Source: a virus (Duplodnaviria; Caudoviricetes). From it: DNA of 61,284 nucleotides. The stretch is taken from the IMG/VR virus record IMGVR_UViG_3300028115_001382, positions 1 through 61,284 of that record; one strand, 5' to 3'. The position numbers and the translations under genes are program-made. A model generated the notes under the pieces. That model had not been told where the DNA came from. It searched no databases and saw only the letters and a program-made list of their open reading frames with translations. How positions within the stretch are numbered: the stretch's first letter is position 1; each line of letters starts with the position of its first letter. This document shows positions 1 to 61,284 of this stretch, piece by piece.

Positions 1-1
1 T

Positions 2-301
2 ACTTATGGACACGCAGCATCAAACTTTGTAAGAAGTTGGTATGAGAAAACAAAAGAAGAAAATGGTTTAAATGATGTAGATTCAGCGTTAGAAATAATG
101 GTTGATCAACTTGGAATGAATGAAAACTTTGCTGATGGTAAAGTAAAAGGCAAAAGCAGACCAGGGCGTGTAAAGCGTTCAGGTGCTAGTTGTAATGGAA
201 GTGTTACAGCATTACGCAAAAGGGCTAAAAATAGTAGTGGTGAAAAAGCGAGGATGTATCATTGGTGCGCAAACATGAAGTCGGGCAAAAAGAAAAAATA
301 G
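2..301 (+). CDS. 5'-partial Lys-rich putative head/internal protein
   Basis: Frame is open from base 2 to TAG 299-301; ends with an E-delimited module (MNE-NFADGKVKGKSRPGRVK...HWCANMKSGKKKK). Confidence 0.6.
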   Translation, partial: TYGHAASNFVRSWYEKTKEENGLNDVDSALEIMVDQLGMNENFADGKVKGKSRPGRVKRSGASCNGSVTALRKRAKNSSGEKARMYHWCANMKSGKKKK

Positions 302-477
302 ACTGGGCAGTAGAATACCCAGACGGTTATAGCAGAACGTGGAGAGAACACGAAGACATGAGCATTGATGATATAGAATGGGCGCACTACATAGCCAAGT
401 ACAAAGAACACGAAGCAAATAGAACAAGCACAAACGAAAGAAACAAATACTGGAATGAATATAGAAGATCTAAATGA
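262..477 (+). CDS. hypothetical protein, start uncertain (TTG 262, ATG 358, or frameshift from the upstream gene)
   Basis: Fills the gap between flanking genes and overlaps the next start. Confidence 0.4.
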   Translation: MVRKHEVGQKEKIDWAVEYPDGYSRTWREHEDMSIDDIEWAHYIAKYKEHEANRTSTNERNKYWNEYRRSK

Positions 478-718
478 AGATGCTAGAATCGTAAAAAATG
501 TTAACACTACCGCAGATGTTGATATTGATCAAATACCAGTGGAAGCAATTAAATTAGGCAACAAAGTCACAATAGACGGTGTGCCGCCATTTTTACGTGT
601 AGATGGTAAACTAAAAGAACGGCGTTACACAGCGTATGAATGGAGTGTAATGGAGGGTGGACACAGTTTAGAAGAGCCAGAGGCAAAACCTAAACTGTTT
701 GATTTCGATAAATACTAA
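455..718 (+). CDS. hypothetical putative head-associated protein
   Basis: MNIEDLNE N-terminus; ORF track. Confidence 0.6.
   Translation: MNIEDLNEDARIVKNVNTTADVDIDQIPVEAIKLGNKVTIDGVPPFLRVDGKLKERRYTAYEWSVMEGGHSLEEPEAKPKLFDFDKY
709..714 (+). promoter_or_regulatory. late-type promoter TAAATA, 5 nt before ATG 720
   Basis: GATAAATACTAACATG; resembles the T4 late promoter TATAAATA. Confidence 0.55.
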
Positions 719-719
719 C

Positions 720-911
720 ATGTTCATTAGAGAGACTTTTAAAAAAACACCATTTTTAATGTTTATGGCTGATTTACGTATCAGACAAAAATTTTATAGC
801 CAAGCTATAAAAGTCCAAACCAGTGCTCGTAATGTAATTGAAGCACGTAAGCAAATTATGGCACAATATGGTCCAGAAACAAAAATTATCTCACTAAGGA
901 GAATCAAATGA
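720..911 (+). CDS. hypothetical protein (MFIRETF...)
   Basis: ATG 720 is in frame with track ORF 699..911; ATGA overlap with next gene. Confidence 0.65.
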   Translation: MFIRETFKKTPFLMFMADLRIRQKFYSQAIKVQTSARNVIEARKQIMAQYGPETKIISLRRIK

Positions 912-1471
912 ATTTACGTGAGATTACAGGTGGAGGCAAAGATGCTCATCAAGCAAAAGGCAAAGATCCAATGCCTAAAGCAAAAGGTGGCAGAAAAAAA
1001 CATCCTTTAAAGCATCAATTAGTAGGCGATAGTATAGAACATGAACTCGACGAAGCAGCACCTGTTATAGCCGCAGCTATATGGCTTATTAAATGGGCAG
1101 CAGTACGTGGCGCATGGCCTGTATTAAAGTTTATACTAAAAAGATATGGCGGTAAATTAGCATTTGGCGCAGGAGCAGTAGCAGCAATTGATCAAGGATG
1201 GGATTGGGTAATTAGTAAAGTTGGCGAAGAGTATGCCCAGATGCTTATTGATAACAAATTTGAAATTGGAATGGCAGTAGCATTAATAATGGGTGCTGTA
1301 GCATTACAAAAAATCTTTATGAAAAAGGGTGACGAAATTGTCGCTAAGTATCAAGAGTCAATTAACGAAATGACCAGTGCGGGCGGCATAGCAGCAGTAG
1401 CAATGCCAATGGGCACATTACAGCGTAGAGGCACAAAGCCAAAACGCAAAGCAAAAAAGAAGAACAGATAA
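908..1471 (+). CDS. putative processed internal head protein with hydrophobic segments
   Basis: MNLRE start; modules separated by LDE/INE; two hydrophobic stretches; basic tail. Confidence 0.55.
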   Translation: MNLREITGGGKDAHQAKGKDPMPKAKGGRKKHPLKHQLVGDSIEHELDEAAPVIAAAIWLIKWAAVRGAWPVLKFILKRYGGKLAFGAGAVAAIDQGWDWVISKVGEEYAQMLIDNKFEIGMAVALIMGAVALQKIFMKKGDEIVAKYQESINEMTSAGGIAAVAMPMGTLQRRGTKPKRKAKKKNR

Positions 1472-1474
1472 ATA
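1469..1474 (+). promoter_or_regulatory. late-type promoter TAAATA
   Basis: GATAAATAGT followed by GGAG SD and ATG 1494. Confidence 0.55.
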
Positions 1475-1493
1475 GTAGTAATCGGAGAATACT

Positions 1494-2327
1494 ATGACAA
1501 CAGTAGATGAAAAATCAAAAGGTTTGTATTACAACGTAAACAAACGTAAGAAAGCAGGAACAAGTCGTCCAAAAAATCATCCTAAAGCGCCAAGCGCACA
1601 GGATTGGAAAGATGCTGCTAAAACAGCAAAAGAAGACAACCAAATGGGTATGGATCCAAAGCATAGAGAAATCGCTGGCTTAGGACGTAAAATGATCGAC
1701 ATGGCATCTAAGATGACAGGTACAGATGATAATACACTTATGATGGCAAATGCTTTATCTCGTCTTGGCGACACACTTACAAACTTTGGTGCTAACTTTG
1801 GTCCAAAGAGCATGGAAGATGTTGTAAGAATTACAGGCATGGACAAACCAGTGATCTCCGCACTGATTAAAAAAGCCAAAAGCGACACAGGTTCTTCAAC
1901 TAACCAAGCAGCAGAAGGCAACGAGTTTGCTAAAAAAGTTGCTGACTTAAAAGCAAAAGGTGCTAAACCAGGAACTAAGTTTAAAACATCAGACGGTCAA
2001 GAACATGTACTTGAAGGTCTTGCTGATATGGCAGATATTGCCGAGCGTGATCACGAAGTACAAATGGCAAGAGCAGAGCTTTATAAGATTGCCAAGTATA
2101 GTATCAAACTACATGACATGATGAAAAGTATAAGCGAAGCTGAAGGTCTTGAAGGATGGATGCAGAGTAAAATTACTAAAGCAGCAGATTACTTAGGCAG
2201 TGTGTATCATACTCTTGATTATGATCAATCACCAATTGCTACCGAATCACATAAGTTTACAATGTCAGAAAACGATGTCACTGCGTATAAAAATACATTA
2301 GCAGAAAAGATGTCAAAAAAAAAATAA
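1494..2327 (+). CDS. modular putative internal head protein; possible -1 frameshift extension to 2467
   Basis: VDE/AAE/VLE-delimited modules; DHEVQMA...LEGWMQSKITKAADYL segment; ends in an A10 run. Confidence 0.65.
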   Translation: MTTVDEKSKGLYYNVNKRKKAGTSRPKNHPKAPSAQDWKDAAKTAKEDNQMGMDPKHREIAGLGRKMIDMASKMTGTDDNTLMMANALSRLGDTLTNFGANFGPKSMEDVVRITGMDKPVISALIKKAKSDTGSSTNQAAEGNEFAKKVADLKAKGAKPGTKFKTSDGQEHVLEGLADMADIAERDHEVQMARAELYKIAKYSIKLHDMMKSISEAEGLEGWMQSKITKAADYLGSVYHTLDYDQSPIATESHKFTMSENDVTAYKNTLAEKMSKKK

Positions 2328-2463
2328 AGTCAGCCCATAAACACGCAGACAAGTTAAAGAAAGATAAAAAAGCAAAGTCTAGTATCACAAAATGGGCTAA
2401 AGACAAAGGAATGGATCCAGAAGGTGCTATGTACGCAATAGCAATGAATAGGGAGAAAAAGAA

Positions 2464-2628
2464 ATGAAAATATCTGAAGTAACCGATCACACTTGCGAAG
2501 AGTGCGGCAATGTAAGTTGGACCACATTAGACGAAGAAAAGAAAAAAGGTAGCCACGGAAAAGTATGCTGGAAAGGCTATCGTAGAGGAAAAGGCAATAG
2601 TTGCCATAAGGTAAAAGGCGACGGCTAG
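2464..2628 (+). CDS. small CWxGY-motif protein (54 aa, not in ORF track)
   Basis: MKISEVTDHTCEECGNVSWTTLDEEKKKGSHGKVCWKGYRRGKGNSCHKVKGDG*; abuts both neighbours. Confidence 0.7.
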   Translation: MKISEVTDHTCEECGNVSWTTLDEEKKKGSHGKVCWKGYRRGKGNSCHKVKGDG

Positions 2629-3320
2629 TGTGCTTGTATAACGACGGTGTTATATTAGAAAAACAACTTTTTGACAAACAAACTATAAAAAATATAAAAG
2701 AAAGTGTTTCAGCATTAAAACCTGATCACGGGTTTGATCATAACCTTGAATTCACTGTTGATAAACCAAAAAACCTATACAGTCAATATTGTTCAGAAAA
2801 CATAGACGATAAAAGTTTTTCTATCCTAAATAATAAAATTAAAAAAATAGTAAACGACCACATAGAAGATGCTGTGCCTTTTGGTAATGGAAATGTAGTT
2901 GTACAAAATTCAGGATATAATGCTGTCATGCCACATCTTGATTGTCCTTACAGATTCACACAATACAATTATGAAAAAGATTTACTTGGCGTATTGGCAT
3001 TTGTACCTTTAGATAATTTTACCAAAGAAAACGGTGCTACAGGGTTTGTAAAAGGAAGTCATAAATTTCACTTGGATAATGTAAAATGTTATGAAGGTCA
3101 TTATAACGATTTTTATAATGACAACCATGAGCAAATTGAATGCAAGATTGGAGATGTAATTATTTGGAACGCAAAAATATTACATAGCGGCATGCCTAAT
3201 CATACTAAGTATTCAAGGGCTGGTATTGCTATAAATTATGTTAGCAATAGTATTATGGATAACCTATACAAAATTATGAATGAACAAAGTCATAGTGAGC
3301 AATATAGAAATGACGTTTGA
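2628..3320 (+). CDS. phytanoyl-CoA dioxygenase (PhyH)-like 2OG-Fe(II) oxygenase
   Basis: HLD, LDNFTKENGATGFVKGSH, GDVIIWNAKILHSG, R motifs. Confidence 0.8.
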   Translation: MCLYNDGVILEKQLFDKQTIKNIKESVSALKPDHGFDHNLEFTVDKPKNLYSQYCSENIDDKSFSILNNKIKKIVNDHIEDAVPFGNGNVVVQNSGYNAVMPHLDCPYRFTQYNYEKDLLGVLAFVPLDNFTKENGATGFVKGSHKFHLDNVKCYEGHYNDFYNDNHEQIECKIGDVIIWNAKILHSGMPNHTKYSRAGIAINYVSNSIMDNLYKIMNEQSHSEQYRNDV

Positions 3321-3813
3321 AGAAAACATACATAACTGGATAGAAAAATTCCTAAGTATACCTAACACGACTTTTAGTAATCTGCCTCCTTGTCCCTTTG
3401 CTAAACAAGCAATGTTAGAAGACAAGATACAATGTGTTGAATTAAAGGCTATAGATCGACTTAGCATTGGTGAATATTTTATATGCGAATTAGAAAACTT
3501 TTCTTATCATTGGCCTAGAAAAAAAGAAGTAGTAATATTAGGTTGCGACCCACAATTAATCACTAGCGAAGAATTATCTCGTGCTGTAGGACATGCTAAC
3601 GATCAATTTTTACATAACAGAGGATACATTGCGCTAGAGGATCATCCAGACGAAGAAGAAAAAGTTAATGAAGTAATTTTAAACAATGGCCAATATGCCA
3701 TTGTATTTTTACAGGATTCAAAAAAGTTAAATACAGCAAGAACAGCATTACAAAAACAAAATTATTATGTTAACTGGGATGCCGAATACTATGCTGATGT
3801 AACTGAAATATGA
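3310..3813 (+). CDS. DUF1415-like protein
   Basis: W...PPCPFAKQA motif; EDHP. Confidence 0.5.
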   Translation: MTFEENIHNWIEKFLSIPNTTFSNLPPCPFAKQAMLEDKIQCVELKAIDRLSIGEYFICELENFSYHWPRKKEVVILGCDPQLITSEELSRAVGHANDQFLHNRGYIALEDHPDEEEKVNEVILNNGQYAIVFLQDSKKLNTARTALQKQNYYVNWDAEYYADVTEI

Positions 3814-4247
3814 CAAGTAGAATCGATTTAACAAAAACAACATATAAAACAATTGATTTTAAATTGTTGTCTAGTAATGAATTTACAGAATGTGAACAAA
3901 TATACAAACAGTATATAAGATACAAAAACTTTGAAGAAATATATCCAATTTTTAGAGAAGACTGGGATCATTCTACAGTTTTTGGATATTACGACAACAA
4001 CCAATTAGTAGCATGGAGTGCTTATTATGTATATCCTAGTAAAAGCACAGCACATGCGGATCAATTTGCTTGGAACTACAAGAATCCTAAACTTAAATTA
4101 GGTTACAAATCTTTGAGAAGTGAATGTGCCTATTTTAGAAATATAGGATTTAAATACCTAATACTCGGAGATCTATACAGTTACAAACAAGAGCTTAAAG
4201 GATTTGAAACAATAAATATAGATTCACCAGGCGCATTTGAGTCTTGA
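3810..4247 (+). CDS. GNAT-fold protein resembling the C-terminal domain of Arg-tRNA-protein transferase (Ate1/Bpt)
   Basis: GYYDNNQLVAWS...LKLGYKSLRSEC...GFKYLILG pattern. Confidence 0.5.
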   Translation: MTSRIDLTKTTYKTIDFKLLSSNEFTECEQIYKQYIRYKNFEEIYPIFREDWDHSTVFGYYDNNQLVAWSAYYVYPSKSTAHADQFAWNYKNPKLKLGYKSLRSECAYFRNIGFKYLILGDLYSYKQELKGFETINIDSPGAFES

Positions 4248-4272
4248 CTTATTACATATAATAGTATATAAT
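4244..4272 (+). promoter_or_regulatory. sigma70-type promoter
   Basis: TTGACT-N17-TATAAT. Confidence 0.75.
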
Positions 4273-4296
4273 TAAATTAAAACAAAAGGAGCAAGT

Positions 4297-4560
4297 ATGA
4301 GTGACAGAGTTTACGGCGCTGAAGAAAAAGCTAAACTAGAACGTCTAGTAAAAGAAGGTGTAACAGTATTACAAGAGATTGAAGATTTACAAGGCGGATT
4401 GAAAGAAACTGTGAAAGCAGTAGCAGAAGAACTTAACGTAAAACCTAGTCTTATTAATAAAGCAATTAAAGTTGCTCAAAAAAATGACTGGTCACGTCAT
4501 CAAGATGAATTTGAAGATCTTGAAACCATTGTTGCTACAACTGGATATGATAAAGACTAA
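4297..4560 (+). CDS. dsDNA-binding protein, T4 DsbA/GapR-like
   Basis: Small helical protein (LKETVKAVAEELNVKPSLINKAIK); AGGAG SD; near the polymerase gene. Confidence 0.55.
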   Translation: MSDRVYGAEEKAKLERLVKEGVTVLQEIEDLQGGLKETVKAVAEELNVKPSLINKAIKVAQKNDWSRHQDEFEDLETIVATTGYDKD

Positions 4561-4578
4561 GTACTTTAAGGAGTTTAC

Positions 4579-5082
4579 ATGAATCGAGGCAAAGTAGAAC
4601 CAGTTTGGCAAGACCAAAGTTTTTATAATTTAGATTATGAAAGTCGCGGTGGTTATGGGCAAGATGAATACATCATGTATGGGCACGATCCATACAAAGT
4701 AATAATTAACAATGATGTATATGTTGGCCCAATGTCTAAGATGCCAGACTTTAGTAGCAATGTGATTGAACAACTTCCAACTCATGATAGTTATAGTGTT
4801 GCTTTTTACAGAACACCACCAGGTAACATATTGCCAGTACATAAAGATATGTATTGTAATTATATGAAAATGAACAACATATCAGATGTTAACAAAATTA
4901 CTAGATACATTGTTTTCTTAGAAGATTCTAAACGTGGACATCTTTTTCAAATAGAAAAAGAAGTGTTAGCAGACTGGAAGCGTGGAGATTGGATTAGTTG
5001 GACAGGCAGTACTTTACATGCGGCATATAATATGGGTATAGAGCATAGGTACACAATGCAGGTTACCTGTTTTGATAACTAG
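4579..5082 (+). CDS. 2OG-Fe(II) oxygenase/cupin-like protein
   Basis: PVHKD...TLHAAYN...RYTMQVT. Confidence 0.65.
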   Translation: MNRGKVEPVWQDQSFYNLDYESRGGYGQDEYIMYGHDPYKVIINNDVYVGPMSKMPDFSSNVIEQLPTHDSYSVAFYRTPPGNILPVHKDMYCNYMKMNNISDVNKITRYIVFLEDSKRGHLFQIEKEVLADWKRGDWISWTGSTLHAAYNMGIEHRYTMQVTCFDN

Positions 5083-5353
5083 AATATTAGATTACTTTAA
5101 AGAGAGTTATAGATTATCTCCAGTAGCGTTTTACTGTGAAATGGCCGAAACAACTTTATTAATGGCTGCTTCAGTAATACTTACTTTTACTGTGTTAGAT
5201 CCTGCTACTGAACTTTTTATACCAATGTATTTAATAGGTAGTATACTAGGTGTCATTAGCACAGTTATACGAAAGGCAGCATTTGCTATTATATTGTGTG
5301 CTTGGTTTGTGCTTATGAATTCTCTTGCTCTAATACAACTTTTCGTGTTATAA
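5072..5353 (+). CDS. small membrane protein
   Basis: Three hydrophobic segments. Confidence 0.65.
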   Translation: MITRILDYFKESYRLSPVAFYCEMAETTLLMAASVILTFTVLDPATELFIPMYLIGSILGVISTVIRKAAFAIILCAWFVLMNSLALIQLFVL

Positions 5354-5371
5354 TAATAAAAAGGAATATAA

Positions 5372-8053
5372 ATGCCATACGTTGATGCTTTTTTTGATAG
5401 AGATGCTGATATTATTCGTGCCGTTGAACGCCGCGATGGCAAAAGGCATTATCAAGAATATCAAGCAAAGTACACATTTTACTATGAAGATCCACGTGGC
5501 AAATACAAAAGCATTTATGGTGATCCATTAACACGTATTGTATGTAAAAACACAAAAGACTTTCGCAAGGAACTTGCTATAAACAAAGGCAAGAAAATGT
5601 TTGAGTCTGATCTTAATCCTATATTTCAATGTTTAAGCGAACACTATCTTAATCAAGATGCTCCTAAAATGAATGTTGCTTTTTTTGATATTGAGACAGA
5701 CTTTGATCCAGAGCGTGGCTTTGCTGATCCAAGCGATCCTTTTATGCCTATTACTGCTATTACTGTACATTTACAATGGCTAGATGCTCTTATTACTTTT
5801 GCTTTGCCGCCAAAGACACTAACTATGGAAGAAGCACAGGCAGAAGTAGAAGATTTTGACAATACATTCTTGTATGCTAATGAAGGCGAAATGCTAGAAG
5901 CGTTTCTTGATATTATTGAAGATGCTGATATTATAAGTGGTTGGAACAGCGAAGGTTATGATATTCCATATACAGTCAATCGTGTAAGTAGAGTGCTGAG
6001 CAAGGATGATACAAGACGTTTTTGTTTGTGGAAGCAACTTCCTAAAAGACGTGAGTTTGAAAAGTATGGCAAAACTGCTGAAACATTTGATACTGTTGGC
6101 AGAGTACATATGGACTATCTTGAACTATATCGCAAGTACACATATGAAGAACGCCACACATACAGACTAGATGCTATCGGCGAATTGGAAGTTGGTGAAA
6201 ACAAGACTGTGTATGAAGGCACACTTGATCAACTTTATAACAATGACTTCAAGAGATTTATTGAATATAATAGACAAGACGTTGCCCTACTTGACAAACT
6301 AGATAAGAAGTTAAGGTTTATTGACTTAGCAAATCAAATTGCACATGACAACACAGTGCTATTACAAACAACAATGGGTGCTGTAGCAGTTACAGAACAA
6401 GCTATTGTAAATGAGTCGCATAATAGGGGCATGCAAGTTCCAAACAGAAAAGAACGTGATGGACAGACAGCAGCAGCTGGTGCTTATGTTGCGTTTCCTA
6501 AAAAAGGTTTACATGAATGGATTGGTTCAATGGATTTGAACAGTCTGTATCCAAGTGTTATTAGAGCAATGAACATGGCACCTGAAACTATTATAGGACA
6601 AATTAGATTAGAAATAAGCGAAGCTCGTGTACAAGAAGATATGACACTTAAAAAGAAAAGTTTTGCGGGCAGTTGGGAAGGCAGATTTGCTACTGAAGAA
6701 TATGAAGCTGTAATGGATCAACGTAGGGATGTATCTCTTACTATTGACTGGGAAGAAGGTAAGGAGCCAGCAGGCAGCACTAGTGATGTTCTAAGTGGTG
6801 CTGAAATACACAAACTTATTTTTGATAGTCAAATGCCGTGGATGCTTAGTGCTAACGGCACTATTTTTACTACAGAATATGAAGGCATTATTCCTGGTAT
6901 TCTAAAGCGTTGGTATAGCGAACGTAAAGATCTACAAAAGATGTTAAAGAAAGCAAAAGATGCTAAAAATGACGCAGAGATTGAATACTGGGATAAACGT
7001 CAGCTAGTTAAGAAGATTAACTTGAACAGTTTGTATGGTGCTATTTTAAATCCTGGTTGTAGATTCTTTGATAAACGTATTGGACAGTCAACTACACTTA
7101 CAGGTAGACAGATTGTTAAGCATATGAGCGCAGAAGTAAACAAAGTTGTTACTGGTGAATATGATCACGTAGGCAAAGCTATTATATATGGCGATACAGA
7201 CTCTGTGTATTTTAGTGCGTGGCCTGTGTTAAAAGATGAAGTTGCTCAAGGTACTATACCTTGGGGTAAGGATAATGTTATTACATTGTATGATCAGATT
7301 TGTGAACAAGCAAACACAACATTTCCAGACTTTATGATGCGAGCATTTCATTGTCCAAAGTCACGTAGTGATGTTATTGCGGCGGCTAGAGAAATTGTTG
7401 CTGAAACAGGCTTGTACATTACAAAGAAACGTTATGCGGCATTAGTATATGACTTGGAAGGCTTTAGAACAGATGTTGATGGTAAACTAGGCAAAGTAAA
7501 AGCAATGGGGTTAGATTTAAAACGCAGCGATACTCCTGTGTTTATGCAAAACTTTTTAAAAGACTTATTAGATATGGTACTACAGAAAAAAGGTGAAAAA
7601 GAAATACTAGATGCTATAAGTGATTTTAGACGTGAGTTCAAAGAACGTCCAGGATTTGAAAAAGGATCACCTAAACGTGCTAACAAGATTGGACATTATC
7701 AGCGTCTTGAGGAAAAGCAAGGCAAAGCAAACATGCCTGGACACGTAAGAGCCAGCATCAACTGGAATACACTTAAACGTATGAATGGTGACAAATACTC
7801 ACAAGAGATTGTAGATGGTATGAAAGTTATTGTTTGTAAACTTAGACAAAATCCATTGGGTTTTACTAGTGTTGCTTATCCAACAGATGAACTACGTATT
7901 CCAGACTGGTTTAAAGAACTTCCATTTGATAGTGACGCTATGGAAGAAGTGATTATTGACAACAAACTAGACAACTTGATTGGTGTGTTGAAATATGATT
8001 TAGAAAGTACAAAACAAAAGACAACATTCAATAATTTATTCGAATGGGACTAA
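5372..8053 (+). CDS. family B DNA polymerase with 3'-5' exonuclease domain
   Basis: DIETD (ExoI), WNSEGYD, YNRQD, DLNSLYPS, KINLNSLYG, YGDTDS, KKRY. Confidence 0.97.
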   Translation: MPYVDAFFDRDADIIRAVERRDGKRHYQEYQAKYTFYYEDPRGKYKSIYGDPLTRIVCKNTKDFRKELAINKGKKMFESDLNPIFQCLSEHYLNQDAPKMNVAFFDIETDFDPERGFADPSDPFMPITAITVHLQWLDALITFALPPKTLTMEEAQAEVEDFDNTFLYANEGEMLEAFLDIIEDADIISGWNSEGYDIPYTVNRVSRVLSKDDTRRFCLWKQLPKRREFEKYGKTAETFDTVGRVHMDYLELYRKYTYEERHTYRLDAIGELEVGENKTVYEGTLDQLYNNDFKRFIEYNRQDVALLDKLDKKLRFIDLANQIAHDNTVLLQTTMGAVAVTEQAIVNESHNRGMQVPNRKERDGQTAAAGAYVAFPKKGLHEWIGSMDLNSLYPSVIRAMNMAPETIIGQIRLEISEARVQEDMTLKKKSFAGSWEGRFATEEYEAVMDQRRDVSLTIDWEEGKEPAGSTSDVLSGAEIHKLIFDSQMPWMLSANGTIFTTEYEGIIPGILKRWYSERKDLQKMLKKAKDAKNDAEIEYWDKRQLVKKINLNSLYGAILNPGCRFFDKRIGQSTTLTGRQIVKHMSAEVNKVVTGEYDHVGKAIIYGDTDSVYFSAWPVLKDEVAQGTIPWGKDNVITLYDQICEQANTTFPDFMMRAFHCPKSRSDVIAAAREIVAETGLYITKKRYAALVYDLEGFRTDVDGKLGKVKAMGLDLKRSDTPVFMQNFLKDLLDMVLQKKGEKEILDAISDFRREFKERPGFEKGSPKRANKIGHYQRLEEKQGKANMPGHVRASINWNTLKRMNGDKYSQEIVDGMKVIVCKLRQNPLGFTSVAYPTDELRIPDWFKELPFDSDAMEEVIIDNKLDNLIGVLKYDLESTKQKTTFNNLFEWD

Positions 8054-8054
8054 A

Positions 8055-8483
8055 ATGAAATTTTTTATAACAGGTACAAGACGTGGTTTAGGTAAAGCAC
8101 TAGAAGAAAAATATGGAAATTGCGGAAGTTTAGAAGAATGTGATGTTTTCATCAATTGCAAACACATAGGGTTTGATCAAGTTTATTCCTTATATGAAGC
8201 TGCGGATCTAAATAAACGTATAATCAATATTAGTTCCAATTCAGGTGATGGTATTAAAAATAAACCGCATGTATATGCTATAGAAAAAAATGCTCTTGAC
8301 AAAGCCAATGAACAGTTGTATTATCAAGGAATCGATACAACTAGTGTAAGATTTGGATGGATTGATACTCCTCGAGTACAAGGCGTAGAAGAACAAAAAA
8401 TGAGTGTAGAATATTGTATATCTGTAATTGATTGGATACTACAACAGCCGCATAAAATAAAGGAAATTACAATTACACCATGA
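8055..8483 (+). CDS. short SDR/Rossmann-like protein
   Basis: ITGTRRGLGKAL; YAIEK (YxxxK). Confidence 0.65.
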   Translation: MKFFITGTRRGLGKALEEKYGNCGSLEECDVFINCKHIGFDQVYSLYEAADLNKRIINISSNSGDGIKNKPHVYAIEKNALDKANEQLYYQGIDTTSVRFGWIDTPRVQGVEEQKMSVEYCISVIDWILQQPHKIKEITITP

Positions 8484-8887
8484 AAGTAGGATTTACATGT
8501 AGTACATTTGATTTGTTACATGCTGGACATGTGCAAATGTTACGTGAAGCAAAAGAACAGTGCGATTATTTAATTTGTGCTTTACAAATGGATCCAAGTG
8601 TAGACAGAGCTGAAAAGAATGCACCAGTCCAAACTATTGTAGAGCGTTACACACAATTAAAAGGCGTAAAGTATGTGGATGAAATTATTCCATATGGCAC
8701 CGAAAAAGACCTAGAAGATATCTTGACAATGTATCATATAGATGTTAGAATACTAGGAGAAGAATACAGAGACAAAGACTTTACTGGTAAGGATATTTGC
8801 CGTAAGCGTGAAATAGATCTGTATTTTAACAAACGTGATCATCGCTTCAGCACAAGCGATCTTAGAAAAAGGGTATGTGAAGTATAA
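8480..8887 (+). CDS. cytidylyltransferase (TagD/glycerol-3-phosphate CTase-like)
   Basis: FDLLHAGH (HxGH); RFSTSDLR. Confidence 0.88.
   Translation: MKVGFTCSTFDLLHAGHVQMLREAKEQCDYLICALQMDPSVDRAEKNAPVQTIVERYTQLKGVKYVDEIIPYGTEKDLEDILTMYHIDVRILGEEYRDKDFTGKDICRKREIDLYFNKRDHRFSTSDLRKRVCEV
8723..8751 (+). promoter_or_regulatory. sigma70-type promoter inside a CDS
   Basis: TTGACA-N17-TAGAAT with extended TGn. Confidence 0.5.
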
Positions 8888-9045
8888 TGTGGATATTATT
8901 TGTAATTAGTTTTGTGCCTGATTTAAATGAATATAAAGTCACAAAATTCAACACCTACAATAACAGAACACAATGCGAAATAAATCAGACTGTATTAAAA
9001 GCACTGTTTGAAGAAGATGAAAAGGCGGTTTGTGTATATGAATAA
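8887..9045 (+). CDS. small hypothetical protein (52 aa, not in track)
   Basis: MWILFVISFVPD...TQCE...AVCVYE*; coupled to both neighbours. Confidence 0.6.
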   Translation: MWILFVISFVPDLNEYKVTKFNTYNNRTQCEINQTVLKALFEEDEKAVCVYE

Positions 9046-9733
9046 GTTTGTTTTTGATGTTGACGGGACTCTTACTCCAAGCCGTGGCAAAATGGATTAT
9101 CAATTTAAAGCATTCTTTAATACATTTTGCTTGGTAAATGATGTGTATCTTGTTACAGGCAGTGATAAAGAAAAAACTATAGAACAGATTGGCGAAACAT
9201 ATAACCTTGCTAAAGTTGTATACAATTGTAGTGGCAACGATGTATACAGTTCTGGTGTAAATATTCGAAGTAAAGAATGGACTGCTCCTAAAGAACTTAT
9301 GGATCTAATGTATGGTTGGCTACAAGCAAGCAGTTTTCCTTTACGCACAGGTAATCATATTGAAGAACGTCCAGGTTGTGTGAACTTTAGTATAGTTGGT
9401 AGAAATGCTACACTAGGTGAACGTAAATTATATATTAAACACGACTTAGAAAACAAAGAACGTGAAAGTATAGCATATCAAATCAATCTTGAGTTTCCAG
9501 AAATCACGGCAAAAGTAGGAGGAGAAACAGGCATTGATATCTATCCTACAGGCTGGGATAAAGGACAAATACTTGATGACTTTAATGATTTTGATCGTGT
9601 TATTTTCTTTGGTGACAAAATGGAACAAGATGGTAACGATTATCCACTAGCAAGTAAACTAAAACATCCTAGTAAAGCAATCCGTGTTACTGGATGGAAA
9701 GACACTTGGGAAAAGTTAAAAGAATATGCTTAA
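9038..9733 (+). CDS. HAD-family (eukaryote-type) phosphomannomutase
   Basis: FDVDGTLT, VTGSD, NFSIVGRNA, GIDIYPTGWDK, FFGDK...GNDYP. Confidence 0.85.
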   Translation: MNKFVFDVDGTLTPSRGKMDYQFKAFFNTFCLVNDVYLVTGSDKEKTIEQIGETYNLAKVVYNCSGNDVYSSGVNIRSKEWTAPKELMDLMYGWLQASSFPLRTGNHIEERPGCVNFSIVGRNATLGERKLYIKHDLENKERESIAYQINLEFPEITAKVGGETGIDIYPTGWDKGQILDDFNDFDRVIFFGDKMEQDGNDYPLASKLKHPSKAIRVTGWKDTWEKLKEYA

Positions 9734-10472
9734 AATAGGTATTGCTGGGTACGGGTATGTAGGACAAGCCCACCATCAAGCACTTAAAGAATATTATGAA
9801 ATACTAATTAGTGATCCTGACAAAGGACACTATGACGATTTACGACATTGTGATGCTATTATTGTATGTGTTTCTACACCAATGAATGAAGATGGTAGTT
9901 GTGATATGTCTAACGTAGACGCAGTGATTGATGATGCTAAAAATGTTCCTATTTTAATCAAAAGCACAATCAGCATAGAAGGCTGGCAAAATTTACGGGC
10001 TAATTTTACTCATGACAAAATTTGTTTTTCACCAGAATTTTTAAGAGCAGAGTCAGCACTAGACGATTTTAAAAATAATAACACTATTCTTATGGGCGGT
10101 GATGATATTGGATTTTGGCAAGATTTGTTTTTAAACGCTATGGGCAATATCAATATCTTTACTGCGACACCGGAAGAACTTATTCTTGTAAAATATTTCC
10201 GCAACAGTTTTCTAGCAACCAAAGTTGCTTTTTTTAATGAAATTTATGACTTGTGTGAAAACACAGATACTGACTACAAAAAAGTAGCAGAATACATTGG
10301 CTTGGATCCTCGTATTGGATCAAGTCATACAACAGTAACCAGTGAGCGTGGATTTGGAGGACATTGTTTTCCAAAAGACGTAAGTGCTATATTAAAAACG
10401 GCAGCTAATTTTGATAAAAATCTAAATATACTTGAAGCTGCTAACAACTATAATAAAAGGATCAGAAAGTGA
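9726..10472 (+). CDS. UDP-glucose/GDP-mannose dehydrogenase family (short form)
   Basis: GYGYVG, IKST, SPEFLR, GFGGHCFPKD. Confidence 0.88.
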   Translation: MLKIGIAGYGYVGQAHHQALKEYYEILISDPDKGHYDDLRHCDAIIVCVSTPMNEDGSCDMSNVDAVIDDAKNVPILIKSTISIEGWQNLRANFTHDKICFSPEFLRAESALDDFKNNNTILMGGDDIGFWQDLFLNAMGNINIFTATPEELILVKYFRNSFLATKVAFFNEIYDLCENTDTDYKKVAEYIGLDPRIGSSHTTVTSERGFGGHCFPKDVSAILKTAANFDKNLNILEAANNYNKRIRK

Positions 10473-10612
10473 TAGAAATAAAACCAGACCCTACCTTGAA
10501 CGAACTTAGAAAAATATTCAACCAACATGGTTTAGAATTTTATATTAAGAAACAAAAAGGGTCTGTTGTTAAAGTTCACTTTATGATCACAGAGGAAGAA
10601 GAAAATACTTGA
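10469..10612 (+). CDS. small hypothetical protein (47 aa, GTG start)
   Basis: GTGA overlap with the upstream stop; open to TGA 10612. Confidence 0.5.
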   Translation: MIEIKPDPTLNELRKIFNQHGLEFYIKKQKGSVVKVHFMITEEEENT

Positions 10613-10637
10613 CTTTCGACAACATAGGCTTTATACT
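10609..10637 (+). promoter_or_regulatory. sigma70-type promoter
   Basis: TTGACT-N17-TATACT. Confidence 0.7.
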
Positions 10638-10656
10638 AACACAATAGGAGACAAAC

Positions 10657-11385
10657 ATGAAAGACATTCTAAAAGACATTATTGATCACACGCATAAACT
10701 AGGATTTATTGCGCAGTTAAAAGTTACAAATGATAACGATACTGTAATTGAATCTATGGCAGAAGACAGAAGTGTGATTATGACAGCAACAACACACTCT
10801 CCAGTGGCAGAATTTACAGGTACATTTGGTATGCCCAACTTAGACAAGTTGAATTATCATTTGAACAATCCAGAATACAAAGAGGATGCTAAGATTGAAG
10901 TAGTTCAAGGAGAAAGCAATGGTGAAAAAATGCCAACACATATTCACTTTGAAAACAGGTCTAGCGACTTCCAGAATGACTATCGTTTTATGAATAAAGC
11001 ACACATCGAAGAAAAGTTGAAAAGTGTGACTTATAAAGGTAACAGTTGGGATGTAGAAATTACTCCAAACATTGCTAGTATTGAACGTATGAAACTAATG
11101 GCAGGCGGTAATAGCGAAGAAGTACTTTTCCAAGTTCGCACAGTTGATAACAATTTGAACTTTTACTTTGGTGAAGAAAATACACACAGTGGTTGGTTAA
11201 CTTTCCAGCATGGTGTTGAAGGCACACTTTCTCATACTTGGGCATGGCCTATTTCACAAACACTTGCTATTTTAAATTTGTTTGGTGAGAAAACAATGAA
11301 AATTACAGACCAAGGCGCTATGATGATCAGTGTTGATAGCGGAATGGCACAGTATGATTACATTTTACCAGCACAGCAGAAATAA
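10657..11385 (+). CDS. putative sliding clamp/processivity factor-like protein
   Basis: 242 aa two-repeat alpha/beta pattern ending YDYILPA; replication context (inference). Confidence 0.45.
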   Translation: MKDILKDIIDHTHKLGFIAQLKVTNDNDTVIESMAEDRSVIMTATTHSPVAEFTGTFGMPNLDKLNYHLNNPEYKEDAKIEVVQGESNGEKMPTHIHFENRSSDFQNDYRFMNKAHIEEKLKSVTYKGNSWDVEITPNIASIERMKLMAGGNSEEVLFQVRTVDNNLNFYFGEENTHSGWLTFQHGVEGTLSHTWAWPISQTLAILNLFGEKTMKITDQGAMMISVDSGMAQYDYILPAQQK

Positions 11386-11388
11386 TGA

Positions 11389-12993
11389 ATGAAAACAAAT
11401 CTCACAGAATCGCAAAAAGACTACTCTGTATTTTTACCTAGTATCAGTGGATTTTATGCTACATTTATAGGCAAACAAAGATACAGCGAATACGTAGAGC
11501 AAGCACGTATACCTAAAGGTATTGGCACTGTTGAAAGTCTTAATTTTTTGAATCCTAATGAAGGAGCGTTCCATTACAAATGGGCGCTCTATTCTGCTGG
11601 ACATGCCGACTTAGATGTAACCAAGCATGTAGAAAAAGAAGATATGTGTCGTAACCGTGACAGAGATAATTCATGGTTGCTTGGTGACTCGGGTGGATTC
11701 CAAATTGCTAAAGGATTATGGCCTGGTGATTGGACTAGTGAAACTTGTCCACATGCTAACAAGAAGCGTGAGCTGGTTGTAAACTGGATGGAAGCATATA
11801 TGGACTATGGTATGATGCTTGATATTCCAACATGGACATTCCAAAGTCCTAAAGCAGCCGAAGCAGCAAATATCCGTAGTTATGATGACGCTGTGAAAGC
11901 AACACACATTAATGCTCGTTATTATATGAAACATCGTCGAGGCAACTTTAAAGTATTAAACGTCCTACAAGGAAGTAATCATACAAACGCAGATAGTTGG
12001 TATGAAGAATTTAAAGGTTACTGTGATCCAAAACAATATCCTGATACACATTTTAATGGTTGGGCTATGGGTGGACAGAACATGTGTGATGTACACTTAA
12101 TTTTGCGTAGACTAGTTCATATGATACATGACGGATTGTTAGAAGAAGGACTTCACGATGTGATGCACTTTCTTGGTACAAGCAAACTAGAGTGGGCTGT
12201 TCTACTTACAGATATTCAACGAGCAGTGCGTAAATATCATAATCCTAATTTTATGATTACATATGATTGTGCGTCTCCATTCTTAGCTACTGCTAATGGA
12301 CAAATTTATCATAGTATTAGGACAGAACATAAAGGCAAATGGAGTTACATGATGTCTGCTAGTGCTGATGCTTTATTGTACTCAACTGATACACGTAAAT
12401 TTAGCGAAGCTGTTGTAGCAGATAAGATACTTCCAGCATTTGAGGATTCTCCTATCAGCGAAACACTACAAATGAAAGATATTTGTATCTATAAAGAAGG
12501 TGATAAAAACAAAGTTGGTGCTATTAAAGTCAAAGCAGGTGATGTTGAATTAGATAAAGAAGGCAATCCAGTGCTTGACGAAAATGGATCGCCAGATAAA
12601 GATGACAAAGACTATAATCCAAATTATGGACAGCCTATAATTAGAAAAAAAGACAGCACAAGCTGGGATAGTTTTAGTTACGCACTACAAATGGGGCATA
12701 ATGTTTGGATGCATATCGAAAGCACACAACGAGCAAACGAGCTTTATGATAAAGGAGAATATCCTTACATGATGGTGTATGATAAAAGTAATAATTATCA
12801 TGTTTTTAGAGAAGTAGTAGACGAAATCTTTGCTCAAAAAGACAGAGAAAAAAGTTTAGCAGTTATTGACAAATATGGCACTGCTACTCAGCATCCTAGT
12901 TTATGGACACATATTATTGGCACTCGACTTAAAATTGGAAAAAAAGCACTTACAGCAGAGGCAAAATTTGACGAATTATTTGAGGTAAAATAA
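11389..12993 (+). CDS. TGT-fold transglycosylase, DpdA-like (7-deazaguanine insertion)
   Basis: DSGGFQ, MLDIP, VLQG, HFLG, TYDCASP motifs; neighbouring queD/folE/queE. Confidence 0.75.
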   Translation: MKTNLTESQKDYSVFLPSISGFYATFIGKQRYSEYVEQARIPKGIGTVESLNFLNPNEGAFHYKWALYSAGHADLDVTKHVEKEDMCRNRDRDNSWLLGDSGGFQIAKGLWPGDWTSETCPHANKKRELVVNWMEAYMDYGMMLDIPTWTFQSPKAAEAANIRSYDDAVKATHINARYYMKHRRGNFKVLNVLQGSNHTNADSWYEEFKGYCDPKQYPDTHFNGWAMGGQNMCDVHLILRRLVHMIHDGLLEEGLHDVMHFLGTSKLEWAVLLTDIQRAVRKYHNPNFMITYDCASPFLATANGQIYHSIRTEHKGKWSYMMSASADALLYSTDTRKFSEAVVADKILPAFEDSPISETLQMKDICIYKEGDKNKVGAIKVKAGDVELDKEGNPVLDENGSPDKDDKDYNPNYGQPIIRKKDSTSWDSFSYALQMGHNVWMHIESTQRANELYDKGEYPYMMVYDKSNNYHVFREVVDEIFAQKDREKSLAVIDKYGTATQHPSLWTHIIGTRLKIGKKALTAEAKFDELFEVK

Positions 12994-13184
12994 TGACAGA
13001 CATTGGAAGTATCGAAAGTCATATTAACGAATTGGTTAAAAAACATAGAAAACTTGATAACGATATTTTAGAGTTACAAAAATCATATACTGTAAACGAA
13101 GATATACGTAGGTTAAAAACACAGAAACTTTGGTACAAAGATGAAATACATCGTTATAAAAAAATACTTGAGAGTTTGAAATAA
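12993..13184 (+). CDS. DUF465/YdcH-like coiled-coil protein
   Basis: HRKLDNDI...LKTQKLWYKDEI. Confidence 0.6.
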   Translation: MTDIGSIESHINELVKKHRKLDNDILELQKSYTVNEDIRRLKTQKLWYKDEIHRYKKILESLK

Positions 13185-13357
13185 TGGATGAAGAAGAAAA
13201 ACGTTTAAGACTAGAAACTATTGAAATAGCATTAGAAGATATAGAAACTATTATTGCTAATATGGAAGAAAAAAACTATCCAAAAAATGAGATCAATGAA
13301 TACTATAAAAAACGTTGGGATCTTTGGCAGGAACAATATAGAACGAGGAAAGCATGA
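13184..13357 (+). CDS. small hypothetical protein (57 aa, not in track)
   Basis: TAATG and ATGA coupling at both ends. Confidence 0.6.
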   Translation: MDEEEKRLRLETIEIALEDIETIIANMEEKNYPKNEINEYYKKRWDLWQEQYRTRKA

Positions 13358-13881
13358 AAAGAGTATATGATCAAGGAACTAATATTGAGGATGCTCAATA
13401 CTTTGTCGGTACTGAAGTAGAAAAGACACCTCAACATGGAAAGAAAACATTGTTTGTTGTTGGGATCAAAGACATTGACGAAATTTGTACATTAGCCGAA
13501 TACCACGGTTGTAAACATATTTACTGTGGTGCTAACATGAGTTTTAATGTAACAGAAAATACAAGTAGCCAATGGAAACCTTGGGAAGATATGGTACTGC
13601 CTTTACTGAGTAAAGGGTATTGGGTAACATTAGATATAGATGTTTCGCAAATTGAAGGCTTATTAGAAAGTGGATTTACAGAACATAATAGGTTTATTCC
13701 AATGGTAAGTGTGAAACTACCTTATATTAATCAATTAGGATATAATGCTTGTTTAAAAATTGATGATAAAGATTTTGATGCTACAAACCCTGGTGTATGG
13801 GTCCATAAGGTACATGATTTACAAACACGTGAAACATTTACTGATTGGTCTAAATACACCACAGATACAATTATAGGTTGA
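13354..13881 (+). CDS. hypothetical protein within the deazaguanine cluster
   Basis: ORF between the TGT-like and QueD-like genes; KIDDKDF...NPGVW. Confidence 0.7.
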   Translation: MKRVYDQGTNIEDAQYFVGTEVEKTPQHGKKTLFVVGIKDIDEICTLAEYHGCKHIYCGANMSFNVTENTSSQWKPWEDMVLPLLSKGYWVTLDIDVSQIEGLLESGFTEHNRFIPMVSVKLPYINQLGYNACLKIDDKDFDATNPGVWVHKVHDLQTRETFTDWSKYTTDTIIG

Positions 13882-13906
13882 CAATATGTCACAAGAACGC
13901 TATTAT
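13878..13906 (+). promoter_or_regulatory. sigma70-type promoter
   Basis: TTGACA-N17-TATTAT; in-frame ATG 13913 lies 6 nt after the -10 box. Confidence 0.6.
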
Positions 13907-14335
13907 GAATACATGCTAAGACGCACAAGAGAGGAAGATGCTAAATTGAATAAAGCACTAGAAAATGCTAAACGTAGTATTTGGGTTACATTTCGTAAAG
14001 AAGGTATCCATTTGTATCCTGCGGCAAAAGACGATCCAGCACTAGCAACAGGTGGCTGGGATGACGTAAGTTTTTTAGGTGTGGCTCATAGACACATCTT
14101 TCATTTTAAGGTACAAATTCAAGTTACACATAATGATCGTGACATTGAATTTATTCAGTTCAAGCGTTGGCTAGAAAGTCTTTATGACGACAAGGTTATT
14201 GAACTAAACCACAAATCATGTGAAATGATCGCAGATGACTTGTACACACAGATTAACGCAAAGTATCCCGGCCGCTTTGTTGTTATTGATGTCGCCGAAG
14301 ATGGCGAAAATGGCTGTCAAATTGTTTACCCATAG
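13886..14335 (+). CDS. queD: 6-pyruvoyl-tetrahydropterin synthase/QueD-like T-fold protein
   Basis: EGIH, HRHIFH, IEF, SCEMIA, EDGENG. Confidence 0.65.
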   Translation: MSQERYYEYMLRRTREEDAKLNKALENAKRSIWVTFRKEGIHLYPAAKDDPALATGGWDDVSFLGVAHRHIFHFKVQIQVTHNDRDIEFIQFKRWLESLYDDKVIELNHKSCEMIADDLYTQINAKYPGRFVVIDVAEDGENGCQIVYP

Positions 14336-14353
14336 TAAAAAGGAATTAGGTAA

Positions 14354-14542
14354 ATGAGTATCACTAACCAAGTGGTGAATAAGATTTTTAATGATCTTGA
14401 TGAGTATCGCGACTACTGTCGTTTTGAAGGTAAAGTGTTTGACGAAAAAGCACTTTATAAAAAGTCTGACCGCAATTGGCAGGCTTATGAAAAATATCGT
14501 AATTGGCTTCGTGCTAAGGCTCGGGCGAAAGGACGTAGATAA
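14354..14542 (+). CDS. hypothetical protein
   Basis: ORF with SD; IFNDLDEYRDYCRFEG. Confidence 0.65.
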   Translation: MSITNQVVNKIFNDLDEYRDYCRFEGKVFDEKALYKKSDRNWQAYEKYRNWLRAKARAKGRR

Positions 14543-15717
14543 TGCGTAAACTGTTTTACATGGGACTAGAACCCTATGAAGGCAGGTACACATTACAATT
14601 GACAGACTGGTCACGTAGAGCTTTTGTTCGACGTGGTGTTGATTGGATAAATGTACCTGGTACAACTATTGACAACACAAAAGCTATTCAAGTAGGTCAA
14701 GTATTAGACGCACATGGCCGTTCCTACTTTGCTATGTCGCAAATGATGAACTTGGTACAAATGATGCGTAACGGTGAAGTCACAGGCGAAGATGTTATTT
14801 TCTTTGAAGACATGTTCCAGCCCGGTATGGAATCGTTGCCTTACATTATGGATCAGATTCCTACAGAACAACGCCCACAAGTTTGGATACGTTGTTTAGC
14901 ACAGGCAGTAGATCCAGATGACTTTGTACACGTTTGGGGTATGAGCAAGTGGATGAGTTTGTATGAAGAAATGTGTAACGAGTTTGTTACTGGTGTATTA
15001 GCAAGTAATGAAGAAATGGTTGCGCATATGAAGATTGCTAACTGGAAAGCGCCTATTTACAACATCAGTGGACTAGCATTTGATAAGACAGAAGTTGCGC
15101 TACGGATTGGTGAAATCAATACTTGGGAAAAGCGTGATAATCGTGTTGTGTTTGCCGCACGTTTTGATCAAGAAAAACAGCCAGATTTCTTTATGGATAT
15201 GATTGAAGAATGGTACGGCACTCCAGGTACAATGGATGTAGAATTTGCTATTTTACAGGGTGGTCCATTACGCAGTAACAATCAAAAGTACATTGAACGT
15301 GCTAGAAAAATGGAAGAGCGTGGACAATTAAAAATTTATGAAAATTTAAAGAAAAATGAATACTATGATATTGTAAATCACAGCAAAGTTTTGTTTAATT
15401 GTGCGTTACAAGATTGGACAAGTAATACTGTAAGTGAAGCAGACGCACTAGGATGTAATGTACTATTCCCAGCATATCGCAGTTTTCCAGAAATCTTCAA
15501 TAACGATCATACAAGGCTGTATATTCCTTGGAGCATTGAAGACGCAATAAACAAACTTACACCTTTACTAAATCAGCCACACAAAGATATTGGTAAAATT
15601 AGTGATTGGACAAGCTACACTATTGATCGTTACATTGATATTATGAATGGTAACGGAGAACAATGGCGTAGAGATGATAACAGATATAGAGATCATGTAG
15701 CAACAAGGAAATACTAA
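14542..15717 (+). CDS. GT-B glycosyltransferase
   Basis: FAARFDQEKQP; SEADALGCNVLFP..FPE, GT4-like. Confidence 0.75.
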   Translation: MRKLFYMGLEPYEGRYTLQLTDWSRRAFVRRGVDWINVPGTTIDNTKAIQVGQVLDAHGRSYFAMSQMMNLVQMMRNGEVTGEDVIFFEDMFQPGMESLPYIMDQIPTEQRPQVWIRCLAQAVDPDDFVHVWGMSKWMSLYEEMCNEFVTGVLASNEEMVAHMKIANWKAPIYNISGLAFDKTEVALRIGEINTWEKRDNRVVFAARFDQEKQPDFFMDMIEEWYGTPGTMDVEFAILQGGPLRSNNQKYIERARKMEERGQLKIYENLKKNEYYDIVNHSKVLFNCALQDWTSNTVSEADALGCNVLFPAYRSFPEIFNNDHTRLYIPWSIEDAINKLTPLLNQPHKDIGKISDWTSYTIDRYIDIMNGNGEQWRRDDNRYRDHVATRKY

Positions 15718-16187
15718 TGAAAGAGTATTACTTCCCTTTAGCAAAGTATGCTGCTCCGGCCCAGTTTAAAACTGAAATGGAACAACTTGGAATACATAGG
15801 TATATTTACGCCATCATTGATACACAAGAACTGTTGAAATGGGGACTAGGTACAGGTGATCGCATTCCAAGACAAGTAGAAGGCATGGAAGGCTGGACAC
15901 ACAAGTTTAATGGATTTGCTGCTAAACAATTACGCAAGGAATTAGTTGAAAATCGTTTGGATATTGTTCGCAACGACATTACAATTTGTGTAAGAGATTA
16001 TACAGATGAGTTTAATGAGCGTTGGGATACTTATGGAAAAGAATTTGCCGAAGCTTTCCTTAGCAATAGAGAACGTGATGCTATTTTAGCAGAAAAAAGA
16101 CGTCCTTTGCTAAACAAACAAGTTCCTAAAAAGCGTATCGAAAAGCCCAGTACAGTGGATGGTCCTTTATTTGAGTTTGCTACATGA
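15717..16187 (+). CDS. hypothetical protein (weak GIY-YIG-like pattern)
   Basis: YIYAI...LKWG...R. Confidence 0.45.
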   Translation: MKEYYFPLAKYAAPAQFKTEMEQLGIHRYIYAIIDTQELLKWGLGTGDRIPRQVEGMEGWTHKFNGFAAKQLRKELVENRLDIVRNDITICVRDYTDEFNERWDTYGKEFAEAFLSNRERDAILAEKRRPLLNKQVPKKRIEKPSTVDGPLFEFAT

Positions 16188-17062
16188 GAGTACTTGTTAC
16201 AGGCGCAACAGGTTATATCGGTAGTCATGTATGTAAACTACTAGCAGAGCACGGACATGAAGTTTGGGGTTTTGACAAAAACATACACGGCGAATTTAAT
16301 GATGTAGAACATTATTGCCATAAGTTTTGGATTCAAGATATTATGGACAAATACTTACATGGCAGAGCTGATGCTGTTGTACATTTGGCAGGACGCAGTG
16401 TTGTTCCAGACAGTCTTAAAGAGCCTACTGAGTACTATAGAGTAAATGTTATGGGTACAAAAAATGCTGTGGAAAGTTTACAGCATGATCATTTTTTATT
16501 TGCCAGCACTAGCAGTGCTTGGGAAATGGCATCACCATATGCTCGTAGCAAAGTGGCAGCAGAAGATGTGATAAAGGAGAAAGCCAATGGATACACTATC
16601 TTTAGATTTTTTAACGTATCTGGTACTGACGGCGTTCATCGTCAATTGGGTGCTCCTACCCATCTTATTCGTGTCGCTGCTATGGTGGCTTCTGGCAAGA
16701 TACCAGACCTTAAGATCTTTGGTACGGACTATGATACTAGGGATGGCACTTGCATTCGTGATTATATTCATGTTGTTGATTTGGCTAGAGCCATTGTCAA
16801 CGCCGTTGAACGAGGCCCCGCCAATACACCGTATGAATGTTTAGGCAGTAATGTTGGGTATAGTGTTAAGGAAGTAATTAGCACTATGGAAAATGTTACT
16901 GGGAAGAAGTTAAATACCATAGAAGCACCTCGCAGAGAAGGTGACGCCGTCAGTAGTGTAGTAGATAAACTCAGCGATCTTGTTACACTTAATAAAACAA
17001 TAGAGGATATGTGTTATGACCAATATAAGCTCGAGCTCCGTAAGCACAATTACGTTGTCTGA
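16184..17062 (+). CDS. galE: UDP-glucose 4-epimerase-like
   Basis: TGATGYIGSH, YARSK, FRFFNV, DGTCIRDYIHVVDLA, RREGD. Confidence 0.9.
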   Translation: MRVLVTGATGYIGSHVCKLLAEHGHEVWGFDKNIHGEFNDVEHYCHKFWIQDIMDKYLHGRADAVVHLAGRSVVPDSLKEPTEYYRVNVMGTKNAVESLQHDHFLFASTSSAWEMASPYARSKVAAEDVIKEKANGYTIFRFFNVSGTDGVHRQLGAPTHLIRVAAMVASGKIPDLKIFGTDYDTRDGTCIRDYIHVVDLARAIVNAVERGPANTPYECLGSNVGYSVKEVISTMENVTGKKLNTIEAPRREGDAVSSVVDKLSDLVTLNKTIEDMCYDQYKLELRKHNYVV

Positions 17063-17339
17063 ATGTAATACAACGTGTGATATATCTATTAATACTGATC
17101 TTTTAACAATTGATACAAATGATATTGAGGATATAGTATTAACAATAGATGAGGATTCAACCTTTACTATTGGATATAAAGATTTTCAAGACAAAATGCC
17201 CGATATAACCAAAGTACACAACATGTGCGGATACTATCCAGCTTTACAAAAAGCATATGAAAATTTTAAAAGCATTTATCAAATGGTAGAACAGGATTAT
17301 ATTGGAAATTATCAAGAAGACGATGAACTTCCATTCTAG
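17016..17339 (+). CDS. hypothetical protein
   Basis: YPALQKAYENFKSIY C-terminal segment. Confidence 0.6.
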   Translation: MTNISSSSVSTITLSECNTTCDISINTDLLTIDTNDIEDIVLTIDEDSTFTIGYKDFQDKMPDITKVHNMCGYYPALQKAYENFKSIYQMVEQDYIGNYQEDDELPF

Positions 17340-18255
17340 TTGTTCAGCACTTTATAGTCATACTAATATAAGGGGAGGCAATCGTGTCTTCCCTTGTTGT
17401 CGTTACAAAACACCTATACAAACATTTGACGGCGATGTAGGTAATATATTACACAGCAAAGAATATAAAGAACTACGTGAAAACTTTACTATTGATGATC
17501 CAAATTGTGCTAAATGTAAGCATGAAGAAAGTTTGGGTAAAGAAAGTTTACGTGAATGGTTTAACAAAACTTATCCTTTTACAGTTTCGTTAAGGTATTT
17601 AGAAGTAGGCTTTGACAACATATGTGATCTAACATGTGATGGGTGCTGGGAGGAATGGAGTAGTAGTTGGTGGGTAAAGAAAAACCCTGATCTTCCTCCA
17701 AAGCAAGGAATTACAAGCACTACAGAATTTAGAAATATACCAGAAAGTATTAGCAAAGTTGTTTTCCTTGGTGGAGAACCTTTAATGACAAACAGACATA
17801 GGAAGTTCTTGGAATCATTTGATACCTTAGAGCATTTAGAGGTCGAATACTTCACTAACGGTATGCATAAACTACAAGAAGATGATTATCGTTTACTTGA
17901 TCAATGTAAGCGTGTTCATTTTACTATAAGTATTGACGGAGTAGGCGTACTTAATGAAAACGTGCGTAAGGGAAGTATTTGGAGTAGAGTGTTAAAAACA
18001 CTAGAAGAAATATCAGATACTTTTGACTACACTATTCATACAACACTACACAAAAATAACTGGCAAGGATTGCCTGATTTGTTTAATTTTACAAAAAAAT
18101 ATAAAAAATGGACAATAAATCTCTTGACATATCCAAAAAATTTAGATATAATAAACTTAGAGCAGTCTGATAAAGATAAACTTATAAAAATACTTAAAAC
18201 ATATGAAATACCAAATAGGCAATATATTGAGGCGCACATGAAAGGAGAAGCATGA
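17323..18255 (+). CDS. radical SAM protein with N-terminal twitch-like Cys cluster
   Basis: PCC...CAKC; CDLTCDGC; GGEP. Confidence 0.85.
   Translation: MNFHSSCSALYSHTNIRGGNRVFPCCRYKTPIQTFDGDVGNILHSKEYKELRENFTIDDPNCAKCKHEESLGKESLREWFNKTYPFTVSLRYLEVGFDNICDLTCDGCWEEWSSSWWVKKNPDLPPKQGITSTTEFRNIPESISKVVFLGGEPLMTNRHRKFLESFDTLEHLEVEYFTNGMHKLQEDDYRLLDQCKRVHFTISIDGVGVLNENVRKGSIWSRVLKTLEEISDTFDYTIHTTLHKNNWQGLPDLFNFTKKYKKWTINLLTYPKNLDIINLEQSDKDKLIKILKTYEIPNRQYIEAHMKGEA
18124..18152 (+). promoter_or_regulatory. perfect sigma70 consensus inside the radical SAM CDS
   Basis: TTGACA-N17-TATAAT. Confidence 0.6.
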
Positions 18256-18866
18256 TGGACATGCGCAGTTACGAGGAGTGGCAATCACATGCTGCTGAAC
18301 AAAGTTCAGTAGAAGAAGTCACTTGGAGCAAAAACGATTTACTTACCCTTAACTGGGATGCTACTTATATGACAGATGAAATTCCAAAAAATAGTGATTG
18401 GAATACATTTGCTACAAAAAACAAAAAACAATTAGAAGCAATGTACAAACAATGGGGAGTACCTAAGGAAGGTAGTTTACATTATATGTGTATTAGACCT
18501 GAATTAACAAAAGGTTTAAGTTCTATTGTTACACCCTTTGCTCATATGAAGTTTAATTACAATTTTTTGAAGCTAACATCTGGATGTAGTTTGATGTGGC
18601 ATTTTGACACTTATGCTACGTTTGTTAAATTTAACGGAATAGAAGAAGACAATGTTCATAATGTCTGTCGTACAGTAATAATGATGAACGATTGGGACAG
18701 AGGTCAAGTATTACAAGTTGGCAATGAAGTATATACACACTGGGAAGCAGGTGATACATATACATGGAAAGGTGATACATGGCATGGTATGTCTAATTTT
18801 GGTCCAAACGATTGTATAGTATCACAGATCACTTTTTTGGACGAAAATGACAAATATACCCAATGA
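18252..18866 (+). CDS. 2OG-Fe(II) oxygenase/cupin-like protein
   Basis: WHFD...WHGMSN; paralog of 4579. Confidence 0.65.
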   Translation: MMDMRSYEEWQSHAAEQSSVEEVTWSKNDLLTLNWDATYMTDEIPKNSDWNTFATKNKKQLEAMYKQWGVPKEGSLHYMCIRPELTKGLSSIVTPFAHMKFNYNFLKLTSGCSLMWHFDTYATFVKFNGIEEDNVHNVCRTVIMMNDWDRGQVLQVGNEVYTHWEAGDTYTWKGDTWHGMSNFGPNDCIVSQITFLDENDKYTQ

Positions 18867-19749
18867 TAAACGTGGAATGGATTTTGGTAGTGCGTTTGCT
18901 ATTCAAGAACCTGAGTCTTTAAAATTACTAAGACAACCTTTAGATTTACAATGCGTCAATAGTGATAGTATTATTGACGAATTTCTTTATGATTACAACA
19001 AATGGATCAATAGCACTACTACAAATAACATAACTGGATTAGAAGATTTTCCATTTAAATGTTATAGTAATGGAACTACAGAAGCATTTGATAAATTTTA
19101 TATGAAAAATGCTAAGAGGCGATTTAGATGCTTCAAAGGCGAGTATATGTATCATAAACTTGCTTGGCGTGATAAATTTGTTTGGTCATACTTAGAAGAT
19201 GACGAACTACATAAAGCAGATGCTGTTGTAATTAGTTTACCATTTGCTGATACTGGAAATAAACACGAGAAATATCACGACTTAATGCGGCAGTGTAGCG
19301 AACTAAACGTTCCTGTACTAGTTGATTGTGCTTACTTTGGTGTTTGTAGAGATATTCATATCGACGTAGCTTACAAATGTATTACTGATGTGACTTTTAG
19401 TTTAAGTAAAAGTTTTCCGTTAGCATATGCTAGAATTGGGATAAGATATACTAAGGTTGACGATGATGATACTATGTTTGTGTATCATAAAATCAATTAT
19501 AATAACAAAATTGGTGCGAGTTTAGGATTAAAATTTTTAAACTATTTTACTCCAGATTATATGTCTAATAAATATCTTGACAAACAAGCAGAATTCTGTA
19601 ATACTTTAAATGTAACACCGAGTAAAACAGTGCTATTTGGTATCGATAACAACAATCAATATCCTCAGTATAACAGAGGCGGAACTACAAACAGATTAAG
19701 TTTCCACAAACAATATATAAAAGGACTAGATATTGCCAGTACAAAGTAA
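18847..19749 (+). CDS. PLP-dependent fold-type I enzyme (aminotransferase-like)
   Basis: GTTEAF, DCAY, FSLSKSF...RIG. Confidence 0.75.
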   Translation: MTNIPNDKRGMDFGSAFAIQEPESLKLLRQPLDLQCVNSDSIIDEFLYDYNKWINSTTTNNITGLEDFPFKCYSNGTTEAFDKFYMKNAKRRFRCFKGEYMYHKLAWRDKFVWSYLEDDELHKADAVVISLPFADTGNKHEKYHDLMRQCSELNVPVLVDCAYFGVCRDIHIDVAYKCITDVTFSLSKSFPLAYARIGIRYTKVDDDDTMFVYHKINYNNKIGASLGLKFLNYFTPDYMSNKYLDKQAEFCNTLNVTPSKTVLFGIDNNNQYPQYNRGGTTNRLSFHKQYIKGLDIASTK

Positions 19750-20788
19750 CAACGATTGGGATCCATTAGAAGAAATTATTATTGGCACTGCCGATAACTG
19801 TGTACATCCTACTATGAACAAAAGCACACATAGTTTTATCTATGGAGGCGAACAATATGAAGATATTAAACATTTTAACGGACAACCTATTGCTCAATGG
19901 ATTGTAGATGAAGCAAACGAAGATCTAGAAGGATTGGAAAAGTGCTTACAAGGATTGGGTGTAAAAACAATGCGTCCAGATCCTGTAGACCATAATCAAA
20001 AGTTTAGCACACCCGAATGGGAAACAACAGGGTGGTATACATTCTGTCCAAGAGACCTGTTATTACCGTTGGATAATATGATTATTGAATGTCCTAGCCC
20101 AATGCGAGCACGTTATTTTGAGACTAGAGCATATTACGAACACCTGTATCGCTGGATGAAAGAAGGTGTACAATGGATCAATGCTCCTAAACCTATTCTA
20201 ACTGATGACAACTATCAACTGGAGGACCGCAGTGAAGCAACGCTTGTTAACAAAGAAATTATTTTTGATGCTCCTAATATCGTTCGTCTTGGCCGCGATC
20301 TTCTCTGCCAAGTTAGCAATAGTGGCAACCAACTTGGTTTTGAGTGGCTGAAAACTATACTAGAACCCAAAGGCTATCGTATCCACGTAGCAGAAAAGTA
20401 TTACAGTTTCGCACACTTTGACAGCACAGTGTTACCTTTGCGTCCAGGACTAGTGTTGTTAAACGCAGGACGTTTAAGTGAAGATTGGTATCCACCTATC
20501 TTTAAGGATTGGGATAAAATTTGGGTAGGCGAAGAAGATCTACACGTACCGCCAGCAAACACAGGTGTTGCTCCTTGTTCTCCGTATATTGGATTGAACT
20601 TTTTAAGTGTCAATCCGGAACTTGTTATTGTAGATGAAAAGCAAGAATCACTAAGACGTATACTAGGCAAGCACGGTATCGAAACTATTGGGTTACCAAT
20701 GCGTCAAGCACGTAGCATGAGTGGTGGATTTCACTGTGCTACACTAGACACTAAACGCAAAGGGAGTTTAGAAGATTATTTTAGATGA
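19733..20788 (+). CDS. amidinotransferase (glycine/inosamine-phosphate family)
   Basis: CPRD, FDA, HFDS, GGFHCATLD. Confidence 0.9.
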   Translation: MPVQSNNDWDPLEEIIIGTADNCVHPTMNKSTHSFIYGGEQYEDIKHFNGQPIAQWIVDEANEDLEGLEKCLQGLGVKTMRPDPVDHNQKFSTPEWETTGWYTFCPRDLLLPLDNMIIECPSPMRARYFETRAYYEHLYRWMKEGVQWINAPKPILTDDNYQLEDRSEATLVNKEIIFDAPNIVRLGRDLLCQVSNSGNQLGFEWLKTILEPKGYRIHVAEKYYSFAHFDSTVLPLRPGLVLLNAGRLSEDWYPPIFKDWDKIWVGEEDLHVPPANTGVAPCSPYIGLNFLSVNPELVIVDEKQESLRRILGKHGIETIGLPMRQARSMSGGFHCATLDTKRKGSLEDYFR

Positions 20789-20897
20789 AGAAAAAATAAT
20801 CTTAAACAATAAAATAATTGACAGAACTGGTAATGTTGTCAATACAGAATCTAGCGAGTATTTCATAAAAACATTTTTTGACAAATACGACAATTAC

Positions 20898-22031
20898 ATG
20901 TATATAGAAGCAGATGGAGAATTTCCACATTTAGACAATTTGTCCTTTAACTGTGACTCAACCTTACATATATTTTTACGTGAGCTACCTAGTTTTGGTA
21001 TTGATCCCAAAATTAATTTTACTGAACCTGAAACTTGTACACTTTATCGAACAACAGATTGGAAGTCCTATAAACCAATGTATATAGGGCTGGCTAATAA
21101 TGATAAAATTAACATCTGTTACGAAGTTGCTGCTATTAAAAAATTTTGTGATAGAAATAATATTGAAGATTATGTAATATATACCGGCTGTTATAATTTA
21201 AATTTAAAAAGAATTTATCCTAGCATAAAATTTGAAACATTAGACTACATTTTATACTGGTTATTGCGTAAAGGTAATACAAGCACAATAACAACCTTTA
21301 ATAAAAAACAAAACAACAAACACTTAGATAAAATTAGTAGTAAATTTATATGTACAAATAGACGTTATGAGGGTATAAGAGAATTAGTTGCCTCTTACAT
21401 GCTAGATTATGATACTATTTTGTCGTTTAATAAATCAAGAATAGATTTTACAATATTTTATAAAAATAAAGATGTTACTAAAAAACTTTATTGGTCTAAT
21501 ATTGACGATAGATTGTGTTTTGATTACTCAAAGTTGCCAAAAAAATACAAAACCAACATGTATAGTATATCAAAATCGTTGGTTATTGATTATGATATGG
21601 ACAATGAAGCAGGAGATATTGATGATAAAGTAGGAAGGTTTATGAACTTAGAACAATACTACAAAGCATTTTGTGCTGTGATAACTGAATCAAGGTTCTT
21701 TATGCCTTATGGTCATTTTGCCGATAAAACTTTAAATGCTGTTAAGACTATGAGGCCTTTTGTTTTATTTTCAAGTCCTTATACACTTGAATATATGAGA
21801 TCTTTAGGATTTAAAACATTTGATACATTTTGGGACGAATCATATGACGTCGAAGAAGATCATATGTTAAGATATCAGAAGGTATGCGATACAATTGACA
21901 GCATTAATAACTATAGTATAGACGAGTGTAAAATGCTCTACAGCAAATTATCACACATAGTAGAACATAACTTTGATATTTTATTAAAACTACAAACACA
22001 ACTCGGAGACTATGATGAAACACAGTATTGA
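20898..22031 (+). CDS. hypothetical, possibly glycosyltransferase-like; frame open upstream to 20772
   Basis: ITES...ADKT...PF...GFKTF..FWDESYD; paralog of 39708. Confidence 0.55.
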   Translation: MYIEADGEFPHLDNLSFNCDSTLHIFLRELPSFGIDPKINFTEPETCTLYRTTDWKSYKPMYIGLANNDKINICYEVAAIKKFCDRNNIEDYVIYTGCYNLNLKRIYPSIKFETLDYILYWLLRKGNTSTITTFNKKQNNKHLDKISSKFICTNRRYEGIRELVASYMLDYDTILSFNKSRIDFTIFYKNKDVTKKLYWSNIDDRLCFDYSKLPKKYKTNMYSISKSLVIDYDMDNEAGDIDDKVGRFMNLEQYYKAFCAVITESRFFMPYGHFADKTLNAVKTMRPFVLFSSPYTLEYMRSLGFKTFDTFWDESYDVEEDHMLRYQKVCDTIDSINNYSIDECKMLYSKLSHIVEHNFDILLKLQTQLGDYDETQY

Positions 22032-22236
22032 GCAATGGATAGAGCGTATTAATACCATGAAAGATTTATGTATTCAAGCTCATCGTTTACGAAATGAATT
22101 TAGTGAACTAGCAGACAAAACATTTGACGAAGCGCAGTGTAAACATATGCTCGAACAAGTTCAGTCTATGGCAGCAGGCATAGCAAACGAAGAAATAACA
22201 ACAATAAAAACTGATATGGATGAGTGGAAAAAATGA
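22012..22236 (+). CDS. hypothetical protein
   Basis: ORF with GGAG SD. Confidence 0.6.
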   Translation: MMKHSIEQWIERINTMKDLCIQAHRLRNEFSELADKTFDEAQCKHMLEQVQSMAAGIANEEITTIKTDMDEWKK

Positions 22237-22787
22237 TTGAAAAAGAATATAGCATGGAAGACGTAATGAAAGGCATTAGTAACATTGTTACTCAAATGTA
22301 TAAAGATAGTTGGCGACCTGATTATATTGTCGGTATCAACAGAGGCGGATTACCTATAAGTGTTGTGTTAAGTCACATGATTGATGTTACACATTATTGT
22401 TTAGACGTAAGGCTTAGAGATAACAAAGATAAGCAAGGACCAGAAAGTAACTGCTGGATGGCAGAGGATGCGTTCGGATACTTGTACAAACCCGATCGTG
22501 ACGATGTATACGGTAAAGGTACTTGTCAGCCGAAGATGCGTAAAAATATCCTTATTGTAGATGATATCAACGACACTGGCGCAACCTTTAAATGGATCAA
22601 AGAAGACTGGGAATCTGGTTGCTTGCCCGGACACGAAGGATGGCAAGACGTATGGAACCAAAATGTTCGCTTTGCTGCTCTTTGTGAAAAGACACATACA
22701 AAGTTTGACGGTGTAGACTATTATTGGGAAGAAATTGACACAAGCGAGCAAGACACTTGGGTAGTGTTTCCGTGGGAAAATGTATGA
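22233..22787 (+). CDS. purine phosphoribosyltransferase (Gpt-like)
   Basis: INRGGL, ILIVDDINDTGAT, WVVFPWE. Confidence 0.85.
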   Translation: MIEKEYSMEDVMKGISNIVTQMYKDSWRPDYIVGINRGGLPISVVLSHMIDVTHYCLDVRLRDNKDKQGPESNCWMAEDAFGYLYKPDRDDVYGKGTCQPKMRKNILIVDDINDTGATFKWIKEDWESGCLPGHEGWQDVWNQNVRFAALCEKTHTKFDGVDYYWEEIDTSEQDTWVVFPWENV

Positions 22788-23017
22788 TAAAAGAATGGTC
22801 ACTTAAAGATATTAAAAACGAGATAAGTAAAATATCGTGGGCAGAATCTGATCCTCGTATGGATGGATTTGTGACTTGGGGATGTAAGCAAGAGCTTTAC
22901 GAAATCCTTTGGTATGTGGAAGAAAAATTGCGTAAGTGTTCAACCTACGCAGGCGAAGAAGACTTCCTCAAAGAACACGATAAAGAAATGACGTGGAGAA
23001 TATTAAATGAAGACTAA
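22784..23017 (+). CDS. hypothetical protein
   Basis: ATGA overlap with upstream gene. Confidence 0.6.
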   Translation: MIKEWSLKDIKNEISKISWAESDPRMDGFVTWGCKQELYEILWYVEEKLRKCSTYAGEEDFLKEHDKEMTWRILNED

Positions 23018-23192
23018 GTATGCTATAAAGTTAATGTTGTCTGCTGATGACTGGATTTACGTGACTGAAGATACCGAAGCACCTATGTTTCAAATTCATC
23101 CAATGTTATTTAATACCAGACATGAAGCTGAGGAACATGCTGAAACTTGGAACAAAAGAGTTACTAAAGTAGTTAGATGGAGAGAACGATGA
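23007..23192 (+). CDS. hypothetical protein
   Basis: ORF with GGAG SD. Confidence 0.6.
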   Translation: MKTKYAIKLMLSADDWIYVTEDTEAPMFQIHPMLFNTRHEAEEHAETWNKRVTKVVRWRER

Positions 23193-23317
23193 GTTGTACT
23201 TGTGGCAGATCGCCAACTGGTAGATGTATAGGTTGGCACAAACTAACAGAGGAACAATACCTCGAGAAAAAAGCAGAGTATGAAGCAAGACAGACACAGA
23301 AGGAGAATAACAAATGA
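23189..23317 (+). CDS. 42-aa Cys3His mini-protein (CDGSH-like), not in track
   Basis: MSCTCGRSPTGRCIGWHKLTEEQY...; ATGA overlaps at both ends. Confidence 0.65.
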   Translation: MSCTCGRSPTGRCIGWHKLTEEQYLEKKAEYEARQTQKENNK

Positions 23318-23520
23318 GTATGTCAGCACAATTAATTAAAGCAGCAAGAATGCACGCCGAAGGTGAGCTTGAAAGAGCTAAAACTAACATTTTGGTTTAT
23401 ATGAATCAAAGTGTTGGTATTGGTGAGCATAGTGATATTGTTGAAGCGATTCAAGAAGAACTTGATAAAATGGCTGCGGCAGAAGATCGCATTGAAATGT
23501 TACAAAAACATTTTTCTTGA
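23314..23520 (+). CDS. small conserved-type phage protein
   Basis: VGIGEHSDIVEAI; AGGAG SD. Confidence 0.7.
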   Translation: MSMSAQLIKAARMHAEGELERAKTNILVYMNQSVGIGEHSDIVEAIQEELDKMAAAEDRIEMLQKHFS

Positions 23521-23545
23521 CTTTTTATCTAAATAATGTTACTAT
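23517..23545 (+). promoter_or_regulatory. sigma70-type promoter of folE
   Basis: TTGACT-N17-TACTAT with TGn extension. Confidence 0.7.
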
Positions 23546-23550
23546 AAACA

Positions 23551-23583
23551 ATAGACATCCTCGTCTATAACTCGGAGAATAAA
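23551..23583 (+). promoter_or_regulatory. structured 5' leader of folE (hairpin with anti-SD loop)
   Basis: ATAGAC-ATCCTC-GTCTAT stem-loop followed by AACTC-GGAG SD. Confidence 0.5.
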
Positions 23584-24288
23584 ATGACAGAAGACTTAAA
23601 CACTTATGCCTCTCATAAGATTCGATCTAGACTTAAAGAAGCTGGAGGCAGATACTGGGCTGGTGACAACATCAGCCAGTATATCGAAGAAGGTGAGCGT
23701 GAAGAGCTCATTGAAGAACTTACTATAAAATTTGAAGGTGTTTTACAAAGCCTTGTAATTGACACTGATAATGATCCTAATTCTATGGACACCGCAAGAC
23801 GTCTTGCGAAAATGTATGTTAAAGAATTGTTGAGCGGAAGGTATGACCCAATGCCTAATGCTACAGCATTTCCTAACCATACAGAAGATCGTTATGATGG
23901 TATGTTGGTTGTTCGCAGTGAACTTACAAGCATGTGTTCACATCATCACCAAACTGTTAAAGGTGTGGCGTATATTGGTATCATTGCTGCTGATACACTT
24001 ATTGGACTTAGTAAATACACACGCATTGCCCAATGGTGTGCTAGACGTGGAACACTACAAGAAGAACTCGCTATGGATATTGCTAAAGAAATTATGAAAG
24101 CAACTGGCAGCAACGATGTTGCTGTTTATATCCAAGCTACACATGGTTGTTGCGAGAATCGTGGTATTCAAGCGCACAGCAGTCTTACACAAACAACTGT
24201 GCTAAAAGGTTGTTTCAAGTCAGATGATGCTGTTAAAAAAGAGTTTATGGATAATATTAAATTACAACAAGGATACTCACCACGATGA
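23584..24288 (+). CDS. folE: GTP cyclohydrolase I
   Basis: SMCSHH, IGLSKY.RI, LQE, HGCCENRG. Confidence 0.95.
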   Translation: MTEDLNTYASHKIRSRLKEAGGRYWAGDNISQYIEEGEREELIEELTIKFEGVLQSLVIDTDNDPNSMDTARRLAKMYVKELLSGRYDPMPNATAFPNHTEDRYDGMLVVRSELTSMCSHHHQTVKGVAYIGIIAADTLIGLSKYTRIAQWCARRGTLQEELAMDIAKEIMKATGSNDVAVYIQATHGCCENRGIQAHSSLTQTTVLKGCFKSDDAVKKEFMDNIKLQQGYSPR

Positions 24289-24449
24289 CAGAACCAGTAG
24301 ATGTAAGTAAAAAACACTTTTATATTAGTTTAGTTAAAAGTGCTGTGCGTATAGCAGGATGTGCTGTATGCTTGTATACAGGCAGTGTAGTATGGTTGGC
24401 AAGTGGTTTTCTTGTTGCTGAACTACTTGGCATAGCGGAGGAGCTGTAA
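24285..24449 (+). CDS. small membrane protein (54 aa, not in track)
   Basis: HFYISLVKSAVRI...AELLGIAEEL*; coupled to both folE and queE. Confidence 0.7.
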   Translation: MTEPVDVSKKHFYISLVKSAVRIAGCAVCLYTGSVVWLASGFLVAELLGIAEEL

Positions 24450-25345
24450 TGAAGTTACGTTATAGCGAAGCTTTTTATAGTGTACAAGGCGAAGGCAAGT
24501 TTGTAGGAGTACCTAGTGTATTCCTACGCACCTTCGGTTGTAACTTCCGTTGTATGAACTTTGGTGTTGATAAAAGTGTTGGCGATCGTTGGGAGCAACA
24601 TGCTCGTGGTGAACGTTATAACGCAGAAGTAAAACAACTACTAGATGACGGTGTTCATGAAACTACAAAAGAGTTTAACGACTTACCTATTGTACACACA
24701 GGCTGTGATACATACGCAAGTATCTATCCAGAATTTAAACACTTCAATATGCTTAAAAGCGTAGACGAAGTTGTAGAGCATTTGCTTAGTTTATTGCCAG
24801 AAGGTAAATGGACTATGGATAACGGACAGGACGTTCACCTTATACTTACAGGCGGTGAACCTTTGTTGGCGTGGCAACGACTGTATGTAGAACTATTTGA
24901 ACACCCACGTATGCAGGATCTAAAAAATGTCACAATCGAAACCAACACTACACAGCATCTACACGATGACTTCTACAACTACCTCAGCAAGCATGAACGA
25001 ATTCAGCTCACTTTTAGCTGTTCTCCCAAACTATCCGTTTCGGGCGAGTCTTGGGATGATGCTATTAAGCCTGATGTTGCTCGTGAGTATTCCCTTGTTG
25101 ATGGCAGCGATATGTATTTTAAGTTTGTTGTTGCTGATCAGAGTGATGTTGACGAAGTTGCTAGAGCAGTTGATTCGTATCGTGAAGCGGGCGTGGACGT
25201 CCCTGTATATCTTATGCCGCTTGGGGGTAGGTCGGAAGAATACACTCTCAACGTACAAGAGGTGGCGAACCTCTGTATGGAACGAGGGTGGAGGTTCTCG
25301 CCAAGACTACACATCAGCTTATTCGGAAATGCCTGGGGCACTTAA
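24449..25345 (+). CDS. queE: 7-carboxy-7-deazaguanine synthase (radical SAM)
   Basis: EAFYSVQGEG, FLRTFGCNFRC...GCDT, TGGEP, IETN, SPK, PRLH. Confidence 0.9.
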   Translation: MKLRYSEAFYSVQGEGKFVGVPSVFLRTFGCNFRCMNFGVDKSVGDRWEQHARGERYNAEVKQLLDDGVHETTKEFNDLPIVHTGCDTYASIYPEFKHFNMLKSVDEVVEHLLSLLPEGKWTMDNGQDVHLILTGGEPLLAWQRLYVELFEHPRMQDLKNVTIETNTTQHLHDDFYNYLSKHERIQLTFSCSPKLSVSGESWDDAIKPDVAREYSLVDGSDMYFKFVVADQSDVDEVARAVDSYREAGVDVPVYLMPLGGRSEEYTLNVQEVANLCMERGWRFSPRLHISLFGNAWGT

Positions 25346-25414
25346 AGAAAACTTAGATAGTATTCCAAAAGGCATCAAAAGCGAAGAGGAATACGAAAAG
25401 ATAAGGAAACTTAT

Positions 25415-25798
25415 ATGAAAAAATGGCTTAAAGATATAACAGGCATTAGTGCTAAAGAAAAAGAACTAGAAGAAAAAGAACTAGCAGTACTAGATAAAAC
25501 TGATCCTAAGGCTGCTGCTACTAAACGTGGTGAGCCTTGGGTAAATGTGTTAGATATGCAAGTAAATCAAGAAAACATTCGTAATGGATTCTTTGAACTT
25601 GACTGGAATACATACTTCATTAAAGAACTTATAGCAAATGGGTATGGCGAACAAGCAGACCCCGAAGAAGAAATTGTTGACAGATGGTTCCGAGATATAG
25701 TATATAATATGTTACAGGAAGAAGAAATTGATTCTAATGTTCAAACAGGTTATATTAATGTTGTGCCAATTGACAAAGGCAAAAGCGAGGTATCATGA
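25415..25798 (+). CDS. hypothetical protein
   Basis: GFFELDWN...IVDRWF. Confidence 0.7.
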   Translation: MKKWLKDITGISAKEKELEEKELAVLDKTDPKAAATKRGEPWVNVLDMQVNQENIRNGFFELDWNTYFIKELIANGYGEQADPEEEIVDRWFRDIVYNMLQEEEIDSNVQTGYINVVPIDKGKSEVS

Positions 25799-25989
25799 AA
25801 GTTGCTAAGAATATGATTCTTATAAAAGGCGATCATAGTATGGCTTTTAGTGTAAGACGCCGGAAGGAGACTGTTGAAATAGATTTTTATAGAGATACTT
25901 ATAAGTATTTGTCTAGTAAATTAACACTTGACGAAGGCACAAAAATGTACTATACTGCTATTACACAAGGCTATAAAGAGGCATTCTAA
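25795..25989 (+). CDS. hypothetical protein
   Basis: Coupled ORF. Confidence 0.55.
   Translation: MKVAKNMILIKGDHSMAFSVRRRKETVEIDFYRDTYKYLSSKLTLDEGTKMYYTAITQGYKEAF
25928..25956 (+). promoter_or_regulatory. sigma70-type promoter
   Basis: TTGACG-N17-TATACT. Confidence 0.6.
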
Positions 25990-26975
25990 TGACTTACATT
26001 CTAATTGACACTGCTAACACGTTCTTTCGTGCTCGTCATGTTGTACGTGGCGATATTGATACAAAAGTTGGCATGGCAATGCACATTACCCTTAACAGTA
26101 TTAAGAAAGCGTGGCAGGACTTTGATGGGTCACATGTTGTTTTCTGCTTAGAAGGACGTAGTTGGCGCAAAGACTTTTATGAGCCTTACAAGCGCAACCG
26201 CAAAGAACATCGTGATGCTATGAGCCCACGTGAAGCAGAAGAAGATAAAGTGTTTTGGGAAATATTTGATGAGTTTAAAGAATTTGTTACAGATAAGACT
26301 AACTGTACTGTACTACAAAATCCTGTGCTAGAGGCAGACGATCTTATTGCTGGCTGGGTACAAGCACATCCTAACGACAATCATGTTATCATTAGTACCG
26401 ACGGTGACTTTGCGCAATTAATTGCTCCTAATGTGCGTCAATATAATGGGGTAAGTAATACTACTATTACCCATGAAGGATATTTTGATGACAAAGGCAA
26501 GCCCGTGTGCGATAAGAAGACAGGAGAGCCAAAGCCTGCTCCACAACCCGAATTTATGCTTTTTGAGAAATGTATGCGTGGTGACACTAGCGACAATGTT
26601 TTTAGTGCCTACCCTGGTGTGCGCAAGAAAGGCACAAAGAACAAAGTAGGTTTGTTAGAAGCATTTGCTGACAAAGATAACAAAGGCTACAACTGGAATA
26701 ACATGATGCTTCAACGTTGGGCAGATCACGAAGGCGTAGAACATCGTGTGCTAGACGACTATACACGTAATGTTACACTGTGTGATTTAACAGCACAACC
26801 CGATCATATTAGACAAGAAATAAATAATACTATCCAATCAGCAACCAGCAAGAATATATCACAAGTTGGTATGAGACTTATGAAGTTTTGTGCCCGTTGG
26901 GATCTTCAGCGTATTGCTGATAACGCACAACATTATGCGCAACCTTTACAAGCGAGATACATACATGTCAATTAA
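25989..26975 (+). CDS. 5'-3' exonuclease / T4 RNase H-like (FEN family)
   Basis: ILID, WRK..Y..YK.NR, EADD, STDGDF.QL, GDTSDNV. Confidence 0.88.
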   Translation: MTYILIDTANTFFRARHVVRGDIDTKVGMAMHITLNSIKKAWQDFDGSHVVFCLEGRSWRKDFYEPYKRNRKEHRDAMSPREAEEDKVFWEIFDEFKEFVTDKTNCTVLQNPVLEADDLIAGWVQAHPNDNHVIISTDGDFAQLIAPNVRQYNGVSNTTITHEGYFDDKGKPVCDKKTGEPKPAPQPEFMLFEKCMRGDTSDNVFSAYPGVRKKGTKNKVGLLEAFADKDNKGYNWNNMMLQRWADHEGVEHRVLDDYTRNVTLCDLTAQPDHIRQEINNTIQSATSKNISQVGMRLMKFCARWDLQRIADNAQHYAQPLQARYIHVN

Positions 26976-27438
26976 TGCTAAACCTATATTAGAAGATAAA
27001 TTTTGGATTGTAGAAGACAAAGGTGAAAAAGTTGCTACACTAAGTAAAAACGAAGATGGTTACATTTACAGTAAACAAGGTGATGTAAAATTTTATAATA
27101 ATGCTAGAGACTTAGAAAAAACATTTGGCAAAAACTTTCTTACTGCTACCATTACAACACCTGAAGCTAATAATGAATTAGCCGTACATGGATATCCTAC
27201 ACGTACTACTCCTTATAACAGTATGTTTGATATTCAGCGTAAGTTACCGTTATTTACAAAAAGTGAAAAATCAAAGTCAGTATATTGTGCTGGGTATTAT
27301 CTTGTAAAATTTAATGTAAACTGGTTAAAAAGTTTTTGTCCAAAGCTAATTACTATTGAAAGGAATGATTTTATGGGTCCTTTTAAAACAGAGTTAGAAA
27401 TGCGAATGACCTTGAGCAATGTCAACAGATCCAATTAA
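26965..27438 (+). CDS. hypothetical protein
   Basis: CAGYY...FCPKLIT. Confidence 0.7.
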   Translation: MSINAKPILEDKFWIVEDKGEKVATLSKNEDGYIYSKQGDVKFYNNARDLEKTFGKNFLTATITTPEANNELAVHGYPTRTTPYNSMFDIQRKLPLFTKSEKSKSVYCAGYYLVKFNVNWLKSFCPKLITIERNDFMGPFKTELEMRMTLSNVNRSN

Positions 27439-27661
27439 CACAGGCCCAATACAACAATTTATAAAACAGACTCAAGCGGCTGATAAAAGTAACGCTAAAG
27501 AAATACGTTTGGATATTGCTAATGCTAAAAATTTATCTTATACATTAGGCATAGTAATGGCACGTTTAAACGGAGACTTAGAAAAATTTGTAAAAGATAA
27601 CCAAGGGGCATCAGACGAAGTGATAGAAGTTAGGCTTGGCGGCAGTGGAGAATGGAAATAG
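27419..27661 (+). CDS. hypothetical protein
   Basis: ORF track. Confidence 0.65.
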   Translation: MSTDPINTGPIQQFIKQTQAADKSNAKEIRLDIANAKNLSYTLGIVMARLNGDLEKFVKDNQGASDEVIEVRLGGSGEWK

Positions 27662-27709
27662 TCTACAAGAAATGATAAATATATGCGTATATAACTAGAG
27701 GATACGCAC

Positions 27710-27994
27710 ATGAGTAGACCAAAGCCCGATATATTAATGGAGTTTGTAGATAGCAAAACCTATAAGAGTGAACAAATACTTCAAGCAGAAGCAATCTGGG
27801 CTGTATTCTACAAAGACCAACCTTTTAATTTAAAATCGCAAAACAAACTAACAAATTATCCCGGACCTAAATATAAAAAAACAAGTTTTTCAAATCCAGG
27901 ACATGCTCTAAATTTAGCAAAAAAATTAAATTCAATGTTTAAAACTACTGATTTTAGTGTATATAAACTTACAGAAGGCGATAGAATTGAATAA
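27710..27994 (+). CDS. small basic hypothetical protein (possible DNA-binding)
   Basis: MSRPKP...YPGPKYKKTSFSNPGHA; preceded by TAAATA at 27676. Confidence 0.7.
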   Translation: MSRPKPDILMEFVDSKTYKSEQILQAEAIWAVFYKDQPFNLKSQNKLTNYPGPKYKKTSFSNPGHALNLAKKLNSMFKTTDFSVYKLTEGDRIE

Positions 27995-28379
27995 AACTGT
28001 ATATACTAAGTTGTTTTTAAGTCAACTTGGTTACACTACAGATGATACAAACGTGACACATTATATGCCTATATGGTGGCAAAACACACGAGATAAAGAT
28101 AGTGGTGGTTTGCGCCTTACAGAAGAAGGCTTTGATATGCTTTCTAAAATTGACTTAGCAACGTATCATATTCCTTATCCAATGGACATGCCATTGACTA
28201 CACAGGTTATTATATTTTTAGATCAATTTATCGATTGTCCTTATTATCTAACAAACAAAGCAATATATGTTACAAATGAAAAGAAAGCAGTCGAACTAAC
28301 ACTTTTTAGTGGTGACTTGCGTAAGTATGGTGTAACAAAAGCAATGAAAAGATCTAGCAACATTGATAGCAAAGAATGA
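27957..28379 (+). CDS. hypothetical protein
   Basis: GGLRLTEEG...DCPYY. Confidence 0.65.
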   Translation: MYINLQKAIELNKTVYTKLFLSQLGYTTDDTNVTHYMPIWWQNTRDKDSGGLRLTEEGFDMLSKIDLATYHIPYPMDMPLTTQVIIFLDQFIDCPYYLTNKAIYVTNEKKAVELTLFSGDLRKYGVTKAMKRSSNIDSKE

Positions 28380-28875
28380 TGATTTTAAGCGTATAGTTAG
28401 GTGTGAAGCAAGGTTAGGTAGTTCATTTTTTACTTCACAGGTACACAGCAATAAAAACTCTTGGGAAGTCGTTTATACCACAGACCACGACAATTATGAA
28501 GTTTACACCAGTGTAAGACATCCAATAGAAAGATTTAGAAGTTATTTCGCATTTTGGGAAGGTGATAAAAAATGGACAATGACCTTTGTAAAAAATTACT
28601 TTGCTAATTTTAAACATAGTGACGATGTCCATACACAATTCCAAAGTTTTTTTGATTATGGAAATACAAAATATTTCGAAATGGTATATCTACAAAACTT
28701 TTTAAACATACCTACATATAAACAAAACAAAGTAACGGTAAATTTGAATTGGTACAATAAACTTACACAAACTCCAAAAGAAGTTATTGATTTTGTTAAT
28801 ATTCAAAGTAAAAAAACATACAAAGACGATATAATTTGGTATAATAATTTAAAAAAATATGAATTTCCAGGTTGA
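28363..28875 (+). CDS. sulfotransferase-like protein
   Basis: VRHPIERFRSY (3'-PB-like motif). Confidence 0.5.
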   Translation: MIAKNDDFKRIVRCEARLGSSFFTSQVHSNKNSWEVVYTTDHDNYEVYTSVRHPIERFRSYFAFWEGDKKWTMTFVKNYFANFKHSDDVHTQFQSFFDYGNTKYFEMVYLQNFLNIPTYKQNKVTVNLNWYNKLTQTPKEVIDFVNIQSKKTYKDDIIWYNNLKKYEFPG

Positions 28876-28916
28876 CAAATTTGTATTAGATGCTATTATA
28901 GTTGTATAGGCACTGA
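28872..28916 (+). promoter_or_regulatory. promoter plus repeated leader, copy 1
   Basis: TTGACA-N16-TATTAT followed by TGTATAGGCACTGA. Confidence 0.65.
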
Positions 28917-28937
28917 TTAACAAGAAGGAATACAAAT

Positions 28938-30023
28938 ATGTCAGATATGAGAACAGTTTCTCCGAACAAGGCAAAAGCAAGTTTACGCCGGGCTATGCGT
29001 AAAAAGCGTCCTGTGTTCATTTGGGGGCCTCCAGGCATTGGTAAATCAGATATTGTAGGACAGGTTACTGAATCTTTTCCTAACAGTCATTTGATTGATA
29101 TTCGACTATCATTATGGGAACCTACAGATATTAAAGGTATTCCATATTTTGATAGCAATGTAGGCAAAATGGTTTGGGCTCCACCTATGGAGTTGCCAGA
29201 CGAGGCCATGGCAGCAAAGTATGATCACATTACTTTGTTCCTAGACGAAATGAATTCTGCGGCACCTGCTGTACAAGCGGCAGCTTATCAGCTTACACTA
29301 AACCGTAGAATTGGTAATTATAAATTGCCCGACAATGTAGTAATTGTTGCGGCAGGTAACCGCGAAGCAGACAAAGGTGTTACATATCGTATGCCTGCTC
29401 CGTTGGCTAACCGGTTTGTACACTTAGAACTTGCTGTCAATTTTGACGATTGGTTTGAGTGGGCAGTAGCAAACAAAATCAACAAAGACGTTGTTGGTTA
29501 CTTACAGTTTGCTAAAGGGGATCTTTATGATTTTGATCCTCGTAGTTCAAGTCGATCATTTGCTTCTCCTCGTTCATGGACTTTTGTAAGTGAACTTATC
29601 GACGACGAAGATGATGACGAGTCTACAACTACAGATCTTGTTGCTGGATCAGTTGGTGAAGGACTTGCTGTCAAATTTATGGCGCATCGAAAAATTGCTG
29701 GGAATATGCCAAATCCAAGTGATATCCTTGCTGGTAAAGTTAAAGAGTTACAGACACAAGAAATCAGTGCCAAGTATTCCTTGACTGTTTCTCTTTGCTA
29801 TGAGTTAAAAGATGCTTGTGATAAAAATGACAAGAACTTTGATAATAAAGTAAATAATTTCCTTAGATTTGCTATGGATAACTTTGAAACAGAGTTGGTT
29901 GTTATGGGTATCAAACTTGCGTTGACTCAGTATAGTTTACCAATTGATCCTGATGCTATTGAATGTTTTGACGAGTTTCATGACAGATATGGTAAGTATA
30001 TCAAAGCAGCACAAGGAGTTTAA
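28938..30023 (+). CDS. MoxR-like AAA+ ATPase
   Basis: GPPGIGKS, LFLDE, AAGN, LANRF. Confidence 0.9.
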   Translation: MSDMRTVSPNKAKASLRRAMRKKRPVFIWGPPGIGKSDIVGQVTESFPNSHLIDIRLSLWEPTDIKGIPYFDSNVGKMVWAPPMELPDEAMAAKYDHITLFLDEMNSAAPAVQAAAYQLTLNRRIGNYKLPDNVVIVAAGNREADKGVTYRMPAPLANRFVHLELAVNFDDWFEWAVANKINKDVVGYLQFAKGDLYDFDPRSSSRSFASPRSWTFVSELIDDEDDDESTTTDLVAGSVGEGLAVKFMAHRKIAGNMPNPSDILAGKVKELQTQEISAKYSLTVSLCYELKDACDKNDKNFDNKVNNFLRFAMDNFETELVVMGIKLALTQYSLPIDPDAIECFDEFHDRYGKYIKAAQGV

Positions 30024-30032
30024 TGCGTCTAT

Positions 30033-30063
30033 AAGTGAGCAAGTTGATTCTTGCTCACTTTTT
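30033..30063 (+). terminator. intrinsic terminator
   Basis: AAGTGAGCAAG-TTGATT-CTTGCTCACTT followed by a T run. Confidence 0.75.
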
Positions 30064-30066
30064 CTC

Positions 30067-30111
30067 TTGACAAAAGTAAATAGTAGTGTATTATAAGTGT
30101 ATAGGCACTGA
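30067..30111 (+). promoter_or_regulatory. promoter plus repeated leader, copy 2
   Basis: TTGACA-N16-TATTAT followed by TGTATAGGCACTGA. Confidence 0.65.
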
Positions 30112-30121
30112 GAGGAATAAC

Positions 30122-31447
30122 ATGTTAGATTTTTTACCGCACTATGTAGCAATGAAAATGTCTACAGAAAAAACAGCATCTGAATTAAGAACATGGCAAC
30201 CAGATCCTGATTTAACTGAAGAACAACTTGTCGAAATGGATAAAGAAGTATACGAGCGGATTGTTACTGCTCGTGTTGGCTTATTATTACGACACCCATT
30301 CTTTGGCAATATGGCTACACGTTTAAAAATCCAACGTGCTGATTGGCTTCCTACTGCTGCCGTAGATGGTCGCAACTTGTTCTACAATGTTCAATTCTTT
30401 AATGCTATGAACAATAAAGAAATTGAATTTGTTGTAGCACATGAAATCCTTCATATGGTGTTTGATCATTTAGAACGTAGAGAAGATAGAGATCCACGTT
30501 TGTATAATATTTCATGTGATTATATTGTAAACAATACGCTAGTTGATGATCGCATTGGATCAGTTCCTAGCATTGTAAATTGCTTTCAAGATTTTAAATA
30601 TCGCGGATGGGCTAGTGAAGCAGTATATGATGACTTATACAAACAAGCAGAAAAAAATGGCAAAGAATTCTTAGAACAATTTGGTGAAATGCTAGACGAA
30701 CATATCGACTGGGGTGATGGTGATGGTGATGGCGAAGAGGGTAAAAGCGGCGATGGTAAAAGTAAACGTCCTGTTTACACTAAAGCAGAACGTGATCAAA
30801 TAAAAGATGAAATAAAAGAAGCAATGATACAAGCGGCGCAAAGTGCCGGTGCTGGTAACGTTCCTGCTGGTGTTCAGCGATTAATTAAAGAAATTACTGA
30901 ACCAAAAATGAACTGGCGTGAAATTATACAACAACAAATTCAAAGTACAATTAAAAGCGATTACACGTTCAGCCGTCCTTCACGTAAAGGCTGGCATACT
31001 GGTGCTGTTTTGCCTGGTATGAATTTTGAAGAAACTATTGATATTGCTATTGCTATCGATATGAGTGGTAGTATTGGTAACAGTCAAGCCGCAGACTTCT
31101 TAGGCGAAGTAAAAGGTATTATGGAACAATACAAAGATTATAAAATTAAGATTTGGTGTTTTGATACTAAAGTATACAACGAAGATGACTTTTCAGCAGA
31201 TGATGGTAGAGACATCTCTGAATACGAAATTGCTGGTGGCGGTGGCACTGACTTTATGGTGAACTGGACATATATGAAAGAAAATAATATAACTCCTAAG
31301 CGGTTTTTGATGTTTACAGATGGTTATGCTTGGGATAGTTGGGGCGATCCAGATTGGTGTGAAACAGTATTTTTAATCCATTCACATCATGATAAAAACC
31401 TTGAGGCGCCTTTTGGTATGACAACACACTATGAGGAAGCGGCTTGA
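30122..31447 (+). CDS. metallopeptidase-VWA protein (DUF2201-like), MoxR partner
   Basis: HEILH; MIDAS DMSGS, GGGTDF, FTDG. Confidence 0.85.
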   Translation: MLDFLPHYVAMKMSTEKTASELRTWQPDPDLTEEQLVEMDKEVYERIVTARVGLLLRHPFFGNMATRLKIQRADWLPTAAVDGRNLFYNVQFFNAMNNKEIEFVVAHEILHMVFDHLERREDRDPRLYNISCDYIVNNTLVDDRIGSVPSIVNCFQDFKYRGWASEAVYDDLYKQAEKNGKEFLEQFGEMLDEHIDWGDGDGDGEEGKSGDGKSKRPVYTKAERDQIKDEIKEAMIQAAQSAGAGNVPAGVQRLIKEITEPKMNWREIIQQQIQSTIKSDYTFSRPSRKGWHTGAVLPGMNFEETIDIAIAIDMSGSIGNSQAADFLGEVKGIMEQYKDYKIKIWCFDTKVYNEDDFSADDGRDISEYEIAGGGGTDFMVNWTYMKENNITPKRFLMFTDGYAWDSWGDPDWCETVFLIHSHHDKNLEAPFGMTTHYEEAA

Positions 31448-31719
31448 AGCAAACTAGAATAAATCCATTAGATATTTTTGAAGTAAGGAGAGTTGACTTT
31501 TGTCCTCCTTACTTTGAATCTACTATTTTTCCGTTACGATATAATGTAAAAGAAGCTATTAGCGAGTGGATTGAAGATAATCTATCTGGAAGATATTATG
31601 TTGGTAAAACTATTACTAGTCATAAAACAATGAATTCAAATGTAAAAATTGGCTTTGAGAATACTAAAGAACTTAGTTATTTTCTACTAGCTTGTCCACA
31701 TTTGAAATACAATCAATAA
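31444..31719 (+). CDS. hypothetical protein
   Basis: Coupled ORF. Confidence 0.6.
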   Translation: MKQTRINPLDIFEVRRVDFCPPYFESTIFPLRYNVKEAISEWIEDNLSGRYYVGKTITSHKTMNSNVKIGFENTKELSYFLLACPHLKYNQ

Positions 31720-31754
31720 GAGCATTATAAGTATTTAGAAGGAGATTTAATATA

Positions 31755-32015
31755 ATGACAGACGAAACAGTTCAAACAAATCCTAATGATTTGACTATTC
31801 AAGATCTTGCCACAATGAAAGGCATTATTGATATTGCTAGTGAGCGTTCTGCGTTTAAGCCAAAAGAAATGGCAGCAGTAGGTATCATTTACAATAAACT
31901 TGAATATTTTTTAAAGCAAGTAGAAGAACAGCAAGAAGCTGCTAAAAATGCTGCCCCAGCACCTGCTCCTGCTCCTGCTACTGAACCTACAGAGGCAGCG
32001 GAAACGGAGTCGTAA
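31755..32015 (+). CDS. hypothetical protein with Pro/Ala tail
   Basis: AAGGAG SD; TAAGTA at 31728. Confidence 0.7.
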   Translation: MTDETVQTNPNDLTIQDLATMKGIIDIASERSAFKPKEMAAVGIIYNKLEYFLKQVEEQQEAAKNAAPAPAPAPATEPTEAAETES

Positions 32016-32620
32016 TGTTAAAACACGTCGGGCGTATAGCCAACAACAAAAAGAAAGTTTGTGTAGCATATCGTACTTTACCAAATGATCCTGCTAATTG
32101 TTTAGTAGTAATGTCAGAAACTCTTGGTAGAGCAGATCACGATGATTTAATGAAACTTGTTGAATCAAATGCTGGACAAAGTGCTAATGAATTGTACGAA
32201 GCAATGGCTCGTACATATTTGTCAGACGGCAGACAAATGCTTGCCGGCTTTCACCAACAAGGACACTTGAGAAAGTATCCTACAACTGCTATTGAAATGA
32301 CACCCAATGCCAAAACAACTATTACATTAGCTGAACTGAATAATGTAATTGCTCAACAAAAAGGTGTAAGTGTAGCAGATTTAGCTGTGACATCATCAGC
32401 AAGAAGTGCTCCTGAACAAAATCCAGAGGTTACTGAATCTCCTGTAACTGCTGAAGCACCAATTACTGACCCTTCTAGTGGTGTCCTTGATGATGCTCAA
32501 TTAGCAGCAAGTTATAGATCACAAGCAGATAGTATGTTTAAAGAAGCAAAAAGGCTCAGAGAAGAAGCCGAAAAGTTGTCACCAACAAAAAAAGCAACTA
32601 AGAAAAAAGCCGAGGCATAA
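32015..32620 (+). CDS. hypothetical protein
   Basis: MLKHVGR...; coupled. Confidence 0.7.
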   Translation: MLKHVGRIANNKKKVCVAYRTLPNDPANCLVVMSETLGRADHDDLMKLVESNAGQSANELYEAMARTYLSDGRQMLAGFHQQGHLRKYPTTAIEMTPNAKTTITLAELNNVIAQQKGVSVADLAVTSSARSAPEQNPEVTESPVTAEAPITDPSSGVLDDAQLAASYRSQADSMFKEAKRLREEAEKLSPTKKATKKKAEA

Positions 32621-32626
32621 TGAAAG

Positions 32627-32926
32627 TTGGCACCAAAAAACAAAGATGATGATTGGCAAGATATTTTACAAGAAATTGATATCGATATCTTGCCAATTGA
32701 ATACATGAATAGAATTTTAATTCACTTTAAAGATAAAACTACATGGGACATCGATATCAAAGATAGTCGTAATAAACAACCAGTAGATGAAATTGAAAAA
32801 ACACTCGACGATTTATTTGAAGAATATGACGATAGGATAGAGAATATCGATTTTAGAATGGATATGGAAAGACTACGTTCAGATTTAGATAAACGAGTTA
32901 AAAGATTCCTTAAATTAAATAAGTAA
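32627..32926 (+). CDS. acidic hypothetical protein
   Basis: ORF track. Confidence 0.6.
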   Translation: MAPKNKDDDWQDILQEIDIDILPIEYMNRILIHFKDKTTWDIDIKDSRNKQPVDEIEKTLDDLFEEYDDRIENIDFRMDMERLRSDLDKRVKRFLKLNK

Positions 32927-32941
32927 ACAGCTCTTATGTGA

Positions 32942-32947
32942 TAAATA
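32942..32947 (+). promoter_or_regulatory. late-type promoter TAAATA
   Basis: Intergenic GATAAATACT before a structural gene. Confidence 0.55.
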
Positions 32948-32980
32948 CTTATAAGACGACTATCACCTAGGAGATTTTAA

Positions 32981-34816
32981 ATGGCATTGCGATTAAGACG
33001 CGGAACCAACGCAGAAAGAACTACTCAAACTTTCGCAGTTGGTGAACTGGTATATACTACTGATACAAAACAATTGTATGTTGGAGATGGTTCTACTACA
33101 GGAGGTCTCCTTGTAAGCAGTTCATCAGCAACATCACCAGCAGCACTAACAAGAGATTTAAGCCTAGCAGGATTTAATATTACCGGTACAGGTAACATTA
33201 CTGCTACATCATTCACAGGCGATGGTAGTGGGTTAACCAATTTACCAGGCGGAGGTACTGGTGTTGTTGACGGAGAAGAGTATGCTATCAATATTCAAGG
33301 TGATGTTAGAGGTGATGACACCACAGTAATCGTTGATGCTACACTAGGAAGAGTAACGGCTGATTTGTATGGTGATGGTAGTAATATTACAAATCAAACT
33401 CTACAACAATTAAGCAATGTAAATATAACAAGTCCATTAACAAGTCAAGTTTTAAAATATGATGGTGTTAATTGGGTTAATGGCACTGATACTGGTATTG
33501 GTATTACTGTAAAAGACGAAGGTAGTGCCCTTCCTACAGCAGTTGAAAGTTTTGACTTTGTTGGCGACGGAGTAACAGTTACAGGATCAGGTTCAGAAAA
33601 AACTGTAACTATTTCAGGCGGAGGCGGAAGCGGAGTAGTTACTGGACAGTCTTATGAGATTGATGTTATTGGTTCTGTCTATGCTGCTAACTCTACTTTG
33701 CTAGTAGACGGTGTTAATGGAACTATCCCTGCTGCTAATTTACAAGGTACAGCAGTAATAACAGTTCAAGGTGACGTTACAAGTACAGGTAACAGTAGTT
33801 TCTTTAATGCTACAGTGAGTAATGATCTTACAGTTACCAACACGTTGACTGTAAATGGCGATTTAGTAACTACAGGTGTTGTTGCTTCACAGTTTGAAGG
33901 TAGTTTATATACAGACAACAGTAATATTGTTGTTGATGCTAGTGACGGTAGTATCTATGCTGATATTATAAGAAATAATGCTGGAACAATTTTTATTAGA
34001 TCACCTGAGGATGCTCAAAACTTAATTCAAATTGAAGCATCAAACAGCACAGGAAATACATCAACTCCACAAACTACTGTACAATATACACATGCTCAAG
34101 ATAGAAGTTCTGACGATGATCTAATTTACAGAGAACTTTATCAACTTGTTGACTCTGTTGGAACAAAAACAACTTATCAACACTTAGCATATAAGACTCA
34201 AGTAAGCTGGGGTGCTAGTGCTACAGATGCTACGCCTTCTGATAAAATTATGTCGTTAAAAGAAGGATACCTAGCAATAGGCGGTTTTGGTGCTGAAGCT
34301 AGATTAGATGTCAGAGGTGATGTTATCCTTAGAGGTCAAACAACAGCCTTTAGAAATGCTCTTACAGCCACTGATGGTCATTTACTTTACAATTCAGATT
34401 TAAACAAATTTGAAGCATACGAAAATGGTGCTTGGGTAAACGTAATTCAAGATTTCGGAAACTTTACGTTCACAAATAGTATACTTGATACTGATGATTC
34501 TAGTGGTATTACAATTACTCCAGCTGTTACAATAAGCAGTGACCTAGATGTAGAGAACAATTTAACAGTAACAGGCAGTGTTACAGCAGATAAATTCATA
34601 TCCACTGGCACTGAAACACCTGAAATTAGCGCAAGTGCTAACTTAAACTTAACAGCAGGAAATGCTGTTGTAGTAACAAATTCACCATTGCGTATGGCAA
34701 GTTTTACCACAACAGAAAGAAACGCATTAGCAGCCCAAAACGGCGACATTATATACAATACAACGGACAACAAATTCCAAGGTTATGAAAACGGTGCATG
34801 GGCTAACTTAATCTAA
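32981..34816 (+). CDS. tail fibre/virion structural protein
   Basis: LRLRRGT...GELVYTTDTKQLYVGDG N-terminus; G/T/S-rich; duplicated ...YN....KF..YENGAW module. Confidence 0.75.
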   Translation: MALRLRRGTNAERTTQTFAVGELVYTTDTKQLYVGDGSTTGGLLVSSSSATSPAALTRDLSLAGFNITGTGNITATSFTGDGSGLTNLPGGGTGVVDGEEYAINIQGDVRGDDTTVIVDATLGRVTADLYGDGSNITNQTLQQLSNVNITSPLTSQVLKYDGVNWVNGTDTGIGITVKDEGSALPTAVESFDFVGDGVTVTGSGSEKTVTISGGGGSGVVTGQSYEIDVIGSVYAANSTLLVDGVNGTIPAANLQGTAVITVQGDVTSTGNSSFFNATVSNDLTVTNTLTVNGDLVTTGVVASQFEGSLYTDNSNIVVDASDGSIYADIIRNNAGTIFIRSPEDAQNLIQIEASNSTGNTSTPQTTVQYTHAQDRSSDDDLIYRELYQLVDSVGTKTTYQHLAYKTQVSWGASATDATPSDKIMSLKEGYLAIGGFGAEARLDVRGDVILRGQTTAFRNALTATDGHLLYNSDLNKFEAYENGAWVNVIQDFGNFTFTNSILDTDDSSGITITPAVTISSDLDVENNLTVTGSVTADKFISTGTETPEISASANLNLTAGNAVVVTNSPLRMASFTTTERNALAAQNGDIIYNTTDNKFQGYENGAWANLI

Positions 34817-34826
34817 GGGGGCTTAA

Positions 34827-37730
34827 ATGAGCGAAAAAGAATATATTGTCACACTCAAGGCGGGTGTTGACTACGATGCTTTCAATACAGAAATGATTGC
34901 TAATACTGGTGCTGGAGATATTCCTAACCGTACAGTCACAGTAGCAAACGCAAGACCATTGAGTCAGCGTAACACACACTACAGTTTAACTGACGAAGAA
35001 GCAACAGCACTACGCAATGATAGTAGAGTAGTTGATGTACAAATTCCACCAGAACTTAGAGACGATATTGAAATTGGTAACAATGTGCTTATTACTGATA
35101 CATTTAGAAAAACCAGTGCTATTACCGCAGCAGATTTAAATTGGGGCAATGCTAGGTGTGTTGTAAGAGAAGACTTATGGGGTAGTGGTACAACTAGTAT
35201 CACAGCAGACTTTCCACATACACTAACAGGCCAAGGTGTTGACATTGTAATACAAGATTCAGGATTACAATCCGATCATATAGAATTTACAAAAATTAAT
35301 TACGATCCAAACAATATGTACAACAAAGGTCCACTGACATCTGATAATACAAACGGAGCAGTTTTTGACAGATCTATACAAGTAAAAGGTGTTAAAATTG
35401 TTTTAGCTGGAGCAGTTGGTGGAGCAACCACAGTTCCTGATGAATGGGGCAATAAAGTTGCGCAGATGTATAATTGGTTCCTTGATCCAACAGCAGCAAA
35501 TGTTTCACCGCCAATCCAAGAAAAGTTTATACTTACACTTAGAGGTGATGCTGAAGTTAGCTGGCACCAAGGCAAACAAACAGCGCAACGTGTTGGCTAC
35601 GGCGGCGGTGCTTCATATACTCCAAACTGGTTAACAGACGACGGAGCAGCACAGTATGCCGGTTATGTTAACTTTTTAGATAGTCATGAGATGAATGATA
35701 TGGTATGGTATCAAAACAGCAGTGGCACGCCAGGAACTGGTGACATTGATGCTCAAGAAGTTATCGAACACATATTTCATACACTACACATGCACGGACT
35801 GCCAGCAGATGATTTAAAAATGTATGCCTTCTTAGCTGCTGACTGGCAAAGTGGCGAGCTATTCGCAGCAATGGAAGAAGCATTTGACGCAAGCAAATGG
35901 GATCCATCGGGTTATCAAAGTCCAGCAAATGCGTGGAAAACTGACTCGGATGCGTTTGAAGTAGCAGCAAAAGAATACTTGTATCTACTAAACTTTTGTA
36001 TGTTTGATTATTCAAGTTTATGGGATGGCGGTAGTCTTGCTCCTGAATGGACAGACGATGTTAGAACACCAGCACAAATTGAATCAACACTTCCGTTAGG
36101 TTATGCTTTATTTAAAAAGTATATCGAACCATGTATTGCTAAAGTTTCTAAAAGAGCTATACAAAGTTTATTCCGTGACGGTGATACAGGTAATCCATTT
36201 GATGGAGGACATTCAGGATACTCACCAGATACAGTAAGTAGAGTAAAAGAAATTGATTGGTATGCTCACAGTGGTGTAAGTGGCACAATGAACAACAACC
36301 ATTATAGAGACTATAATGGACACGGATCACACTGCGGTGGTACTGTAGCAGGGCGCACACTAGGCTGGGCACGAGATGCTGACATATATAGTGTAAAAGT
36401 ATCAGGGTTAGAAGGCACAGGCGATAGTGGAACAGGTATTAGTGTAAGCAATTGTTTTGATGTAATTAAAGGCTGGCACAACAACAAGCCAGTGGACCCT
36501 AAGACTGGATTTAAGCGCCCTACAGTAGTCAATGCTAGTTGGGGATATAGCGGAACACGTAGTACTGACCCTACTGCTATAAGCTATAGAGGTAATAGTT
36601 TAACACCAGGAACCAACGGTGTAGTAAACAGTGACGCAGACTGGAATACTTATTTTGGTATTATTCCACAATACTTTAGTAGCGGTACAGCTAGAAGACT
36701 TAATGTTAGAGTAGCAAGTGTAGATGCCGATCTAGAAGAATGTATAGCAGCAGGTATACACTTTTGTATAGCAGCAGGTAACAGCTATTGGTACATCGAT
36801 ACAGCTACAGGCGACAACTGGAATGATACAATCACTGTGGGTAACGGCGCAGAAAATCCTTACAGAGGTAGCAGTCCATACAGCACAAATGCGTTTATGG
36901 TTGGTAATATAGATACTAGCTATCAAGGATCACTAGAACAAAAAGCAGAGTCAAGTTGTCACGGCCCAGGCGTTGATATATATGCGCCAGGAACAAGTAT
37001 TATGAGCTGTGCTAGTACAGAAAAATCAGGTGCTTGTGATTTAACAGATGGTACACAAGCTAGTGCAAGTACAGTACAATCGCCTATTACAGGTTCAAGT
37101 GCTACAGACGAATGTATGAAGATATCAGGTACTAGTATGGCATCTCCGCAGGTAGCAGGAATGGTAGCAAGTGTGCTTCAGGCTAATCCAGGTATGACGC
37201 CAGCGCAAATGAAAACATACATTCACAATAATGCTACACAAGATTTGTTGTTTACAGATACACAATCAGGTAGTAGCCCAGTTACACATGCTTTTGTAAT
37301 TGATGCTGCTAATGGTTCAAGTGATTACACATTTAATAGTGCTACAGACCGTAATGGTGCTGTAAGTGGCAATGACCCGGCAATTACTATATACGAAGAT
37401 GATACAATTACACTTACAAATAATACTGGCGCTCATCCGCTGTATATAAAATGGCAAAGTTCAACTGGTACAGGCGATGTAGTAAGCACACCTGCTGCAA
37501 CAGGACAAGGAGCAACCAACGGCACAGTTAGTTGGACCCCTACAGTACCAGGTGTATATTACTATCAGTGTAGTGCGCATCTAGGAATGAACAATACTAT
37601 TACAGTTTTACCTAAACAAGCCTGGGGCGATGACGATAGTATTACTAGAAGTCCTAATAGAATACTTTATTCACCTTTATGGACTGATCCTAATAGTATG
37701 GGTATAAAAGGTAGTATTACAAGAACTTGA
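34827..37730 (+). CDS. S8 subtilisin-like protease with inserted domains (probably virion-associated)
   Basis: QDSG, HGSHCGG, AAGN, GTSMASPQVAG catalytic triad motifs. Confidence 0.85.
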   Translation: MSEKEYIVTLKAGVDYDAFNTEMIANTGAGDIPNRTVTVANARPLSQRNTHYSLTDEEATALRNDSRVVDVQIPPELRDDIEIGNNVLITDTFRKTSAITAADLNWGNARCVVREDLWGSGTTSITADFPHTLTGQGVDIVIQDSGLQSDHIEFTKINYDPNNMYNKGPLTSDNTNGAVFDRSIQVKGVKIVLAGAVGGATTVPDEWGNKVAQMYNWFLDPTAANVSPPIQEKFILTLRGDAEVSWHQGKQTAQRVGYGGGASYTPNWLTDDGAAQYAGYVNFLDSHEMNDMVWYQNSSGTPGTGDIDAQEVIEHIFHTLHMHGLPADDLKMYAFLAADWQSGELFAAMEEAFDASKWDPSGYQSPANAWKTDSDAFEVAAKEYLYLLNFCMFDYSSLWDGGSLAPEWTDDVRTPAQIESTLPLGYALFKKYIEPCIAKVSKRAIQSLFRDGDTGNPFDGGHSGYSPDTVSRVKEIDWYAHSGVSGTMNNNHYRDYNGHGSHCGGTVAGRTLGWARDADIYSVKVSGLEGTGDSGTGISVSNCFDVIKGWHNNKPVDPKTGFKRPTVVNASWGYSGTRSTDPTAISYRGNSLTPGTNGVVNSDADWNTYFGIIPQYFSSGTARRLNVRVASVDADLEECIAAGIHFCIAAGNSYWYIDTATGDNWNDTITVGNGAENPYRGSSPYSTNAFMVGNIDTSYQGSLEQKAESSCHGPGVDIYAPGTSIMSCASTEKSGACDLTDGTQASASTVQSPITGSSATDECMKISGTSMASPQVAGMVASVLQANPGMTPAQMKTYIHNNATQDLLFTDTQSGSSPVTHAFVIDAANGSSDYTFNSATDRNGAVSGNDPAITIYEDDTITLTNNTGAHPLYIKWQSSTGTGDVVSTPAATGQGATNGTVSWTPTVPGVYYYQCSAHLGMNNTITVLPKQAWGDDDSITRSPNRILYSPLWTDPNSMGIKGSITRT

Positions 37731-37755
37731 CATAGTAACAAAACTCTTGTATACT
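37727..37755 (+). promoter_or_regulatory. sigma70-type promoter
   Basis: TTGACA-N17-TATACT. Confidence 0.65.
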
Positions 37756-37780
37756 TATAGTATAGGAGATAAGTATTATT

Positions 37781-38347
37781 ATGAATACCTTTTACTTTGT
37801 TGCTTTTACATATGTTTTTTATATGACAATAGTTTCTATTGGCATAACTTTTGGATATCATAGATACTTTGCTCATAGAGATTTTAGAGTGCCAGCATGG
37901 GCAGAAGTGTTAATACTTTACTTAGGTGTTTTATGCGGCGGTAGATCTCCACTTACTTGGGTAGGAGTTCATAGAATGCATCACGCTTACAGCGACACTG
38001 AAAAAGACCCTCATTGTAAAAAATATCAACCGTGGTATGTAATACTTTTTAGTTTATGGAGAGTAGAAAGTATTCCGCGTAGATTTATCAAAGACATGTT
38101 AATTAATCCTAGAGTAATGTTTTTCCACAAATATAGAAATTTTATTTACGTAATAACATTGCTAGTTTCTTTTATACTTTTTGGCTATCAAAGTTTGATA
38201 GTTTTAACATCAGTATACTTGCTTTCATATATAGGTTTTGGTGCTTTAAATCTTTGGGGACATGACAACAACGGACCTATAAACAATGTTTGGGTTAATT
38301 TAATTGCTCCCTTTGAAGGCAACCATAAAGATCATCACGAAGCATAA
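37781..38347 (+). CDS. membrane fatty acid desaturase (delta-9-like)
   Basis: His boxes HRYFAH, HRMHH, HKDHH; transmembrane segments. Confidence 0.85.
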   Translation: MNTFYFVAFTYVFYMTIVSIGITFGYHRYFAHRDFRVPAWAEVLILYLGVLCGGRSPLTWVGVHRMHHAYSDTEKDPHCKKYQPWYVILFSLWRVESIPRRFIKDMLINPRVMFFHKYRNFIYVITLLVSFILFGYQSLIVLTSVYLLSYIGFGALNLWGHDNNGPINNVWVNLIAPFEGNHKDHHEA

Positions 38348-39113
38348 TGTTAAAAGAAAAAATTTTACAGCAATCACTGGCAGTGAGAACTCCAGTGCTA
38401 AAACAAGTAGAAGATGTCGCTCGTAAAGTACGTGTAGACTTTGATAGTGTAAAACCTTATAAAACAGATATTGTAAATGGTTAAGACCAATAATCAATTT
38501 AGAGGGTTATTATGTATATCCAATGAATGGATGTACTGAAGGACTTAACTGGTGGTACAATCAAGAGTACAGAGGTGTACATATGGCACCAGGAGATTAT
38601 CAGTGGATTAAACCAACCGATCGATGCGCCAAGATAGTATACATGAGTATCCCTAGCGCAATTAACGGAAATTTTGTTGAACTACCAATTTTAGATCCTG
38701 TAGCACTAGATCTAGCATATGTAGGAAGCACTAAGATACAATATATACACAATTTTGGTAATGTTGAGTATGCTTTCTTTAGTTTGTCAAAAGCGTTCGG
38801 TTTACGCAATATCCGCACAGGATGGATGTTTACTAAGAAACCTGAGGAACGACTAGAATCATTAACGCATAGTGCGAAATATTTTAATTATTACGCACAT
38901 GATGTTGCCGAAACTATAATAAGTAATTTTGATATTGACTATATACATAATACACTGTATAATAAACAGAAAGACATTTGTGAAAAATTAGATTTTACAC
39001 CCAGTGACACTGTTTGGTTGGCTACTACACAAAATAAAGAATACGCAAAGTTTATGCGTGACGGCAAAACAGCAAGAATATCTATAGCAGGAGTTATGAA
39101 TGAAGAAACATGA
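38347..39113 (+). pseudogene. PLP-dependent enzyme split by a 1-nt frameshift near 38475 (or assembly error)
   Basis: ATG 38347 frame stops at 38484; -1 frame continues KWLRPIINL...NGCTEG...FSLSKAFG..RTG. Confidence 0.55.
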
Positions 39114-39711
39114 TTTACCAACAATACACAATTTTAACCTAGATATCGATGTTAAAGAACTACAGTACGAAGCACATAAACTATACGAAAAGTTCACCGA
39201 TGTTCGCACTGCGAATCCTATGCTATGTGACAATCATATGGAACTGGTAGCAGATGTGTATGATAACTTTGAACAAATCAATTTGACAGAGCCAAGTGAA
39301 ATACTTCCATACGAACCAAGTATTAAAAAACGTTTACAACGTAGAGAAGAACATTTATATAATGTTCCTACAGAAGATTACACAGAAAGTTATTTTGAAA
39401 AAATTGTAAAGCAACTGAAGGCGCCAGCAAGTAGGGTAAGAATTACAAAACTGGCTTCAGGTAAAAATATTCCATTCCATGTAGACTATGATGTGAATTA
39501 TGCTGTTCGTTGTATTTGTCCTATATATGGAGATAATCAAGTTATCAACTTATTCAAAAGAGATGGTAAATTAGAAGCATATACACTAGAACCCGGTAAT
39601 GCTTATTTCCTAAATATTGGATATCCACACGCTGTTGTTAATATGAGTAAAGCACCAAGAATTGCTTTGATGTTTAGTTTAGATGGAACTGCTGATCTTG
39701 AAAACATATGA
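39100..39711 (+). CDS. Asp/Asn beta-hydroxylase-like 2OG-Fe(II) oxygenase
   Basis: RVRI..L, FHVD, PHAVVN...RI. Confidence 0.75.
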   Translation: MKKHDLPTIHNFNLDIDVKELQYEAHKLYEKFTDVRTANPMLCDNHMELVADVYDNFEQINLTEPSEILPYEPSIKKRLQRREEHLYNVPTEDYTESYFEKIVKQLKAPASRVRITKLASGKNIPFHVDYDVNYAVRCICPIYGDNQVINLFKRDGKLEAYTLEPGNAYFLNIGYPHAVVNMSKAPRIALMFSLDGTADLENI

Positions 39712-40694
39712 TTGTACATTATCCAGAATTTTTAGATGAAAAAAATTTTCATTATTGGCAACCATACAAAGATGTATTCTTTGATTACTTCTTTGAACAA
39801 TACAAAAATGAAGATACTATTGTGTTTTTTCATCCTACAGAATATGGCACATTAATAGAAGACAAAAAATTTTTCAAACGTGTTTTAGAATTTTGCGAAC
39901 AAAACAATATAGACTTTACTGTATGGCTTGGACATCATAATAATTACTCACATAAAAACGTAGTAAATTGGAAATGGTTTTGTGCTTTATACACACTATA
40001 TATGAAAAAACATATGGAAAACAAGTTTGGCACATTTGATAGAAACATAACATTAGACAAACTATTTACTTGTTATAATTATAAAGCAAGATTACATAGA
40101 TGTATGCTTATAGATTTGTTATACAAAAACAATTTACAAGATTTAGGTTATATTAGTTGGCATAACATTTATGAAGACAGCAAAAAATCTTGGCAATATA
40201 ATTTTGAACATTTTACTCCTAAAAAAATTGTGTTTGATGAGTATTTTGATCCACAAAATTATTTAGGCCATTTATGTAATCATTATAGTTTTTACAATAG
40301 TGTATTTAATATTGTTACAGAATCAAGAGCACATAATATAGAATTAAGTGAAAAAACTTTTTGGTGTATTTGGAGCAAAAAACCTTTTTTAATTTTAGGC
40401 GCAAAAGGAATACACACTTATTTAGAAAGTTACGGCATCAAAAAATATCCAATTTTTGATTACAGTTTTGATAATTTTGATTCACTTGAGGATAGAGTAC
40501 GAGGCATAATAAAAAATGTAAAGTCTCTCAAAGGCACAGATTATCAAATGCTTTGTAATCAATGTTTAGATATTTCTGAAAATAATTATAATGTAATGTA
40601 TAAAATATGTAAGACAGATCCTATTAAAGAAAAATTTTTAAAATTAAATTACAATGATCCGCATTATGAATATTACAAGGAATTAGTAACATGA
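39708..40694 (+). CDS. hypothetical, glycosyltransferase-like family
   Basis: IVTES...SEKTF...KPF...FDYSFD. Confidence 0.55.
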   Translation: MIVHYPEFLDEKNFHYWQPYKDVFFDYFFEQYKNEDTIVFFHPTEYGTLIEDKKFFKRVLEFCEQNNIDFTVWLGHHNNYSHKNVVNWKWFCALYTLYMKKHMENKFGTFDRNITLDKLFTCYNYKARLHRCMLIDLLYKNNLQDLGYISWHNIYEDSKKSWQYNFEHFTPKKIVFDEYFDPQNYLGHLCNHYSFYNSVFNIVTESRAHNIELSEKTFWCIWSKKPFLILGAKGIHTYLESYGIKKYPIFDYSFDNFDSLEDRVRGIIKNVKSLKGTDYQMLCNQCLDISENNYNVMYKICKTDPIKEKFLKLNYNDPHYEYYKELVT

Positions 40695-41266
40695 TTATAG
40701 TAACTGGAGGTATACATAGAAGCGGAACAACATGGCTATATAATTGTGTAAAAAATTTGTTTGACGAATACAATTATTGCTTTTATGAAAATATTAATTT
40801 ATATCCTAATACCATATATAAATCACACACTTGGCATGAAGAATTTTTAAACACAGATAGTATACTGATAACAAGAGATATAAGAAGTGTAGCAGCAAGT
40901 TTATTATCTTTCAAACCTTTGAAAAATTATTATAATTTAAATGAAAATAATATAATTAGACACTTAGAAAAAATAGTTATTAAAGAGTGTGAACTGTGGC
41001 AACCAAAACTAAAATTAAAATACGAAGACGGTAAACTAAAAAATACACAAAAAATAATTGATCATTTTTTAATTGATAAAAATGCTGAATCAATTGTACA
41101 AAAAACCAATCAAATAGAACAACCAAAACACACAAGAGATATACATACCGAGCTATGGCCTAACCATATAACAGGCAGTAGCATGGCAAACTTACCAGTC
41201 AAGTTATGCGATGAAATAAGTATACACTTTGGATGGTGGCTAGAAAAACATGGATACAGAATATGA
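40691..41266 (+). CDS. sulfotransferase-like P-loop protein
   Basis: GIHRSGTTWL, KSH, RDIRSVAAS, KYED. Confidence 0.65.
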   Translation: MIIVTGGIHRSGTTWLYNCVKNLFDEYNYCFYENINLYPNTIYKSHTWHEEFLNTDSILITRDIRSVAASLLSFKPLKNYYNLNENNIIRHLEKIVIKECELWQPKLKLKYEDGKLKNTQKIIDHFLIDKNAESIVQKTNQIEQPKHTRDIHTELWPNHITGSSMANLPVKLCDEISIHFGWWLEKHGYRI

Positions 41267-41925
41267 GCAATGTAGAAACTAACCCTAACATGGATATTAA
41301 AGTTTACAATAATGTTTATGTAAAAGAATACAAACCTGAATACAGAGAATATGTTGAATTATTTCGTATGAAGGCTCTAGCAGAAAACAATGATAGTTTG
41401 CGGCCAGAAAAATACAATCCTGACGAAGTAGATGGTCAAACTTGGATGACATATATTGATAGCGAACTGGCTAGTATCAGTGTTGTAGAACGCAGTCATT
41501 ATACCGGCGATCCTGATATTGCTGGTAGAATTTGTCGTTATCATATACTTAAAAAGTTTAGACACAGCAATGCTGGTTTTAGGATGCTTCCAAATCAAGT
41601 ACAATGGGCAAAAGATAACGGATTAAAAGTATTATACTGGACTCACAATGTAAACAACAAAGCATTAAATGCTATGTATCAAGGCAAAAAACGAATGGGT
41701 ATGCGGGGTAAAGAAGTTCCATACTTTATGACAGATACATATCGTGCTTTTCAATTACAACCTGATATGATTTTCAAAGTCAGTGAAAAGTCAGATTTTC
41801 TACAATACGTCTACGCAAACATATTAGAAGAAGGCTACACATGGCGTCCTAATTATAAAACCATTTTGTACCATCCACACAACGGAGATATCACAGAAGA
41901 GGTAAAATCTGCGGTGTTAAGTTAA
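41263..41925 (+). CDS. GNAT-like acyltransferase
   Basis: ICRYHILKKFRHSNAG...WAKDNGLKVLYWT. Confidence 0.55.
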   Translation: MSNVETNPNMDIKVYNNVYVKEYKPEYREYVELFRMKALAENNDSLRPEKYNPDEVDGQTWMTYIDSELASISVVERSHYTGDPDIAGRICRYHILKKFRHSNAGFRMLPNQVQWAKDNGLKVLYWTHNVNNKALNAMYQGKKRMGMRGKEVPYFMTDTYRAFQLQPDMIFKVSEKSDFLQYVYANILEEGYTWRPNYKTILYHPHNGDITEEVKSAVLS

Positions 41926-42434
41926 TCATGTCCGTCGTCTGTTCTCATATTAAATGTAGAATCTGATTGAAAAACTGTAATAGCACTTCTTTTCCTAACT
42001 TGTCCTCTCACATCGTGATGTATATCAACAGCAATTTTATGCCACGTATGCGCAGGAATTACTTCTTGATATAAAAGTTTTTCTTTTTCTTCTGCTTCTG
42101 TATGTGTGTCACATCTACCAGTATACCATTGAGTGTATACTTCATCTCCTCCAGGATCTATAATATAATTATAAGCAGTTCTTCTGCCACTATCCATATG
42201 TATACCTAATGTTTTGCCAACCACTTGATAGTATATATTGTTAGAAATATCAAAATCAAAAAAAGGCTGACAATAATCTATTATTTTTTTATCTGTAATG
42301 CTGTGCATACTAAAATATTCACGTTCACTTGGACTATGCGAATCTTGATACTTTTGTTGAATCAACTCGCCATCTTGGTCAAGCCATTCTACAGGAATTT
42401 TTTTCCAGTCAAAATATTCCAAATAAGGTTTCAT
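41922..42434 (-). CDS. 2OG-Fe(II) oxygenase-like
   Basis: IHMD...IHHDV...R. Confidence 0.6.
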   Translation of the reverse strand: MKPYLEYFDWKKIPVEWLDQDGELIQQKYQDSHSPSEREYFSMHSITDKKIIDYCQPFFDFDISNNIYYQVVGKTLGIHMDSGRRTAYNYIIDPGGDEVYTQWYTGRCDTHTEAEEKEKLLYQEVIPAHTWHKIAVDIHHDVRGQVRKRSAITVFQSDSTFNMRTDDGHD

Positions 42435-43018
42435 AGTAAACTCCTTTCTTTTAGTTTGTTGAGTATAAAATTTGCTAACCACTTGTTTCCATTATTGCCG
42501 AAATGAAAATTGTCATCACACAAAAATTCTTCGTACTTATTGTTGCCTAAATAATTACGAATACAATCTATACCTTTATATGGATTGTTTTGTGAGAAAA
42601 CATAATCGGATCTACTTGTAGCAAATTCAATGTATGATTTAGTTTGTATATATTCTAAAGGTTCTGTAAAAAGAGGAAAGTATTGTTTTGAGAAATCTGT
42701 GGTACCAGGATAATGATAAATCATATTCACATGATCAAAACATCTATAATTTTTATATTTTTGAATTGACTGCTCGTTAAAATCTACCCACTGCCAAGAC
42801 ACGAACCTAGGCGATCCTGTGAGTTGTATAATGTTTACGGCATTTTTGTCATAAGTTTTATCTAACATATAACACATAAAAGCTAAACTACTTCCAGTAT
42901 AAGCATAATTATTAAAATTTACATCAGGTAACATTTTTGATAATTCAGTTGCCCAACTTTCAAAATCATGCTCTTTGATGCCGTGGCTGAAACTACAACC
43001 GTAAATGTTGATATTCAT
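42431..43018 (-). CDS. SGNH/GDSL-like protein
   Basis: GCSFS, G.S, DNFH (DxxH). Confidence 0.6.
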   Translation of the reverse strand: MNINIYGCSFSHGIKEHDFESWATELSKMLPDVNFNNYAYTGSSLAFMCYMLDKTYDKNAVNIIQLTGSPRFVSWQWVDFNEQSIQKYKNYRCFDHVNMIYHYPGTTDFSKQYFPLFTEPLEYIQTKSYIEFATSRSDYVFSQNNPYKGIDCIRNYLGNNKYEEFLCDDNFHFGNNGNKWLANFILNKLKERSLL

Positions 43019-43545
43019 CTGATTAATAAGCCTCTGTCATTTAAATCTTTTACAACTTCGTATGTATAGGGCTCTAAAAAACATACACTTAAATTTATGC
43101 GTGGTGTTTTGCTTTTTGTGTTATCTACTCCGTGGGGAACATTTTTAAATAATATTGGCGTGGTGTAAATTACACTTTCTTTTATTGTGCCAGAATGGTC
43201 AGTGAACTTTTTTTCGTTGCCACATATACCATTCCATTCAGGAATGTCCCAAAAGTCTAAACTTGTATCTTCATAACTATCTGTACAAGGAATAAGTATA
43301 CCAGCAGTTCTGCCATTGTCAATATGGGGTAATAAGTATTCTCCTGCTTGTGCTGCTACAAGCAATCCCATATAACTCCATATAGGTAATATTTGATCTG
43401 TGAGCCATTTGGGTTCATATTTTTTGTACCTTTGAACATAACCATATCCCCATTCTTCAGGCGTAATAGTTTGCCATTCGGTTTCATTTTCTATTACATG
43501 TTGTATATCATCATGATCTACTTTAATATTTAAAAAATCATACAT
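43015..43545 (-). CDS. 2OG-Fe(II) oxygenase-like
   Basis: PHID...PHGVDN...RINLS. Confidence 0.65.
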   Translation of the reverse strand: MYDFLNIKVDHDDIQHVIENETEWQTITPEEWGYGYVQRYKKYEPKWLTDQILPIWSYMGLLVAAQAGEYLLPHIDNGRTAGILIPCTDSYEDTSLDFWDIPEWNGICGNEKKFTDHSGTIKESVIYTTPILFKNVPHGVDNTKSKTPRINLSVCFLEPYTYEVVKDLNDRGLLIR

Positions 43546-44131
43546 CTAAATCTTCAATTATATATTCTTTTACTTGTTTTTTTATTTGCTTGTATGTTTT
43601 ACCATATACCAAACTACTAAAACAATAACTTAATTTTTTGTCTTTGTTCCATCCGTTGTGTAGTTTACTAGTATCAATAACTGTAAATCTATCATTTTCT
43701 AATTTGCGGATGTGTCCATTGCTTTCAACTTCTATATTTCCGTATACTGGAAATAAAATACTTGTGTTAATAAAATCATCAGCTACAGCATTTACTGTTT
43801 CATCTTCGGCATCATACACATCATAATGTGAACCTACTTCTGTATTTGGAAGTATATTAATAAAATGAGATTCAACAAATGTGCCAAAAAATTTGCTCAT
43901 TTGTTTATCTAACTCAAATAATTCATGATTACCAATATGATAGTTTCCTGTGTTAATTACTTGTCCATTTGCTGTCCTTAAGACATTAGAAAATCCGTCA
44001 TAATTGTGTAAGTCTGTATCAACAAAATTCTTCCTCCATTCAGCATGAAACAAATAATTATAAGTATTATCATTTTGAATGTCAAAATCAAATATGTTTC
44101 GAAAACTAAACAAGATCAATCCTTTTAACAT
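43538..44131 (-). CDS. 2OG-Fe(II) oxygenase-like
   Basis: SHYD...LHNGWN. Confidence 0.6.
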   Translation of the reverse strand: MLKGLILFSFRNIFDFDIQNDNTYNYLFHAEWRKNFVDTDLHNYDGFSNVLRTANGQVINTGNYHIGNHELFELDKQMSKFFGTFVESHFINILPNTEVGSHYDVYDAEDETVNAVADDFINTSILFPVYGNIEVESNGHIRKLENDRFTVIDTSKLHNGWNKDKKLSYCFSSLVYGKTYKQIKKQVKEYIIEDLDV

Positions 44132-44804
44132 TAGGGTTTTCTATCAGATACTTAATAGCTAAACAAACATCATAATCTGTTGATTTTTCGTATCTAATTG
44201 TACGGTTATGATTCAGTGATAGTAAGCCATTTGTGATTTTTGAAATAGTATTGGTTCGGCTATCATCACAGTTAAAATATTTTTCAATTACTGTGTTGTC
44301 AAATTCTAAAGTAATTGGATAAGTTTGAATCCATTCGCTAACTAATGTGTTATTTTTAGCCTTGCTTACAATTTCGTCATATGATTTATCAAAATGAAAA
44401 AGCAAATTAAATCTATGTTTATCAGTATGATTGACACCGTTGTGTAAAGTTTTAGCATTGGTCAATACAGGACTGCTGTAATAATAATCTTCTTTACCTT
44501 CAAACTTTATTAGATGCGGTGTGTCATCAATAGGCACAATCAATGTGCAACCACGTGTGGCGTCTGTATGGTATCCAGTTTCGCTGTGTGGTGGTACCCA
44601 ACTAAAACTATAAGTAGTGCTATCTAACAAACTACCTTTTATTTTGTATGCTTCAATGTTTATAGGAAATAGTATGTCTTTATGGTCTAACACAGTTTTA
44701 CCACCATCTGGACTATAAGACGGCCATATGTCAATAGAGCTTACACAATCTTGAAGAACTTTGCGATTATAATCTAAACTTATTGGAAATATACAATTAT
44801 CCAT
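44106..44804 (-). CDS. 2OG-Fe(II) oxygenase-like
   Basis: YHTD...LHNGVN...RFNL. Confidence 0.65.
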   Translation of the reverse strand: MDNCIFPISLDYNRKVLQDCVSSIDIWPSYSPDGGKTVLDHKDILFPINIEAYKIKGSLLDSTTYSFSWVPPHSETGYHTDATRGCTLIVPIDDTPHLIKFEGKEDYYYSSPVLTNAKTLHNGVNHTDKHRFNLLFHFDKSYDEIVSKAKNNTLVSEWIQTYPITLEFDNTVIEKYFNCDDSRTNTISKITNGLLSLNHNRTIRYEKSTDYDVCLAIKYLIENPNVKRIDLV

Positions 44805-45360
44805 TATTTTTGTCCTTAGTCAGTGTAATGCTTTCTATACACTCTGGTGCGTTAATAATCCAATCTATAACTTCTGCTACATATTTTGTATTTAATTTTA
44901 CTTCGTCAGGATGATAACTATCAACAAGTGGAGTGTGCATATGTCCTAAACTTATGTATGTACACTTTATATTAGGAGTAACACTGTCTCTATTATGGTT
45001 AATTGTTTCACACAATTGTTTCAAAGCTAATTTTTCTGATCCATAACTGATATATTTTAACCAAGGTTGTTCTTTATTAATATGGTCGCTTATACTTCCT
45101 ATTGAAACAATATGAACGTTTTGTTTTGTTGCTTCAAACAACATATATAATTTGTGAAGTAATCTTACCTGACTATAGTTGTTCATTTTTTCCGTATAAC
45201 AGTTAAGAATAATTACATCATAATGTGTAGCTACATGACAAAATTTGTCCATGCCTTCGTCTGTAGATAAATCATATCCATTTGATCTACTAGCATAACT
45301 TGTATTGGTAATAGCACTTGCTAATCCATAATTAGGATTACCCGTTGTTAGTATTTTCAT
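44797..45360 (-). CDS. short SDR-like protein
   Basis: TTGNPNYGLA, SIGS, YGSEK; paralog of 8055. Confidence 0.65.
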   Translation of the reverse strand: MKILTTGNPNYGLASAITNTSYASRSNGYDLSTDEGMDKFCHVATHYDVIILNCYTEKMNNYSQVRLLHKLYMLFEATKQNVHIVSIGSISDHINKEQPWLKYISYGSEKLALKQLCETINHNRDSVTPNIKCTYISLGHMHTPLVDSYHPDEVKLNTKYVAEVIDWIINAPECIESITLTKDKNNG

Positions 45361-45667
45361 AGTTTTTTTGTTCTTGTATATTGCTGCTATAATATTGATC
45401 TATTTGTTTTTTAAAAGCCGAACGAGTATCATTAAAAACTATAGTCATATCACTGGTAATTGTATTTTGTCTATTGTAATTTTCAATAGCCCATAACTGT
45501 TTATTAATTGAATACAATACTGAAACAAAATGTTTGTTAAACTGATTTACTTTATCTTTATATTGTTCGATTTCGTCAGCAACATCTAATCCATGTTCTT
45601 CTTTTAACAATAGAATAGTGTATCTATCGATAAAGTCACTTACGCTTATTTCAACCTTTATACCCAT
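45338..45667 (-). CDS. hypothetical protein
   Basis: ISVSDFIDRYTILLLK...NKQLWAIE...EQKNY. Confidence 0.65.
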   Translation of the reverse strand: MGIKVEISVSDFIDRYTILLLKEEHGLDVADEIEQYKDKVNQFNKHFVSVLYSINKQLWAIENYNRQNTITSDMTIVFNDTRSAFKKQIDQYYSSNIQEQKNYENTNNG

Positions 45668-46340
45668 TTATAAATTCTTCTTCGCTTTGGAACTGTTTTA
45701 AATACTTATTTTCTTTTCCGTGTGCGTAATCTAATGCTGAATGTCTATGTGGCATTACAGGGTAATAATCTGTTCTAGAACTGTGAGCAACATGTGTCCA
45801 CCCTCCTTCTCTGCCAATACAATATTTGCTTGTTGAAATTAATTTACAGTTTTCTTCAATACTCATGTGATTTCCTAACTGTATAGGATTATCTAAATGT
45901 TGAACTATTTCTTCACTTACATTTCTTGGTAAGGTATAATCATGACCATTATATATTTCTTCTGGACCTGTTGTGTAATAACAAATATGTTTTTGTGGAT
46001 TCCGTTTGAACTTAGTAGGATAATACTTGTGCCTTAAAGTACACGGAATAGTTTGTATTTCTTCTTGTAAATATCCAGGTGCTTGTAGATTTTTTAAATT
46101 ATCTTGCCAAGATTGTTGATGATCAACATCTAAATGAATAGTTGGTTTTTTATTAATAATTACAGGATGTTTTGGCTCCTGAAAGCATGTTAATATTTCA
46201 CACCATTTACTGTAATTTCTGTCATTTAAACATAGGTCAATACTTAATTCGGTTTTTTGGTTACATAGCAACCAACTTATGTTTTGCCATAATCCTCCTA
46301 AACCCATGTAGTCAAAATTAAAAAACATTACCCTTTGCAT
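45651..46340 (-). CDS. glycosyltransferase-like (GT9-type C-terminal motif)
   Basis: GLGG; IGREGGWTHVA. Confidence 0.45.
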   Translation of the reverse strand: MQRVMFFNFDYMGLGGLWQNISWLLCNQKTELSIDLCLNDRNYSKWCEILTCFQEPKHPVIINKKPTIHLDVDHQQSWQDNLKNLQAPGYLQEEIQTIPCTLRHKYYPTKFKRNPQKHICYYTTGPEEIYNGHDYTLPRNVSEEIVQHLDNPIQLGNHMSIEENCKLISTSKYCIGREGGWTHVAHSSRTDYYPVMPHRHSALDYAHGKENKYLKQFQSEEEFINGYKG

Positions 46341-46798
46341 TTTTGCGCATACCAACTTAGAGGGAGATTTAAAAATTTATAATCTTCACCAGTGACTTTT
46401 CCTCTACAATTATTACTTCCACAATTACATTCAAGAATATAATCTTTCTTTGTTAACATAAAGGTACCATAGTCTACACACAGAAATTCATCTGTTTTTA
46501 TGTTATGTAAAGCTCTAAATACAATTTGCCCATCAATGTAAACATTAGGATTACAACTATGATTTATGTAGGCTTCGTATTCGCTTCCATTTGGTAAATC
46601 AAGCACAAGATCTTTATCAATGAGCAAACCTTTATACCAACCATGTTCGCTTGGTCTTCTAGCCATGCCTCCTATTACAAAAACAATATCATCTTTTTTT
46701 ATATCAGCTGTAGCATATCTACATAACCCATGTATAGGACTAGATTTTACGGCTGTATTTTTATGTAGATAACAATGATTCAAGTTTTGGATCCTCAA
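46328..46798 (-). CDS. SET-domain methyltransferase with post-SET
   Basis: IHGL, INHSCNPN, VDY, CNCGSNNCRG. Confidence 0.9.
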   Translation of the reverse strand: MRIQNLNHCYLHKNTAVKSSPIHGLCRYATADIKKDDIVFVIGGMARRPSEHGWYKGLLIDKDLVLDLPNGSEYEAYINHSCNPNVYIDGQIVFRALHNIKTDEFLCVDYGTFMLTKKDYILECNCGSNNCRGKVTGEDYKFLNLPLSWYAQKCKG

Positions 46799-47516
46799 AG
46801 TTAACTAAACATAATATATGATATCTATCATATCCTAATTTATTATTTACAGCATGATTGTGTTGAGTGTTTATAATCCATGCTTCATTGAATTTGTAAT
46901 TTTCAATATGTATTTTGTTGTCCATATACACTAACATTTGAGCATGTAGTGAAGTTATTAATGGAATATGTACATAGGCATGTGTATACACAGTTTCGTA
47001 ATAATTATGACTATGCCAATTAATTCTTTGCTGGTTATCAACTTTGCTGATCATTATACGATCACACATATCCCATGTAAATAAATCTTCTACAATACTT
47101 TTAATATAAGGAATTTGTTCGCATAATGTTGTATCTACAAGATGTTCAGGAGGCACTCTGCCATCAACTATTATATCTTGCTTTCCTAAAATTTCCATGA
47201 AATCAAGAGTTTCACCAAATCCAAAGTCTGAATCAGTATTAAAATTTCTTAAAAATTTAGCAGACCAATAGTGACTAATTCCTGCTCCTCGAGTTCCTTT
47301 GACATCATTATTATACCCGTGCCAGTTTTCTAAATCCTTTAATTCTTCTTCAATTTTATTTTTGTTTAAATTTAAATCAGCAAGTTTATAGTGAGGAACA
47401 TGTATTAATTTTTTTGCTAAAGAGTGCTTTGCTCTTTGGGGATCACAACGAGGAACACAAGATTTATCAAATGCTGGAGCATCTAAAATATTTTCTAGTT
47501 TCTTATGTAGTTTCAT
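46761..47516 (-). CDS. Asp/Asn beta-hydroxylase-like oxygenase
   Basis: WHSH, HIPLIT, HNHAVNN...RYH. Confidence 0.7.
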   Translation of the reverse strand: MKLHKKLENILDAPAFDKSCVPRCDPQRAKHSLAKKLIHVPHYKLADLNLNKNKIEEELKDLENWHGYNNDVKGTRGAGISHYWSAKFLRNFNTDSDFGFGETLDFMEILGKQDIIVDGRVPPEHLVDTTLCEQIPYIKSIVEDLFTWDMCDRIMISKVDNQQRINWHSHNYYETVYTHAYVHIPLITSLHAQMLVYMDNKIHIENYKFNEAWIINTQHNHAVNNKLGYDRYHILCLVNFEDPKLESLLST

Positions 47517-48046
47517 TACATCTCCAAATAAGGATTGTTTAAATTTTTTGTTTCCTCAGCGTTATTGAAAACAATATGTATACGATCCTGTCTAGTACCA
47601 TTTAAAAAATTATGTAATTCGTGTGTATTTGTCCAATATACTTTTCCAGGATACATTCTTACCGTAGTTTCTTTATCAGGAAAGTGCATATAAGTCTGTA
47701 AAGGTTTTGAAATTACCGGAATATGAAATCTTGTGTAATAGTCAATATGTGTTGTATAACAAGTCTTTGGCGGAAGATTCATTATACGAGCATGAGCTAC
47801 AGGAAAAGCCATACTACATAATAATTCCTTTAAGTATGTTCCTTCTAGTTTACTGTGGTAGTTTACAAATTTTTGTTCATCATTGCTAAGTTTATCACTT
47901 TTGCCTACACCGGCGTACCAATCTTCTACGTCAGCATATTGTAAGGCAATTTGATTAGACTTGTAGGGTATGTTTTTTGTAATTTGGTTAACATCATTTA
48001 CAAGTCTTTCAATGTCTACTTTATATTGTAGTTCTGAATAGACCAT
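47516..48046 (-). CDS. Asp/Asn beta-hydroxylase-like oxygenase
   Basis: RIM.L.P..CY.THID, RFHIP, HNFLNG...RIH. Confidence 0.75.
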   Translation of the reverse strand: MVYSELQYKVDIERLVNDVNQITKNIPYKSNQIALQYADVEDWYAGVGKSDKLSNDEQKFVNYHSKLEGTYLKELLCSMAFPVAHARIMNLPPKTCYTTHIDYYTRFHIPVISKPLQTYMHFPDKETTVRMYPGKVYWTNTHELHNFLNGTRQDRIHIVFNNAEETKNLNNPYLEM

Positions 48047-48051
48047 AAGTT

Positions 48052-48080
48052 ATTATACAAATAAATTTTGTTTTTGTCAA
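48052..48080 (-). promoter_or_regulatory. perfect sigma70 promoter, leaderless arrangement
   Basis: Minus-strand TTGACA-N17-TATAAT, 5 nt before ATG 48046. Confidence 0.7.
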
Positions 48081-48739
48081 CGATAATTTATTGAAATAGG
48101 TTGTTTCTTCAATGTTGGAAATTTAAAATCACTGGTAGGATGCTGACGTCTATTGGTTTCTGTATTTTTATATCCAATGCCCATTAGTAGCATAATATCA
48201 TTTTTTACACCTAAGTATTGTTGAATTGCTTCGTTATCAAAACAAGCACAACAGCCTGTATTGTATCCTAACATACTAGCAGTTAGATTTGCGTAACCTG
48301 CTGCTACACCAGTGCTCATATGGCTATCTTTTTTGAAAGCATTCCAGTCATCTTTTGTAAGATCGTCATCTGTTAGCCTAACCGTTTGAAGATTGCGTTG
48401 AGATCCTAAACTGTTTACAGTGAAGTCTTCTCTTTCAAAAACAAGTAATAAATTTGCCAGTGTTTGGCTATTTGTAGTTGTTTCGCCTGTATCAAAGTTT
48501 TTAGTGAATCCGTCTGTCATATTATGAATAGCATGGATATCATTACTATCGGTAATAACATGAACTTTGTAATAAGCAATATTTTGTTTACTAGGACAAT
48601 TTGTTACAGCGTGAACTAATAAATCTATATCCTCTTCAGGCATAGTTTGTGATAAATCAAAATTTCTTTGGCAGTGTTGACTTTTAATAATTGCTTTTTT
48701 AACATCGTTGTGAGTAAAGATCATATTATTCTCCTTCAA
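48077..48739 (-). CDS. nitroreductase-family protein
   Basis: CQRNFD, CPSKQN, GYNTGCC, MGIGY. Confidence 0.75.
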   Translation of the reverse strand: MKENNMIFTHNDVKKAIIKSQHCQRNFDLSQTMPEEDIDLLVHAVTNCPSKQNIAYYKVHVITDSNDIHAIHNMTDGFTKNFDTGETTTNSQTLANLLLVFEREDFTVNSLGSQRNLQTVRLTDDDLTKDDWNAFKKDSHMSTGVAAGYANLTASMLGYNTGCCACFDNEAIQQYLGVKNDIMLLMGIGYKNTETNRRQHPTSDFKFPTLKKQPISINYR

Positions 48740-49823
48740 TGTATTTAGCCAGTCTGGGTAAGTAATCTTTTAAATATTTTCCTTGTAAGCCATCAGTGTC
48801 TTTTATAAACAATTTTAAACTATCAAATTTTTCCTGCTCAAATTTGTAATTGTTTAGATACGGTTTATTGTATTCATCTATTATTTCTTTTACATACTCC
48901 TCAGGTAAAGCATTTCTATTCATGTGCGCAGGATGTTCTATCCATTCCCAGTCAAACTCAATATTGAGATTTTCTGCTGCTGTGATTGTATCTTTCAGTT
49001 TCTCTAAAGTTAAAACACCTAACGTGGCAAACAATACAAGTCTAACATTTTTGTTTTCATTAGCAAAAGACTTCCATTGTCTAATTACATTTTGTATGTT
49101 GTCAAAATTAGATCCTAATCGAATATACTCGATAGTTTCATTATATACGTCTACACTAAATTTAATGTTAAGTTTTTTAAATTTTTTTAAATACTTTACA
49201 AGTTTTATAGGAAAGAAACTTGTGTTTGTATGAACATTTAGTTTTACGTTTTGAATAACGTTTCTTTGATCTAAAAACTCAAAAAACTTAATAGTCTGAG
49301 GATCGACAAATGGTTCTCCGCCTATTAGGTCAACATAATTTAAATTTGATAAATCTACATCTTCAAATACTTTTTTAAAATCTGTATCTGTAGTGTATGA
49401 CGGCTCTCTAAACCATTTTGTTAATTCTGGATTATTTTCAACTAATTTACTGATAGTACTACTACTTCTTGTATCACACATTTTACAAGCATAGTTACAA
49501 AAGTTGCTTAGGTTTATTTGCATCCAAGAAATTTTATTTTCTACAGGTTCTTCAGAAACTTTTACTCGCATACTGGGCAACCCAGCATCTTCTATATTTT
49601 TACATTTTATACAACCCTGATGCCACTCCCCTTTAATATTCATAGTCTCAATAACATCTTGATGTAAAGCACCATGAAAATACGTATTAAAACCTTCATT
49701 TACCATTGTGCGATCATCGTCATTGCTAAAAGCAGTACCGTCTTTGTCCCAATAACAACAAGGACTAAAGTATCCAGGTAGCCTTAAACACACATGAGTT
49801 GTTAAGACTTTACAATGTGGCAT
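48726..49823 (-). CDS. radical SAM protein, N-terminal twitch
   Basis: PCC...CIKC; CNYACKMC; GGEP. Confidence 0.85.
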   Translation of the reverse strand: MPHCKVLTTHVCLRLPGYFSPCCYWDKDGTAFSNDDDRTMVNEGFNTYFHGALHQDVIETMNIKGEWHQGCIKCKNIEDAGLPSMRVKVSEEPVENKISWMQINLSNFCNYACKMCDTRSSSTISKLVENNPELTKWFREPSYTTDTDFKKVFEDVDLSNLNYVDLIGGEPFVDPQTIKFFEFLDQRNVIQNVKLNVHTNTSFFPIKLVKYLKKFKKLNIKFSVDVYNETIEYIRLGSNFDNIQNVIRQWKSFANENKNVRLVLFATLGVLTLEKLKDTITAAENLNIEFDWEWIEHPAHMNRNALPEEYVKEIIDEYNKPYLNNYKFEQEKFDSLKLFIKDTDGLQGKYLKDYLPRLAKYIEGE

Positions 49824-50526
49824 AGTTCAAACTCAATCCTAATTTATAACTTGCGCCTACTTTTTGTATCTTTTCCGCAAAATGAATTCTTGAACTATCA
49901 AATATTATAACATTTCCTGGTTTCCATTCATTTTCTTTTTCTACACTTATTCCTTTCAATGTACTATAAGGAACATACTCAGGTTCATCGATATGATTGT
50001 TATACCATGTTTTTGTAATACCATCTTTAAGATACTTTACGCCATCGCTTTTGTAATCGTAACTAAAATGGACGCCGTTTGCTTTTTGTCGCTGTGTTTC
50101 TTCATCAACATCAAATTCTTCACAACCTGCCCTAAATCTTGTAGTAGGTCCATAAAAATATTGTTCAGCAGTATACAGCATAGGATATGTATCTGTATCA
50201 ATTTCTAATGGTATAACAACACTTTTATATCCTTTAATACCGTCTTTAAGATTTGGACAATCAATATGAACATCATGTGGTGGATGATTAATTAGAAAAG
50301 CAGTATCACCAATTAAAAAACACTCTTCGGGTAATAAGTGTTCTATATATTGTTTGCTAAATTTTTGTATTTCTTCTAACTTATGAATGTTTCCTTTACG
50401 ATACCAAAAAATACCATCAGGTAGTATATCAGGAGCGCCAATATATTTCCTTGCCACAGTACTTAGATGTGCTCTAATAAGCATACCTAAATAATTATTG
50501 TACACTACTGTTTCTTCTTCACGCAT
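49810..50526 (-). CDS. 2OG-Fe(II) oxygenase-like
   Basis: VHID...IFDSSRIH...K. Confidence 0.6.
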   Translation of the reverse strand: MREEETVVYNNYLGMLIRAHLSTVARKYIGAPDILPDGIFWYRKGNIHKLEEIQKFSKQYIEHLLPEECFLIGDTAFLINHPPHDVHIDCPNLKDGIKGYKSVVIPLEIDTDTYPMLYTAEQYFYGPTTRFRAGCEEFDVDEETQRQKANGVHFSYDYKSDGVKYLKDGITKTWYNNHIDEPEYVPYSTLKGISVEKENEWKPGNVIIFDSSRIHFAEKIQKVGASYKLGLSLNYATL

Positions 50527-51634
50527 ATTTTCTCTTTGGAATTTTACTATCAGCACTGCTTACACAACTATTAGTTATACACGGAGCAGGCTTATTAAAT
50601 AGCTGGAATCCTGTTTCTATGTTTCCTAACGGCACATCGTGACAACTATAACTGCGTTTAATACTACCATCTGGTTCTCGAATAATTATACCTTGATAGC
50701 CAGCATTACAATGCCAACCTTTGAACTTATTAAAGTTAAACGCATTGAATCTTTCGGCTTGGTCCATATACCAAGTTTTTCCAGTTTTGTCCTTAAACTC
50801 AACCTGCATATGCCAAGGCACACTGGTATCGTTTTTGCCATTTACTCCTGTTGGTATTTGGAAGTTAGGTTTTGGGCGATCTTCCCATTTCCTTTTGCTT
50901 TCTGTATAAGCTCGCTGTGGCATTCCGTTCCATAGTCTCTTGAGCATTTCGTCTGTATATCCATCAACTACTCTTGAGGCAGTTGGATCAGACTGAGGCT
51001 TAAGAGTGACGTTGATACCTTGTTCGTGGAAGAAGAGAGAATTTTCCCAATCTCTTTCAAACCAATCAGGAACCATAACCATATTAATTGTGACTTGGAC
51101 ATCATGTTCTTGACACAGAATCAACTTATCTGCAAAATCTTGCATCTTCTCCGTAGTATCTAAATGTTCAGTGTGTAGGCTTGCTGTAATGCTTGCTCTA
51201 TGAAATGGTTTTACACGCTCTACATACTGTTCAAACCATTTCATAGGACGACTACAGTTTGATGTCATGTGTACACTGGTGTAATTTGTGTTCTCTACAT
51301 CGTCAGCGAGATGATGTAAAATATCCAAGTAACCAGGATGGAAAGTAGGCTCACCACCACTAAGGCTAAAATGAAAGCTATTAAATCCGTTTTCACGTGC
51401 TTGCCTCTTTATCTCATCGATTGTAAGAAGACAGAGCTCTGTTGGCCTGTGATCTTTACGATCTGATCTGGCGTATGGCCAGCAATAACTACAACGATAG
51501 TTACAAAAGCGGCCAAGAAGCCAACTGACAGTAAAAATATCTCTGTATAGAAGAGTCCTTTGTCCGACTTCAACAATGTCATCAAACGGTATTTTAGTGA
51601 AGTCATAATTACTCCATTTTAAATCATCAGTCAT
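50519..51634 (-). CDS. radical SAM protein with C-terminal SPASM/twitch
   Basis: CNYRCSYC, SGGEP, CNAG...SC...C...C. Confidence 0.85.
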   Translation of the reverse strand: MTDDLKWSNYDFTKIPFDDIVEVGQRTLLYRDIFTVSWLLGRFCNYRCSYCWPYARSDRKDHRPTELCLLTIDEIKRQARENGFNSFHFSLSGGEPTFHPGYLDILHHLADDVENTNYTSVHMTSNCSRPMKWFEQYVERVKPFHRASITASLHTEHLDTTEKMQDFADKLILCQEHDVQVTINMVMVPDWFERDWENSLFFHEQGINVTLKPQSDPTASRVVDGYTDEMLKRLWNGMPQRAYTESKRKWEDRPKPNFQIPTGVNGKNDTSVPWHMQVEFKDKTGKTWYMDQAERFNAFNFNKFKGWHCNAGYQGIIIREPDGSIKRSYSCHDVPLGNIETGFQLFNKPAPCITNSCVSSADSKIPKRKYA

Positions 51635-51640
51635 GTTATT

Positions 51641-51669
51641 ATTATATAACCTTTTTTATTGTTTGTCAA
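51641..51669 (-). promoter_or_regulatory. perfect sigma70 promoter, leaderless arrangement
   Basis: Minus-strand TTGACA-N17-TATAAT, 6 nt before ATG 51634. Confidence 0.7.
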
Positions 51670-51692
51670 TGTATATCGTGAATAAATATTTC

Positions 51693-52289
51693 ATGTATAA
51701 AAGACTTGTAGTATTTGGCTGTAGTTTTACTAGAGGCACAGCATTAGACGATGTTTGGGATTTTAAAAATAATAAAAGTATATATACTCATCCTAGTAAA
51801 TACGCATGGCCACAATTATTAGCAAATAATCTAAATTTAGAATGCTTAAACTTTGGCAAAGGTGGACTAAGCAACAAAGCAATATGGCATAATGCTGTAA
51901 ATTTTAAATTTCAACAATCTGATCTTATTATTATACATTGGTCTTTTTTAGACAGATATCATTTTTTTGAAAATAAAAATAAAGGCTTTATGTTAGATCA
52001 TCGTAGCAAAGACAAAAGAGATAAAGCATTCTTTAAATATTTACATAGTGACTATGATATGCTTAGTGATTTATATTTACGTATGAATCATGTTAACACA
52101 TTACATAATAATATACACCACATATTAATTGATCCTATAGATAATGTTTCTTGGAATAAGGTAACCCCAATTAATATGTATTTAAACGAATACAAAATAA
52201 AATACCCGAGAGCTAATGATAATAGCCACCCGGGTATGTTAGCTCATCAAGAGTTTTCTAAGCAGCTACATCAAATTCTAAAGTATTAA
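51693..52289 (+). CDS. SGNH/GDSL-like protein
   Basis: FGCSFT, GLSN, DNSHPG; TAAATA 4 nt upstream. Confidence 0.65.
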   Translation: MYKRLVVFGCSFTRGTALDDVWDFKNNKSIYTHPSKYAWPQLLANNLNLECLNFGKGGLSNKAIWHNAVNFKFQQSDLIIIHWSFLDRYHFFENKNKGFMLDHRSKDKRDKAFFKYLHSDYDMLSDLYLRMNHVNTLHNNIHHILIDPIDNVSWNKVTPINMYLNEYKIKYPRANDNSHPGMLAHQEFSKQLHQILKY

Positions 52290-53286
52290 CTATACCTTTT
52301 GGTTTATATTTTCTATGGTCTCCTTTTTGTTGATCTCCTTGACCAACACACAAGAAAATAAAAGGCTTCCATTCCCATCCAGTTGGCATATCTTCAGATG
52401 TTTTCATGTTTACTACATCTAACGCTTTTGGGTTAAACGCTTTTAAACAACAACTATTGAGTCCTAGTTCTTCGACTGTGCAAATTACATTCCACATATT
52501 TGTACCAAGCGCAATAAATGTAGCATCTCTGCTGGTAGGAAATTCACTAGTAGTCCAATGTACTGGATCTTCATTTATAGGTGTTGGTATGCTAAATGCT
52601 AAAACAAGAGGAGCATCGAACTGTGTATTGAAACAAACTCCTGCCTTCTTCCATTCTTCTATTGAATGTGTAGTATGATCTTTTTCAAAAGCATCTTTAA
52701 CTTCTGCTGGACACCCATCAAAGTAACTGTGCATATGAGGCCACATTGCTTGTTTTACATTTTCAGGAACAACATCTACTCTGTAATGATAGTTGTTTGC
52801 TAAACTAGGAGTAAGCCCGTTTGCGGCATTTAGAATTTTATTTAATTTTACATTATCAATAGGTGTATCTTTAAATGTAGTATAGCTTGCTCTATTTAAT
52901 ACTAAATTTTCTAAAAAACTTTGTGTTGCTTCATAAGATTCTTCTTTAAATACATCTTTCCAAATATTAAACAAATTAACAATATGTGATTTTTCTAAAT
53001 TGTTTAAATTTTTTGATCCATAAAAATCTAATATTTGTTCATGTATCCATAATTCAGTTTCAACAGTAATATTTTTTGTTTGTCTTCTATTACCAGCATA
53101 ATGTTGACTTATTAACATTTTAGTATGTCTGTCTGTACCTTCAGACAAATCTAGGTCGTATGCTTCAACTATTAAATCTATATTTTTATCACAATAAGAA
53201 AGTAAATCTTTTGTCTTGTTAGGATAAAGCGTATGATTAGGAAATTTTTCTAACACTTTCTCTTTTACAGATTCTAGTATAATCAT
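52258..53286 (-). CDS. nitroreductase-fold protein with N-terminal extension
   Basis: NRASYTTF, TPSLAN, APLVL, ELGLNSC, LCVG. Confidence 0.65.
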   Translation of the reverse strand: MIILESVKEKVLEKFPNHTLYPNKTKDLLSYCDKNIDLIVEAYDLDLSEGTDRHTKMLISQHYAGNRRQTKNITVETELWIHEQILDFYGSKNLNNLEKSHIVNLFNIWKDVFKEESYEATQSFLENLVLNRASYTTFKDTPIDNVKLNKILNAANGLTPSLANNYHYRVDVVPENVKQAMWPHMHSYFDGCPAEVKDAFEKDHTTHSIEEWKKAGVCFNTQFDAPLVLAFSIPTPINEDPVHWTTSEFPTSRDATFIALGTNMWNVICTVEELGLNSCCLKAFNPKALDVVNMKTSEDMPTGWEWKPFIFLCVGQGDQQKGDHRKYKPKGIVNTLEFDVAA

Positions 53287-53287
53287 C

Positions 53288-54013
53288 TTAACTCCTTATG
53301 TTACTTGTATATTTATCATAAAGTTTCTTAACTGCTTGTTGGAAATAACATCCATTATAATGCGTTCCGTCTCTAGATATGTATTTTGGATGCCCGCTGT
53401 TATTAACAATATTATCCACATTGTATTCTATAATAGGACATATATTTGTCCACTGACTAGATATTACTTTACTAATATTATCGTCTAAATAATTTATATA
53501 TTCGTCACTGATATAAAATTTTTTGTATGCTTTATCGCTTACAGTAAGAGGAATTAACTCGCCGTTGTAATCAAACCACCGAGATACATAAGTTCTTTGA
53601 AAAAATACTGCTTTTGGCTTTATATTGTTTTTAATTAATTCGCTACTGTTAAACATTGAAAAAGCATTGTTGCCTCCAGGAATGCCTAAATTTATACAAT
53701 AACTATCTAAATATTTTTCCATTAGTTTAGGAATAGTTTCATCTATACTAACACCAATTCCTACTGTGTGACTACAACCTAAGAATATATAACTGTTATT
53801 CCAATCAAGTTGATTCCACTCTTTTTCTCTGTATCCTTGACTATTTAGAGTGTAGGATATATCTTTACGAGATGTTTCTTTTTTATAATATTGGCTTTTA
53901 TATTGATTTTTGTGTGTCCAGTGTTTTTTCCAAAACTTTGGATCATCGCTTTCTGAGTACTCAATATGTTTTGGATATCCTTCTCTACCAAATCTAATAT
54001 CAAGAAGTTCCAT
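53288..54013 (-). CDS. SGNH/GDSL-like protein
   Basis: NSQGYR, LGCSHTVG, NLGIPG, RDGTH. Confidence 0.6.
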   Translation of the reverse strand: MELLDIRFGREGYPKHIEYSESDDPKFWKKHWTHKNQYKSQYYKKETSRKDISYTLNSQGYREKEWNQLDWNNSYIFLGCSHTVGIGVSIDETIPKLMEKYLDSYCINLGIPGGNNAFSMFNSSELIKNNIKPKAVFFQRTYVSRWFDYNGELIPLTVSDKAYKKFYISDEYINYLDDNISKVISSQWTNICPIIEYNVDNIVNNSGHPKYISRDGTHYNGCYFQQAVKKLYDKYTSNIRS

Positions 54014-55196
54014 ATTTTCCTAATTCCATTTCTTTAAAACTGTGTTGCCAATTTATATTTCTAGCAGCATCTAAGTCATTTAGATAGTTTATAAATGTTG
54101 ACCCGTGTTGTTTCCACAATGGCTTCTCTAGCATATGATTTACGTAAAAAGGAACTTTGTTGCTGTATTCACCAAAGTCGTATGCGTTGATACGTTCAGC
54201 AACGTTGTCTTTGATTGGTTGTGGCAACACTTGCGCACTCATGTGTACAGGCCATTCTACATGATTAGCAAATATAAATTTAATATTTGGAAAATGTTTA
54301 CGCATATAATCATATGTATCAACTAAGTAAAACATGCTAACATTGCTACAAGTCCACTGTACGCCTATATCTAGGTGCTCGTTGTCTTTGGCATACTGTT
54401 CCATTAGTTCTAGTTTTTTAACAAAACTATCCCACTTGATAGGAAACCTAAAATACTCTCCAGGTTCTTGTATCGCATCAAGACTAAGTCTAATAATTAC
54501 ATCTTTGAAACTAACAAGCTGATCAAATATTTTTCTAGTGAGCAGAGTACCGTTGCTTACATATGTAAGTGTTATATCTTTGGCAGCGTCAGTAAACGCA
54601 ACTTCTTTTATAAAACGATTGTGTTGTTTGTTGGCAAATGGCTCACCACCTAAGAAGTTAAAACGTTTTGTATGCTGTAAATTTTCTTTAATATTGTCCC
54701 AAATGAAACTGTCTTGCTCAATCCATTTGTTGTCAATGTTGTAGTACTCTGTGTTAGGATACTTGTCTAACATGCCTTTGTCTTCGTTCCATTTTGAACT
54801 AGCACCTGTGCCGCAATGAATACATTTTAAATTACAAATAGTTCCTACACGTATATCAATATTGCTTGGATAATAAGGAACGCTGCCATCTTCTGCTGTT
54901 TGTTCTATGAGATGTGCGTTGTTATCGTAATGATATTTGTTTTCCTCCAAGCGTTTGCTACGACCGTTGAGTTCTTCAACATACTTACAGCGTTTACAAT
55001 TTTCTGGCCAACGTCCTGCTACAAACTCTTTGCGTATGTGTTTGAAGTAATCATTGTTCCATTCGTCACTTATGGTGCTGCCTTTGAGTTTTACATCGGC
55101 TGCTTTCACAGTTGCTTGATCAGCATAGCCACAGGTACGTGGTCTGCCAAAAGTGTTTGTGCTAAAGTTAATCCAGGGTAATATACAAGGTTTCAT
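54000..55196 (-). CDS. radical SAM protein, N-terminal twitch
   Basis: CILPW...C...CKRC; CNLKCIHC; GGEP. Confidence 0.87.
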   Translation of the reverse strand: MKPCILPWINFSTNTFGRPRTCGYADQATVKAADVKLKGSTISDEWNNDYFKHIRKEFVAGRWPENCKRCKYVEELNGRSKRLEENKYHYDNNAHLIEQTAEDGSVPYYPSNIDIRVGTICNLKCIHCGTGASSKWNEDKGMLDKYPNTEYYNIDNKWIEQDSFIWDNIKENLQHTKRFNFLGGEPFANKQHNRFIKEVAFTDAAKDITLTYVSNGTLLTRKIFDQLVSFKDVIIRLSLDAIQEPGEYFRFPIKWDSFVKKLELMEQYAKDNEHLDIGVQWTCSNVSMFYLVDTYDYMRKHFPNIKFIFANHVEWPVHMSAQVLPQPIKDNVAERINAYDFGEYSNKVPFYVNHMLEKPLWKQHGSTFINYLNDLDAARNINWQHSFKEMELGKYGTS

Positions 55197-56176
55197 ACAA
55201 GCCTGCCAAATGCATATGCCCTCTCTAAACAAAACCAACAATGACCACAATGACTGTATTCTTGCCTAGGAATGCCTGCTTCATATGATATACCTAATTT
55301 TGTTTTTTCTTCAGGTTTTTCGTTCTCACAACTATAAGTTAAAGGTAACAGATCATCTAGCACACCCATTTCTTTATACATAGCAGCAGTACCATGTCGT
55401 TTGTCTTTGTGTACAAATGGTAATATTCCTAGTACAGGCAAACCATATAAAGGTCCTTTATTAGGAAATCCATAACCGATTGCTTCTTTACTGGAATTAT
55501 TGTCTCTATCCGGATCTCTAATTTTTGCTTGGGCAAGACAGTCTTCAAAGCTATCAAAGTTCATTCCTTCAACATTATAACCTTCTTTTGCCATTAATTC
55601 TGCATCAGGATTTTCTGTTAGTCCGCCATAGTAAACATTAGCCAATCCATCAGCTAAAACATTTGCCAATATTTTATCTTGAGCTTTTTCGTAGTCAGGC
55701 ACAGTCCAAGGCAAAGGAAGTTTTTCTACTCTATGAACAACAGGCATAATACCTGTACGATCTCGTGTAAAGTGCATAACTTTTTTAGCATAGTGACTGT
55801 ACCAATCTTTGGTTTCAGGATCTAATGTTACAACATATAACGGATAATCTAAACCTCTTTCTGCAAGTTCTTTACAAAGTCTGTAATAAACAATACTACT
55901 GTCTGCTCCTCCAGATAGCTTGACTACAATGCCTTTTACAGGAAAATTGTCCAATGGTTCTGTAATGTATTTTCCATAATTCCAAGTTTTTTGTTTATAC
56001 AACCTATCAAGATATTCGCCACCGTACTCACAATTCCAGCCGTTGTCTTCTGCTTCTTGTCTTATAATTGTTTTCTGTTTGTCCGGTATCGCCAACGGAT
56101 AAGTTTTTACCACTTTGTCGGTGTCTTTGTCTGTAAACACAAAATTATGAAAATACATATTATAAGGTTCGCTCAT
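55193..56176 (-). CDS. QueC-like PP-loop ATP pyrophosphatase
   Basis: LSGGADS; TYSC; CGHCWFCLER. Confidence 0.7.
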   Translation of the reverse strand: MSEPYNMYFHNFVFTDKDTDKVVKTYPLAIPDKQKTIIRQEAEDNGWNCEYGGEYLDRLYKQKTWNYGKYITEPLDNFPVKGIVVKLSGGADSSIVYYRLCKELAERGLDYPLYVVTLDPETKDWYSHYAKKVMHFTRDRTGIMPVVHRVEKLPLPWTVPDYEKAQDKILANVLADGLANVYYGGLTENPDAELMAKEGYNVEGMNFDSFEDCLAQAKIRDPDRDNNSSKEAIGYGFPNKGPLYGLPVLGILPFVHKDKRHGTAAMYKEMGVLDDLLPLTYSCENEKPEEKTKLGISYEAGIPRQEYSHCGHCWFCLERAYAFGRLV

Positions 56177-56232
56177 ACAGTTCTCCTGTTCATATTAATA
56201 ATTATCTGCGTATATAACTTATAAGTACAAAT

Positions 56233-57075
56233 ATGAGAGACAGCGTAAAAAGAGAATACAACGAACAGTGGCTACAGCAAGATAGACCGCAGCCTATGTA
56301 CAGCAGCAATATAAACAAATTTTATGACGAATTTTATCAACACAATCCTGTACATACGCACGATCTAGACCAGCAGTTTAAAGATACTTTTGTAAAATGG
56401 CTAGACGCTCACAAGTATAGTAGTTTTATGGGCTTGGGTGCGTTCAAGCACAAAGATATTATTAATGGCTGTACACAGTTTATAGATGACTTGTATCAAC
56501 GCTGCGGCACATTACAAACATTTGAAAACGATTACAAGTACCATTGGCGTTTGAACAACGACATAGTGTATGCTACCACGGATACACTCGATCCAAACAA
56601 AGAATTACTGATCAGCATGCCGTTTCCATTCTATGGAGATGTACATCCTGAAATGGACGAAATATTAGATACGGCATACAAACAAAATATTCCAGTACAC
56701 ATTGACGGAGCATGGATCAGTTGTATTAGAGATATTGAGTTTGACTTTGATCATCCTGCGATACAAACTGTGGGTATTAGTTTAAGCAAAGGTGGCATGG
56801 GCGGTAATCGTATTGGATTGAGATTTGCTAGGAGGAGACCCGAAGGTGCTGTGACTATCATGAATGACTTTAACATGAACAGTCAAGCATTGGTTAGCAT
56901 GGGTATTAAGTTTATGGAAGAACTAGGTCCTGAATATTTTTGGACACAATACAAAGTTCATTATGCCAAAGTGTGCGAAGATTTCGATCTACAACCTACA
57001 AAAGCAATACACTTGGCCAGCAAAGACGGCAAGCCTGTCGGTGTTAGACCCTTGCTAAGATGTCTTCAAAAATAG
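56233..57075 (+). CDS. PLP-dependent fold-type I enzyme
   Basis: GCTQF, HIDGAW, ISLSKG...RIG; paralog of 18847. Confidence 0.72.
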   Translation: MRDSVKREYNEQWLQQDRPQPMYSSNINKFYDEFYQHNPVHTHDLDQQFKDTFVKWLDAHKYSSFMGLGAFKHKDIINGCTQFIDDLYQRCGTLQTFENDYKYHWRLNNDIVYATTDTLDPNKELLISMPFPFYGDVHPEMDEILDTAYKQNIPVHIDGAWISCIRDIEFDFDHPAIQTVGISLSKGGMGGNRIGLRFARRRPEGAVTIMNDFNMNSQALVSMGIKFMEELGPEYFWTQYKVHYAKVCEDFDLQPTKAIHLASKDGKPVGVRPLLRCLQK

Positions 57076-58138
57076 GATCTAAGTCGTATATACTTGTTCC
57101 CCTTATGCTGTCTAGCCATCCGTTGTATCTTTTATAATTTTTTACTTCATTAGGATTGTATTTGGACACATGTAAATGTTTGATTGCTTGTTCAGCTGTA
57201 GGATGATTAAACTTTTTTAAATAAGCAATTTTCTTTTGTTTAATATCATCAGGAATACAATCAAGTTTTCCAGGCACACCATACATAGGACTCATGTTAA
57301 CTTTTTCAGCAGGGAATTGTAAGAAATATTCAAACCAATCTTCGATTATAGCAAAACTGTTTGTTTGTACTACCATTTGAATACTATAATCTTCTGCTAT
57401 AGAAATAATCTTTGGGATGTTTTTTTCAACTTTGTGCCACTCGGCACCAGTTCTTATATATTCATATGCTTTTCCTGCTGCATCAATACTTAAATTTACA
57501 TGAATATCTTTAAATTTCTCAACACGGTTCATCCAAGGCTTATTAATACTTGTACAATTAGTTGTATAATTTAACCGTGTTGTTTCGTTCATTCCTTTTT
57601 CAATTAGATAATCTAATATAGGAAACATGCGTTTATTAACTGTAGGCTCGCCGCCTAATATAGCCAAGCATTTCAAGTTTGACAAATCAAAGTCCATAAC
57701 ATCAGTTGTATCTCTTTGCTCAATAGGATTCCAGCCATGTGCTACAAATTCTTCTTCAATCAAGCTACTACTATGCATACTACACATTCTACATTTGAGA
57801 TTACAAAGATTGTCAGGACGGTAATCAAGTTTGTTGAGAACATCAATTTCATACCAGTTCAAATCTAAATCTCTATCTATGTAATTTCTAGCTGACTTTA
57901 TACCATGCTGTTCTGTCTGAATACATTCCTCACAAGTTTTACTAATAACTGACATATCATGATTTTCCATTGCAGTTTTAATATTATCAAGATATTCACT
58001 TGTGTGATAATCACCTACTGCTCCGGTAAATTTATCACCTTTCCATTCACAGCAAGGACTAATACCGCCACCGCCATATGTACCTCCATATTGAGCTGTA
58101 GTCCACGGTGCGTAACAATATGGATTATTTTTTGCCAT
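57044..58138 (-). CDS. radical SAM protein, N-terminal twitch
   Basis: CYAPW...PCC...CEEC; CNLKCRMC; GGEP. Confidence 0.87.
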   Translation of the reverse strand: MAKNNPYCYAPWTTAQYGGTYGGGGISPCCEWKGDKFTGAVGDYHTSEYLDNIKTAMENHDMSVISKTCEECIQTEQHGIKSARNYIDRDLDLNWYEIDVLNKLDYRPDNLCNLKCRMCSMHSSSLIEEEFVAHGWNPIEQRDTTDVMDFDLSNLKCLAILGGEPTVNKRMFPILDYLIEKGMNETTRLNYTTNCTSINKPWMNRVEKFKDIHVNLSIDAAGKAYEYIRTGAEWHKVEKNIPKIISIAEDYSIQMVVQTNSFAIIEDWFEYFLQFPAEKVNMSPMYGVPGKLDCIPDDIKQKKIAYLKKFNHPTAEQAIKHLHVSKYNPNEVKNYKRYNGWLDSIRGTSIYDLDPIFEDILARV

Positions 58139-59163
58139 TAATAATAAATTATATTACCTTTTCTTTGCCACTGCTTGCTGTATGTATAGGAATATTTTAA
58201 ACAATCGCCTGCGGCTGTAGTATACACAGCGTCTTTATCAAATATAGGAGATCCTTTTCCAACACATAAAGATATCAAAGGCCATGAGTATGATTGATTT
58301 GTTTTATATCCAAATCTTTTCCATATAATATCACTCCACTGCTGCGTAATTTCTTCTCCAGGATATGTTGTACATCCAATAAAACTAAAATCAAACCCTT
58401 GAGTTAAAATATAATTTAACACAGCGCCTCCATGCATTCCTATGTGGAAATGTTTTGTGTTCCATGATCCTAAATCAATACCATCTGGAAAATGTTCTTC
58501 ACCGTCTTCAGTGTGTGCTAATGTTAAATAGACAATAGGAGCAGTAACTACTGCCAATTCATGTTTATCTACAGACGGATTACAGAAAAAATGTGTTGCT
58601 AAAAATTCTTTAATATGTAAATCACTTGGAAGTAATTTCATTATAGAAAACCGTGCTTTTCCAGAAGTTTGCATAGGAGCATGATGTAAAATTGTTTCTA
58701 TTCTTTCTTGAACTGCTGTTGGTATTACAATAGAACTATCAAAAACTTTAAAGTTTCTACGATTATCCCAATCAGAATTGATTTCACCTGGTCCATCTTG
58801 AAGACCTTGTTTCAGCAGTTCTATAGCATTTACAACAGTTATTTTTGACTGTTCATTTATACTTGCGTTTTCAAACATTTCTAAAATAAGCACTTTTAAG
58901 ATATCATACATTTCTAATTCAACATGAATTGATTTAAGTTGTAAAGTGTCTCCTAAGTAAAAAACTTTTACAAGATGATCAATAGCCAATGTGTCATTTG
59001 ATTGAATACAGGTGCTCAGTGCTTGAACAATATATTGAACATCTCTTACACATTTCTTATATTCTGTTGTTCTATTAGGATAATTTTCTCTTACTTTCGC
59101 TTGGATAATCTTTCCTAATTCTTTCTTTTTGTTACGTAATAATGTTACAGCATTCCAATCCAT
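58138..59163 (-). CDS. phycobiliprotein/globin-like N-domain fused to a nitroreductase-fold domain
   Basis: KKCVRDVQYI; RRNFKVF, APMQ, TAP, GFDFSFIGC, LCVG. Confidence 0.55.
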   Translation of the reverse strand: MDWNAVTLLRNKKKELGKIIQAKVRENYPNRTTEYKKCVRDVQYIVQALSTCIQSNDTLAIDHLVKVFYLGDTLQLKSIHVELEMYDILKVLILEMFENASINEQSKITVVNAIELLKQGLQDGPGEINSDWDNRRNFKVFDSSIVIPTAVQERIETILHHAPMQTSGKARFSIMKLLPSDLHIKEFLATHFFCNPSVDKHELAVVTAPIVYLTLAHTEDGEEHFPDGIDLGSWNTKHFHIGMHGGAVLNYILTQGFDFSFIGCTTYPGEEITQQWSDIIWKRFGYKTNQSYSWPLISLCVGKGSPIFDKDAVYTTAAGDCLKYSYTYSKQWQRKGNIIYY

Positions 59164-60311
59164 TACAATTCTCCAACATGCCAACCTACTGTTTTCCATG
59201 TATCACAGTTTCTGTACTGGTCTGTCATTGATACATGCGACTTTAACATATTTATATGGCTGGGAGTGTTGGCCTTTTCGATAATGTTGTACAATTCTAC
59301 AATCTGTTCTGATTCTTCTTGTGTATACTTTGATAGGTCAATATTTTTTATATCGATATTTGCTTGATTTCTAATTTCAATAGGTGTATTATCAAGATTA
59401 TACCAAGGTGCTCCGTTGAGCCAACTAAACCCAACTTTGAATCTATCTTGATAATTGGTATACTCTTTGAAAAATTTAATACTATCAGCTAAATTTAAAA
59501 TATTTAAGTTATGAGGAACAATAGCAAACTCACATGTTAACCATGGATACTTTTTAAGTATGTCAATTTTTTCAAGTGCTTCGTTCCATTTTAACGGCCA
59601 ACGCAAGTATTCGTAAAAGTTTTTTCCGCTGCCATCAATGCTGTAATTAATGTGTAAATGATCAAATGCTTCTAGTTTTTGTATTTGTTCTTCTGTAAAA
59701 CTACCGTTTGTAGTAATGTTTAAGCCTGGCAAAGACTTTCCGCTGTTAAGCAAAGCATCGATCATTCTATCAAAATGTACATTTATAAATGGTTCGCCGC
59801 CTGTAATTTCTAATTTTCTAATGTTATCGGCTCTGTCTACAATATCATTGATTATATTTCTATACCAAGTTTTACTTTTTGACCAGTCATGTTTTTTAGT
59901 TACAAGTTTGTATAGATCAGGATCATCTATACTACTAGTCATAGCTTTGTATTGTTTTTCAATCAAACTACTTCTACTAGCATTACATATTCTACAGGCT
60001 GTATTACACTGATTACCAAAAGTAATCATAATATGTTCTATGCCTTTGTCGACTTTGCCTTCGTAATAAGCGTTGCGTTTTTGTCGCATACTTTTTGCGC
60101 CATTATCTTCTTGCCGCCAGCAAAAATCACATCCACTTACACGCTCTCCTGAATCTAATCGATTTTTAAAATCTTCGAGCCAACTACTTTTTAAATATTC
60201 TTCAAAGTTTTCAACTTCTGGTCGTTCGCCAACATACTGACAGCATGGGCCTAGATTACCTCTGCTATCAAAATGTATTTGTTTGTAAGGTTCGCTACAC
60301 TTTGTATTCAT
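59163..60311 (-). CDS. radical SAM protein, N-terminal twitch
   Basis: CSEP...PCC...CDFC; CNTACRIC; GGEP. Confidence 0.87.
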   Translation of the reverse strand: MNTKCSEPYKQIHFDSRGNLGPCCQYVGERPEVENFEEYLKSSWLEDFKNRLDSGERVSGCDFCWRQEDNGAKSMRQKRNAYYEGKVDKGIEHIMITFGNQCNTACRICNASRSSLIEKQYKAMTSSIDDPDLYKLVTKKHDWSKSKTWYRNIINDIVDRADNIRKLEITGGEPFINVHFDRMIDALLNSGKSLPGLNITTNGSFTEEQIQKLEAFDHLHINYSIDGSGKNFYEYLRWPLKWNEALEKIDILKKYPWLTCEFAIVPHNLNILNLADSIKFFKEYTNYQDRFKVGFSWLNGAPWYNLDNTPIEIRNQANIDIKNIDLSKYTQEESEQIVELYNIIEKANTPSHINMLKSHVSMTDQYRNCDTWKTVGWHVGEL

Positions 60312-61033
60312 TCTAAACCGTTTGTTACTAAGTAATATTGCGGAGTATCTGCAATTGGAAAATCGTCCCAAGTATACACTATTTTAAAATACTTGTTTAT
60401 AACTTTATTTTTATATGTAAGATAATCTACAAGTGATTTACTATTATAATCGTACCTACAAAAAGCCATCCTATCTTTACCTGTCCACAATACTTTGATT
60501 TGTTTTGTGTGAATAAATTCTGAAAGCACTAGTAGCCTGCAAATTGCTTGATTCGGGTTACAGTCGTCTAATACAATAATTAATTCATTACTACCTGTTT
60601 CTAACAAATGTTCAAATACCTGCTTCATATTTTTAGTATTACAATCCACTCTAGCATAGTCAATAGAATCTGTTATTTGATTTTTAATATCATTGTAGTC
60701 TTTTTCAAAAACTGTAGCGTTTATTGTATTGTTTGTAAATTCGTTTAAATTATTTTCTAAATCATCTATGCTTTTAGGAAACTTTTCGTACAAAGTATAT
60801 TTGGATAATTCATGAAAATTTTCTGTAAGATAAAATTTTAAACCTTTGATGTTGTTGTGAATCCATGCAGCCCACGCACCTGTAGCTGTACCCAGCTCGA
60901 GTATATTTTTGCTATTCATTGCTGCTAAGATTTCTCTTTCAACTATAGCATCCTCAGCAGAACTCATAATCAATTTAAATTCAGGATTTTCTTTCCCTAG
61001 TTTATCTTCATATCTAAAGATGTTTTTGTTCAC
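60308..61033 (-). CDS. class I SAM methyltransferase-like
   Basis: ILELGTATGAW; VD; VLDD. Confidence 0.6.
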   Translation of the reverse strand: MNKNIFRYEDKLGKENPEFKLIMSSAEDAIVEREILAAMNSKNILELGTATGAWAAWIHNNIKGLKFYLTENFHELSKYTLYEKFPKSIDDLENNLNEFTNNTINATVFEKDYNDIKNQITDSIDYARVDCNTKNMKQVFEHLLETGSNELIIVLDDCNPNQAICRLLVLSEFIHTKQIKVLWTGKDRMAFCRYDYNSKSLVDYLTYKNKVINKYFKIVYTWDDFPIADTPQYYLVTNGLE

Positions 61034-61283
61034 TACGCCATTCCTGTAATAAATCCTCGTCTAGTTCAATCATAAATGTCATCAACAATCCCATTTTGCT
61101 GTTCCACTTTTTTCGAGGTTCTGTATTTAATGATCCTTCATTTGTAGCATGTAATTGTACAGCATCAAAAATACAAGGTGAGCCAGTTTTCCAATCAAAT
61201 ACACTTTCTGCGTTAAGTCCTGCTAATCGTTTATAAGGAGTATTCATATATTTTTTATGAAACTCTTTGTCAAACGGTTCATT
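61014..61283 (-). CDS. 5'-partial 2OG-oxygenase-like paralog of 49810
   Basis: Frame open to the window end; PY..L.G......W..G...IFD...LH shared with 49810. Confidence 0.55.
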   Translation of the reverse strand, partial: NEPFDKEFHKKYMNTPYKRLAGLNAESVFDWKTGSPCIFDAVQLHATNEGSLNTEPRKKWNSKMGLLMTFMIELDEDLLQEWRSEQKHL

Positions 61284-61284
61284 G

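Follow-up and report, generated by a model that had tools for sequence, protein, structure and literature searches.

A covarying pseudoknot at the folE ribosome-binding site of uncultured large phages and its possible role as a preQ1-I-like switch

The folE locus

The DNA analysed here (hereafter the window, i.e., the whole stretch of 61,284 nucleotides) is a viral fragment of 61 kb from IMG/VR (record IMGVR_UViG_3300028115_001382), the completeness of which is estimated at 17% by CheckV. The DNA polymerase encoded in the window is of the T4 type (phrog_262 match) and its relatives are, closest first, those of the jumbo phages Phosso (50% identity), Atu_ph07 (46%) and Vibrio phage 2.275.O (42%); judging from this protein, the phages bearing the motif described below appear to be distant T4-type viruses. 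A near-identity DNA search of the phage GenBank records with the window gave no match.

The putatively regulated gene is folE, encoding a GTP cyclohydrolase I of 234 amino acids (positions 23584–24288, plus strand; PF01227, E = 4e-40). It is followed in the same direction by a gene for a QueE-like radical SAM enzyme of the 7-carboxy-7-deazaguanine synthase family (24449–25345, plus strand; phrog_2076, E = 3.7e-53). For both products the corresponding NCBIfam models (FolE and QueE, respectively) rank best, yet the scores are under the cut-offs of these models. An ORF of 54 amino acids (24285–24449, plus strand) overlaps folE at its 3′ end and the queE-like gene at its 5′ end; a family search found no match for it, and it probably shares an operon with folE. 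Directly upstream of the folE leader lies a gene of 68 amino acids (orf68, phrog_1811).

The same neighbourhood recurs in part among the relatives. Among 113 loci that bear the motif and measure 6 kb or more, several of which may come from one and the same contig as the counts were not de-duplicated by contig, a QueE homolog is found in 85, a purine-type phosphoribosyltransferase in 76 and a homolog of the 54-amino-acid ORF in 17. As to the remaining enzymes of 7-deazaguanine metabolism, Pfam models detected neither PTPS/QueD nor QueC nor TGT/DpdA in the window, and in five large motif-bearing contigs (44–75% complete) they detected PTPS/QueD in three, QueC in one, by a weak match, and TGT/DpdA in none. 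The near absence of QueC and TGT by Pfam from the window and from these contigs suggests that these phages may not make preQ0 or preQ1; divergent families of the latter enzyme such as DpdA3 and DpdA4, described in passages of PMC10516641, could escape the Pfam models.

The leader in the window

All the elements of the leader lie on the plus strand. The 5′ strand of the stem P1, AGAC, occupies positions 23553–23556 and is followed by the six-nucleotide loop AUCCUC (23557–23562), which consists of a single A at 23557 (L1), of UCC at 23558–23560, complementary to the Shine–Dalgarno (SD) sequence and here designated the 5′ strand of a second helix P2, of a U at 23561, a position occupied by A, U or C in the relatives, and of a near-invariant C at 23562, immediately 5′ of the other strand of the stem. 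The 3′ strand of P1, GUCU (23563–23566), is followed by the linker L3, AU-AAC-UC (23567–23573), whose AAC (23569–23571) and UC (23572–23573) are conserved, and by the SD sequence GGAG (23574–23577), of which GGA (23574–23576) represents the 3′ strand of P2. The ATG start codon, at 23584–23586, comes six bases after GGAG.

An earlier reading of this DNA, made from the sequence only and without comparison, had proposed a hairpin at 23551–23568, followed by AACTC (23569–23573), GGAG (23574–23577) and the ATG (23584–23586), and each of these parts is found precisely where it had been placed. The six-base-pair stem that it described is likewise present in the window (ATAGAC, 23551–23556, with GTCTAT, 23563–23568), but its two outer pairs turned out not to be conserved (see below). 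The promoter that it recognized at 23517–23545 also exists exactly as described: a sigma-70-like element with a −35 hexamer TTGACT (23517–23522), a 17-nt spacer, a TG (23537–23538) and a −10 hexamer TACTAT (23540–23545), all on the plus strand.

Taken alone, however, neither hairpin nor promoter of this single sequence beats chance, and their significance comes from comparison. Indeed, the hairpin has a minimum free energy of −5.4 kcal/mol (z = −0.21) and 79 of 200 shuffled sequences fold at least equally well, so that single-sequence folding, considered as a possible support for the hairpin, fails to separate it from the shuffles; promoter-like sites, in turn, occur in an 8-kb region at chance density (30 vs 28.8 ± 6.3 expected). 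The loop plus the tail occur once in the window, against 0.00 copies expected.

Conservation and association with folE

A scan of viral contigs based on the FolE protein yielded 590 relatives among 598 candidate stretches, the best 80 of which were kept as loci. Aligned at the start codon, most of the leaders displayed the same hairpin, loop and tail, with stem letters that differed from one leader to the next. A covariance model (R1) of 31 positions, built from 35 gapless examples, identifies a single site in the window with 49.1 bits (E = 6.5e-13), the runner-up scoring 9.6 bits; weak extra matches of R1 in the window (at 1480 and 21995) and in two large contigs (G001 and G005) were rejected as consisting of the tail only, with no hairpin.

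Applied to the best 80 FolE loci (481,833 bases), R1 finds the motif in 58, in each case on the FolE strand and directly upstream of the gene, and nowhere else, so that within these loci its association with folE is exclusive. One further locus (L067) carries a divergent form (R1 E = 3.3), another (L004) has no upstream sequence, and in 20 of the 79 informative loci the motif was not found by R1; in our reading of these motif-less loci, folE appears to follow coding-looking sequence and to have a different ribosome site. In a second clade of FolE proteins, only 41–43% identical to the FolE of the window, R1 matches upstream of folE in 32 of 80 loci, and the conservation on which the sequence-only reading had made its proposal depend is thus borne out in both clades. 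The five large motif-bearing contigs mentioned above contain one significant R1 copy each. On the other hand, the three cultured phages closest by FolE (Sinorhizobium phage Phosso, Rhizobium phage RHph_I1_18 and Vibrio phage 2.275.O) lack the motif.

The association was also examined by a scan of viral contigs that is blind to the stem, i.e., with a pattern composed of ATCCWC, 4–10 nt, AAC, 0–1 nt and TCGGAGA, in which the stem is left unspecified. Of the 119 matches listed, 91 lie directly upstream of a FolE homolog. At least three consecutive flanking pairs can be formed in 97 of these 119 listed matches, and it is to this paired group that all 91 belong, whereas none of the 22 listed stretches having 0–2 flanking pairs is located at folE. 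As to the six other paired stretches, two (L084 and L160) end at the edge of their locus, one (L154) precedes a folE having an in-frame TAG at codon 18, and in three (L126, L135 and L156) the motif is followed by an ORF of 129–132 amino acids; in L126 and L135 folE comes after this ORF, with stop and start overlapping, while L156 ends too early. The same pattern run as a control on contigs of prokaryote genomes gave a very different distribution, since among the 120 matches listed 71 have no flanking pair, 29 have one, nine have two, eight have three and three have four, and none of them, the 11 having at least three included, is upstream of a FolE homolog. Judged by its sequence, the leader of the window is therefore one copy of a motif that immediately precedes folE in large uncultured phages.

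Covariation of the stem and of the loop–SD helix

The pairings were analysed in alignments of fixed geometry (A3, A4 and A7); alignments made by MAFFT misplaced a gap, thereby putting the fourth P1 pair out of register. Alignment A3 comprises 51 distinct gapless hairpins selected for at least three pairs, so that pairing at the three inner positions follows from the selection itself. The fourth pair, which is outside this selection, is formed in 42 of the 51 sequences (GC 15, UA 12, AU 9, CG 5, UG 1), whereas the three outer pairs are formed in only 29–41% of them. Since these outer pairs are unconserved, the conserved stem consists of four base pairs (23553–23556/23563–23566) and the six pairs seen in the window represent a local extension.

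Within these four pairs the letters change freely while the pairing is kept. The stems encountered include AGAC/GUCU, UGAC/GUCA, GGAC/GUCC, CGAC/GUCG, GGUC/GACC, UGUC/GACA and GGCA/UGCC as well as CGCA/UGCG, CCCA/UGGG, GCCA/UGGC, AGGG/CCCU, GGCG/CGCC and AGUG/CACU. In alignment A7 (53 distinct sequences, picked with a pattern in which much of the loop and tail is fixed and three stem pairs are demanded) P1 is paired in 95.3% of the cells and two-sided changes occur at all four pairs; the covariation score is 0.526, as compared to 0.106 ± 0.017 after shuffling (reached in none of 500 shuffles) and to at most 0.141 when the partners are slid. All four pairs of P1 thus covary. The four-base-pair hairpin is nevertheless a weak structure, whose energy is −3.0 kcal/mol in the median and lies between −6.0 and −1.4 kcal/mol, and in the nested ensemble GGA is unpaired with a median probability of 0.95.

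The loop is far less variable than the stem. Loop types and variants were listed with a relaxed pattern used only beside folE, since over whole loci it proved too permissive. Among the unique motif sequences the loop is AUCCAC in 66, AUCCUC in 31 and AUCCCC in four, in addition to rare variants. The first position (L1) is A in 53 of the 53 rows of A7, rare variants elsewhere having G or U, and the last base of the loop is C throughout, the exception being one degenerate variant (L486).

The sequence-only reading had further suggested that the UCC of the loop can pair with the GGAG of the SD to yield an H-type pseudoknot. In A7 the three pairs of this P2 helix are formed in 100% of the rows, one of them varying (UA 49, CG 4) and the other two being invariant C-G pairs. 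As the SD is itself constrained, rare loop variants were sought directly. The complete listing for the pattern ACCCWC ... AACATCGG(N)AGA contains 106 stretches, of which 12 have a stem of at least three pairs; every one of these 12 lies upstream of FolE and reads GGGAGA, so that the C of the loop faces a G. With the pattern ACCCWC ... AACTCGG(N)AGA, two genuine cases were found among the 120 matches listed, L834, which has GGGAG, and L742, which has kept GGAG in spite of its loop C and represents an uncompensated exception. Overall, 13 of the 14 loop-C motifs at folE among the matches listed carry the compensating GGGAG; they span three stems (CGCA, GGCA and AGAC) and both FolE clades, whereas of the 124 listed matches that combine the normal loop AUCCWC with GGGAG none is located at folE. 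The coupled changes, loop U to C and GGAG to GGGAG, support the H-type pseudoknot in the register proposed. An alternative register, in which CUC of the loop would pair with GAG, is not conserved, most relatives having the loop AUCCAC.

Against P2 it must be said that only one of its three pairs varies and that P2 cannot form in three loci (L030, L047 and L365) whose loop is ACACAC. Other exceptions are UCUCGC with UAGGAG (L067 and L077), AUCCAU with AGAGAG (L486), GUCCUC (L483) and tails of the type AUC-AUC (L447, L462 and L465).

A third regularity concerns the linker, which has the form NN-AAC(A)-UC and contains two conserved adenines, or three when the closing pair of P1 is A-U. The 115 distinct FolE-linked motifs fall into three classes, namely C-G closing pair with AAC-UC (65), A-U with AACA-UC (44) and G-C with AAC-UC (6), with no mixed class. 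On a FastTree phylogeny of the FolE proteins the closing-pair/linker state changes at least 21 times, a number to be taken as an upper reading since leader cassettes may recombine, and independent pairs on supported branches are concordant in 10 cases out of 10 (sign test, p about 0.002). This coupling is suggestive of L3 touching the top of P1, although it could stem from the recombination of whole leader cassettes instead of repeated mutation.

Promoter and position of the motif in the transcript

From the promoter of the window, transcription is predicted to start at about 23551–23553, i.e., where the stem begins. This prediction, already made by the sequence-only reading, fits the family: a site of the type TTGACN-16..18-TANNNT is present within 90 nt upstream of the motif in 82 of 122 distinct contexts, and in 56 of these 82 the −10 element ends 7–13 nt before the four-base-pair stem. 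With this spacing the predicted RNA would start 0–6 nt before P1, so that the leader would be hardly longer than the motif itself. The spacer of the promoter contains a conserved box, CTAAATA (23529–23535 in the window, plus strand), found in 110 of the 122 distinct motif contexts. The idea that this box marks a general late promoter was discarded, its 18 copies in the window representing no enrichment over the 21.5 expected.

The motif is also found in coding-dense sequence without a promoter directly upstream (e.g., in L009, L019 and L028), which indicates that it is tied to the ribosome-binding site and not to the transcription start. A distance of 5–10 nt separates GGAG from the start codon in 120 of the 121 folE genes that bear the motif, and 47 of these 121 genes begin with TTG.

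These data bear on the least tenable explanation of the motif, namely that it acts in DNA, as an operator of the inverted-repeat type to which a transcription factor would bind right after the folE promoter; this is highly improbable in that, even if P1 is a palindrome in DNA and stands beside a promoter with a conserved box, the half-sites vary freely while their pairing is kept, the loop is asymmetric, conserved on one strand and changes in concert with the SD at a distance of about 12 nt, and promoterless copies exist.

As a side observation, contigs assembled from four salt-marsh metatranscriptome runs include this stretch, some of them bridging the leader; such contigs give neither starts nor strand and may derive from DNA, and are uninformative as to the start site and regulation.

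Comparison with known RNAs

The motif is absent from Rfam. At E ≤ 10 no family of Rfam 15 was returned for a sequence of 501 nt, for the 61 nt around the motif of the window or for the 61 nt around a type-B motif, and the whole window gave no match at the gathering score. This result covers both the PreQ1 family (accession presumably RF00522) and the folE/THF-II motif, and agrees with the earlier impression that the leader does not match the preQ1-I consensus, from which it departs by the absence of an A-rich L3 and of the UU motif.

The THF-II riboswitch (folE motif) is, like the phage motif, a cis-regulatory RNA located upstream of folE, but it is bacterial and has a different and longer hairpin fold. 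The T4 gene 32 leader pseudoknot and other T4 translational operators are small pseudoknots or hairpins at the 5′ end of mRNAs that repress translation; proteins bind to these, however, and in the case of gene 32 the pseudoknot is placed well upstream of the SD, whereas in the phage folE motif the SD is itself a strand of the pseudoknot. Compared to the preQ1-I riboswitches of types I and II, the smallest aptamers of which measure 34 nt, the phage motif is shorter; in those types the loops are longer, the tail is long and rich in A, and the SD is only partly included in P2.

What is shared with preQ1-I RNAs is the architecture. Passages of PMC11625349 and PMC10622847 describe the preQ1-I aptamers as H-type pseudoknots in which adenines of L3 lie in the minor groove of P1, and this topology, attributed to the leader by the sequence-only reading, is sustained by the covariation of both P1 and P2. 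The passages drawn from PMC11625349 state that in preQ1-I either U-C or A-C always stands just before the 3′ strand of P1, the C being the Watson–Crick specificity base, and that types I and II, exemplified by B. subtilis queC and T. tengcongensis, function as translational or transcriptional OFF switches; these types have the same topology as the phage motif, their P1 3′ strand coming after U-C or A-C and their L3 lying in the minor groove of P1.

The closest likeness is to type III, represented by the E. coli yhhQ leader. As portrayed in parts of PMC11625349 and PMC10622847, type III is an H-type pseudoknot of about 30 nt with a short loop rich in pyrimidines, which pair with GGA or AGG of the SD, so that the ribosome site is buried in P2, and it has A-C before the 3′ strand of P1 where the phage motif has U, A or C followed by C. 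Type III also controls a gene of 7-deazaguanine metabolism, and the phage motif precedes folE, often with QueE nearby. On the other hand, the phage loop has six nucleotides as against the eight that can be deduced for E. coli type III from the residue numbers given in a portion of PMC10622847; L1 is a single A, whereas U or UU follows directly the 5′ strand of P1 in types I and III according to the excerpts of PMC11625349; the linker is AAC(A)UC, whereas 4–5 or more conserved adenines precede P2 in preQ1-I as presented in sections of PMC10622847; P1 has four variable pairs instead of the three conserved G-C pairs of type III; and the position is before folE of phages instead of yhhQ, queT or queCDEF of bacteria. 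Thus, on the evidence of its architecture, the phage motif resembles preQ1-I, and type III most closely, in its probable way of working, but it is not a member of this class.

No prior description of the motif was found in the open full texts, supplementary files and subscription journals being outside the scope of this search; the word "riboswitch" has 0 occurrences in the main texts of two papers on phage 7-deazaguanines (PMC10516641 and PMC6884629), and the words "phage" and "folE" have 0 occurrences in the preQ1 family review PMC11625349.

A proposed switch and its competitors

The reading that we favor, and to which we would commit about half of our confidence, is that the folE leader is a preQ1-I-like pseudoknot acting as an OFF switch stabilised by a small molecule, probably a product of the 7-deazaguanine pathway. 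The leader would consist of a phage-specific H-type pseudoknot of 24–26 core nucleotides, made of the four-base-pair P1, of the loop A-UCC-(U/A/C)-C, of the linker NN-AAC(A)-UC and of the three-base-pair P2 between UCC and the GGA of GGAG. In the nested fold the SD would be free and translation would be on by default; a trans-acting stabiliser would lock P2 and sequester the SD, causing the translation of folE, and maybe also that of the downstream queE-like gene, to fall. A pseudoknot of 4 + 3 base pairs is too small for unaided stability, and the weakness of P1 and the openness of the SD in the nested ensemble imply that the fold needs a stabiliser to have any effect.

This last consideration weighs against the possibility that the motif is a constitutive 5′ structure devoid of any sensor, which would tune translation initiation or shield the 5′ end of the mRNA from decay. 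Protective 5′ stem-loops do begin near the transcript start, as does the stem in most promoter-bearing contexts, 0–6 nt after the predicted start, and the frequent TTG start codons of the motif-bearing folE genes suggest a deliberately low expression. Yet a stem of about −3 kcal/mol with a P2 of three pairs is too weak to operate alone, and neither the near-invariance of unpaired bases, nor the covariation between P2 and the SD, nor the promoterless copies inside operons would be expected of such a structure, which makes it an unlikely explanation.

A more serious competitor, with a real but minor share of the probability, is a protein-bound translational operator, FolE itself, another enzyme of the pathway or a small phage protein stabilising the SD-sequestering fold or occluding the site. 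Phage T4 proteins repress their own mRNAs, as in the case of the gene 32 leader pseudoknot and of the gp43 and RegA operators, and the phages considered here are distantly T4-type by their DNA polymerase; furthermore, conserved unpaired nucleotides and a weak intrinsic fold would suit a protein site equally well. The only lead as to the protein is orf68, homologs of which turned up at 20 of the 37 loci that carry the motif and at 0 of the 18 that lack it. In the other 17 of the 37, however, no homolog was found within 3 kb, so that orf68 is not obligatory, and synteny alone would account for the co-occurrence. Autoregulation by FolE, for its part, would need one and the same RNA specificity to be kept across clades with the low identity given above, and the combination of U/A-C before the 3′ strand of P1 with the SD in P2 corresponds, in the preQ1-I passages cited above, to a known ligand-binding architecture.

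For the OFF switch responding to a small molecule, the most probable kind of stabiliser within this scheme, the invariant C that comes immediately ahead of P1's 3′ strand would serve as the Watson–Crick specificity base for a guanine-like ligand. CDG, preQ0, 7-deazaguanine or a derivative would be likely candidates, whereby the end product would exert feedback on the first, GTP-consuming step of the pathway. From the comparisons made here we infer the OFF logic, the ligand dependence and the ligand identity alike. The one-nucleotide L1 may, by geometric reasoning, be too short to accommodate a ligand layer between P1 and P2.

Cellulophaga phage phiST reportedly makes 7-deazaguanine with FolE, QueD and QueE and without QueC. 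This case, together with the near absence of QueC by Pfam from the window and the five large contigs, suggests that a pathway product such as CDG or 7-deazaguanine would be at least as likely a ligand as preQ0 or preQ1. In the DNA of phiST guanine is fully replaced by 7-deazaguanine, as indicated in part of PMC10516641.

A bolder version of the OFF-switch reading, which we put forward only tentatively, is that the motif represents a new riboswitch class confined to uncultured jumbo phages and having the smallest natural aptamer known (the 24–26-nt core), which would sense a 7-deazapurine other than preQ1 (7-carboxy-7-deazaguanine, 7-deazaguanine or a nucleotide produced by the phosphoribosyltransferase encoded nearby, for instance) and would throttle GTP cyclohydrolase I while the guanines of the phage DNA are being rewritten.

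Should the ligand be confirmed, the motif would be a riboswitch carried by a virus and regulating the phage's own DNA-hypermodification pathway, and it would be smaller than preQ1-I, the smallest riboswitch class described according to the portions of PMC10622847 considered. The ligand of the aptamer would also report which 7-deazapurine these uncultured jumbo phages make, and structural studies and synthetic gene control could make use of the motif as a minimal natural pseudoknot. If the partner proved to be a protein instead, the motif would still constitute a clean translational operator, supported by covariation, in a group of phages for which there are almost no functional data.

A minor observation concerns three loci related to that of the window (L001–L003), in which promoter and leader are identical to those of the window over ~65 nt, while the FolE proteins are 92% identical and the flanks differ.

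Promoter and start codon of folE

The promoter of folE, the GTP cyclohydrolase I gene (23584–24288, plus strand), lies at 23517–23545 of the window, occupies the same place in the related loci and constitutes, there as here, a conserved cassette in its own right, consisting of TTGACA, 5–6 nt, (C)CTAAATA, about 5 nt and TATAAT. The internal box CTAAATA, found in 110 of the 122 distinct upstream contexts of the leader motif, is not enriched across the window as a whole (18 copies vis-à-vis 21.5 expected); within the folE promoter it could represent either a second promoter of the T4/cyanophage late type or the binding site of a protein.

As regards the translational signals, 47 of the 121 motif-bearing folE genes of the related loci begin with TTG, an unusually high share, which fits a folE kept at a low and tightly controlled level of translation. 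A second AACTCGGAGA ribosome site, devoid of any hairpin, occurs at 21995–22011 (plus strand), where it precedes an ORF starting at 22012; otherwise TCGGAG is rare in this role within the window, being found ahead of 2 of 88 crudely called ORFs.

Positions 22500–25600 of the window are covered at ≥99% identity by contigs from four salt-marsh metatranscriptome runs. One short salt-marsh contig shares with the window only positions 23550–23589 and diverges beyond them, a pattern that suggests the existence of a related phage endowed with an identical leader.

Variant arrangements at related loci

In three related viral contigs an ORF of 129–132 amino acids intervenes between the motif and folE (L126, positions 548–937; L135, on the minus strand; L156, positions 1479–1877), and in the first two of these it is joined to folE by an overlapping stop/start. 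The inserted ORF belongs to no known family, and the L126 copy yielded no match against PHROG. A different form of leader, CCAAUCUAUUGGAG, precedes folE in loci L045 and L374, where it is no pseudoknot but a simple 4-bp hairpin that encloses the GG of the SD. Finally, in locus L154, whose motif is normal and whose leader sequence is identical to that of L393, codon 18 of folE is an in-frame TAG at a position occupied by Tyr in the relatives (R-Y-W-A-G-D); a nonsense mutation, an error in sequencing or reassignment of the stop codon could each account for it.

Genes accompanying folE

Upstream of folE the window encodes a purine-type phosphoribosyltransferase (22224–22787, plus strand; PF00156, with weak xanthine/HGPRT NCBIfam matches), a homolog of which is present in 76 of the 113 motif-bearing loci of at least 6 kb (loci not de-duplicated by contig). 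Since this enzyme travels with folE and with queE (24449–25345, plus strand), and since searches for Pfam QueC and TGT in the window and in five large motif-bearing contigs (44–75% complete) returned almost nothing, the gene content hints at a 7-deazapurine route operating at the base-to-nucleotide level, similar to the toyocamycin pathway, and not through a DpdA-type base exchange.

A 351-aa ORF (19733–20788, plus strand) matches phrog_25854, of unknown function (E 8e-34), and nothing in Pfam or NCBIfam; on visual inspection the motif at its C terminus resembles that of an amidinotransferase/arginine deiminase fold, and homologs are present in only 5 of the 113 loci. Farther downstream, a 453-aa ORF (30086–31447, plus strand) matches the HNH endonuclease family phrog_1314 (E 1e-115). 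The 68-aa coiled-coil-like ORF at 23314–23520 (plus strand; phrog_1811, E 5e-26), whose 3′ end falls just within the folE promoter, is found in 20 of 37 loci with the motif and in none of 18 without it.
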